From assembly GCF_006345805.1 (NCBI RefSeq), contig NC_043008.1, positions 72,478,001 to 72,542,000 of the forward strand: a DNA stretch of 64,000 nt. Direction: 5' to 3'. This DNA comes from Octopus sinensis. Lineage: Eukaryota. The position numbers and the translations under genes are program-made. Every line of letters begins with the position of its first letter. Positions within the stretch are counted from its first letter, which is position 1. Shown piece by piece: positions 1 through 64,000 of the stretch. The notes under the pieces are model-generated. The model was not told where the DNA came from and did no database searches. It saw nothing but the letters and a program-made list of their open reading frames with translations.

Positions 1-2118
1 TAGCCAGAAGTGAGGCCAGGAGACATATATATATATATAGTCAAGGAAGAATCAGAAAAGAAGAAGTTTTCTAGTGCTCAGCAACATGAGGACCAAAGAA
101 CCAAAGTATTTTGGATTACAAGACAGTGTGTGAGAGAAAATTGTGATGTTACAGGAGAGAAATATCTGCATGGATGATGGTGCACTTGCTTTTACTGATT
201 CTGCAAATAAAGACGCTTGGAGATGCCATTATGAAAGGCTGCTGAATATAGAGAATGAATGAGAGGAGGAGAGCCTGCCAAATGTTGACCCATTTGGGGT
301 ACCAGCTATGAGAATCGATAGCACCCTGGTAGATAAAGCATTTAAGGATATGAAGACAGGAAAAGTCCCTGGCCCATCAGGAATCACTGCTGAGGTGCTT
401 AAAGTATCTGGTGGTGTGGGTTATGGTCTAGTCACTTGTATTGTAAATCAGGTAGTTCACGAAGGAGTCATACACAATGACTGTTGTAGTAGCACCATAG
501 TCAATTGCTAGAAAGGAAAAGGTGAAGCTTTAGATAGAAATAACTACAGGGGTATGAAACTGCTGGGTCAGGTAATGAAGATCATGGAGAGCATCTTAGC
601 CCAACTAATTAGGGAGAGAGTCTGCTTAGATGATATGCAGTTCAGTTTTGTGCCAGGTAGAAGCATCACTGATGCTATATTCCTGGCAAGGCAACTGTTG
701 GAGAAATGTCTAGCTAAAGATAAACTCCTAGACTTGGCTTTTGTTGACTTGGAGAAAGCGTTTGACAGGGTCCCCCAATCCCTTATCTGGTGGGCGATGT
801 GTTTCAAGCCCACCAGATAAGGGATAGGCAGGTGGTTAATAAGAGCTGTACAGGGATACTGTCAGTAAGGTAAGGGCCAGCAATGAGTATAATGAAGAAT
901 TCCAGGTAGAAGTAGGAGTTCACCAAGGATCAGCCCCCATCTCCTTCTTATTCATCATAGTCCTCAAGGCAATAACAGAAGAATACAAGACAGGCTGCCC
1001 CTGTAAACTCCTCTATGCTGATGACCTTGCTCTCATAGCTGAATCATAACCAGAACTAGAGAGGAAGCAAAGTTTAGAATCAAAGAGCCTTAGAGTCAAT
1101 GTTGCAAAAATCAAAGTCCCAGTAAGTAGGAAGGCAAACAAATCACAAACCGCTTCAGGTAGATGGCCCTGCTCAATCTGTAGAAAAGTTGTTGGTAGAA
1201 ACTCCATAAGATGTACTGAGTGTAAGCTATGGATGCATAAGAGGTGCAGCAACATCAAAGGAAGGTTAACCAGGATGATAGCTTTTGTGTGCAGCAGATG
1301 CACAGGGGCAATAAACACCAAAGAGCTGTGTGAAGAAGTGTCATTCCCTAGCAGTGGAAAGAACCCATGGAAGGGGGAGACCCAGGAAGACATGGGATAA
1401 GGTGATGAAGTGTAACCTTCGAACGTTGGGCCTCACAGAGGTGATGACAAGAGACTGAAACCTCTGGAGATAAGTTGTATTTGAGAAGACCAGGCAAGTA
1501 AAGTAAGATCACTGCTGTAGCCTTTACCAGTGTTGCATAACCAGCCCTTTTAAAAAGTACCTTTGAATCATCGGGTGACATGCCAAGCTTGAGGAGACAT
1601 ATTGAGTCAAGTAAAATCAAAAATCAAAATCAAATTAGAATCAGAATCTCAATTAAACCGAAATAAAAAATGGAAATTGTAGTTGTGGCCAATGCCAGTG
1701 CCGCCTGACTGGCTCCTGTGCTGGTGGCACACAATAAGCACCATTCATGCATGGATTGTTGCCAGTGTCACATGACAGGCTCCCCATGCAGGCGGCACGT
1801 AAAAAGCACCATCTGAACATGGTTGATGCCAGCCCATCCTGACCAACCCACCGCTCCAACTGGGTCCTATGCTGGTGGCATGTAAAAAGCACCATCTAAA
1901 CATGGCCAATGCCAGTATTGCCTGACTGGCACCTGTGCCGGTGGAATGTAAAAAGCACCCACTAGACTCTCAGAGTGGTTGGCATTAGGAAGGGCATGCA
2001 GCTGTAGAAACATTGTCAGATCAGATTGAAACCTGGTGCAACCTCTTTGCCAGTCCCCAGTTATACCGTCCAACCCATGCCAGCATGGAAAACGAACGTT
2101 AAGTGACGATGATGATGA
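1..2118 (+). mobile_element. Decayed RTE-clade LINE (RT region, PHD-like motif, 3' UTR, (GAT)n tail), running off the 5' edge of the window
   Basis: ORFs 308-511 (KTGKVPGPSGIT) and 554-820 (QFSFVPGRS..DAIF, AFVDLEKAFDRVP); YADD codons near 1014-1025; WPCSICRK...HKRC at about 1163-1300; stops and frameshifts; ends gttaagtgacgatgatgatgag. Homologous to the 58.6-62.5 kb copy. Confidence 0.93.
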
Positions 2119-3529
2119 GGATGACGAAATACATTATATATATACACACACATACACACAAACACATTTGTTGATGAACCAACTAATGTGCTTCTCCATT
2201 TTCTTATTTGCTATATATATATATATATATATATTTATACATACCTGCATATTGTTTAGGTGTGTATGATGAGACAAGTCATGATTGTTAAATAAGATGC
2301 TCTTAAGAAAATGAATACTATTTTTTAGTAGTAAATGGCAAATTGGATAGAACATTGGACGAAATACCTTGTGGTTTTTAGCTACATCTCTTTATGTTCT
2401 GAGTTCATGTGAGTATGATAGCATGCTACATAAGTAGCCATCCCCGCACTCACATTGTCACCATTATTTTCAAGGCCATTGATATTGTAAGTGGTTCGTC
2501 ACATATCATTTACAGTACAGCATAACTGATTTTGAGAAATTCAGAAGAATCGAATACCAATACATGACAGGTACTTTATTGACCTGGGAGAATAAAATAA
2601 AAAAAAAGGTTGACCATAATGAGATTTGAACTTAGATTGCTAATAGCCAAAACAATTTCTAGGTGGTATTTATTCAGTAAACTTATGATTCAGCCAACAG
2701 TCATCCACTAGTCAAGTAGTAGAGTCTACTGAGACCATGAGATGGTTTGAGTTACAGGAAATCAAGAGAAATAAAGAATTTAGTAGCTTGTTAAATCATC
2801 ATCATCATCATTTAGCATCTGCTTTCCATGCTAGCATGGGTTGGATGATTTGATTGAGGGCTGGCGAACCAGATGGCTGCACCAGGCTCCAATCTTGATC
2901 TGGCAGAGTTTCTACAGCTGGATGTCCTTTCTAATGCCAACCACTTCGAGAGTGTAGTGGGTGCTTTTTACATGATGCCCTTTTACAAGCCACCGGTATA
3001 CATACACATAACAAGCACAAGGGAAATAAGTGGTAGAGTTAAATTTCAGGTCTATTTAGAACTATATAATGTATATATCCTGTCTGTATTTATGATGGGA
3101 AAGTGTGAACTAAAGGAGATTTGGTTGCTATTTCTAGCAAGTAAGTGGCCACATAGACACTCCCTTGTTCTTGGCAAGAAAGGTATTTCTCTGTAAAAAA
3201 ATAGATTATAATTCATGAGTAAGGAATCTCTTGATGATTATGAAACATGGCTAGTGAAGGAATGTATAGAGATGGAGGTAAATCAAATGTAGAGAGTCGC
3301 AGTTTGATATTAGTGAATATGTTGTAGAGAATGTAAATGGACAATGACATAGGCCTCCAGTTCCTTAGTCCTTTACAAGATATCACGAAAGGCCATTTCT
3401 GATATGCTGAATAGTAACCCCTTCCATTCCATGACAGAATGTAAAAACACAATATGTTAAAACAATTCAAAAAGATATTTTATTTTAGAGATTAATTATT
3501 GTAAGTTTAATGTAGCTGCTAAACATGAT

Positions 3530-3895
3530 GCTTGTATGGCTGTGTGGTAAGAAGTTTACCTCCCAGCTACATGGTCCTAGGTTCAATCCCACTGCATGTC
3601 ACATTGGGTAGTAAGTGTCTTCTGCAGCCCCTGGCCTACCAAAGCATTGTGAGCAGATTTGTTAACTGGAAACTGAAAGAAGGCCATTGTGTGTGTGTGT
3701 GTGTGTGTGTACAACTGTCTTTTTGACATTCTCGTTATAGTTGTAAGCATTGTTATGCAAGCAGTGTCCTTCCTTTCCAGTCTTCTGTGTAAACATGTCA
3801 TGGGGAAATATTACCTTACTTGGAAGCATCTAATTCCCTCCAACCCATTTGAGCATGGAAAAGTCGACATTAAAGCATTGATGATGATGATGATG
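3530..3895 (+). mobile_element. tRNA-derived SINE, degenerate
   Basis: A-box/B-box-like head (tggctgtgtggtaag...ggttcaatccc), body shared with copies near 7.4 kb and 39.3 kb, internal (TG)n, RTE-like tail ending (ATG)n. Confidence 0.75.
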
Positions 3896-5327
3896 GTTCA
3901 AACATTAGCAGACAGTTGACTTCAAATTACCAAATCTGATCACAGAATTGTCTCGTCAACTCTGTAACTATTTCAATAGCGATATTCCTATTATCATTGA
4001 TGCTTCAAATAAAGTGACCCATTTAACACCTCACTGCCCTCTGCTTCTAAAAATGGCATTGCAGCAAACCATCTGAGACCATAATCGGATAAAATTGAAT
4101 TTAATCAAGCACAATGCATGTTGTTTATATGATTCATAAGATGTATTTTCTCTTCTTAAGAGATTATGTAAATATCTTGTCAGATTGAAACTAATGAAGC
4201 ATTTCAGTAACCTTTGTTGTTTGTGCATCTTGATCTGCTGATTGGTGTTTTCCATTGCATTTCTACAGGAAATGCACTTTTGTATTCACTTCATTATTTC
4301 TCCTTGTCTTTTATTGTCACTTGGTTGAATAAAACCATTGACACTTCTCGCATGCAACATACTCTTCATAGTTTGGCTCAGAAAAGAAAGCCTCTATTCT
4401 TATATTATGAGGTCTAAATCCACCTTATTAACACGGCTCCCTTATGATCCAAAAAGGGAGCCTGTACAAGGTGATTCAACTTGCATGAAATAGTAGCTGA
4501 ATCTCCCTCAAATCATATTTTATTGCTCTTGAAAAGAGCACAAGTTTGCATATAGGAAAAAGAAGATAAGGTCATGGCTGGAATGGTTTTGAATATGTCT
4601 GCTTGGCTAGAGCTGACCTGGGGTTAAACAACAGTAAACCTTCCTATCACTAGTTTCGACCTGACATCATTTCAGTAAACATTTTCTCATGCCATTGTTA
4701 CTTTCAATTACATTTGCAATCAATATCTCCTGATATTATATCTGGGGCATATCACAAGCATTAGTGTTAAACCCTATATTTAGTTTAATTTTGTTTACCC
4801 AGAAAAACTGTCCACTCCAAAAACAATCTGTCATCATTTTCTGGACTAATCACTGGTGAGCCTTATGTAATAGCAGTAGCAATAACCAGCAACTGCTTTC
4901 TACCAGCACCAGTCTATGTCAGTATTTTGTCCCAACCAATTACACAGTGAATCTCATTCATCATCAACTAAGCCTACCCACATCTTTACTTTTTGAATCA
5001 ATCAGCTATTTCAAGAATTTGTGCCATCACAAGTCTACATCATCAGTTTCCTTAACCAATCATTGGCTAAGACTGGTGCATTGGTTAAGACCTTACTGAC
5101 CGAAATTGTTAGCAGTGGTTATTAATCATGCAGCCCAGTTGAAGGTCACAGGATTACCAAGTCATGGTAACCCAGAGTGGTAGGACCATCTCCCAGAGTA
5201 GCAGTGCCACTTATCTTCTTGTAGGAGACTTGGTAGTTGACTAGCTATGGAACTTTCAACTCAGATATCAGTTCCATCAGCAGCACAGATACCATCATAA
5301 AGAACAAAACTAGCTTAATGTATATGC

Positions 5328-5395
<68 letters not shown>

Positions 5396-5410
5396 GTATA
5401 TATATATATA

Positions 5411-5572
5411 TAAATTTATAAATAAGGATAATATCGATATTATCAAGTGACTAGCATGGGGAAAAATACCGTCCAAAGGTAATAATTTTTTACAACTAAA
5501 AATAAGAGTGTCTGAGAGACACCACCATGCCGGCATGGTGGTGTCTCTCAGACACCCTAATTTTTAGTTGTA
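5411..5572. repeat. Fold-back element: 41-bp arms (5491-5531 / 5532-5572) plus an unpaired ~80-bp extension, between (TA)n tracts
   Basis: tacaactaaaaataagagtgtctgagagacaccaccatgcc is followed directly by its reverse complement with 2 mismatches and no spacer. Confidence 0.85.
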
Positions 5573-6254
5573 TATATATATATACATATCAATCACCATG
5601 CCAACTAACAAGGAGTACCATGAGGTCATATCAAAAACATTTGTGAACTTATAATATACTATCCACCTCACTTTTCATTATATGGTACTCTACAATAACC
5701 TATTCCCTTTACAATTCAAGTCAGTCCATTTGAAAAGTGAACAGGATATTGTAAGGAACATTCTAAGAGCCAAAAATGGGAAATCATATATACAGAGAAA
5801 CACAAATTTTGCTTTACATCAGTATCTATCAACCCTTTTTCACCTATGGACTCTTTTGATGCCTATTTTACTAGTATGATCCCTCTTAACCATTCTGTTA
5901 TTATTTTTTTTAAAAATCATGTTATATTTTTATAATTAGATATCATTAGCAATGGTGTAACAAAATTAAAATATTTTGTGTATTGTAGAAGTATATTCAG
6001 TTTATTGCTAATAAATTTTAACAACAAAATATTAGTCGATCTTCAAGGGCTGTAAGGACCTTGGTTGAAAATCACTGCAATACATGCATGTTTCATGTTT
6101 ATGTGCTCAAATACTGCACATGACCCTGGCTTCATGTTGTGTCATGCAGCCAGGGCTTGATTCAAAACTTACAGCAGCATTAGTTATTACAAGGTACCTT
6201 AAGAAAAATTACATGCACAGATCTTTTTATAGACACATTTGCACAAAAGAACTT

Positions 6255-6530
6255 GAGCAAGTGTCTTATACTATAGCCTTGGGTCAACCAAAGTTTTGTG
6301 ACGGGATATGGTAGACAGAAACTAAAAGAAGCCGATCATGTGTGTGTGTGTGTGTGTGTGTGTGTCTCCTACCATGGCTTGACAACCAGTGCTGGTGTGT
6401 TTAAATCTCTGTAAATTAGCTGTTTGGCAAACGTGACCAATAGAATAAGTACCAGGCTTATAAAAATAAGTACTGGTGGAGCACCAGCAAGGCCACAATC
6501 TAAGAATTGAAACAAGTAAAAGATAAAAGA
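6255..6530 (+). mobile_element. 5'-truncated tRNA-SINE
   Basis: Matches the body and tail of the SINEs at 7.4 and 39.3 kb (gagcaagtgtctt...ctatagcc...gaaactaaaagaagcc...aataagtaccaggctt...gaaacaagtaaaagataaaaga). Confidence 0.7.
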
Positions 6531-6639
6531 TATCCTGCAGATTTACTTGCAGGTTATGTACATCACATAAACTCATTTCCAGCTAGAATGCATATCATGC
6601 ATTTTGTAAATTCATAGAATTGCTTTGTGCACTCATTGT

Positions 6640-7080
6640 AGACGGAACATGTGGAAGGGGTAGACCCAGGTATCATTGAACAAAGTGGTGAGAAAGGATC
6701 CACAAACGTTGGGACTCACAGAGGAGATGACAAGGGACTAAGACTCCTGGTGGTTTGCTGTGCTTGAAAAGAAACATCAAGTTTAGTAAAAGCATGGTTG
6801 CCCTTGCATATTGGCTCATCCTTTGCAACCTTGTCCAGCTCAGCATCCCTAATCTTGCAAACTCATAAGTGCTGGTACCACATAAAAAGCACCTGTACTG
6901 GTGCTGCATAAATGCACCTAGTACACTCTCGTAAAGTTGCTGGCATTAGGAAGGGCATCCAGCCATAGAATCCATGCCAAAACAGACATGGAGCCTGAAC
7001 AACTCTTGAGATGGTCAGCTTCTGTCAAACCGTCCAGCCCATACCATCATGGAAAATGGACATTAAATGATGATGATGAT
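6640..7080 (+). mobile_element. RTE LINE 3'-end fragment
   Basis: ggaaggggtagacccagg...ggcattaggaagggcatccagcc...catggaaaatggacattaaatgatgatg, similar to the 3' end of the full RTE. Confidence 0.75.
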
Positions 7081-7379
7081 GTGTGAGCATATACAGGCTG
7101 GGCCAAAAATAACACTCCAGAACATTTGAAATCTTATTTTTATTTTAATCCACTTTGTTCATCATGTACAAGTATATGTGTATTCATCATTATTCTATTT
7201 ATTATATTTAAGTTCAGAAACATTGAAACTTGTCTTTGAAAATTCTGGAGCATATTCAACTTATATTTTGCATGACTTATGGCCCACCCACTGCATTTGG
7301 TCACCTTATGCTCACTCATATACTTGTGTTGCTTCAAAATGGAGAATACTTTGAAGTTGATAAGAGCAAGCATGTAAAA

Positions 7380-7573
7380 CTACTCTACTTATTTCAGTCA
7401 TGTGACTGTGACCATGCTGGAGCACCACCTTTAGTCGAGCAAATCGACCTCAGGAATTATTCTTTGTAAGCCAAGTACTTATTCTGTTGGGCTCTTTTGC
7501 CAAACCGCTAAGTTACGGGGATGTAAACACACCAGCATCGGTTGTCAAGCGATGTTGTGGGGGACAAACATAT

Positions 7574-7619
<46 letters not shown>

Positions 7620-7780
7620 GACGGGCTTCTTTCAATTTCTGTCTACCAAATCCACTCACAAGGCTTTGGTCAGCCCGAGGCTTTAGTAGAAGACACTTAC
7701 CCAAGGTGCCATGCAGTGGGAATGAACCCGGAACCATGTGGTTGGTAAGCAAGCTACTTACCACAGAGCTACTCCTGCAC
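7380..7780 (-). mobile_element. tRNA-derived SINE, near full length
   Basis: Minus strand begins gtgcaggagtagctctgtggtaagtagcttgcttaccaaccacatggttccgggttcattccc (A and B boxes), then the shared body and internal (TA)n/(TG)n. Confidence 0.85.
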
Positions 7781-8245
7781 TATTGAATAAAAATATATTG
7801 CAAAATTCCAGTTTCTTTTAGGTACCCTTTCAGACATATACTGACCCTTATAGTGTCACAATATAGCATGACACTGTATGTACACTCTGGGTACCATATA
7901 CACATATACGTACCATACATAACTTGATGCTATATCCTCTCTGGTGGTTATCATATACTCAGTGGCATGGCATCATGTATACACTCACACACACATACAC
8001 ACATACATATATATATATATAGTGTTTGTTACCGTATATACATACCTTTATGCACACTGGTACTAGTTGCTCCTTTGTGCCATATACATGCATACATCAA
8101 TATATATATATCTTATATATATGCCATCTGGTTTGCCAGTCCTCAGTCAGATCATCCAACCCATGCTAGAATGGAAAGTGGACGTTAAATGATGATGATG
8201 ATGATATATATATATATATATATATAACGTAGAGATTTATTATTG

Positions 8246-8290
<45 letters not shown>

Positions 8291-8724
8291 CACATACATT
8301 GGTACTGTGTATCAGACTAGGATCATACACTTAGATGATGATGATGATGATAGACTATTAAACTTCCCATTTAGAATAACTGCACGAATCCTCACTGCTC
8401 TTCCCACTTCCCCACTCTTGATCTGTTGATCCGCCATACAACATCGCATCAGCATACACATAAAGTGTCTGGAGAACAATGTCTGTTAGCAGGAGTTAAT
8501 TAGGTCAGAACTCAGTTGTATAGACCAGCAGAAATGGTAAATGCAGTTAATTAAGACACAGTTAATTTAGACGACATTAGCAAAAACAAAAACAAAAAAA
8601 TCATTTAAAAAACATTTTTTTTTTTCAAAAAGTGGAAGAAAAGCAACCAGCTAAAAGCAAAGCATAAAATCAAAAACTAGGTAAAGAATGAAAAGAACAA
8701 ACCAAAAGCAAAATAAAAAGATAA

Positions 8725-8780
8725 GCATATATATATATATATGTGTATATACATATATATACATATGTGTGTATATATAA

Positions 8781-8823
<43 letters not shown>

Positions 8824-8849
8824 CATACATATATATATATATATAATAT

Positions 8850-8892
<43 letters not shown>

Positions 8893-9075
8893 CATATATA
8901 TACACATATATATATAAAGATAGATATATATGCGTGTATGTGTATATACTCACATATATAGAGAGAATGGATATATATATATATACCTACACACACATGG
9001 ACATACACACATGCACACACACACAGACATATACACACGCATACGTACATACATACACACATATGTACACATATA
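8725..9075. repeat. (TA)n/(TACA)n/(CA)n compound microsatellite
   Basis: Direct inspection; explains the spurious Y/I/H/T-rich ORFs. Confidence 0.95.
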
Positions 9076-10379
9076 GCTACCCTTCTGAAGATAAGTTTAC
9101 TGCAGACATGATGATGATGATGATGATGATACTAAGTAGCTCTGGATGGAGCCTATTAGTAGGTGAAAAATTCCCTGATAAAATGGTTTTGGCTTTAGTT
9201 TAATGTGGTGCTTTCTTTTCCTGTCTTGTTATTGATTCTGCATTATCTTCTGCGCGACACTAACGCACGTCGATGTTTGATGTTGTATTTTTGTACCGAA
9301 ACTAAATAACCGCTTATCTGTTGCGATTCTCTTAGATTCTTTTTTATTTCTTTTTCTGATTTTTTAAAAATATTTTTTCAAACTTATTTTTATTTTCCAA
9401 TTTTATTTATTCATTTCTTTTTTATTTAAATTGTTTTTATTGTTTGATTTTGTAAATGTCTTTTTTTTTTGTTTATTTGTTTATTATCTTGCAGAAGTGC
9501 AGCTCTTTAGCGAGCTTTATGAAACGAAAACAAAATAGCAAAGAGAGGAAAACGGACAAAAAGAGAAAAAAAATTCAAATAAAATAGATTCTTGTCTCCT
9601 TTTTTCCCTCTTCTCTTACTTCCTCATCTCTCTCATACACATACACGCTTGGGCACATGCGCACATGCTATCCCTCATTCACTTACACATTCTCACCCAC
9701 CTTCTCACTATTATTTCTGCTGCAACCACTTTGATACAATTTTGTTTTCTTCTACATCCAATAAACAGGCAATTACATAGCATGTCATGATCCAGCACAA
9801 CTATCCATCAATGGGTGAATGGATATCATTTTCCTTTTTTCCTTTTTGTTTTCCTCCACTTCATCAAATATATGACAAGGATATGGTACCCAGAGACAAA
9901 AAAGAACATGTGCAGTTGAACTTAAGACATATCAGATTGTGTTTGTGTGTGTGTGAGATCATTTACCATCTGTTTTCCCATGTTGGTATGGGTTGGATAG
10001 TTTGATAAGAGCTGGCAAACCAGAGAACCATGTCAAGCTTCAAGTGTCAGCTTTGGCATGGCTTCTACAAATGGATGCTCTTTCTAATGCCAACAACTTT
10101 ACCGAGTGTACAAGATACATTTTTACATGGTGTAGGCTCTAGTGAGATTACCAAGTCACTCACATGAGAAGACATCCCCCCCCCAGATGTCATGCTGTTG
10201 GGGTGATACACAGTTACTCCTCTTGGAAGAAAAACAGAATGATGGTGAAAATGTATCAAACACATCCTCCTGTTACAAGAAAGCAATAAAGAGAGGTGCT
10301 ATAGGTAGGTAAGTTTGTTGGAAGGTGAGAAGCAAGTGGCAGAGAGACAGCAGGAGATGCAGTGAGTGGTGAATCTAGA

Positions 10380-12255
10380 TGGGGGTAGAGTTAAATGTGA
10401 TTATCTGTTGGAGATCAAGGAGTGTGTCAGGAAGGTAATTGCTCTGAACTTTCTCCAGCAGATTCTCGTTTTGGTGGCTACACTTTCAGAGCATCCTCCC
10501 ACTGCTAAGTAGCTCACCTAGATAACAGAAATTATCTACTATCTCAAAGGATCCTTCTGGGTATATGAGGAAATCTGTTTCCTGTGTATTTTTAGTGTTT
10601 ATTCAAACTATCTTCTCTGTTAACCTTGCTGTGATACCACTGAACATCTCATGTGTTCATAGCTTGCACTGGATACACCGTATAGATTTTCTATCTACAC
10701 CTTTTCTACACACCAATCAGGATCCTTTCCTTAAAGGAATTTATAATTAGTCTATTTTCCTGCCTAGGACTTTGGTCTTTGCTAAGTTAACTCTAACACC
10801 CTTTGATTCCATTTTTTGCTCCACACCTAGAATTTCTTTGCTAATTCTACTTTAGATTCTGTTATAAAAATAGTATTCAGTATAGAGAAGCTCCCACAGG
10901 CAACCAATCTTAAATTCCTCTGTTATGGATATTATGATAAATAAGGGAGGTCTGAGAATCAAGCCCGGGTGATCTCTTATCTTCACATTAAATTCATTGT
11001 TATACTCATTGCTGATTCTTACCTTTGACAGCACCCAAGTAAATGGCTTGGGGAGACAGTTCACACCAGCCATTCTTTTAGCCTTATCTTCTACAGCAAG
11101 TTCTACATGAGGGAATGAGAGACCCTTTCAAAGGCTTTCTCCATGTCAAAGTATGCAAAGTATAGCAGATTATTTTTGGCTAAATGCTTCTCCTGAAGTT
11201 GCTTTACTAGGAAGATAGAATCAATACCACTTCTCCCTAGCATGAAACCAAACTGAATCTCATCTAAGCTTACTTCTTAAATAGTTGCGCAATAGCCCTT
11301 TCTGTAACTTTCATGACTGGGTCTGGCAAATTTGATAAACCTATAATTACTTCAGAAACAGTTAACTATAATGCTGCTAAACTAGTTGTTGGATACACCT
11401 TCTAGTACAACCTGATAAATTATATGCATGACTAGGCTGTGTATTCACTCAACCAGGTCTTTTAAGCATCTTGGCGGTAATTTTTGAAGGATCAGTGGCT
11501 TTCCTTATCTTCATGTCTTTGATTGCTTTATCTATCCTATTGCTGTTGAGTGGAAAACATGATCCCTTTATTGGGTTCTCATTGGGAAGATTATTATTCT
11601 CTCATGCATTTTCCATGTCTAGTAACTTTTCATAACAGGACTTGCATGTCTCTTTCTTTTCAGAATTACTAAGTGCTTGTGTACTATCATCTATCTATAC
11701 ACATTTCTCTCCTACTCATAATTTTTCCTGAAATACTGTCGTGCAATTCTGTAAGCTTCATGCCTCTGGTCCTCACACCGAGGAAATTGGCAAACACTTT
11801 TCCTATGTCTCCCCTTTCTAAATATATCAGCTGCTTAAATTCTCTTCGAGCAACCTGGTATAGTTCTCTCCTAGCCGAATGTCTTGTAAGAACTTTCAGT
11901 TGTCCTGTCTTCTCTTTCTCATCAAGTGTTTCATTTAGGACTTTTGTAAATCTGTAACTATTCCATGGATCCTTAAGCTTCCGTGTTTTCTTTTTCCAAA
12001 CTACTTTGCTTCTCAGAGCCCTTTTAGCTCTAAATCTGAAGACACTAATGAATAACCTATGTTAGGGAGTTCATAGTTCACTTCGGAAGGACATTGCAAT
12101 TATGAGTATCTGTCTATCAGGCTTTCTGGTTTCTGGTGAGAATGTTAATCGGGCTTGTTGGGCATCAGATTGACAGGTGATCAGGTGATTGACTGGTTTC
12201 CTGTAGTTATAGTTGAGGTCTATTAGATCATTTGCATCCAATAGTCTTGGTCTGT
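10380..12255 (-). mobile_element. Older, diverged RTE LINE (end of endonuclease, linker, RT, PHD-like region)
   Basis: Minus-strand remnants LDANDLIDLNYNYRKPVNHLIT (APE), EEFKIGCLWELLY (RT), gagaaagcctttgaaagggtc, and CRKGVDRKSIRCIQCKL; many stops. Confidence 0.85.
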
Positions 12256-12345
12256 CACATACATACATACAAACTCACACACATCCCCCCACACACACAC
12301 ACATACACACACACACACCATAAGTATTATTATAATTGTGATGAA

Positions 12346-12560
12346 GGTAGTGAGCTGGCAGTATTGTTAGCACATCAGGCAAAATCCTTAATAACATTTC
12401 ATCAACCTATATGTTCTGAGTTCAAATGCCACCAGGGTCTACTTTACGATTCATCCTTTCAGGGTTGATAAAATAAGTACCAGTTGAACACTGGGGTCAA
12501 TGTAACTGACTTAACCCCTTTCCCGAAATTGCTGGGCTAATGTCAAAATTTGAAACCATT
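12346..12560 (+). mobile_element. Second tRNA-derived SINE family; further copies at about 27060-27292(-), 30800-31000, 31180-31390, 33855-34030(-), 40775-40935(-), 54790-54960
   Basis: ggtagtgagctggcag..tgttagcac...gttctgagttcaaatgcc...ttcatcctttcagggttgataaaataagtaccag...ggggtcaatgtaactgact recurs through the window. Confidence 0.8.
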
Positions 12561-13314
12561 ATCATAATTGTGATGTTGGTTATTCCCAAGGCTGACATGG
12601 CTTGGCTAATCTGTAATACTTTATTTGATCCTGTAAAATCCCATTTATGAAGGACAACATCCTCAGATCAAACTCATCATTTTATTCCATAGTAATTCCT
12701 TGAGTACAGTTTAAATTTTATATATACTTTTGGGCACTTGTGTTTACACACTATCATTGTGTGTACAATCTTAGATGTTACACAAGCATTTGCTTCTTAT
12801 TGTTGTACATATAAACTATCATATACATATGCACCCATACATTAAATGTACATGAGTGCTTCTGTGTGTGTATGTGTGTGTAGTAGACTTTGATATCAAT
12901 TATATATATATCACCTATCTCATATAGTTTCTGTATTGTTGCAGTCACTATAACGTATAGTGGCGAATGAGGGTGTTGACCAAACGTTGTCTATATGTTT
13001 CTCTCTTTCACTTTCTCTCATGTAAGATCATTTCCCCTGGCAGCCAGCAGTCGACAGTGGGACTAAAATAATTGGGTGATAAAATATAAAAGTAGACTAA
13101 TCTTGTCAAGATGGTAATACAATAGTATTTTTTATTGGTTTCATGCTTTGTTTTTCTTTAGTTAGCTTTCCCATACAGTGGAATATTTATTATGAAATAG
13201 GAGGAAATATATTTACTTCATTTGTGCAGATAGTGTAGAAATGACTCTACGTTTAATTTCTTTCTGGTGAATTATTATCAAGATCCTTGATGATACTCAA
13301 TTTGTTTAAACATA

Positions 13315-13356
13315 GATGCATATATACACACAGACACATATATGTGCACACATACA

Positions 13357-13392
<36 letters not shown>

Positions 13393-13525
13393 TGCATACA
13401 TATGTATATATGCATATACATATGTATATATATACACATACATATACACACATACACATATATACATATATGCATATATATATATACATATATATATATA
13501 TGCATATATGTGTGTGTATGTATGT
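13315..13525. repeat. (TACA)n/(TA)n microsatellite
   Basis: Direct inspection. Confidence 0.95.
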
Positions 13526-16500
13526 ATTATTTATAAAATGTAGTCATACAATTGATTATAGATATAGACTTGTTATTCAATCATTTGATATATGAGTGTT
13601 TGAGTTACACATCTAATTGAATATATTGTTTTTCTCGGATTATATATGAATATATATAGTGTGTATATGTGTGTGCTTGCCTAAATGTATTGGTATATCT
13701 GTATGAAGCAAAAAGCATCTGTATGCCTAGACAGTTCTCTTTCAGCCCTGCTGATTTGATAATGTGGAGAGACAGACAGGTGGGGCACTATTGTGATATG
13801 GGATATTGCTTGAAGATATTCCTATGCTACACCATGCAACAACTGATATGATACCATACCAAGTCATTGTTTAACTAATCTATGTAATATCAAATTACCT
13901 TAAATTAATAACTTATGACAAAGTTACTATCATAAGTGCAAGTATAAATGTGGGCTGAAGAAGTCACTTTATAATCACACAGTTCCAGGTTTCATTCCAC
14001 TGTATGGCATCTCAGGCAATTGCCATCTACTGTAGCCTTGCTTGATCAGTGAATTTTGACAGAAATTTCTCAGATAGAAACTGCAGAGGTTTGTCTGCTA
14101 TTCATTCATTTGAATTTGTTTTGCAAGAATTTTTATTAGAAATCTCATAATAAACCTGATAACATTAAACATTTGGGAGGGTCATATTGTTAATGAACAC
14201 ATTCAAGGTTGCTTACTTCATTTTGCTTGCAATCCATTGTCAAAAGCACATCTGGATGCCTTAACATGTCTTCACATGATCTTTGTAACCAAAAGACTTG
14301 TTGCAGTATTGTTTGCTTCCAATTCTGCAAGTAAACATGTTCAGGCTGTCTGTTGTTCAGAGACTAGAAAATTATCAATTCACCAGGAAATAGGTTGTGG
14401 GGTTGGTGACAAGAAGGGAGTTCAGCTGCAAAAAAATCTTGACCCAATATATGCTTTTCTGGCATCATGTAATATGGAAAAATAATCATAAAAATGGTGT
14501 GTGTGTGTGTAATGTATATATGTAATGGTTGCATGTAATGTATGTATGTATTGCATGTATGTGTTGGTTTTAATGTTTATCAGTGTCGTCAACAAGCGTA
14601 ATTCAGCAATTTGGTTAGTAATAATCTATCAGATAGGAAGCAGACTGAAAAAATGTATCAGAGTCCAAACAAAACTTGTGTCTCAGGATGACCAAAGTCC
14701 AGTGACTGAAATCAGTAACAGAACATTATTATTCAGTCTGTATTTCTGGACAAAACAAGACTATTATTAGTTCTGGAGTATTCCAGGGAATTTTGTTTAT
14801 AACACCCCTACAACAATGAATTCTGTAATGTTCTTTTTGTCTGTTATTGCTAAATGAATACCAGATCATTCTATATAGAAGTATCAGCTCATATTTATCC
14901 AGGACTGAACTGATAACAAGATTTATACCTTGTTGTCCCAGTGGCTCAGTCCACTTGGCTGTAAGGAAATTTTCATTTGTATGTACTGTTTATAACACTA
15001 ATCAGGTACAATCTAATTTTTTGATTTTGTACATAACTGTCTTCTCTGCTGGAGATAATGCAGGACAGCTGCAATGATGATGATGCCTTTTGATATAGAA
15101 ACACATATCCACAGCTGTCCTCTTGTTTCTAGACAATAACTCTACTTCTTTAATGACATGTCATTTCTGAAAATTCTTCATTATTCTGATTGTCTCCCCT
15201 TCTCATGTGGTTGGTCCCAGTTGCTACAAAGTCATTGTTCTAATTTGTCTACATGTGAGGAAAATTTCAGTCAACTAAGATTCCCTCTAAGAAACCTTTA
15301 TTTGTCTTTATCTAGATAAATGCTGCTAGTTGCTCTGAATTATTTATCTTACCTCTTGTATCACATCATAGCTTTGATTATTTAGTAGTAAATAAGTACT
15401 GGTTGAATGTATCTATGAACAAAAGCAGTTCATATTTGACTATCCTGTCTTTTTACAAACTATATGATGCAAGTGCTATGTTTATAAGATGTAGGGATCT
15501 GATTTGAGAAACAGATATGGCTAGTATTTCTAACGTGGTTGTGACTTTAGCATTTCTGTTGTTGGCTTCTGAATGGGCCAGCCAGATATTGGAGCATATT
15601 TTTAAGAATATAAAGAGCTTTTCAAGGCTCCTTAACTGTATAAGCTAGATCCTGGGCCAGTAGATTATGGTTTGGGAAGAAAGAGAAAGAAGTATGGTTC
15701 TTGTAGGTCATCAAACAGATATTCAGCAACAACTGAATATTTCACATGATAAGCTAATCTCTGCAGTATTGTCAAATGTGTGTGCATGTTGGTGAAATAT
15801 GTGTTGATATATGTGTGTATAATTTTATTTACCATGTTCGTGCACACTTCAATAGGACAGAAATTCTCTTTATAGACAATATGTATGCAAAACACAGTGG
15901 AAACTGTCTCTAGAAAGAAAGTCTCCTCATAGATGAAGCTAATTTCATGACTGACTTCACTCTAATGTGTTAAATACAATTGTACACACTTATATTTCAA
16001 TCATTGCTGTGTAATGTCTCTAATTAATAGCATGTGTGTGTATTTAATACTTTTGAAGTTTCGCATCAAATCTTGACAATTTAGCTAATTCTATTAGAAA
16101 ACATCACTAGACTACTGTGTATGCTGCTATTAACTCTCTCTAGAATAAGAATCCTCTAGTAGGAATATTTGGCTGTTTTGAAAAGCTATAAAAATGTTTG
16201 TTCCAAAGGCACTTACAAACATTTGCTCTTCTAGAACCTGCAAACCCTAAGTAGCTATCACAGTGAAACATCTAGAATAAAAGGAAATTTATTTCCCTGC
16301 ATTATATGGCATTCTGCTTCCTTTTTGGATCAAGTTAGACAAATGAAGAATTTTAATGGAATATGACACAAACTCTGATTTTATGTGATATCCTTTCTTA
16401 TATGTTAAATTGCTTAGCAGATGGTTTGCTAAAGTAGTGTAAAGAATTTTAACCAAAAACTATTGTTTATTGAGTTGAATGGATTCTGGTTAGAAATACT

Positions 16501-18507
16501 GTTAAGAAGAATACATTTGCAGAACATGGTCTTCAAAGTTGTTTTTCGTACTATTTTATCTAACCAGTGTGCAATGCAAGAATGCAACACTTTATTGAAA
16601 TTTATGTCTTCTAAATCCGTCAAAGGTGTAAGAATCTTGTTTCAATTGGTAGCATGTTGTGAATGAGGCAGAGTTGGTGTGTAAAATTCAAACAAAAGTT
16701 TCCTTAGAATAGCAGCTAATATGGTCAGAAGAACCGGATGTAGAAATGGTTCAATGCTATGATGAAGGTTATAGATTTAGCTGAACAAGCAGAATAAGCT
16801 CTTTCATGAAAATAATGGTGATAATAATGGTGGTAGTAGTGGTGGGGGTTGGGTTGGAATCATGAAGATAATAGTGTAGACTGTCATGATGATGATGATG
16901 GCATTTCCTTCTAGTTGGTTTTAAATCTTGAAAATCTCTGGTTGTTTCTATAGAAAATAGGAGATAATATACTTCCTCTTTGGAACTGTGAATAGTTTAG
17001 TCTTTGATTATCTCTCTTACAACCAACCGTTTCAAGCAGACTAGAATCTATTCAACAGATTCAATGAACGTTTGGAATACAAAATAATAATAATAATATA
17101 AAAAAAGGTAAAATGAAATCTCCCAGACCTGAATTGAACCACTGTAGCCTGCCTTTATGCATTACTCATACAGTCATTGATTTCTAAATTTTACTGATCA
17201 TTTGGTATTGCTGCAAAGGTCATCAAGTTTTGACTAGGGGGTGGGGGCATCTATTTTCAGCACAAAGGGTTGAAACCTGTTAGCTAACATTTGTTGTACT
17301 GCAGTGCTGCTTATAAACAAGTAGAACTCTGAAGCCATGAGTTATGTGTTCAATCCTTTCAGTAATACAGCTTCCTTACTGCCAAAGAGAATTTCTAAAT
17401 ATAAAACTATGTTTAGTTTATCTTTGACTGTTGAGCCATTATTAAAATTTACTCTTCTTTTATGCTTTATTTTGCAAGTGTCCTTGAAGTCAGCTTTTGT
17501 AAAACTATTATGATAGTTCTCTGAAAATGTTCCAATAGTTTGTTGCAAAAATATTCAGATAATTCTTTGTAAAATATTTTGATAACTCATCATGAAATAT
17601 GATTCTTTGTTCTTTCTTTTATTTCTCTTATCGCTTTTTCCTCTTTTTTCTCTGTCTTTTCCAGTTACAGCTTTAATTAGCTTGACATTAACAACATTGG
17701 TCTATCACAAATATCAAAACAGCTTGCACTGGACATTAGAATGATAAAATAAACTTCAACAGTGTTTTACAACTTGTAGACATTGTAGATATTTTAGTGA
17801 CAAAATACACCAGTGAAACTTATATTAAAGTATCGTTCACATAGAACTATTACAACATCTCGGACCAAACAACCAGTTTACTGATTGACTGGTAGGCATT
17901 GATAATTCATTCAGCAACACATTTCAACCATTAGCAGATAAACATGCAGCTTTTTGTCTCTGTTTGCCTTCTCTGACAATGCTATCACAATAGCCTATAT
18001 TCTTCTGAACTAGGTAAGTCTATACTCTCTTCTATCATGATACATCTACTACAATAGCCTCTCTTCTAAACAAAGTGTATACTACCATCAATGCTACTTC
18101 TACTAAAATAACCTCTATTCTATTAACTAGTTGACCACACACACACACATACACACACACACATACACACACACACATACACACACACACATACACACAC
18201 TCTATTCTGAACTAGCCAACTGCGACCTTTTCAATTAGATATTCCTGACTTTATCTCTACCTTCTGACTCCATTTTTTCTCTCCTCAGAATTACAATCTT
18301 CTGGAATTTCCTGCCCACCCAAAATATTCTAGCAAACATTGATCTCTAGATGTTAAACCTGAACATTATATCCATCTTCTCCTTTCAGTTTGGAAGTGCT
18401 CCAGATACCAAGGTCACTGCACTCTACCGCTTCCTTGACTAGAGTATTAAACAAAATATTCAAAATAGTGCTGGGAATATGAAACAGATTTATTGTACTT
18501 TCATTTT

Positions 18508-18630
18508 CATTGTTGTTGTTGTTGTTGTTGTTGTGTTGTTGTTGTTGTTGTTGTTGTTGTTGTCGTCGTCGTCGTCGTCGTCGCCGCCGCCGCCGCCGCT
18601 GCTGCTGTTGTTGTTTATATTGTTGTTGTT
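18508..18630. repeat. Compound trinucleotide microsatellite (GTT)n-(GTC)n-(GCC)n-(GCT)n-(GTT)n
   Basis: Direct inspection. Confidence 0.95.
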
Positions 18631-18644
18631 ATGTAATAGACACA

Positions 18645-18990
18645 TCATGATGATCATCATAATCATTTAACGTCCACTTTCCATGCTGGCATGGGTTGGA
18701 CCATTTGACTTAGGGCTAGCAAGCCAGAAGGCTGCACCAGGCTCCAGTCTGATCTGGCAAAGTTTCTACAGCTGGATGACCTTCCTAAGGCCAATCACTC
18801 CAAGAGTGTAGTGGGTGCTTTTTACATGCCACCAGCATGAGGGCCAGTCAGGCAGTACTGGCATCGACCACGCTTGAATGGTGCCTTTTACATGCTATCG
18901 GCATGGAAGACAGTCGGGTGACACTGGCAACAACCATGCTCGAATGGTGCTTTTTACGTGCCACCAGCATGAGGGCCAGTCAGGCAGTCA
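18645..18990 (-). mobile_element. RTE 3'-UTR fragment; similar pieces at about 2794, 8125, 9955, 24961, 26640, 27309, 28003, 34075, 35636, 38260, 39790, 46224, 51408
   Basis: (CAT)n-ttaacgtccactttccatgctggcatgggttgga...ctacagctggatg...gtgtagtgggtgctttttacatgccacc has the same layout as 58583-58780. Confidence 0.85.
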
Positions 18991-19033
18991 ACCCATTTCT
19001 CCACAAGAATTATACCCATGACCCCAATATATA

Positions 19034-19421
19034 TCTCTCTCTATATAAACGGCAGTTTGTCTGTGCGTGTTTCTGTGTGTCTGTTTTCTCGTACCCTCAC
19101 CCTGACCACGGCTTTCAACCGATTCTGATGAAACTTGACACACACATAGCCCAATGTCATAATTCAAAACTAACGCAGCGAAAATTTTGAAAAGTTCCCC
19201 CAGTTCTGAAAAAAATCAATAAATTCGACATGGGGTCGAGAATAAAAAAAAACAAACCACAGACTGTCTAGGGGACGCAACTCAACCTTTTATTACTCTC
19301 AAAAAAAAAATTTACCATCATTTTTTTTCCATTTTTTTGCTATTTTTTAGCTATAACTCTCTAAAAATGCTTTATAGTTATTTCCCTTACAAACCTGAGC
19401 AACGCCGGGCGATACTGCTAG
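19034..19421 (+). mobile_element. Non-autonomous Helitron
   Basis: Starts TC (tctctctctatataaacggc) after an A and ends with hairpin cctgagcaacgccggg then CTAG followed by T; no TIR or TSD. Confidence 0.8.
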
Positions 19422-21934
19422 TATATATATAAAATAATTAAATAGTGCAATGCAATAGAATTGCTGTCCAGTAAAACAAAGCACCACAAGGTTAAAGTAT
19501 AAATATAGAATAGTGGTACAACAATGCACCAATGTAAAGTATACTAGCCATCTTAATATGTGAAAATAGCAGTTGATAAAATACGATGCAATAGTAAAGC
19601 TTCACTGTGTATATACTGGCAAAGATAAAAAATGTCATCTCATCTGTAGGAAAAACATTAGAAAAATGTACAACCCAGATGTGGATAATCTAGAACCTAG
19701 GTTTTGAACTCCTTGCCAGTATATACACAGCATCATATATTATCAGCTGCTATTTCCACTAAATATTGGAGCATTGTTGTACCGCAATATATTTATTTAT
19801 TTTATTTTTATTTTATCTAGTTTCAGCTCATGAGCTGTGGCCATGCTGGGGCACCGCCATATATATATATATATATTATATATATATATATATATATTAT
19901 ACTTTATTATATTAATATATATTATATTTATACATGTATATATTCATTATCATTGTATATCATCTGTCCAAATCTTTAGATTATCCTTCCATATAATTCA
20001 TAGTTTTTCCTCTTCTTCCTCAGCCATTTATTTTGCTTTTTATTAATAACTTATGAAAACTATGAAGTCAAAAAGCTTGAAGCTCTGGTGTCATCCACTA
20101 AGCTAGATGCCAGTGTTGATATTATAGATGAGACTATAGGGCTATAGGAATGACAAGAAGCACCCAGAGTCCAATCTCATTCTGCATGAAAGCTAAATAC
20201 CTACATTTAATTCTTAATAAATAAATATTTCTGAGCTGTCTCCATTACCTTTCTCGACTAAAATTTCTCATTTAAAATTAATCTTTTCTCCCTACTGTGA
20301 TTGTAATTTAATATAAAAGTTATTACTTTAATTACATTAACATTACCTTTACCAGGATTTTTTTAATCATTTACTCTTTATACCATTAAGTTAATCTATC
20401 TGGTTCATAAACCAATTTTGCTTCCAAGTGAAATGAACAATACAAGGCTTTTTCCAAATACACAACACGACCATTGATAGAATCCAAACAAGTAGCTCTT
20501 CACCTGAGACTTACAGCTTAATCATTAGCCCATAACATTCACAGAACAAATCATAGCATTTGGAGAATGAGATGTTATCTCCAGATAAATCAATGACTGT
20601 TTTGTTTTGTGTATAATTAGGCAAACCTTATTGGATTGTCAATGTGGTTGTTTCGTTAACAGAATGCCATTTAACCGTTTAGTGGTCAAAGCTAGCATAC
20701 TTTCATACTGTAAGTAATTGAGAACTGTTCCACTAATAAATTAGGTTTTAATTGGAACTGTAAATGGGGATTTAATGCAGATCTTTAAACACAAGAACAC
20801 TCAGACTGATAATGATAATAAAGGCATTTCTTGTGACAATAACATTCTGAAATTACTTCTTGATCTATTAGATTATAGAACAGCTTTCCATGAACACTGC
20901 GCAACAGTCTACTGTATAAGTCATTCTCACTTAGAGTTTATTGAAAAACAATGTTGTAGACTACCTTCTTAAAATATGATATATTTCTAGAACTTTGGTT
21001 CTGTGTTCTAATTCTGATCAGATCAAGTTTTAGGATTCAGTGTGAAAAATTCTAATAGTAAATGGCATTAACAACGTTATTACCCTATTTCTCTTGAAAT
21101 AGACTTGCCTTTGTTTTCAATTAATTTTGAAAATAATGAAGAACTTAGTAAACTAATTTTGTCATTAATAAGATGGTGTCTGAAATAAATGGTCCTAAAC
21201 AGGAAGTATCATTGAACCAGGGGTAGCCTCAGGATGCAGGTTGGTATCAAATTGGTGAAGGAGATGAATATTGCTGTTACACTTGGTGTTTAACTCAAGG
21301 TCCATCATCATCATCATGTATTGTATGCTTTTGCAGTGTGTTGCTGATACTATGGTGAAGCCTTCTCAATTAAGCACAAGTTCTCCCATCAGGTGAATCC
21401 ATAATATTACTTCATTCTGACTTTCTCACAGTGTTTTCTTGGCAGAGATATTGGGGTGGTTTGCCATTGCCTTCTGGCCCACAAGAAAGGATAATTGCCA
21501 CTGGCTCACAAGGAATTCACCTGGCCTTTGACAGGTCTTGCTTTTCAATCCTGCAAGGTGTACAGACACCTTCATTACAAGAGTAACAAGCTACTAAAGT
21601 GGAGGGAACTGGTTTAGTTGTTGACCACTTGATCATGAAACATGTAGTACTAATTTATATGGTACCAGTAGCAGACCTCGTCAACCTGTGATGAGATCCC
21701 TAATCTGACTATATTACATCTAAGAAAAAAAATTATGATCAAAAGCATTACAGCTGTGACCATCATGTTTTGTATTATATCTATCTTTACCTTGTCTAAT
21801 GCCTTCCTATTTCATATTCTCAACTGAGTAATATTTTGAGTAGTATTTTGGCTGGTGTTTCTAACACATCATTCAAGATTGTAGAGGCTTCCTCACCAAC
21901 TTCTAGAAGAAGGGTTTATGAAAGTTGTTACAGG

Positions 21935-22800
21935 AATTATTGTGGTAGCGGTTTTTCTTTCATTTTGACAATTTCGTAGCAATATGCTTCTACAGTATGG
22001 TTTTTCTGGGGTTTAAGATGTTACAGTGGATGAATCCAGCAGAAAACTGCCAAACAGTTACCATAACCTTGTTTTTGAAGAGCTTGGGTTTAGAGAAGAT
22101 TTTGGTGCTTCATTTAGTCCAACCACTGCAAAGAATGTTCTTTATTATTGTAGAGAATCCACTTACCATTGCAAGTTACAATGCGGTTGAGAAATGGATT
22201 GGTCTGGTTACAAAGAAACAAGAAACAAATTTCATATCTGCACATTTTTTGATTTTCATTCAAATTATGAGGTTCCCATTTGTCAAGCTCTTTTGATTTT
22301 CCAATCACATGCAAATGGTTGCAGGCAGTTTTCTAACTAATTTGAAGTTCTTTTGCCAGTTCTCAAGTGGTTTTATGTGTATCTTTCTCAATGATGGTCT
22401 TTAAATGACAAATTAGTGTCCACTATGCTCATGATCTTCAAGGCTCAGGTTTCCACTACGAGATCATTTAAGCTCTTTTCATGCTGGCCACACACTGGTC
22501 ATTTCCTCATCAAATGTTTTGTTGATATCACAAGCAGTTTCAGCTACTTTATGTCCTTTTTTGAAGTTGAATAACAAAATTGCTTGAATATCGAGCTTTG
22601 ACAGTCCCATTTCAGATGATTGTAACAACAGTGAAAAGAATATCAATGTTAATTCATTGATGCATTTGGGCAAGTCTATGTCTGTATTTTCAGATAATTG
22701 GAAGAAAATGTTTAAAAAAGTTTTTAAACTCTGCCAAAAGTCCGGTACAAATTCTTAATGGTTCAAAAATATAAGTTACTTTTTGTTCAATCTGATAAGA
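21935..22800 (-). mobile_element. Degenerate mariner (Mos1/Hsmar-like) transposase remnant
   Basis: MGLSKLDIQAILLFNFKKGHKVAETACDINKTF (HTH), LDKWEPHNLNENQK (WVPHEL-like) and FLNRIVTCNGKWILYNN (decayed first-D motif); frameshifted; ends approximate. Confidence 0.85.
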
Positions 22801-23070
22801 ATGGGCGTTATTCATAATAAAGTACGATAAAGTATAAAGTATAAAGTATAAAACAGTTATGGTAGATAAGCAACTCTCTTACAGCTGCTTCTGGAATATG
22901 TGAGCAAGAGGATCATCATTGGAGAGATTGAGGAAAAGTGGTGTAGAAAACAGATCCTTAGTTGAGGATACTATGTAAGTATGACATGGTCATATGTCAT
23001 ACATGCAAGCATACATACATACATATATACATACATACATATATACAAACATACATACATGTTTCAATGT

Positions 23071-25250
23071 GACTAGACTACAAGAAAGCCTTTGACTTTG
23101 TTCCCCTCTCATGGAAGCTAGAAGACCTTCAACTTGCTAAAGTTCCAGTGAGCATAGTCATAGCCATAGCTGACCTGACTTCATCGTGTTAAGGAAGTCT
23201 GAAGGAAAACTCAATGGTTCACAAGGAAACAGAAATACCAAAATTACACATTGTTTCTTTGTGAATGACTTGAAACCTTATGCAAAGAATATGTACAAGA
23301 TGAAAAAGAGCCTTGACCTAGTTACAACATTCTCAAAGGATGCAGGGTTGGAGTTTGGTCAGGATAAATGTTGTTATATGGCTGTGGAAAGGGGGAAAAC
23401 TGTAAACCAGACTAGCAACATTTGTGTCAAGGATTTGACTGTTTCCCCTATATCTGATGAGAAATGTTACAAGTATCTAGAGGTGAATGAAAACAAATCT
23501 TACAATGGAACCTGTAACAAAACATGTGTCAATAAAGAATATTACAGCCAAATAAAGAAAATTTGAACCTCAGAACTCTCTGCATTCAATAAAACAGTGA
23601 CCCACAATGTGTTTGCAGTGCCAGTACACATACCAACATTTGGGCTGCTTGATTGGATGTTTGATGAGATCTGAGCCATTGATGTGAAAACCTGAAAAAT
23701 ACTAACAAGCATACATAATTTCTACATAAATAGTAATGTAAAACACCTGTACCTAAAATGAAAACAAGGTGGCAAAGGCTTAACATTGATCCAAAATACC
23801 TTTGAATGTCTTATCATATCCCTTCAGCAACATCTTTTAACCACCAAGTGTCAAAGTGCAACCCTTGAACAAGTTTGCATACATGAAGCTGATAACATCA
23901 TAAGACTTGGAAAGCAGCTCATTGAGTAATATTCCTTGTCTTATAACCTTAAACACATGCCCAAATAAGTCGCATGACTCTACTGCAATGAATCATCATA
24001 TGAAAGGATGAGCAGAAGACACTGTATGGATATGTTAGTAGAAAGCTCCGAGAGGATAATAATGTTGATCATCAAAGCAGTCTATCATGGACCAGTAGCC
24101 AGATTACTACCCCCTACTTTGAAGGATATATGTTTGCAATCCAGGAACAGGAAATATCAACCAAATACCTGATGCACAAAAAAGTGATAAAGATGCAGGA
24201 AAAGCAGTAAAATGTGACATCCAATGCAGACGTTAGGGAGTTCACATTGAAGATATCGTCCACATCATAAGCAGTTGTATGGAAGTGTCATCATGTTATT
24301 ATCTACTGATGAGACTTGATATTGTAGCTAGGACACTCTATTATGAAATCTGTTGGGAGGATAACCCCAAGGACAAAGAAATAAGAACCCACAGTATGGT
24401 AGAAGCCATAATAAAAACGAGTACTGGTGGAATGTCTCAGTGAAAATCTCAATAAAATATAAGCACAACAGATCTGATATAATGATTTGGGTTAGAAAAG
24501 GAAAACTGTGTATAGTTGAGGAAATTAGCTGCCCAGCAGATGTTAACATAAAGCTGAAGATAAGCAAAAAAGTGAATACCCACACTGAACTTTTGAGAAA
24601 TCTGCAGTTACGCTATCCAGATTACAAGTTCAGGTTTATACCTATAATTATTGGGGCCCTGAGATATGTAACAGACTGCCTAAATACCAATCTTCGGAAA
24701 TCAGGTTTCTCAAAACCAGAAAGGAGAAAGCTAATTCGAAGATTACAGATCCAGTCCATCACTGGAACTGTAAAAATCTGTAAAACTTTCCACAAGTTTA
24801 TCATTTAAATATATTTGAGCATGTCTAGATATGCAACTATATGCATGAGAATACATACATGAAACAAAACATTCAAATCTGCACATATACATACAAAAAG
24901 AAACGGCTTGTCGTTGATTTTGAAATTCCAGTGATCTAGGTTAGAAACCAGCTCTTTCTCTCGTCATCGTTATCATTATCATTTAATGTCCAGGGCTAGC
25001 AAGACAGAAGGCTGCACCGGACTCAAGTCTGATTAGGCATGGTTTCTACAACTAGATGCCCTTCCTAATGCCAATCACTTCAAGAGTGCAATAGGTGCTT
25101 CTATGTGCCACCAGCACAGATGTCATTTATGTGACACCAGTGTCTGCCACAACAGTGATTTTGCTTGGCTTGATCCCCTTCTTCTCAAGCACAGCATAAT
25201 GTCAATGTCTCAGTCTGGAAAGAAATCTTGAAATAAAACTGAATAATGAC
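23071..25250 (+). mobile_element. 5'-truncated R4/Dong-type LINE with restriction-like endonuclease, interrupted by an RTE 3' fragment at 24961-25215
   Basis: DYKKAFD at the start; HCFFVNDLKPYAK...FSKDAGLEFGQDKC (RT); FAIQEQEISTKY and a CCHC knuckle remnant; RSDIMIW...IVEEISCP...K (PD-(D/E)xK) in ORF 24440-24808; flanked by (TACA)-type repeats. Confidence 0.85.
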
Positions 25251-26198
25251 ATACATATATGCATACACAGGTGTATACATGGCTGTCTGTTTATGAAATT
25301 TGCATCACAACCATATGGTTTTCTCTGGGCCAACAAAAGCTTCGAGTGTATATATGTATGTATGCACACATACATATGCAATGGGTTTATGTGCAGTTGT
25401 CTTTATCAAATACCTCACACACTAGGTATAGGTTGATAAATGAGGTGGGGAGAACACTTAACCAACCTGCTAGGGTTCAATGATCAAACATAGAAGCAAG
25501 TATATGTGAAGCAGACCCTGCTACAAACAACAGCCAAATATTCTTCACATCACATCCAAGTTAATAACATTGAGCAATGTCAAACTTTGATATACATACA
25601 AAAGGTTGGTATGATCACAACTGAAACACCCTTAATTCAGATGATCAAGATTGGCCAAACAATAACATACACAATCTGAAAGCATATAAATAAAACAAAA
25701 TAAGGGTATGAAGTATCTCAGAGGACTGTTTCCATCTAAGAGTTAGTTGATAAACAAAACAGCACCAGCAAGAATCATATTTCAGAATTATAGAATACAA
25801 GATCAAGGTAATCTTTTCCAAATTATTATTTCAGAATAATTTGTTAAAACACAAAACAAAAAAGTATATATCATATATGAAATAGAGAACTAAAAAATAT
25901 ATATAAAAAAAAATCAATATTATTTTATTGTTAATTTCCATCCTGTGTATTAGACTTTTATAACGACTTCTTGGTGCAATCAACGGTAGCTAGATAACAA
26001 TTTGGACAAAATCAATAATAATCTGATAACAATTACTATGTAATCAATGTTGTTTTTCAGGATATTCCCCGACATTTCATTGGCTTCACTTTCAACATAT
26101 TACATGCCTCACTTGAATACTTTCATCAGAAATCCTCCAGATGCAATATTGATGCCAGTTTTAAACAGATTATTATTTACCAATAAAGAATAACACAC

Positions 26199-26241
<43 letters not shown>

Positions 26242-27059
26242 TGATAAATGCTGGAGAATTTTTATTACAAGTTGCAAAATCAGGCTAATAATAATTATAT
26301 TATTAAAAGAAAAAGTGCTCATGTTGCAAATGTGAAAATATGAGTAGTTTGGTTGTTGAGAAGTGGTGTTTTAATATGTTTGAGTATTGATTTGTGATGT
26401 TGCCTGTAAATACATGATTCACTTGTTGTGAATAGAGAACAGCTACCAGAGTGAAAGATATTAATCCATTGTTGCCTGTGGACTCCCATCTATTTTCCAC
26501 TCCTTACTAACAGCTATATAGTTCATAATTATACAAGGGCCTCTAAAATGGGAATGACTTCTACTGTTAGTGCCCTTATGAATCCACTCAGTACATTCTA
26601 TAAAGTGGTTGTTGAGTGACTGGAAATGTGGGAAGGAGCTGGTCCATCGTTGAGAAGACCTGTCAAAACAAGTGAGATTGTAGTCATGGCCAATGCCAGT
26701 GTTTCATAATTGGCATCCATCCCAGAGGTATAAAAAAAACATCCACTTCACTCTTCGAAGTGTTAGGAAGGGCATCAAGCTGTAGAAGCAATGCCAAATA
26801 AAACTCAAACCTAGTGAAGCTCCCAGTTTTCAGTAAAACAATCAAACTCATGCCAGTATGGAAGATGGACGTTGAATGATGATGGTGATATAAAAATATA
26901 TATATGCATATATATATATATATATGTATGTATGTATGTATATATATATGTACATGTATGTATGTATATATATATATATATATATGCATATACAGATATA
27001 TTTATGTACATACAGGTATATATATATAAGAATATATGTATATATATATATATATATAT

Positions 27060-27292
27060 TTCTTTACTACTCACAAGTGGCTAAACATAGAGGGGACAAA
27101 CAAGGACAGATAAAGGGATTAAGTCGATTACATCGACCCCAGTATGTAACTGGTACTTAATTTATCGACCCTGAAAGGATGAAAGGCAAAGTCGACCTCG
27201 GCGGAAATTGAACCCAGAACGTAACGGAATTTGAACCCAGAAATACGGCTATGCATTTCGCCTGGCGCGCTAACGTTTCTGCCAGCTCGCCT
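27060..27292 (-). mobile_element. tRNA-SINE, well-preserved copy
   Basis: Minus strand ggcgagctggcagaaacgttagcgcgccaggcgaaatgc...gttctgggttcaatttccgccgaggtcgactttgcctttcatcctttcagggtcgataaattaagtacc; CpGs retained. Confidence 0.85.
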
Positions 27293-27308
27293 TATATATA
27301 TATATATA

Positions 27309-28910
27309 CATCATCATCATCATCGTTTAACGTCCGCTTTCCATGCTAGCATGGCTTGGACGATTTTGACTGAGGGCTGGCAAACCAGATGGCTGCACCA
27401 GTTTCCAATCTTGATCTGGCAGAGTTTCTACAGCTGGATGCCCTTTCTAACACCAACCACTCTGAGAGTGTAGTAGGTGCTTTTTACGTGCCACCGGCAC
27501 GGGGGCCAGTCAGGTGGTACTGGCAATGACCTTGCTCAAATCTTTTTATACATGTCACCGGCATAGGTGCCAATGAAGCGACGTTGGTAACAATCACACT
27601 CGAATGGTGCAAAGGATGAAGCACAGTCTGACAAAATGAACACTTTAATGTAGCAGGTATAGAAGGGTTGGCAACAAAAGCTCACCAGAAATAAATACTA
27701 TCCGATGTAGAAAGGGCCCGTAGAAGTAGTTGATAACTTCTAGTACCTAAGTGTACATAGTTGCTCAGCGACCATAGAAGCCAGAGTAGAAACAGTCTGG
27801 AAAAAGTTTGCCCAGCTATTATCTCTACTTGCACAAAGAGCTTCTCTCAAAGGACAAAGGACAAATCTTATGATGCATAGGTGCAAAGAGCAATACTGCA
27901 GGTAGTGAGACCTGACTTTAAACACAGAGCATCTGAGGAAACTAGAAAGAAATGAAGTAAACATGGTATGTTGCTTATGTAATAGAAGCTCATATATATA
28001 TGTCATCATCATCATCGTTTAATGTCCACTTTCCATCTTGGCATGGGTTGGACGATTTGACTGAGGACTGGTGGGCACCAGGCTTAATTTGATCTTACAA
28101 AGTTTCTACAGCTGGATGCCCTTCCTAACGCCAACCACTCCAGTCAGGCAGTTCTGGCAACAACCATGCTCAAAAGGTGTTTTTACATGCTACCTGCATG
28201 GGAGCCAGCCCAGTGGCACTGGCAACGACCATGCTTGAATGTTGTTTTTCACATGCCACTGGTACATGTGCCAGTAAGGCAACACTGACAATGATCACAC
28301 TCAAATGGTGCTTTTCACATGTCACTGGCATGGGAGCCAATCCATGGCCCTGGCAACAATTGCGCTCAGATGTGCTTTTAATGTTCCACAAGCACGAGTG
28401 TCAATCAGACGGTACTATCATCGGCCATGTCACTGATTTTGATTTGTTTACACTTGCCTCAGTAGGTCTTCACAAGCAAAATCCATTGTCCAATAAATGA
28501 AGGGTACTCATAAGTGGGCCAGTTATACCCCACATTCAGATGTGCTTTTAATGTTCCACTGGCACAAGTGACAATCAAGTGATACTGTCATCGGCCATGT
28601 CAGCAATTTTGATTTTGGTTTCACTTGCCTCAGTAGGTCTATTGTCCAATAAAAGAGGGGTATTCATAAATGGGCTGGTTACACCCACTGGCATAGGCCA
28701 TGGGCTATGGTCTCACTTGGCTTGCCGAGTCTTCTCAAGCACAGCATATCTCCAAAGGTCCCGGTCACTAGTCATTGCCTTGGTAAGGCCCAATGTTCAA
28801 AGGTCATGCTTCACCATCTCATCCTGGGTCTACTTCTTCCTCAAGTCCCCTCAACTGCTAGGGTGTGACAATTTTTCACACAGCTATCCTCATTCATTCG
28901 CAACACATGA
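27309..28910. mobile_element. Cluster of RTE fragments: two minus-strand 3' ends and a plus-strand post-RT piece at about 27715-27990
   Basis: Similar to 58583-59600 and to the region encoding ARIRIAWAKFRELLPLL. Confidence 0.75.
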
Positions 28911-28959
28911 CCATATATATATATGTATATATACGTATATATATATATACAAACATACA

Positions 28960-28991
<32 letters not shown>

Positions 28992-29402
28992 CCAATTATA
29001 TACGTTTTTATTCTTTTTGCAATTTACTTAATCATCAGTATATTATTGTTATTTTAATTCTAATATTTCTATTATATGTAATTTTCTAGATGGTGTAATT
29101 TAATTGTTCATTTTGAATTGATAAAAGGTGGGTTTTTTTCTAATTTTTTTATATATATATATATTATATTGTGTGAAATTTGATTTAGTATTTCTAAATT
29201 GAATTTTTCCCTGTAAGTTAGGATTAATATTCCCTCAAATAGTTATGATATATATATATATATATATATATTATATTAAATTAGAGACAAAACCACTATT
29301 AGGCAAATCAAACAATGAAAAACTTAAGCCAATACATAAGATTATGTAATTTATATTATTTAAATATATAACAAAATTATTAAAAAAATATAATTAATAT
29401 TA

Positions 29403-29466
29403 CACTACTATCGTTTCATGGCTGCTAACTTCTTCAAATTTTCGAGTCACAGTCATTCATCAGGTG
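29403..29466 (-). ncRNA. Type I hammerhead ribozyme motif (left arm)
   Basis: CAC CUGAUGA [long stem II] GAAAC GAUA GUA/GUG; one change in the stem III palindrome relative to the right-arm copy. Confidence 0.7.
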
Positions 29467-29980
29467 GTTTAAATATCTAAAATATAATCAATATTTTTAA
29501 GATATAAATAATATATATAATAATTTTACTTATAATAAACTCTATTATTAAATATGATTATATCGAAATCGACTATAATGTTAAATATTAACTTTAATTT
29601 ATAAGGTAGGAAACCCATAATCTAATATCAATATTAGTCTATGTCTAATTACATAAATATTTAAAATGACTAATATATATAAATTATCAATGAAAATATA
29701 TATAAATATTATAATCATTTTTATTAGTGTTTATAATATTTATATATATTTTCATTGATAATTTATATATATTAGTCATTTTAAATATTTATGTAATTAG
29801 ATATAGACTAATATTGATATTAGATTATGGGTTTCCTACCTTATAAATTAAAGTTAATATTTAACATAGTCGATTTCGATATAATCATATTTAATAATAG
29901 AGTTTATTATAAGTAAAATTATTATATTATATATATTATTTATATCTTAAAAATATTGATTATATTTTAGATATTTAAAC

Positions 29981-30044
29981 CACCTGATGAATGACTGTGA
30001 CTCGAAAATTTGAAGAAGTTAGCAGCCATGAAACGATCGTAGTG
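29981..30044 (+). ncRNA. Type I hammerhead ribozyme motif (right arm)
   Basis: CAC CUGAUGA AUGACUG-UGACU...AGUUA-G-CAGCCAU GAA ACGAUCGU A/GUG: stem I CAC:GUG, palindromic stem III ACGAUCGU, GUA site, predicted cleavage after 30041. Confidence 0.8.
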
Positions 30045-31481
30045 TGATATTAATTATATTTTTTTAATAATTTTGTTATATATTTAAATAATATAAATTA
30101 AATAATCTTATGTATTGGCTTAAGTTTTTCATTGTTTGATTTGCCTAATAGTGGTTTTGTCTCTAATTTAATATAATATAATATTTTACTATAAAATTGG
30201 ATTCAATCCTAAATCTGATTTTTCCCTGTAAGTTTGGATTTATTCCCTAATATTTATTATTAATTTATATATATATATATATTATATACATATATGAGAA
30301 TGGTGGCAATTTAACCGACTTACTCCCGCCCCTAAAATTGCCAGCCTTTTACCAAAATTTGAAAACAGTATATTATTATATACTGTTGCAATATTTCAAT
30401 TTTCTTTTCTTTCATATCACTTGTATATTTGTTTATAATTTGGTAGAGTGAGTTGCTGTACAAAACGTAAAACTTGTCTTTCTGCCTGTGATGTTTTGTG
30501 TAAGTGTGTTTGACCATCATCGATGCACACCAAGGCTATGGTTTAGTTGTCATTCACTTGTTGTAAATGTCTGGCAACTTTAAGTATTTTTTATGTTTCT
30601 AGAGTTTTGCATTTGATAATCAAAAACTAGTTTATTAAACATAACAGTCATTAAATGCTGCAAGCCATGTACCAAAAAGGAGGCATAAAGAGATGATTTC
30701 CCCTTCTCGTATAACTGCCAAAAGACTAAGAAAATTTTCATGAGTTTTTTTCTGCTAGAACACTGATATTTTGGCCTGTTTTCAATATTTTATTATTGGA
30801 AGGTGGCAAGCTGGTAGAATTCTTAGTACGCTGGACAAGATGCTTAGTGGCATTTTTTACATTCTGAGTTCAAATTCCATTGAGTTTGACTCTACTTTTC
30901 ATTCATTCAAGGTCGATGAAATAAGTGCCAGCAGAACACTGGGGTATATTCAATCAATTTGGCCCCTCCCACAAACTGCTGGCCTTGTGCCAATATGAAA
31001 TCAATTTTTATTGTTGGACCATGTGGACTTATGCTTATCTGGCTCCATAGTCTATGGTGCTTGGTCTGTCATCTGTAATATGACCATGTTAAACTTGATG
31101 TAATTTTTTGCATTTAAGAAAGCACTTCTTACATACTGGTAAACAGGGTGTATATTATTATATATTATTATTAATCAGCAGAAGGTGGCAAGCTAGCAGA
31201 ATCGCTATTGTGCCAGATAATAGGCTTAACAGCATTTTGTCCACTTTTTCATTCTGAGTTAAAATGCTGCCAAGGTTCGCTTTGCCTTTTATCCTTTTGG
31301 GGTCAATAAAATAAGTACCAGTGGGATCAATGCATTTGACTAGCCCCCCCTTCTCCAAACTTGCTGGCCTTGTGCCAAAATTTGAAATAATTATTATTAA
31401 GCAGCAGATGTTCAAATTATTCAACAATTATATGAGTGTGTATATAATGATCATCATTTACTGTTCATTTTCTGTGGTGGC

Positions 31482-31516
<35 letters not shown>

Positions 31517-31936
31517 ATACATAAATATATATATAAATATATACATAAATATAAATATATATATATGTATATATATGTGTATATATATACCTATTATATA
31601 CATTTTTATTATTATTTTTGTAATTTACTTAATCTTTACATTTTATTATTATTTTAATTTTAACTTTTCTATTATATGTAATTTTCTAGATGGTGTAATT
31701 TAATTATTCATTTTGAATTGATAAAAGGTGCTTTTTTTCTAATATTTTATACATATATATATAAATACCCACATGCTTATATATGTGTGTGATTATGGGA
31801 ACATACAGAATGAGTATAATGTATTTGTATGCATGTACGTATATATAAATCTATATATTTATATGTATGTAGATATGCATATGATTATGTGCACATGCAA
31901 TATGTGTATTCTGCATACATACATATATACATACAC

Positions 31937-31990
<54 letters not shown>

Positions 31991-32590
31991 GTATGTATGT
32001 ATATATAATTCATAGACAAGCAGAGATTTTCTAATTAACTAAGATTTTTCATTGTTCTGCATCATTTTCTGAATTAATTAAACCATTATACACACACCTC
32101 TGTGAATATACATTGTGTTATGTGTGTGTGTGTGAGTGTGAAACTCTGAAGCCAGACAGAATTAATTATATTTATTAACAGTAATTGCACTTGATTGAGC
32201 ACTGTATCTTGTTTGTAACTGTTTATCAGCAACCTTTTCTGACTCTATGCTTTGGGTAGAGACAGTCAACACCTCACATTTGCAATATCTTACTCTGGCA
32301 TGAAATAAAGACTTAGTTTTTAACCAATGCATTAGTAGAATAAAATATAGGTTTGCAGAGGAATTAACATGTTTTTCCTATCAATGATGGTGATAATAAT
32401 GGTTGTTTGTAATACAGGCATAATCACAGGTGTGTAATAGTCGATTAATTCATCCTTAGTACTCAGCTGGTTCAAGCCTGAAGGCATGAGGGATAAAGTT
32501 AACCACAGCTGGATTTGATCAATTTCTATTTGCAAGTCTTTATATTTACTGATCTTGTAAAATTCTTTTGCCGCTATATTGTGATCACAA

Positions 32591-32708
32591 GGAGGGTATA
32601 TCAGCTGAAACATTGTGTTAACAACAAACAAGATGAGGACAAATATCCATCAAATGTAAATAATGTAAATAATGCACATCATTCCTCATCTCTTAAAAAT
32701 AGAACTGC
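32591..32708 (+). mobile_element. Truncated copy of the 43.4-43.8 kb hammerhead element (3' half of the ribozyme plus tail)
   Basis: ggagggtatatcagctgaaacattgtgttaacaacaaacaagatgaggacaaatatcc...aaatagaactg aligns with about 43655-43762. Confidence 0.8.
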
Positions 32709-32729
32709 ATTCAAAGATGTTGTATAGAT

Positions 32730-33055
32730 AGGCCGATGTAGTCATGGTTGTTAAGCTTACTTTGCAGTCATATGATTTTGGGTTGCGGTTCACTGTGTGA
32801 CAACTTGACTATATGTCTTTTGCTATAGCACTGGGTCAGCCAATGCCCTGTGAGTGAATTCAGTAGATGGATATCATGTGAAAACCCATCATGTGTGTGT
32901 GTGTGTGTGATGTTTCTGTTTAGCAATTCAGCAAAAAAGGTTGACAAGATGCGAACCAGAATTAAAAGAAGTACTAGGGTCTATTTGTTTGACTAAATCT
33001 ATGACGGCATTACCCCAGCATGGCTGCAGTCCAGTGAGTGGAAGAAGTAAAAGAT
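32730..33055 (+). mobile_element. Degenerate tRNA-SINE
   Basis: Same head, body and tail as the 39345-39725 copy. Confidence 0.7.
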
Positions 33056-34847
33056 AATACATATATGTGTATGTCTCCATAAATGTTTCATTATGTTACA
33101 AATTTTTATGACAATGACCAATGGACTGAGGTTATATAAATTCAGATTTAGTCATATCAGTTACAACATAACAAATTCTAGTATTCCTTAGTCCCAAGGC
33201 AATACATCAGTCCATTGTACTGTTCAACCAGCAGATTGCTTCTTACCAGCTGTAAATGGTATCATTCATCTTTGATATACTCATTAATTCAATATTTTTG
33301 AATAGGTTTCTTTAGATATGTGAATAACATTGAAGCCAACTCTGTATGTTCAATGGTAACAGAAGTTTTCCATAATAGTTACTATATTTCAAACAAGGGT
33401 TCTTCATTCTTCAACATGCTACATATCTTGGTGCCATCCATTCTCACCATTGTGAAATTAAAGAAGGTAACACATTGGATCAAGATAGTGAAATAAATAT
33501 GGTGTTTTTTGTTGGTGCTGCAGATTGCATAATGTCGATTTTCACTAATAAAATGCAGTAGTGGTTTTATGACTTGTAGGAAAATTCTGCTGCCTGGTAC
33601 CAGTGTGTCAGCTGAAGTGCCATTCATATTTATGGGGAGACGTATTTTGTCTTGCAGCATGTTATAGTTCTTGCAGCACTACAAAATGCATATTTTACTT
33701 ATATTTCAATGTTTGTGTGGTGAAAAATCATTTCTTGTTCTGTGTCGAATTGAAAGGTGAAATTGTCTCCCCTTCATAAAAAACAGGAAATTGATTTCTG
33801 AGACAATAAAATTAGGAAGAAACACATGCAATCAATAATCAACTCTACTAATAGGCACAAAGCCTAAAACTTTGGGGCAGGTGGGGCATAGTTGATTATG
33901 TTGACTCCAGTGCTCAACTGGTACTTGTTTTATTGACTCTGAAAGGATGAAAGATCAAAACCTACCTTGGTGAAATTTTTGCTCAGAATGTAAAGACAGA
34001 TGAAATGCTGCTAATGATTCTCCCAGTTTGTAGCCTTAAAACAGGCAGTCAGTAATGATAGCAAAGTGCTGGCTTCATCATCATCATTTAACATCCATGT
34101 TCTGTGCTGGTAAAGGTTGAGCAGTTTGACAGGACCCAGTGATTTAAGGAGTGCATCAAGTTCCAGTGTCTACTTCGCATGTTTTCTAAGGTGAGATGTC
34201 CTCCTCTAAAGCCAACCTCTTTACAACATATACTGGGTGCTTGTTTTCATGCCACCTGCACTAGTAAAGTTACCATGCAGCTTGCAAGACTACGAACCTG
34301 AGGTGGCAGGAGTGGGGTGCAGCTTTTATGCCAGGAAATGAGAAGCTAAACAATGAGAGGGAAGAACAGGTTTCTTGCTGTACAAGCTCACATTTAGAAG
34401 GGAGGGTGAGAATGATAGGGTGAAGCTGGGAAGAGATAGAACAGTGGTGATAGGTATCTTGGTAGCCCCTCAAGGTATGAGGTGAGTAAAAGTGGGCACA
34501 AAGGATATATGAGTGTTGGTTGGTTTTCAAGAGTATAAGGGGGAGTGGGGACACAGTGCAAGTAGAAATAAACATTCATTGATATAATCTGCACATAATG
34601 AAAATCCTGGATGTATGTGGCATTCTACTGATTCTAATGATAGATTTGAACAATTATTTACTGACACTAGATCCAGCTTTCCTTAGTATTACAAAGATAT
34701 TTTTTTCTTTTTATATTTTTGTCCGGAGAAACACTTTCACTATTTTTTTCTTTTGAAAAAGGCAAAACTTACTCTTATTGCTTTCGTCTGAAGTCTAACA
34801 CAAATGCATACTGCAACAAGCAGAATATTATAGGGAATGATGATGAA

Positions 34848-35560
34848 AAGTAGTATTCGGCATCTTAAAAGGAACATTTTTCGGTAAACTTAAATAAACT
34901 TGGTAGGATTATTAATTACTAGTTAATTAGTTAATTTTACCCTTTATTATTATTGATAATATAATTCTCTCCCTGATAATAAACTATAGTTTTTTTTCTG
35001 TAGTATTTTTTACTTGACAACACACGTGGATGGGTGAGGGAAGATACGAGATCTCATTTGTATGTTTTGAATTCGTTGGTACTGGTCATTGAATATAGTT
35101 TGTCTGATACTATTTGAATTGGATAGGTATGTTCAATTTTTTCAGTGCTCTCAAATTTAACATCTTGAAATGTTTGTGCTGAAGAGGAAAATGATTGGGT
35201 GAAGTGTGATTTTTACATTCTTCATACCAATCTAATTCTGAAACGTGTCCACAGGTAATCAATTGCCGAGTGAATTTTGTTGTTTTTCATCTCTGTCTAC
35301 GTGGCTTGTTTTGAGTATTTGTTGTCTAGGAATTTCTCTTTATAGTAGAAGAAATAGATAAGGTTCTTTGACTGTTATTTCTAAAGTTCAGTATGTGGTT
35401 AAGCAAATTTTTGCTGGACCCTAATTATAATTATACTCATAATTATAAAATATTGTTTAAGTTTACCGAAAAATGGTCCTTTTAACATGCCAAATACTAC
35501 TTGGTGGAATTATTAATCACTAGTTAATTAATTAATTTTACCCTTTATTATTATTGATAC

Positions 35561-35563
<3 letters not shown>
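34848..35563 (+). mobile_element. Hammerhead-bearing non-coding element with a 5' inverted segment and terminal direct repeat (601-bp period), ending in (TA)n
   Basis: 34848-34897 is the reverse complement of 35453-35502; 34898-34958 is a direct repeat of 35499-35559; hammerhead at 35173-35255. Confidence 0.8.
35173..35255 (+). ncRNA. Type I hammerhead ribozyme motif with long stem II
   Basis: UUUGUG CUGAAGA GGAA..GAUUGG.UGAAG.UGUGA-UUU-UUACA..CUUCA..CCAAUC..UUCU GAAAC GU GUC/CACAGG: 6-bp stem I including two G-U pairs, GUC site, predicted cleavage after 35249. Confidence 0.8.
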
Positions 35564-35633
<70 letters not shown>

Positions 35634-36547
35634 TATCATCATCATCATTTAGCATCCGCTTTCCATGCTAGCATGGGTTGGACGGTTCAACTGGGGTCTG
35701 TGAAGCCAGAAGGCTGCATCAGGCCCAGTTTGATCTGGCAGTGTTTCTATGGCTGGATGCCCTTCCTGACGCCAACCACTCCGTGAGTGTAGTGGATGCT
35801 TTTTACGTGCCACCCGCACAGGTGCCAGACGGAGCTGGCAAACGGCCACGGACGGATGGTGCTTTTTACGTGCCACCGGTACTGAGCCATAGGTTTATTT
35901 GGAATGGGTATGGTCAATTGAATTAAACTCATCCTCGCCCAGTCTACTTATCTCAGTTCTTGTTTTGGAGACAAAAACCGAGACAAATCAGTTTTGAACT
36001 CTAAATATCAAAAAACAAGAATTAAATACTGTGGTGTTATGTTTAGTCCAACACATCACCCTATGTGTCACCTCACCACACCACTATGAGTGCCACTCCA
36101 CCACCCTGAAACAACATATAATAATAAAAAGCTTCTTTTTATACTTGAAGGATTTTCTATGAGAATGGTTAATATGAATTATGGAAATTTGTGTTAGTCT
36201 TATGTTAGATGATATGAAATAATTAAGTATTACAAGACATTAACTTAACAATGATGTTAAGTATCAATCTATTATTGATCAAAGCTACAACACCTCTCTC
36301 TTTCTACCAATGAAGCAAACTAGTGTTTATTAGTAGACTTATGTTGTCTTCGCTTCATTTCATCGCTGCTTATTTTATTCAGTAATTTTAGCCATAAAGA
36401 CAATCAATGACTGCTGATGATACACAGCAGATCACTGAAGAAGATTATTATTGATGTTGTTGTTATTCTAACGATAATAATAATGATTGTCATTATCTTT
36501 ATAAATATTATTTATCAGGGTATTGAAGGTTGAAGGTGGCTACAATG

Positions 36548-36596
<49 letters not shown>

Positions 36597-39344
36597 GTAA
36601 AACTTACAGTATATAGTTTTGTACTTCTGTTTCTTCAGATCATCTCTCAGCTGAGTCAACTTTGATTTATCTTCCTCTGGGCTCAACACAGTAATTCTCA
36701 GACATGCTATCACTCTAATTCAATTATGCTCCTTTTCCCTATAAATATATGTTAGTCTGTGAACTGATCATATGACTTGCCTCCTCCATTGTGAATTAAT
36801 TGTTTTGTTAGCACATCAGACAGAATATCTTGGTGGTATATCTTCAGATCTTTGTGTTCTGATGGCAACATCAGTGACAGCATTGGTACCAAACTGTACT
36901 GGTTCTTGTCTTGCCTTGGGACAATGTGGGGAGAGAAGACTTGCATGTGTGGGCACCTGCTGGTCTTCCATGAAAGTAAAGGCTTTGCTCTGTCCTTTGC
37001 TTTAGTGAGGAACTGTCCAGAGACAGATCCACTGTTTTACAAAACTTATTTAGGCCCCAGATACTATAAGGCAATGACATGGCAGGATCAATAGAGTTCA
37101 ATGAATAAATTTGTTTTTTTTTGTTTGGTTACTTCACTTTATATTCGGAGATCAAATCATGCCCTCTGTCATGCCAAATGCATTGTCATGATTTAAATAT
37201 ATTGCTAAACATCAAAGTTTTTATTCACAGAGTAAATCTGTCATATTTCATTACAAATGAAAAAGAAACACAGCAAAAAAAAAGAAACAAACAAAAGAAA
37301 GCATGAAAATTATCAATATAGCGTTTATTCAATACAGACATGAAAAATAAATCAGTTTTAAATATTGAATCACTAAAAAATGCAGTAAAAAGTTAACTTC
37401 TTGTAAAACTGGAGGAAAGAAGAAACACTTTTGAAAGACAAATTATGAGCAATGGCTCTTAAATAATCCAGTAGTTCATGATTTTGATATTGATCTTTAT
37501 ATTTTTTTAAGCAACGTGGAGTTGTGCTCTAGCAATATACCATTCCACTATTGCTTCATGATTGTTTTTTTTTTTTGCCAGTATTTAAAATACCAATCTC
37601 CTGCTCATAGGCTGGAGTACCTTGAGCAATCAACTGAGCGCATAATGGCAACATTTACAAGTGTTTTTGTCTTAGAGGCATCTTCTCAGATTGAAGCCAA
37701 ACAATTCCAAAATGCATAGCCAGCATGAGTAGACAGGTGGGAAAGGTGCTGTTGTAAGTATACAGTCCACCTACTCTTTATCTATTCCAAGACTGGTTGG
37801 TCTTCTTTGAGAAATCCATTAGTGTTATGTAAATATCTCAAAGAAGGAATTACATTTAGACAGGCACAGTCTAATGTCTGCAGTAATTACTCATCATCTC
37901 TTCATTTTGTGCTCATTTTCCATGTTGACAAATGTTGGGCATGCCAACACAATCTGAATCAGTTCTTATACTATGTTAGTCTTAGATATGCCAGAGGATC
38001 ACATTTTGTTCATATGTGACATTTTATCTTGATTTCTATGACTAGAAGACCTCCCTAATACCAGCCATTTTCAGAATGTATGGGCTGCAGCACTACAGAG
38101 CTTGTCATGTCCTTAGCAAAAGTAAAACATTTTCTTAACCTGGTGTTCCATGCAAGACTAAACATTTCATTTCCCTTTACACTAAGCTCAAGGCAATTTT
38201 AGAATTGTTGCAGACCATTTCATTGAATTGATTGTAATACATATTGGGAGGAATCCTCATCATCATCATCATCATCGTCATCGTTATTATCATCATCATC
38301 ATCATCCGTTTTCCATGCTGGCATGGGTTGGATTGTTTAACTGGGGACTGGCAAGCCAGGAGGCTACACCAGGCTCCAATCTGATTTGGCTGTGTTTCTA
38401 CAGCTGGATGTCCTTCCTAACTCCAACCACTCCAAGAGTGTAGTGAGTGCTTTTTATGTGCCACCAGCACAGGAGCCATGAGTTGAATTAAAACAAAAAT
38501 TTCTAAAAATATTGATGGCTCCTTTCAAAACCTTTCATGTTAGATGAAAAGGTTGACTCCTCTAAAGACTTCATTTCCAAGAAGGCTTACTGTAATTAGT
38601 TCTTTTCAGTTCTTTAATACACTGGATCATTGGTAAAAGGCAAAACATCACTATTCACAATACAGTTTATCATGAAAAGTTGGCTAAATAAAAGGTGGAA
38701 CAATTTTGAAGGAACCTCTGCTTACAAAATTTTTGTAGTGAGGTACAAGTTAAAGTTACCTTTTTTTTTTTTGATATAAAATATTTCTCCCAAGTCAATC
38801 TTTACAGCTGAGTAGAATAACAACACTAATTCAAATGTGTCATCTTATATTCAGAAGTTACTCTAAACTAGAGTAAATATCCTCAATTGGTAGGAACATA
38901 TTCTGCCACAGTCCAAACATTTTAGGTGCCTGTTTTTCATGACATGTGTGGTGGATAGCTGACATAAAATTATTTTAGACACTGGGTTTCCATGTGATGC
39001 TGTGTTTTCAGCACTACAAATACTTTTTTCCATTGTTAAACTGATCAATTTAGCGATTTTAACAGAGGAAATATTTCCTCCAGTGTTCCTTAGTTATTTG
39101 GTAATGGAATATTCTTCTGCCTGGATTGGTCACAATTTCAATAAAATTTTCATCACTTTTTTGCTCTGACAAACTATTGATCAATATTAATACATTTTAT
39201 AGTTCTCTTAGTTCCTTTCTTTAAACCATGCTAGAGGACCATTTTTACGGGTTTAATTCTTAATTTTTAAACTGCCTGACAAAATATGTAGCTTTGTGGC
39301 CTCTGTTGTAACACTTAGAAAACAAATCGAAATGGACTGAAGGA

Positions 39345-39725
39345 ACAGGTGCAGTTGAGGCTATGTGGTAAGAGGTTTGCTTCCCAATCACATCGTTCTG
39401 GGTTCAGTTTCATTGCATAGCACCTTGGGTAAATGTCTTCTACTATAACCTCAGGTTGACCAAAGGCTTGTGAATGGATTTGGGTGACAGAAACTGAAAA
39501 GAGCCCATTGTGTGAATGTGTGCTTATCTCCCACCACTGCTTGACAAATAGTGTTGGTGTGTTTATGTCCCTATAGCTTAGTGGTTTGACAAGAAATATC
39601 TATACAATAAGTACCAGGCTTCACAAAAAAGTAATAAGCCCTGGGGTCAATTTGTTCGACTAAAATTCTTCAAGGCAGTGCTCTAGCATGGTTGCAGTCT
39701 AATGACTGAAACAAGAAAAAGAAGC
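39345..39725 (+). mobile_element. tRNA-derived SINE, near full length
   Basis: ggtgcagttgaggctatgtggtaagagg...gttctgggttcagt head, shared body, gaaacaagaaaaagaag tail. Confidence 0.8.
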
Positions 39726-41812
39726 AAAAGAGAATAATATTCCCCTTCTTCTTTTCTGAATAATTGTTAAAACCTTTCACTTTATATGTCATCATCATCA
39801 TCATTTAACATATGTATTCCATAGTGGTACAGGTGGAGGAATTCAGCAGGATCCAGTAGGCTGAGGATTGTACTGTGCTCCAATGTCTGTTTTGGCATGG
39901 TATCTATAACTGTTTGCTCTTTCCAATACCAACCATTTTACTGGGTGCCTGTTCCCATGGCACTGGCACTAATGAGATTACCAAGTATCATTCAAGTAAC
40001 ATCAAAGACAAAAAAGACTCTTAAACTGCGGTGGGGGAGTAGTTGAGGTAGAAGTGGTTTTATGCCAGGAGTTGAGAGGATGAATTGGATGTGTTCATTG
40101 CAGCACCAGCACTTGAGAGGTTGCCTTGTTCTATGCAAGACTAAACACTTCACTTTTCTTTACACTATACTCAAGACAATTTTACAATTGTTGCAGATAA
40201 TTTCTTTGAAATGATTATAATATATACTGAGAGGAATGTTAAGAACAAAATTTTTGAGCTGATGGTGGAGTGACAAGACAGGTGTCTTACTGCTGAGCAA
40301 ATATATGGCTACTCCATATTATATAAGAGTAGATGAGAGTAACTAGAAAGAGAAATAAGGATGTTAGTGATGAGGTGTTAGGGTGTACCCTCAAGGTACA
40401 AGAAGGTGATGAGAGAAAAGGAACAGAGGATTGGAAATGATATACAGACACACATGCAAAGGAGGTGGTGACTGAAAAGGGAAAGAACCTCATTATGTAT
40501 GTATGTGTGATAAGGATTTCTGATTTAGGTAGAAAGCCATGAATTTTGAAAGAGGATACTAAATCGATACCAGCAACCTGGTACATGACTGATACCCAGA
40601 AAGACAAAAAGCAAAGCTGACATCAGCAGAAACTAAGCTCAGAATATAAAATGCTGAACAAATACCACGAGGCAGTTTCTCTGATGTTCTTAGAATTTTG
40701 CCATTTCACTATTTTTGCTTCTCACAGAGGCACAAAGCTCTTAGGTTTCGTGGGGGCGGGGGGGGGGGGGGGGGTTATTACCACTGATGCCAGTACCTGA
40801 CTTGTTTTATCTTATTGATCCCTGAATGGTGAAAAAGTGTATTTGACCCCCAGCAAGATTTGAAATCAGAATATAAAGAACTGGAACATATACCATAAAA
40901 TATTATCTGACACTCTAACGATTTTACCAATGTGCCAGTATTCTGGTATTGTCAACTGTTATATGGCAGAAAATAGCCATGTCATACTAAAATAGCTAAA
41001 AATAATTGGTTTCCATTCAGTTGATATTATTCCACAGATGGAACAATAAATCTGAGAGAAATACTATAAGACAGAGAGTTTTTTTGTTTCTATCGTTTTG
41101 TATCATTTATTGTTTTTATTGTCTTTGTTCCATAGAATTTTTATTTCCAACTATAAGAAATATCGAAGAAACTATAGAGAATTATGTTCACACTAGAAAA
41201 AGAACATAAAAAGAAAAACTGGTGAATGAATTTAATGAAATAAACAAAAACAAAAAAGTTTTCTGAATTCTAACAAAATTTCCAATTTTTTCTCCTCTTT
41301 TTGGAAAAAAAAGTGAATGAAACAAAAATGTTATTATTATTATTATTGTTATTTCTAGTTTTTTCTGCCAAAATTCTAAAAATCAATGTATCAAGATTTG
41401 TGAAAAAAGAATCAAGAATTTAATAAGACAGAAGCAAACTTTAGTCAACCATGGTTGAGTCTGAGATTTTGTTGTCATTGGTGGGGTAGGAGAGAGAAAA
41501 AAGAATTTAAAAAATATAATGAAAGAAGGAAAAAAAAGAAAGGAAAGGAGAAACTAAGCATCATCACGGTAATTAATTGTAGCGGATTTCTTCAAATAAC
41601 AAACAAGGACATTGTTGAAAGAATGGTGAATGTCATTTGTATAAGTTAGGTAGGGGAGGGTGGGTAGTGGGGAGGGACATAAGAATGGCAATATTTCACA
41701 GACTATTGAGTAACATGCCTATTGGTTTGAGACTAACGGAACATTTCACATGCAACAAAGAATTCAAAACATTAGAAATTTGACAGGATAGTCTAGTAGA
41801 GAGAGAGAGAGG

Positions 41813-41847
<35 letters not shown>

Positions 41848-42252
41848 TTGGGAGAAAAAGAGAGAATACATTATGAGGGAAGCATTTTTTGCCAATACTT
41901 AAAAAAAATAAAATTAATTTTTTTATGCCTTTTTGAGAGAACACACCTATAACTGTCCTGTCAACTAGTACTACAGGAAGAATCAATGTTTTATGAGGCA
42001 CACACACACACACATACGCACACACACACACACACACGCACACACACACACGCATACACTCACACACACACACAATATTCCATGTTCATAGAAAATCAAT
42101 CCCACTTGGAACCACAACCCATTCGACACACTCAACTGCGCTGACTCAAATCATATACTTAATCCACACTATATAATATTTACTGACATATTACACTCAC
42201 ACATTGCTTATGTATATGTACATGTGTTTGTGTGTGTGTATGTAACTGCGTG

Positions 42253-42292
<40 letters not shown>

Positions 42293-43436
42293 ATACATTA
42301 AGCTCAAATCACTGAAAAGTATTGCACACACTCATATTACACATTTAAAATTAAGACACATTTCCTACTTGCTTTTTGTGACTTGTATTTCATAAACAGG
42401 ATGTGCAAGAATTAAATGCATATCACACACAAACATTGCACACAACATTCCCCTATTCACTCAAGCAATACACATGTCACTTGCACATTACCCAAACATC
42501 TCTCCCATTCACACTCACTCACTAGTAAACACACACACACACACACACGCTTGTATTCATACACATACAAACACACATATTCCTTACTGACACTTGTACA
42601 CATCAAACTAATGAACATCAAATTCACAGATTCACACACACACTTACTTCCCATTGACACCTACACCTCCTTCCAAATGACATATACTTCCCTTCAACTG
42701 ACACATCCTATTCAGTGACACAGTACTTCCCCCAGACATAAATGTACATGTCTTTCTCATTGATACATTTGCATACATTCTTTTCACTGACACCCACTCC
42801 AGCAACACACACACTTGCACACACATACAAATAAACATCTCTCTCTCTCACTCACATACACACATACCTCTCCTTCTGATGCACCCACAGATATTCATAT
42901 CACTCCCACATACATATATACTTCCCATCATTGAAACACACACCCTTTTTTTTTAACTTTTTCCGCTCCTTACAGAAGGTCCCAGTACCTTCAAATAAAT
43001 AGACCCTACTAAGAGAGTTTCTGGAACTTGTGTTAAATTTGCAATGAATCAGCTTTAAAACAAAAGAAATGAGATGCACCCTCCCATCTAACTAATTCTC
43101 CTCACGATGTTCTGATGAAGCTGAGGCCATTGAACACATTTACCTATGGTACCACATCTACGCATGTGGCCACACTCCTGTACACTACACACAGCCACCC
43201 TTGAACATGCAAATACACTGCACACAACTATTCTTGCACATGCAGCTGCACCTATATATACAGTACATATTGCTTCGTGGTTGCCTGGGACAATCCAAGC
43301 AAAGATCATCAAATGATGAATGCAAACATGCACTACAATGCTGCATACCTCCACACCCAAGCTGACTTGACCAATAAATAAATTATTTACATTATTTACA
43401 TTTGACAGATATTTGTTCTCACCTTGTTTGTTGTTA

Positions 43437-43482
43437 AACACAATGTTTCGGCTGATACACCCTTCAGTCTTCATCAGGTATC
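43437..43482 (-). ncRNA. Minimal hammerhead motif, partly decayed
   Basis: GAUAC CUGAUGA A GACUGA AGGGUGUA UCAGCC GAAAC AUU GUGUU. Confidence 0.6.
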
Positions 43483-43529
43483 TTGGGGAAATTTCAAACA
43501 TGGGTTATCATTCCTAAGGTATTTTTCGA

Positions 43530-43570
<41 letters not shown>

Positions 43571-43636
43571 TCACTACCTGGGATTGAACTCAGAAAATAC
43601 CATAGGAATGAGATCCCAGGTTCGAAAATTCCCCAA

Positions 43637-43682
43637 GACACCTGATGAAGGCTAAAGAGTATATCAGCTGAAACGTTGTGTT
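43637..43682 (+). ncRNA. Minimal hammerhead motif (stem III reduced to the palindrome ACGU)
   Basis: GACAC CUGAUGA A GGCU...AGCU GAAAC GUU/GUGUU; stem I GACAC:GUGUU. Confidence 0.65.
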
Positions 43683-44211
43683 AACAACAAACAAGATGAG
43701 AACAAATATCTGTGAAATGTAAATAATGTACATAATTCCTCATTGCTAAAATATAGAACTGTAATAAATAAATGCATTGAACTTGCTCAATGCAAATGGC
43801 CAAAAAAACAAAAAGAAAATATGTGTGTATATATCACACACGTGTGCATGCATAAACACACACACATATCTTTTATCTTTTGCTTGTTTCAGGTTTTGGA
43901 TTGGGGCCATGCTGTGGAACCCCTTTGAAGGGTTTAATCAACCAAATTAACCCCAGAATTGAAGATTTTGTTTTCAAGCCTGCTTTTTATTCTATCTGTT
44001 ACTTTTCCTGAACTACTAAGTTACAGGGACATAAAGAAAGCAACACTAGTTGTCAGGTAGTAGTATGGAACAAATAAATACACACACAAACACACACACA
44101 CAAACATGTCTGTTGTCTAGCATGTAAATTTTCCATTTGTTCTTTTTTGCATCCATCTGTTCAATTTTTGAATGTGTATATATATATATATATATATTTA
44201 TTTTATAGAAG

Positions 44212-44264
44212 GAGCTTCTACAGGACTAGAACTGTTTCATTCAAAAGAAATCATCAGGAAGCTC
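44212..44264 (-). ncRNA. Type I hammerhead ribozyme (mirror copy)
   Basis: Exact reverse complement of 44267-44319. Confidence 0.85.
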
Positions 44265-44266
44265 CT

Positions 44267-44319
44267 GAGCTTCCTGATGATTTCTTTTGAATGAAACAGT
44301 TCTAGTCCTGTAGAAGCTC
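44267..44319 (+). ncRNA. Type I hammerhead ribozyme
   Basis: GAGCUUC CUGAUGA U UUC-UUUU-GAA U GAA ACAG-UUCUAGUC-CUGU A/GAAGCUC: 7-bp stem I, 3-bp stem II, 4-bp stem III, GUA site, predicted cleavage after 44312. Confidence 0.88.
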
Positions 44320-44400
44320 CTTCTATAAAATAAATTAATTTACTCTGCTATGTATTGAGTACCTTATTTACTGTGGTTAACCCCGACTCAACCCGGGACC

Positions 44401-44479
<79 letters not shown>

Positions 44480-44777
44480 AGTAAAGCTAAAACTCTAGAG
44501 GCATTTGTGTGTACCTGAAATATCTCAGAAATAGTAAATTTTATCTTAATTTTTTTGGCATATTTATTTTCATACTTACCATCGGTAGTGCAGTACAAAA
44601 TTTTGTGATATAAGGACCTCTATTTAAGCAATTAAATACAATCATTTTTATTTCTTGACAAAATAAAACATGGCTTCAGTGACATCAACATACACATAGA
44701 ATAATCACACATATAATGAATGTCATAGTGTGTCAATCGACACAAACACACATCCACTATATACGACATATACACAC

Positions 44778-45500
44778 TCAAAGCCAGATTTCATGGGAGA
44801 GCTGCAATCAGAAAACCACTACTTTCAAAAACAAATGTCGCAAAGCATTTTGAGTGGAGAAAAACCAACAGAATTGTTCCTGAGAGCAGTGGAAGAATGT
44901 TATTTTCTCAGACATGTCATCCTTTACCTCGTTTCTGACCACTGGCCGAGTAAATGTGTGGAGTCAGCCAAAAGAAGCATTTGACCCAGACTACCTCCTT
45001 CCAACTGTTAAACATGGAAGGGGATCTGTGATGATCTTGGGGGTGGTAGCTATGTCTCAGAAATCCACCGATCCATTGGTTTCCCTTCATGACAGAATTA
45101 ATTGTCAAGACTATTTAAGCATTTTATCTGATCAAATCAATCCTTCCATTGCCGAATAGTTTCCGGAGGAAAACGCAATCTTTCAGGATGATAATTCACC
45201 AATTCACACAGAAAAATTTGTTACTGAATGACATGAGGAACATTCTAGTGAAGCTAAACATCTTCTCTGACCACCACAGACCCCAGATCACAATATTACT
45301 GAACATTTAAGGGGCATTTTAGGAAAACAGGTAAGGTGTCTATATCCTCCATCATCATCACTACAAGAAATGGAGACTGTTTTAGCTGAAGAATGGACAA
45401 AAATTCAAGGTGTAGTTACTGCCAAAGGTGGTCCTACCCCATATTAAAATAAATTTGTTTGAAATTTTTAGCTGTTTCTGTTATTTTGTCCAACCCCTAT
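44778..45500 (+). mobile_element. Tc1-like transposon, 3' half with right TIR
   Basis: TGRVNVWSQPKEAFDPDYLLPTVKHGRGSVMILG, FQDDNSPIHT and PPQTPDHNITEHL remnants; ends ttattttgtccaacccc-TA. Confidence 0.85.
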
Positions 45501-45529
45501 ATATGTATATGTGTATATGTATATATGTA

Positions 45530-45585
<56 letters not shown>

Positions 45586-45640
45586 TATACGTATGTGTAT
45601 ATGTATATGTATATATATATATGTATATGTATATATATAT

Positions 45641-46115
45641 ACAATTAAAGGCCTCTAAATTAGGATGCCGAGTGCTGGGGACACAAAAAGAAGATGAACT
45701 TATCGAGAGTGAAAATCAAAAACATTTACCGATAACTTTACACCTCGGACCGATCAGTTTCTGCCTCTTTCTAGCAAAACACAAAATATGTTTGCTAAGG
45801 CTGGCTTTATCAACGAGTCGCCTAAATTGAATCGAGGTCTGCAGCGATGTGAGAACATGCGTCGATCTCGACTACTAGCAGATCTTAACTTTTCAAATCT
45901 CTGCGCAGACGCAAAATCTACAGGGCAGAATAGGGCATGCCGGGAAGAATTTTACGAATAAATTCATCATGTAAATATGCGAATATAAACAAGAAGGGTA
46001 GAAATATTAGTTACTACCGGGTCTGCAGATCTATACGAATAATATTTTTGTCTTATGACTGATTCGTCTTTTGTGCTGGGCACCAGGTAGTAACTAATAT
46101 TTCTACCCTTCTTGT
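45641..46115 (-). mobile_element. Non-coding hammerhead-bearing element between microsatellites, with a 30-bp inverted repeat (45989-46018 / 46086-46115)
   Basis: CpG-rich island bounded by (TA)n and (TG)n; perfect IR acaagaagggtagaaatattagttactacc. Confidence 0.7.
45744..45817 (-). ncRNA. Hammerhead ribozyme motif with U3-A8 core variant
   Basis: CUCG UUGAUAA A GCC...UUAGCAAA..UUUGCUAG...GGC A GAA ACUG-AU-CGGU C/CGAG; stem I CUCG:CGAG, GUC site. Confidence 0.7.
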
Positions 46116-46399
46116 GTGTGCGTATGTGTGTGCGTATATGTATATATATGTGTATATATATATGTATATATATGTATGTTTGTGTATTTATATATATATC
46201 TATGATATATATATATCCATGTTATCATCATCATCATCATCATCGCTTAACATCCGCTTTCCATGCTAGCATGGGTTGGACGATTTGACTGAGGTCTGGT
46301 GAACCACATGGCTGCACCAGATGCCAATCTGATCTGGCAGAGTTTCTACAGCTGGATGCCCTTCCTAATGCCAACCACTCCGAGAGTGTAGAGGGTGCT

Positions 46400-46720
46400 A
46401 ATTAACAGAATGTGATAAAAATCCAAGGCCATGAAAGATTTCAAAACATTTATAAAGAGAAGGGATATATAAAATATCCCGGAAACAGCTGTAAGACCTT
46501 CCCTTTATAAATGTTCTGAATTCTTTCACAGCCTTGGATTTTTATTTCATTCTGTTAATTTTTTATATGTGCACATGCTGATATATGACCTATGTTGGAC
46601 TCCTCATTCATATAATCACCGAACCTGGAGCTTAAATATAGTCTGTCCATAGCCCTTACTCAGCATTACCTGACACCTTTGGGTCTTCTTGACACCATTA
46701 CCTCTCATAACCTATTTATG
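46400..46720 (+). mobile_element. Fold-back element of the same family as 49826-50165, with a 5'-truncated hammerhead, lying between RTE 3' pieces
   Basis: 46400-46463 is inverted relative to about 46497-46560; retains GA-A-GGGAUAU-AUAAA-AUAUCCC-G-GAA-ACAGCUGU-A/AGAC but lacks CUGAU; tail ends in (TA)n. Confidence 0.8.
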
Positions 46721-46750
46721 TATATATGCATATATGTGTGTGTGTGTCTT

Positions 46751-48385
46751 AACTGGCAATGTTTCTACAGCTGGATGCCCTTCCTAACACCAACCACTTT
46801 GAGAGTGTAGTGGCTGCTTTTTATATGTCACTGTCACTGGAGATAGTTAGGTTGCACTGGCTTTGGCCACATTTGGGTGGTGTTTTTTATGTGCCACCAG
46901 CACAGGAGCCAGTCAGAGTGAGGGGGCTGGTCAGGCAGCTCTGGCAACAACCCATACATGAATGGTGCTTATTGCGTGCCACCAGCACTGGTATTTGTCA
47001 CAACTACCATTTCCATTTCATTGTGATTTGATTTAGATTTTGATATTGATTTACTTGACTCAATAAGTTTCATCAAGCATGGCATGTCGTCCGACGATTC
47101 AAAGATACTTTTTAAATGGGCTGGTTATGCAGCACTGGTGTATGCTATGGCTGTGATCTTACTTTTCTTGCCGAGCCTTCTCAGTCACAGCATATCTTCC
47201 AAGGTCTCGGTCACATGTCATTGCTTCAGTGAGGCCCAATTTTCGAAGGTCATGCTTCACCACCTAAACCCAGGTCTTCCTGGGTCTACATCTTCCACAG
47301 GTTACTTCTACTCCTAGGGTGTGACACTATTTCACACAGCTGTCCCTATCCATTCACAATACATGATTATACCAGTGCAGTCGTCTCTATTGCACGCTTA
47401 TGTCCAACATTTCTCTCAAGGCAATTACAATTTACACATCCAGTGGATCATACTAGCTTCATATCTTTCGGGCCCATGCATGTCTCCAGCAATCATGGTC
47501 CATGATTCACTGCCGTAAAGCATGATAGTTCACACACATGCATCAAACAATCTACCTTTCACTCTGAGCAAGAAGTCCTTAGTCACCAGTAGAGGTAGGA
47601 GCTTTCTTAATTTTGGCCAGACTATTCTAGTGCCAACGTTCTCTGAGCATCCACCCCCACTCAAGGCTTGGTTACCTAGGTAACAGAAGCTCTCAACTAC
47701 TTCTAGTTTCTTCCCCTGGCATGTGATGGAGTCAGTTTTTTGAGCATCTGCAGTGTTTCTCGCCCCTGTGCATCAGCCGCACACAAAAGCTATCTTCCTG
47801 GTTAACCTTCCTTTGATGTTGCTGCACCTTTTATGTATCCATAGCTTACACTGGCTACGTCTTATGGAGTTTCTACCTATGCCTTTTCTATAGATCAAGC
47901 AGGGCTATCTACCTGAAGGTGTTTGTGATGTGTTCGCCTTCCTACTTTGTAGGAACATTGACTCTAAGGTACATCGATTCTAAACCTTGCTTCCACACCT
48001 GAAATTTCTTCTCTAGTTCTGGTTGTGATTCTACTATGAGAGGATGGCCATCAGCATAGAACAGCTCCCAGTGGCAGCCTGTCTTGAATTCCTCTGTTAT
48101 TGCCTGGAGGACTATAATGAATAAGAGGAGGCTGAGGACTGATCCTTGGTGAAACCCTACTTCTACCCGGAATTCTTCGCTATACCCATTGCTGATTCTT
48201 ACCTTTCTAATGGCGTACAAGGCCTGTACATCTCTTATTAACCACTAGTCAATCCCCAGTATCTGCATCGCCCAATTAATTACTTTATCTAGCAGGGTAA
48301 TACCTATTTAGGTAACTAGTCCCTCTACAGGATCAACATTTGGCAGGCTTTCCTTCTCCCATTCATTCTCCACATTCAGCATATA
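46751..48385 (-). mobile_element. Decayed RTE LINE (RT, PHD-like region, C-terminus, 3' UTR) with an internal deletion
   Basis: ORF 47942-48220 HQGSVLSLLLFIIVLQAITEEFKTGCHWELFYADG; [12 protein letters not shown] at the 5' edge. Confidence 0.9.
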
Positions 48386-48493
48386 TCTATGTATATATAT
48401 ATATACACACACACAAATATATATAATATATATATATAATGTATATGTATATATGCATATATATATATATATATATATAGTATATATATATAT

Positions 48494-48587
<94 letters not shown>

Positions 48588-48588
48588 T

Positions 48589-48626
<38 letters not shown>

Positions 48627-48684
48627 GTATATATATATTATATATATATATATGGATATATATATATATATATATATATGTATA

Positions 48685-48771
<87 letters not shown>

Positions 48772-48933
48772 GTATATATATATAATATATATGTATATAT
48801 ATATATATATATATAATGTATATATATATATATATTTATGTATATATATATATATATATGTATGTATATATATTATATATATTTATGTATATATATATAT
48901 ATATATATTGTATATATATATATATATATTATG

Positions 48934-48965
<32 letters not shown>

Positions 48966-48992
48966 TATTATGTATATATATTATATATAATG

Positions 48993-49023
<31 letters not shown>

Positions 49024-49134
49024 GTTATATATATATTATATATATATATATGTATTATATATATATATATATATTAATATATTATATATATATATATATT
49101 TATGTATATATAATATATATATATATGATATAAT

Positions 49135-49197
<63 letters not shown>

Positions 49198-49210
49198 TTA
49201 TGTATATATA

Positions 49211-49249
<39 letters not shown>

Positions 49250-49330
49250 TATGTATAGATATATATGGATATATATAATATATATGTGTATATAGATATA
49301 TAGATAGATAGATAAATAAATACATATAAA
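48380..49330. repeat. Very long imperfect (TA)n tract (about 0.95 kb); further tracts at 49675-49824 and 50170-50575
   Basis: Direct inspection. Confidence 0.97.
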
Positions 49331-49677
49331 ATATAAAGAAAAGAGAAATGGAGAAATATTCATGAATAACTATTCAGTAACATTAATTAATATTTATCAA
49401 TTCAATTGAAATATATGCAGTGTATTTGTATTGAATTAATAAGTAATAACCGATGTAAATCAGTTGTTGTTCATCAATTTTTCTCTATTTTCTGTTTTCT
49501 TTAAACTTTGATTCCTCATAAACTCATGTTTATCCTCGTCTTTGCGAATAACTTTAGTGCATACTATGCTTTCATATGTTTGCTCATGGGTAAACATAGT
49601 TAATATACTGGTAGTATAATGGATACCTCTATCCCTTAGATAGTTATTTTAACCTCTAACTCAGCTAAACATTTATA

Positions 49678-49709
<32 letters not shown>

Positions 49710-49787
49710 CATATATATAAGTATATATATGTATATATATATGTGTGTGTGTATATATATATATATAAATATATATGTATATATATG

Positions 49788-49825
<38 letters not shown>

Positions 49826-49827
<2 letters not shown>

Positions 49828-50165
49828 TTAACAGAATGAGATAAAAATCAAAGGCTGTGGAAGATTTCAGAACATTTATAAAGAGAAAGTCTTACGGCTG
49901 TTTCCGGGATATTTTATATATCCCTTCATCAGAGACGGTGTAAGAAAACGGTTAAGTAATAGTTATTCTAGAAAAGATATGAAATAGAGAGTGAAGCAGA
50001 CTCTTATTTCATATCATCTCTAGAATAACTATTGCTTAACCATTTTCTCGCGCTGCCTCCAATAAAGGGATATATAAAATATCCCGGAAACAGGTGTAAG
50101 TCTTTCTCTTTATAAATGTTCTGAAATCTTTCACAGCCTTTGATTTTTATCTCATTCTGTTAATT
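49826..50165. mobile_element. Palindromic non-coding element (arms about 166 bp, centre about 49993-49999) in (TA)n; intact hammerhead in the left arm, decayed one in the right
   Basis: Arms are reverse complements; the right-arm core reads CCAAUAA (50059-50065) instead of CUGAUGA. Confidence 0.88.
49889..49936 (-). ncRNA. Type I hammerhead ribozyme motif
   Basis: GUCU CUGAUGA A GGGAUAU-AUAAA-AUAUCCC G GAAAC AGCC GUA/AGAC; 7-bp stem II, stem I GUCU:AGAC. Confidence 0.82.
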
Positions 50166-50360
50166 TACATGTATATATATATATATATTATATATATATA
50201 TATTATATATATATATATATATATAAATACAGAATGGGACAAGAACACAAAACATTCAAATAGACGATACAAAAAACACGGACGGGTCATTCGAAGCCTC
50301 TAATCTACAGTCAAGAACTGGATCATCCTCGCAATTTCGGCTGATAAATCTTGAGATTGC

Positions 50361-50413
<53 letters not shown>

Positions 50414-50494
50414 TATAATATATATATGCACACACACACATATATATGCATATATATACTTATATATATGTATCTATGTATATTATATATACAT

Positions 50495-50548
<54 letters not shown>

Positions 50549-50559
50549 ATATGTATATA

Positions 50560-50590
<31 letters not shown>

Positions 50591-50601
50591 TAGATAGATA
50601 G

Positions 50602-51368
50602 ATGGCGTCCAACAACATCAGAGACTTGGGAGTAACAGTGGACAACAACATAAGCTGGGCTACACATATAAGCACCAAAGTTGACATGGCCCGCAGAATG
50701 TGTTCCTGGATTCTCAGAACCTTCCAGTTGAGAGATTCCCACGCTATTATCCTTCTGTTCTCCACTTTTGCCCGACCCCACCTTGAATACTGCTGTCCAC
50801 TGTGGTCTGCCTACACAAAACAAAATATTATGAGAATTGAAGCTCCCCAAAGGGCAATCACAAAAAACATAGATGGCATGTCAGACCTTGACTACTGGGG
50901 TAGACTAGAGTAGCTGAAACTGTATTCAATCCAACGACGCCGTGAACGCTACATTATCTGTATGATGTGGAAAATATTCCATCAGCACTGTCCGAATGAT
51001 GTTGGCATCACCTTCAAAATACATCCAAGGCTTGGACCACGTGCCATCCGTCTACAACAAAAATCTAAATCGCATCACATAACGACAATATGGCACAATT
51101 ATTTCACCTCAATTGGACCCGCTCTCTTCAACATTACACCAGGACATGTCAAAACAGAAACTGACCACACAAAATTCAAGAAGTCTTTGGACAAATTCCT
51201 TCAAACAGTCCTGGACAAACCACCCACACCCGGATATGTCTCCGCAAACAATAACTCTCTGCTCGAATGGACCTCGGTGCCCAAATCCTGAATTGAAAGA
51301 CTTCGCCAGGTGGTGCTATTAAGTTAGACATGGCCTGGGCCAATACTGGCCAAAACCTTTCTAAGTTA
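50602..51368 (+). mobile_element. 5'-truncated CR1-type LINE (RT C-terminus and 3' end)
   Basis: [14 protein letters not shown]...[12 protein letters not shown]; ends ctaagtta-(TA)n; same family as 52330-54488. Confidence 0.85.
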
Positions 51369-51485
51369 TATATATGTGTGTGCATGCATCTATGTATATA
51401 TATATATTGGCCTGGTGCAGCCTTCGGGCTCCCCAGACCCCAGTTGAACCGTCCAACCCATGCTAGCATGGAAAACGGACGCTAA

Positions 51486-51554
<69 letters not shown>

Positions 51555-51556
51555 TG

Positions 51557-51601
<45 letters not shown>

Positions 51602-51628
51602 ACACACATACACAAACACACACACATA

Positions 51629-52325
51629 TAGGGTTTGCACAAAATAATGGAAACACCTAGCATCATAGCATTATAATTTTGAAATATCTATAAAACCGTC
51701 AAACGCTTGTTTATTTTCATGCTTTTTGATTTATTATTAGTTTTGCTAAAATTGCTGTTTCATTTCAGATATCATCAGAAAAAGGTAATTAAAATTCATT
51801 AAAATGACAGATCTATCGAACTTTCAATGAGGTCAAATTGCTGGTGATCACTAGCAGACACTAGCGTGATGAAAGTAGCCAAAATGTTTGGTGCATCAAG
51901 AAGTACTGTACCGAAAGTAATGACATCCCTTGGGAATGAGGGAAAAACCACCTCATCAAAACAAACTCTGGAAGGGGCTCACAGACAAATACGTGAATTC
52001 TTAGAAAGAATTACAAAAATACAGCTCCCAAATTTACTGCAGAGCTTAATGACCACCTCGAGAACATAGTTTCCATAAAATCTGTTTGCTCGGAGCTGCG
52101 CAAAGCCAGATTTTATGGGAGGACTGCAAACCACTACTTTCAAAACAGACGTTGCAAAGCATTTAAAGTGGAGTGAAAACCTACAGAATTGGTCCTTAGA
52201 GCAGTTGAATTATGTTATTTTCTCAGACTAGTAATCCTTTACTTTGTTGCTTACTATTGGCCAAGTATTCATGTGGAAACTGCTAAAAGAAGCATTTGAC
52301 CCAGACTGCCTTCTTCCAACTGTTA
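51629..52325 (+). mobile_element. Tc1-like transposon, left TIR and 5' half
   Basis: TA-gggtttgcacaaaataatggaaacacc matches the reverse complement of the right end at about 45470-45498; KVAKMFGASRSTVPKVM HTH remnant; overlaps in sequence with the 44778 copy. Confidence 0.85.
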
Positions 52326-52329
52326 ATTA

Positions 52330-54488
52330 GACTTATAGAGATGAATATGCTAGTGTGGGACTTGTAGAGAGTCCTACTATTTTACTGATACTTTGAAAAG
52401 ACACAGAGGCGTACATGAAGACAAAAAAAAGTTTTGTTCTCAAATTTCCTATTGAGGAGGGGTTGTTTATCAGAATGCATAGCTATCCTAACAGTCACCC
52501 ATATATGCTCAAAATACACACCCTCACAACTCACAAATAACAGTAGATGCAGGATTCCAAAACAGAGAAATATGTTCACCAGGAGAATAAAAATCAATAC
52601 TCTAAAATACCATCATCAACATCACCCCCAATCGAGACCATTAACAACATTGGAAGCAAAGAAGCAACAACTGCCGAACTATATGATAACCTTCATATAC
52701 GACCAAAGAGTGGAAGTCTTGCTATTAAAAACATCATCAATAATCCTAAGGTCTTTTACTCCTTTGCAAAAAGATATGGGACCACAGTTTCCTTTATCAG
52801 CCCACTGCTTGATGGAAATGGCATCCTTCACAGTGATGCCAAAGTCATGGCTGAGATCCTGCAAAGTCAATACTGCTCTGTTTTCAGTGACCCTGATTCA
52901 ATTGACTCAAACAGCCTTGCTTCTTTGAATCCTCAACATAACTTTTGATGCCGCTGATATCCTAGCAGCAATAAAAGAAATCAAACTTGATTCAGCAGTT
53001 GGTCTGGGCAGGTTCCCTGCTAGAGTGCTGAAGGAATGCAGACAGCAACTGGCAGCTCCTCTTGCAAATCTCTGCAAGAAATCACTGGATGCCAGTTTTA
53101 TCCCTCATAACCATCTCTCCCAGTTAATTGTTCCTATCTTTAAAAATGGGAATAAATCACTCCCTGTAAACTTCCATCCAATCTCACTGTCCTCACATAA
53201 CATCAAAGTATTTGAGAGAGTGTTGAGATCAAGAATAACAGCCTTCCTAGAATTAAATCAACTCCTAAACTCAAACCAGCATGGCTTTCATGGTGGGAGG
53301 GACTGTCTAACACAGCTCCTCCACTACTTTGATGACATCTTAGATGCACTAAGTGAGGGCTCCAACGCTGATGTTATATACCTTGATTTCAGCAAGGCCT
53401 TTGACAGAGTTGTACTGTTATGGAAACTATCCAACGCTGGAGTTGGTGGAAAGCTACTTCAATGGATTAGGTATTTCCTAACAAACAGGACTGAGCATGT
53501 TGTAATTGATGGCATCCAACCAAGACCAGCAAAAGTTATCTGCAAAGTCCTGCAGGGTACTGTGCTGGGTCCACTTCTTTTTATTGTCTATATCAATGGC
53601 ATTGCAGATTCCATTGAACATAGCACCATAAAAATATTTGCAGATGACTCTAATCTCCAGAAAGTCATTAAGGGAGTATCAAGCAATGCTTCAATCAGAC
53701 CTATGCACAGGAACCCAGTGAACCTACTTGAACTGTTGGATAATATCAGAGACTTAGGTGTAACTGTTGACAGCAACCTTAGCTGGGGTGGGCACATAAA
53801 CAAAGAAGAATGTGCTCATAGATCCTCAGAACTTTCCAATCTAGGGATCATGAAGCCATCCTACTCTTCTCCGTATTTGCTTGGCCCCACCTTGAATACT
53901 GCTGCCCATTGTGGTCCACCTACAAAAAGCAAGACATAATGAAGATCGAAGCACCACAAAGATCAATATCTAAAAAACAAATGGCATGACGGGACTTGAT
54001 TATTGGGATTGACTTAAACAGCTGGAACTCTAATTTCTGCAATGCCACTATGAGCAATACATTATTTGCACCATGTGGAAAATATTCCACCAATATTATC
54101 CAAATGATATTGGTATTATGTTTACAATTCACCCAAGACTAGCCCCCCACCCATGGAATGCATCCCCTACAAAGGTTGAGATCACATCACACAAGAACAT
54201 GGCAACACAATTTCTTCACTGCAAATGGTCCTGCTCTTTTCAATGTTATCCTAAAAGAAATTAAAGTAGAAAAAGATTCCACAACTTTCAAACAGTACCT
54301 GGACAAATTCTTGCAGCAAATACTGGATAAACCACCTACATCTGGATATGTCTCGACCAACAACTCTCTGCTTGAGTGGTCCATGGTGTCCCAAAATAAT
54401 TAACTAAAAGACTTTTCCAGGTGGTGCTACTGAGTTAGTCATGGCCTGGCCCAATAATGCCAAAAACCAATCTAAGTTATCTAAGTTA
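52330..54488 (+). mobile_element. Decayed CR1-type LINE (RT domain)
   Basis: ORF 53025-53939: PISLSSHNIKVFER, NQHGF, DVIYLDFSKAFDRV, QGTVLGPLLF, KIFADD; 3' end tctaagttatctaagtta-(TA)n; 5' boundary approximate. Confidence 0.9.
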
Positions 54489-54599
54489 TATATGTATATA
54501 CATTTATACATAATATAATATAGTATAATATAATATAATATAATATAATATAATATAATATAATATATATATATATATATATACATACATATATATAGA

Positions 54600-54655
<56 letters not shown>

Positions 54656-55983
54656 TACACACATACATACACACACACACAAGCATAAAGTATTTGTATG
54701 TCTCAGTCATGTCTCCAATATACCATTCTCTATTTCTAACAACTATTATTACTACTACCACCATGCTATACTTTCATCATTATTACTATTTCAGTTTAGT
54801 GGTTTTGGTATTGCAGAACAAAAAATTTGTAACTCTTTAGTTCAAATCCTACTTATGTCAGCTTTACTATTCATTCTTCGAGGTCACTAAAACAGTCTAA
54901 GATCAATACCAAGGACGATTAAATCAATTACTACACCCACCTTTAAAATTTGCTGTCTTCCACTAATGTTAGTCATTATTATTTCCACTATTATTACCAT
55001 TATTACTGCTGTTACTACAACTAGAATATCTTGGTTTTTCTTGTATCACCATGTCAAGCTGAGCTAGCTTTCTTCCAAGAATTTTGTAATTGCTTTAATC
55101 TAAAGCCACTTTCACACGCAAGCAATAAAATAAAGGCAGAATAAACGACTGAATTGTGGTTGCTTTTGTGAGACTGCAGGTGATCTTTATGTGTTTTTAA
55201 TATAACTTTACTTCACTACAAAGATTTATATTCAGAAATTATGTGCGGGATCTGCTCTATCCAAACCATGTTTTTACATTTTATTACATTTTATTGCGTT
55301 GTATAAATGCAGGCATGTGGTCATGTGATCTTCTGCTTACATCAGAACATTTTTCAGTTTAAGGCATTGCACCATTTCTGTTACATTGTCAGAACAAATT
55401 GTTTCCTTGCTCTATTCTGTGTGATACAATTTTAGTTTGTAAACCCTCGATCTATTGGGAAATTTTCCCTGTTACTCCATTTGGATTTCCTTTCAGATGT
55501 CTACAAATTACAGAACATCAATATCATATATGTATATATATTTGTATATATGTATGTATATATATATATGTATGTATGTATGTATGTATATAATCTAAAA
55601 ATAAAAATCTTTATATACATACACACACACATATATAAAGGCATTTTTTATTGCCTTTTTCTTCTTTACAAGTGATATGCTACAAAGTTATATCTCTCAG
55701 TTGATCTAAACAAATTAAATCTTGTTTCTATTCCTTTGCATGTTCTTGTCTATGTGTTGAAGAACATAAGTGCTAAATACTAAGTTTGATATATATTCTG
55801 CTGTTGACAGCATTTTCCAAACACTGTTAAGCAATATATGTGTGCAATCTTTAACTGGTTCTGCTGCAGCATTTACTCCAAGATACACTTGATATATTTT
55901 TTCTTTTCTTTTTATGTTGATTCTCTTTATACACTAGAATTAATCTAATAACGGTGCATCAGATTTATTCTAACATAGCTTAA

Positions 55984-56015
<32 letters not shown>

Positions 56016-56694
56016 CCCCCTCTCCCTCTCTCTCATAACTTGTAGTACAACATACTGTTCTATTCAGTAAATAACTCATCTTTTTACCTTTACCATTTTC
56101 CTGGAATCTCTGTCACATCATTACTTTACTTAAACTCTGTGTTTGTATTGTTTTCTTTATTATTTTATTCTACTATTATTTGTTTATTTTCCCATTTATT
56201 CATGTTCCAATGCATTCTCTGTCAGCATTGTCTTAGTTAATTTCTGTCTTAACAGCATCGCAGACTTTCTTGTTCCATCATCTAATCCAACAACTTACTT
56301 TTTTACCAAATTAATTCTTCATTCAATATTTTGCTCTAGTATTTGCTATTGCATAGCCAGGAAATTCTAGCTTCTGATTCTGAAGACTGTAGCAGTTGGC
56401 TCACAAAACCATCTGGAGGTTCTACAGAAGTTTATGAATGTGAACAAAAACTGTCTGGTTATCTTAAAGAACTTTAGAATTTGTGACAAAATAATTGGTG
56501 GTTCTATAGAACTGTAGAATTGGCAACAAGACTGCTGTTGATGGTTTTAGAAATAGTTGCACTTAAATTATCCTTATATTGTCAAATGCTGCTTATAAAT
56601 CTAAACTTCTATCTTATTGTATAGGAGAATATGAGTATGTTCATATGTCTATGTCCATAATTGTATGTAAATGCGCACACACACACATACACAC

Positions 56695-56732
<38 letters not shown>

Positions 56733-57914
56733 ATATTACTTTTTTTTATTTTAGCATGGGCTGAACATCTCTGTAAATTCATATAATTATGATTATATTC
56801 ACATATACTGCTGGTTGAGCTCTGAACATGGACAAGTAATTGGATTGGCCTTAATTTCTCTGAATATACTGATACAATGCTACTAATTTATCTCTCTTCT
56901 GCACCAAGACTTCAATCATAATATTGGCTATTTTGGCCAATCCTTCTAACATGGAATTGAAATTTTTTGGAACTTAGTTTCTTCTCCATTTTAATTTTTC
57001 TTACAATTTCTAACCTATTGCAATACAAATTGAATATTAACCATACTGTCTTTATACTCTGTTCTAATGTCAAGAATGTTCAAAGTTATTGTGTAAAAAT
57101 TCATTAAGATCCATGGCCATTTTAAAGGATGATGCTTAGATGAATTTTCAAAGATTAATTGGATGAAATGGTAAATCTTTCCTTGCCTGGAAGATAGATT
57201 TATTACAAATATAATTCTTGAAATGCTAAATAACCAAGATAATGTACAATAATGTGTTCTACATGTAACTTTAGGAACACTTGTCATGAATTTGAACATC
57301 ATACATCACAAAGACTGCCAGCTTGCTAACCCTCCGGTTCTTTGTCAAGATGATCTAAAAGACTTTTATATACCATTCCTTAAATAATATGGTTTTGTTA
57401 GCCTTATTTCAACTAATTAGGCTCCAGAATAGTTACCTGTTTTTTTTTATCTCCATACTGAAAACACAGAAAATAAGTTTCCTCCTCCACTCCACTAATG
57501 TCACAATTGATGCATTCCAGAACCACTTCTTTTCTTTCTCTCTGTCTCTCGTTCTCTGTCTCTTTGCAATCATCAATTTGTGTCTATGGATACACTGCCA
57601 TGTATATGTAAGACTGTCTTAAGTGTTAGAGCCTTCTGATCAAAGAAATGCCCTATGGAACCAATAGCATTTATTTATTGATAGCAAGCTTCAGTATACA
57701 TAGACTAGTCTGGGGCTTCTACATTGACTAGGGTCTCTAGTACTGCCCAAAATTTTCACCCTTTAGGACAGTACTGTATATATATTCCATACAGAAGAAG
57801 GGTAACTTGCTTGCCAATGACTTACTTATCTTCCACTCAACTGAATTAAAACAAAAGGAATAAAAACACTTGTAAACTATCACCTTCTCTTTAATCCCTC
57901 TCTCTCTGTTCCTT

Positions 57915-57950
<36 letters not shown>

Positions 57951-58387
57951 GATCATTTTCACCCAGTAAAACTATGATCCGTATCATACATCAGTGGTTT
58001 CCTCTTGTTCTCAGCTTTAATAAAAACATTGGTTTGTATTTTTGCTTTTGATTCAGCAAAGTCTTTGAGAGTATTTAACTCACCCACAGGGCCATCTTCG
58101 CATTCTAGGCACCTGGGCAAATCAATGCACTGGGCCCTATAATACTCTTTATTGACTGCAGGCCACAGTATACAGAGATCAAAATTGAACCCCCTAGAAC
58201 AATGAGGGCCCTCAACCCATAGATGGTGCCTGAGAATTTTGCTGACTATGCAAAAACAAACTAATGTACATGCAGACAGACACACACACACACACACGAA
58301 CATGCACAAAGAGGCACACATGACACACACACATACATATGTTGTGTGTGTGCGTGTATATATATATATATATATATATATTGTATA

Positions 58388-58419
<32 letters not shown>

Positions 58420-58868
58420 GTATGCATATGTATATATATAATATATATATATATGTATGTATATATATAGTATATAATATATATATTATATAGTATATCT
58501 ATATTATATATATAATACAAATAAGAAAATGGAGAAACAAATTCATCACTTACAGATATCTTACTTTGTATTATATAATCTATCATCATCATCATCATCG
58601 TCGTTTAACGTCCGTTCTCCATGCTAGCATGGGTTGGACGGTTCGACCGGGGTTCTGGGAAGCCAGAAGGCTGCACCAGGCTCCAGTCTAATCTGGCAAT
58701 GTTTCTACAGCTGGATGCCCTTCCTAACGCCAACCACTCCGTGAGTGTAGTGGGTGCTTTTTACGTGCCACCTGCACAGGTGCCAGGCGGGGCTGGCAAC
58801 GGCCACGGTCAGATTGGTGTATTTTATGTGCCACCGGCACGGAAGCCAGTCAAGGTGGTGCTGGCATC

Positions 58869-59322
58869 GGCCACGAGTCGGATAGTGCTTTTTACGTACC
58901 ACCAGACCAGGGATCCTGGCTGGTTCAATTCGATTTCGATTTCGCTTGCCCCAACATGTCTTCACAAGCAAAGGGGGTTGGCATGGGTGCCTGTCGTACG
59001 GTCGCATTGGAGTATTTTACGTGCCACGGCCACGAGTCGGATAGTGCTTTTTACGTACCACCAGACCAGGGATCCTGGCTGGTTCAATTCGATTTCGATT
59101 TCGCTTGCCCCAACATGTCTTCACAAGCAAAGGGGGTTGGCATGGGTGCCTGTCGTACGGTCGCATTGGAGTATTTTACGTGCCACGGCCCCGTCGGATA
59201 GTGCTTTTTACGTACCACCAGGCCAGGGATCCTGGCTGGTTCAATTCGGTTTCGATTTCGATTTCGCTTGCCCCACATGTCTTCGCAAGCATGGGGGGTT
59301 GGCATGGGTGTCTGTCGTCGGA
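58869..59322. repeat. 159-bp tandem repeat (about 2.8 copies) in the RTE 3' UTR
   Basis: Units start at 58869, 59028 and 59187; the first two appear identical. Confidence 0.92.
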
Positions 59323-59499
59323 TGAGGTTCTATATCGACTTCGCTTGCCTCAACCGGTCTTTGTGTCCAAGGGAGGAAAGGCATTCATAAGTGGGCTGGG
59401 CTCACTTGTCCTGCCTGGTCTTCTCACGTACAGAATATTTCCAAAGGTCTCGGTCTCTGGTCATTTCCTCAGTGAGGCCTAAAGTTCGAAGGTCGTGCT

Positions 59500-62400
59500 T
59501 CACCACCTCGTCCCAGGTTTTCCTGGGTCTACCTCTTCCACGGGTTCCCTCACTGCTAGGGATTGGCACTTTCTCACACACCTATCTTCATCCATTCTCG
59601 CCACATGACCATACCAGCGCAATCGTCTCTCTTGCACACCACAACTGATGCTTCTTAGGTACAACATTTCTCTCAAGGTGCTAACGCTCTGTCGAGTATG
59701 TACACTGACATTACACATCCATCGGAGCATACTGGCTTCATTCCTCACGAGCTTACGCATGTCCTCAGCAGTCACGGCCCATGTTTCGCTGCCATGTAGC
59801 ATGGCTGTTCGTACACACGCATCATACAGTCTGCCTTTTACTCTGAGCGAGAGGCCTTTAGTCACCAGCAGAGGTAAGAGCTCCCTAAACTTTGCCCAGG
59901 CTATTCTTATTCTAGCAGTTACACTTTCAGCGCACCCACCCCCACTACTGACTTGGTCACCTAGATAACGGAAGCTATCAACTACTTCTAGTTTTTCCCC
60001 CTGGAAAGTGACGAAGTTGTTTTCTGCAGATTTTCGGAGGTTAATGCTCCCGAGCATCTGCCACATACAAAAACTATCTTCCCAGTTAGCCTACCTTTGA
60101 CATTGCTGCACCTCTTATGTGTCCATAGCTTACACTGGGTACATCTTATAGAGTTTCTACCTACACCTTTTCTACAGATCGAGCAGGGCCATCTTCCTGA
60201 AGATATTTGTGGATTGTCTACCCTTCTACTTATTAGTACTTTGGTTTTAGCTAGGTTGACTCTAAGGCCCCTTGATTCTAAACCCTCCTTCCACACCTGG
60301 AACTTCTCCTCCAGTTCTGATAGTGACTCAGCAATAAGAGCAAGGTCGTCAGCGTAGAGGAGCTCCCAGGGACAGCCTGTCTTGAATTCCTCCGTAATTG
60401 CCTGGAGTACTATGATAAATAGGAGGGGGCTGAGTACTGAACCCTGGTGGACCCCAACCTCTACTTTGAATTCTTCTGTGTACATGTTGCCAACCCTAAC
60501 CTTACTTACGGCATCTCTGTACATGGCTTGCACAGTCCTCACCAGCCATTCATCTATCCCTAGTTTCCTCATTGACCACCAGATAAGGGATCGGGGGACC
60601 CTATCAAAAGCTTTCTCCATGTCAACGAAAGCCAGGTACAGGACTTATCTTTGGCTAGGTATTTCTCCTGCAGCTGCTTACCAGGAATATAGCATCAGTG
60701 GTACTTTTCCTGGCACGAACCCAAACTGCATCTCATCTAAACTAACTCTCTCTCTAATTAGTTGGGCTATGACCCTCTCCGTAACCTTCATTACTTGATC
60801 CAACAGCTTGATACCTCTGTAATTATTTGTATCTAGGGCATCACCTTTACCTTTGTAGCAGTTGACTAGTATGCTGCTGCTCCAGTCATTGGGTATGACT
60901 CCTTCGTGTATCACCTGGTTGACTATACTGGTGACTAGGTTATAGCCGACACTGCCAGATATTTTGAGCATCTCTGCAGTAATTCCTGATGGGCCTGGGG
61001 CTTTCCCTGTCTTCATGCTTCTAATTGCCTTAGCTACCACGGAACTATCAACTCGGATAGCTGGTCCCTCTGTAGGGTCAACATTCGGCAGATTCTCTTT
61101 ATCCCATTCATTTTCCTCATTCAGTAACCTTTCATAGTGGCGTCTCCAAGCTTCTCTCTTTGCATCCTCATTTAGCGCAAGTGAACCATCCTCCATGCGA
61201 ACACATTTCTCTCCTACCACATCACGATTCTCTCTCACACACTGTCTTGCAACACGAAATACCTCAAGTCTTTCATCCTCACGGCGCAGGACATTGGCAA
61301 ATTTTCTCTTATCTGCTTCCCCTCTGGCTAGATAGACCTGTCTCCTAGCTTCCCTTCTGGCAGTCTGATACCCTTCCCTGCTACCACCGTTCTTCCAGGC
61401 CTTCCAAGCCTGTTTCTTTTGTCTAATAGCCCTGTCAACAATATTGTTCCACCACTACGTTATTTTGGGTCTTAAGGGGTCTTTGCACCAGCCACAGATC
61501 TGGTCAGCGGCTTTCAGCAGGTTGTCCCTCAGAAACGTCCAGTTGTCTTCTACCCCATGTGTAGCTATACCCCCTTCCACTTCGTCAAAGGCTTCAAGTA
61601 ACATATCTCTAAATCTGTCCTTTCGCAGGGGCTTTAAGCTTCCAGACCCTTCTTCTCCATGTTGGTCGTCTTCTAGTCGCCCTCTTAGTCCTGATCCTAA
61701 AGTCACTAACTACCAGTCTATGTTGTGGGGTGCATTCTTCGCCTGGGAAGGTTTTGGCATTTATAAGCAGCCATCTTTCCCTTTTTCTGGCAAGGATGTA
61801 GTCGATTTGGCTAGTATGCCGGCCCGATCGGTAGGTGACCAGGTGGCTTGTTGGTTTCCTGAAGTTAGTGTTGCAGACCATAAGACTATTCGCATCGCAG
61901 AACTCCAGCAGCTTGGTTCCCTCCTCGTTGCGGGAACCATAACCGTAGCCTCCATGTACGCCATGGAAGCCCCCAGCATGTCGTCCAACATGCCCATTGA
62001 AATCACCAGCCACAAAGAGAAGGTCCCTGTCGTTCGTCGATGAGGTGGTCTGCAGTAAGGTGTCATAGAAACTGTCTTTCTGTCCATCGGGTAGCCCTGG
62101 CTGAGGGGCATAGGCCGATATAATGGTTGCTAATCTATTATGAAGCACTATTCTAATCTTAAGTATTCTGTCACTTACTCTGATTACCTCAATTACTCTA
62201 TCTATCCATTTCTCAGCGATAAGTATACCCACGCCACCAACCCCGTCAGTGTTCCCTGCCCAGAAAATCTTGTACCTGTGTTCCTTGCCTGTGAGGACCC
62301 TAGCAGATCCTCCTCTCCACCTTATTTCTTGCATACAACATACATCAACACGTCTCCGTTCAAGCATCTCGACTATCTCGCCAGACCTACCTTTCAATGT

Positions 62401-62517
62401 GCCAACGTTGAGGGTGCCCACCCTGAGGGTGTGGGAGGTGTGGGCCTCTGAGACCCTGGGATGAGGGACAGCAGTGTTATGTACCTGAAAAGAAAGCTTG
62501 CATTTGCCAGATATCAT
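59500..62517 (-). pseudogene. RTE polyprotein: AP endonuclease, RT, PHD finger, C-terminal region; broken by several frameshifts and a TGG>TAG stop near 61455
   Basis: VGTLNV, MQE, SAYAP, AGDFNGH, QIDYI, PQH (APE); NYRGIKLL, QFGF, EKAFD, HQGSVLSPLLF, YADD, FRYLG (RT). Confidence 0.95.
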
Positions 62518-62670
62518 ACTGAGACTCTAGACTACAACCTGCATAAATTTCACAGTTTTTGCGCTATATTATCACAATAAACCCTACATAGGGGTGCGGG
62601 GGGGGGTCAAGAAAGATAGAAAACAGAAACTTCCGGTTCTGGTGGATGGGTGGGAGGGCGGGGTCACCTC

Positions 62671-63590
62671 GAAGGAACAACAGGTTCTAAGTTAATACGT
62701 AGGGAATTTTCTGCAACAGAAATTACTGAACATCTAGGAACTTCGGGGTTCGAGAAGAACGTAATATAAATAAGAGAGAGAGAAAAAATTTCGTAGGGAA
62801 TTTAGGGTATCTTTGGGGAAAGGAGTAACGACGAAGGAACAACAGGTTTTAAGTTAATACGTAGGGAATTTTCTGCAACAGAAATTACTGAACATCTAGG
62901 AACTTCGGGGTTCGAGAAGAACGTAATATAAATAAGAGAGAGAGAAAAAATTTCGTAGGGAATTTAGGGTATCTTTGGGGAAAGGAATAACGACGAAGGA
63001 ACAACAGGTTTTAAGTTAATACGTAGGGAATTTTCTGCAACAGAAATTACTGAACATCTAGGATCTTCGGGGTTCGAGAAGAACGTAATATAAATAGAGA
63101 GAGAGAGAAAAAATTTCGTAGGGAATTTAGGGTATCTTGGGGAAAGGAGTAACGACGAAGGAACAACAGGTTTTAAGTTAATACGTAGGGAATTTTCTGC
63201 AACAGAAATTACTGAACATCTAGGAACTTCGGGGTTCGAGAAGAACGTAATATAAATAGAGAGAGAGAAAAAATTTCGTAGGGAATTTAGGGTATCTTTG
63301 GGGAAAGGAATAACGACGAAGGAACAACAGGTTTTAAGTTAATACGTAGGGAATTTTCTGCAACAGAAATTACTGAACATCTAGGATCTTCGGGGTTCGA
63401 GAAGAACGTATATAAATAAGAGAGAGAGAAAAATTTCGTAGGGAATTTAGGTATCTTTGGGGAAAGGAATAACGACGAAGGAACAACAGGTTTTAAGTTA
63501 ATACGTAGGGAATTTTCTGCGACAGAAATTACTGAACATCTAGAAACTTCGGGGTTCGAGTAAAACATAATATAAATAGGAGAGAGAGAG
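62671..63590. repeat. ~162-bp tandem array (about 5.7 units) upstream of the RTE ORF
   Basis: Units (gaaggaacaacagg...) start at 62671, 62833, 62995, 63157, 63318 and 63477; near identical. Confidence 0.95.
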
Positions 63591-63762
63591 AATATTGTAT
63601 GGAATAACAACGGGATGACACTGAAATTAAAGGAGGAATTTAAAATGCATGACAGACAGGAAGCCATGCATACAAGATGGCGAAATAGATAATAGAGAAA
63701 CGGGATTTAGAGTTACGAATCAACGCTTAAAAAAATGAATATGAATGACAGGTTGTAAATAT

Positions 63763-63829
<67 letters not shown>

Positions 63830-63875
63830 ATATATATATATGTATCAAAATAAGCAACAGGATATCAAGAAGTGA

Positions 63876-63948
63876 TGCAGTACTACTGTTTCAAGCAGCT
63901 CCATACAATCATGACATCAATTTAAATGCAGGGCTATCATCAGCTGCA
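63876..63948 (-). ncRNA. Type I hammerhead ribozyme motif next to (TA)n; the element runs off the window
   Basis: UGCAG CUGAUGA U AGC...GCU U GAAAC AGUA GUA/CUGCA; 5-bp stem I. Confidence 0.75.
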
Positions 63949-64000
63949 CAAATAAACAGAATTTTAATCAGTTGGACACATTAATATAATTTTTCTCAAA

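Follow-up and report, generated by a model that had tools for sequence, protein, structure and literature searches.

A 208-nt head-to-head stub of a probable Hydra-clade Penelope-like element in Octopus sinensis, and how its family may be copied from RNA

A perfect palindrome in a 64,000-nt stretch of Octopus sinensis contig NC_043008.1 (the window) is, judging by its sequence and its relatives, the stub of a young Hydra-clade Penelope-like element (PLE) inserted in a (TA)n microsatellite. Our preferred reading, to which we give a probability of about 0.65, is that the stub is a dead-end product, made when both DNA ends of the cut (TA)n tract primed reverse transcription on the same uncleaved, capped RNA. 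The stub would not be mobile on its own because it has neither TATA box nor ORF. Comparison of sampled loci establishes the parent family, the outer ends at +68 and +136 (+1 being 44268, where hammerhead stem I begins), the clustering of inner ends at that base and the subfamily variants that the two arms share; that the RNA starts at +1 and is capped is what we infer from these sequences. A head-to-head stub of a Hydra-clade PLE is an already known kind of structure, and the family-wide junction evidence is the added part.

The palindrome and its parent element

The earlier note on this DNA had described a perfect palindrome with 69-bp arms and a 2-nt spacer, and sequence comparison confirmed that 44196-44264 and 44267-44335 are exact reverse complements separated by CT (44265-44266); in ten shuffles of the window the best perfect arm was only 8-11 bp. 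The fold-back point lies at the start of stem I, as had been proposed, and family-wide the inner ends of arms pile up at the same base, +1. The proposed unit was 44196 to 44402; the inserted unit, including its 68-nt tail, reaches 44403. The stub is 208 nt long, holds no ORF and carries its tail on the right arm only. The sequences flanking the palindrome have 27% identity to each other's mirror and so are not mirror images. The features of the locus are collected in Table 1.

Table 1. Features of the stub and its target; positions are those of the window
Feature	Position	Strand	Remarks
(TA)n target microsatellite, left	44177..44197	.	sequence; last letters shared with arm end
Short arm, element +1..+68	44196..44263	-	outer end is the AT-rich second end point of the family
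Mirror hammerhead motif, 9-bp stem I	44210..44266	-	predicted cut 44219/44218, position by mirror symmetry
Head-to-head junction letters	44264..44267	.	non-element: one extra C/G per arm plus a 2-nt insert
Type I hammerhead motif	44267..44319	+	predicted cut after 44312
Long arm, element +1..+68	44268..44335	+	+1 is the first base of stem I, inferred transcription start
One-sided 68-nt tail	44336..44403	+	ends at the first end point of the family, +136
(AT)n target microsatellite, right	44404..44476	.	sequence

The window holds other inverted structures. An older head-to-head pair of another hammerhead-bearing family lies at 43381-43737, with arms 85-95% complementary and cores at 43446-43477 (-) and 43642-43673 (+). 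A near-palindrome at about 29250-30200 is very rich in AT; its arms are several hundred bases long, and it holds hammerhead-like cores at 29440-29463 (-) and 29984-30007 (+). A further family is represented by two inverted-repeat fragments, at 46400-46560 and about 49825-50100, with a hammerhead-like core at 49901-49932 (-), and a perfect 48-bp palindrome with no spacer adjoins an AT tract at 5508-5555.

A search of the genome with 44267-44402 gave 312 candidates, and among the 40 scored, 17 places (the window's included) were identical over all 136 nt; three of the 17 have common flanks and are segmental duplicates. From +1 to +136 the window copy differs at 2 positions from each terminal repeat of the full-length copy L045. 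The stub had been called a very recent insertion. That it is young agrees with the 16 other identical places among those scored, but its perfect arms are no proof of a very recent event because arms are born identical: arm compared with arm, only 31 of 2643 sites differ and 30 of 53 sampled pairs are perfect, so that perfect arms are the norm.

One copy of the stub family runs on into the start of an ORF. Long copies have the hammerhead followed by an ORF for a reverse transcriptase (RT) and a GIY-YIG-type endonuclease, and in L045, where the terminal repeat stands on both sides of the ORF region, an ATG lies at +183 and a TATAAA starts at -29. All six long copies viewed are disrupted by stops or frameshifts, and nearly all sampled copies adjoin (TA)n. 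The parent-element protein has YRDD and YIG motifs, CNCPDKTTC (a CxCX5C linker), and CDLC..E and N...CMH, that is, CxxC and CxH flanking the conserved E and N of the endonuclease; inspection by eye showed no CCHH motif in it. L048 has RWR and DKT, the latter replacing DKG, and the four relatives viewed have RWR or RWK, with DKT in most. A protein search in which 8000 candidates were scored found 1619 relatives; the related loci compared below are metagenome loci with 37-43% identity.

The Hydra clade has been characterized by RW[K/R], DKT, CxCX5C, CxxC and CxH, a hammerhead in the terminal repeat and (TA)n targets (Craig et al. 2021, PMC8557442), and the present element is like it in all the protein motifs listed, in the terminal-repeat hammerhead and in the targets. 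The assignment is based on motifs and homologues; a Pfam scan of two ORF pieces returned no RT and no GIY-YIG family. The element differs in size, the repeat-to-repeat distance in L045 being about 4.6 kb against a reported <3 kb. The L045 unit has this length owing to its microsatellite-like 3' region. The size criterion is worded "generally" in PMC8557442, which makes size a difference more than an exclusion. In L045 (oriented positions 2950-5250) the ORF stop is separated from the terminal repeat by about 2 kb of microsatellite-like TG/TA sequence, and in L047 a further repeat is inserted within this region. The insert of stem III is 11 nt in the Octopus family and 5-6 nt in 29 relatives. 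The family may already be listed in the PMC8557442 supplements of Hydra families and hammerheads.

The hammerhead motif and its predicted folding

The claim of two complete hammerheads back to back holds, in that each arm has, on its own strand, a type I motif with CUGANGA and GAAA boxes, an NUH triplet and three stems. The plus-strand motif has CTGATGA at 44274-44280, GAAA at 44293-44296 and GTA at the predicted cut. Stem III (44296-44311), with 4 bp and an 8-nt loop, is as it had been described. The 7-bp stem I is not: its seventh pair uses G44267, a junction letter and not an element base, and the natural stem I is 6 bp because in long natural copies +1 is preceded by T, A or C, while the minus-strand copy reaches its greater length through junction letters. 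Stem II has 3 bp only and is closed by a U.U opposition replacing G10.1-C11.1. With the U.U and a 6-bp natural stem I, neither the G10.1-C11.1 pair nor a tertiary contact between stem I and loop II was found. Decay was ruled out as the source of the U.U closure, which is common in relatives (15 of 29; loci L228-L304); the variant is not noted in the account of PLE hammerheads in PMC4209133, as far as that text was available to us. A hammerhead is found in 52 of 77 related loci. Among Rfam models no family reached its gathering score; the best hammerhead was Hammerhead_3 (16 bits, E 0.98), and the matches by E-value were to generic hairpin models.

The hammerhead helices are predicted to take up about 5% of the ensemble of a single arm and 0.4-0.5% of that of an RNA starting at +1. 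The palindromic CUAG in the loop of stem III favours a dimer, with a predicted -12.8 kcal/mol against -1.4 for each monomer hairpin. Folding as a monomer, which the earlier note had proposed, is possible since the stem III insert is longer than in the relatives, but it is predicted to be weak and the CUAG dimer to be favoured. In the palindrome the hammerhead helices carry a predicted cost of 74 kcal/mol on either strand, in agreement with the suggestion that the long hairpin out-competes the ribozyme fold. A hairpin is predicted for element +42..+60 (window 44309-44327), covering the 3' strand of stem I as well as the cut site, and would be a possible off state of the natural RNA. Poor cleavage in vitro is reported for metazoan PLE hammerheads (PMC4209133), and the Anolis PLE hammerhead is reported to need protein (PMC11167929).

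End points, junctions and the origin of the inversion

An exact 28-mer of the core occurs 2213 times in the genome and an exact 30-mer of the tail 1418 times. Among the first 100 core matches, which fall in 69 stretches, 46 head-to-head pairs were counted. From the first 100 tail matches 98 loci were recovered, or 96 after two duplicates were removed, and at least 55 of the 96 are head to head, a minimum since very short or diverged arms escaped the script. Zero-spacer junctions centred on AGCT are found at 267 loci. The window's own 22-nt junction occurs at 26 places, and of the 12 of these that were viewed, 11 have flanks distinct from one another; the 12 include two subfamilies and carry the tail on either side; therefore this junction was made repeatedly. 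The window locus is an ordinary stub, one of hundreds, and its structure is not unique in the genome.

The outer end lies at +136 to +140 in long arms; in short arms it falls between +60 and +70 in 54 of 55 pairs, with a mode of +68. In long insertions, as in L047, the tail is likewise at one end only. Of 55 short-arm inner ends, 24 lie at +1..+3, three pass upstream and one is at the ribozyme cut site (+45..+47). The +1 counts of the extension script are inflated, because the +1 peak coincides with the self-complementary AGCT, which would attract joins in any case. Long arms reach upstream of +1 in 23 of 98 cases, and therefore longer templates also exist; such extensions would come from read-through into the downstream repeat.

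Many junctions have an extra G before +1. At 39 native ends of long copies the base before +1 is T in 22, A in 13, C in 3 and G in 1; genome-wide it is G at 320 places and C at 81. Inspection by eye removed native and mirror-explained cases and left 7 of 30 G and 5 of 44 C unexplained, which scales genome-wide to about 75 against 9. Of 30 cases of a G before +1, 11 have it on the short arm. In full-length L1 insertions an extra G marks capped mRNA (PMC11702581). The same letter would result if the end of the cDNA snapped back on its stem I, and the extra C of the cDNA could instead have this source. A spliced upstream exon, an idea prompted by the AG at +1/+2 after a pyrimidine tract and by the report of a Drosophila intron that ends at helix I (PMC4209133), was rejected as the source of the G: the AG is kept, and the letters 5' of the G have no common sequence.

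The start at +1 would lie 29 nt below the TATA box. Among relatives with a hammerhead (51 sites de-duplicated to 29), 8 of 29 have a TATA at a distance of 34-42 nt above the core, against a background of 5% and with 0 of 5000 shuffles as high, in an interval set after the data were viewed, with several of the 8 matches related and 21 of the 29 relatives without TATA. The promoter of Drosophila Penelope is described as internal and TATA-less (PMC2377424), and a putative TATA box has been noted in a rotifer PLE repeat (PMC3846280). At L006:1100-1636 a repeat and an ORF start are followed by another repeat, which is attached at its +1 and has an extra G there, as though copying had jumped from the 5' end of one RNA into another; the L148 and L124 junctions hold repeated short re-copied inserts of +1..+17, resembling iterative re-priming.

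Priming from both DNA ends on one sense RNA, which we prefer, would proceed as follows. The element protein would cut the (TA)n tract, and the template would be an RNA starting at +1. Of the two DNA ends, one would start copying around +136 and its partner at the AT-rich site near +68. Both cDNAs would reach the cap, the first displacing the second or re-copying past it, and each would often gain one extra C. The cDNA 3' ends would then be joined through the self-complementary AGCT, or through microhomologies of 1-4 nt with short re-copied inserts, and the window junction would be a microhomology join with such an insert. The arms agree at the polymorphic position +18 in 38 of 38 pairs (22 T/T and 16 A/A; 51% expected if independent) and their haplotypes in 37 of 38 (permutation maximum 28), which favours one template and is also compatible with two RNAs of one locus or later conversion between arms. 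Long-arm stops are not enriched near the second priming site, the counts being 11 in about 36 nt and roughly 19 in 51 nt, so that they give no sign of a block by the second primer. Cleaved RNA was rejected as the main template, there being no peak at +46 and 1 of 55 short arms at the cut site.

The inversion might instead be made by self-priming or fold-back, in which one molecule folds at AGCT and copies itself. That molecule would be the first cDNA or, as has been suggested for rotifer PLEs, an antisense RNA, and the endonuclease or microhomology with (TA)n would fix the outer ends afterwards. Self-priming has a precedent in the proposal of PMC3846280, and it explains both the identical arms and the modal, AGCT-centred junction; furthermore, some joins centre on a near-palindrome at +14..+29, and some solo copies keep mirror remnants of 4-6 nt. 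We regard this origin as unlikely, on the evidence of the arms themselves. In 11 of 55 pairs the arms barely overlap or do not overlap, the short arm holding sequence missing from a long arm that stops at +61..+88, although non-overlapping copies could be mimicked by one-sided deletion after insertion. It is the short arm that extends further 5' in 19 pairs, against 8 for the long arm; the extra G is found on either arm. Gapped arms, the reach of the short arm and a G on either arm argue against fold-back of a single cDNA and against antisense self-priming, and for two-end priming on one sense RNA. The window's junction, moreover, occurs with the tail on either side, and a purified PLE extends both strands of its target, starting at two sites on the RNA (PMC11167929).

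Two RNAs of one source copy, one for each half of a protein dimer, might also be copied from +136 and +68 and joined head to head. Loading in cis would then fit the concordant arms, no strand displacement would be needed, and the Anolis protein is predicted to be a dimer (PMC11167929). We nevertheless give this scheme, too, a low probability: at least two subfamilies made stubs, yet none of 38 pairs is T/A-discordant, and arms abutting near +68 resemble the single-RNA twin priming of L1 (PMC11702581).

The earlier note had suggested that the palindrome could protect host transcripts, and it might accordingly have been kept since its ribozyme is silenced and read-through host transcripts are spared. 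The predicted folding cost given above fits this, and the antisense arm is transcribed first in both directions. Protection is nonetheless very improbable as the reason for the structure, given that in over half of the sampled loci the copying mechanism itself yields the hairpin as a routine product of insertion, that solo copies with an unmasked hammerhead also persist, and that the natural ribozyme is predicted to be mostly misfolded anyway. By eye, only transposon-like frames and no host exon were recognised in the window. Blocking of the ribozyme by the hairpin is thus probably a by-product of copying, and no sign of selection for host protection was seen. An artefact of assembly or of a fold-back chimeric read has next to no chance, for although no contig examined spans the locus, which is therefore without direct read support, the flanks are not mirrored, the mirror stops at an end fixed in the family, the same junction recurs at its 26 places, and other left-arm/right-arm joints of the family are present in contigs of three studies (runs X1, X2/X3, X4).

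Relation to known elements and meaning of the stubs

In a typical PLE unit a 5'-truncated terminal repeat is present in inverted orientation, a tail is found at one end only and the head-to-head junction forms a palindrome (Arkhipova et al. 2013, PMC3846280; PMC8557442). The stub shares the head-to-head inversion, the tail at one end and the microsatellite target; it differs in being 208 nt without an ORF, in a tail of 68 nt against 30-40, and in inner ends that pile up at one base with an extra G. This one-base pile-up with its extra G speaks for a capped template of sense orientation and against the antisense self-priming of 2013. In the Anolis Poseidon PLE (Frangieh et al. 2024, PMC11167929), the purified protein cuts and extends both strands, two internal start sites bound the tail, and hammerhead cleavage is not needed. 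The likeness to the present family lies in the two internal starts bounding the tail, the AT-rich targets and the extension of both strands on an uncut RNA template, which is proposed here. Poseidon belongs to a different clade, its own hammerhead overlaps the ORF start, and its account, in the part available to us, says nothing of how the two cDNAs are joined.

PLE hammerheads (Cervera and De la Pena 2014, PMC4209133) are alike in the terminal-repeat type I motif and the lack of an evident tertiary loop contact, and pairs of them on opposite strands have been reported 100-700 bp apart; the present motif differs in its closed 4-bp stem III with an 8-nt loop and in the U.U opposition. The twin priming of L1 (PMC11702581) is similar in internal second priming, microhomology joins and the extra G at full-length 5' ends. 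L1 arms, however, overlap by 1-10 nt only, whereas here most pairs duplicate up to the whole of +1..+68 and are true palindromes, and the second priming site is fixed in the present family. Non-LTR retrozymes (bioRxiv 10.64898/2026.07.22.740005) are likewise short, non-coding, PLE-derived sequences with a type I hammerhead, but theirs are head-to-tail tandem units, whereas the stubs are head to head with ends unmatched to the cut site. The stub was accordingly rejected as a non-LTR retrozyme: its family has ends at +1, +68 and +136, and only the one short arm noted above ends at the cut.

The formation of the tandem and inverted structures of PLEs is named in PMC8557442 as an unresolved question, and the family outweighs the single locus in that it bears on the origin of PLE inversions and on the role of PLE hammerheads. 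From the junctions one would predict a transcription start at stem I, a cap-derived G on both arms and one sense template, with no cleavage before copying. Near-perfect hairpins of 60-70 bp stand at hundreds of places in the genome and, if transcribed, could be substrates for RNA editing or small-RNA pathways. At slightly less than even odds, we would take the stubs as a genome-wide record of how PLE inversions arise, in which a TATA-driven RNA starts at the hammerhead and one capped, uncleaved sense RNA is copied from two fixed sites. The hammerhead would then be a 5' leader, and its cleavage would remove the cap. A two-end account with a capped sense RNA was not found stated in the main texts of the open-access literature searched. 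If true, it would replace the antisense self-priming model and would explain why most PLE insertions are miniature palindromes.
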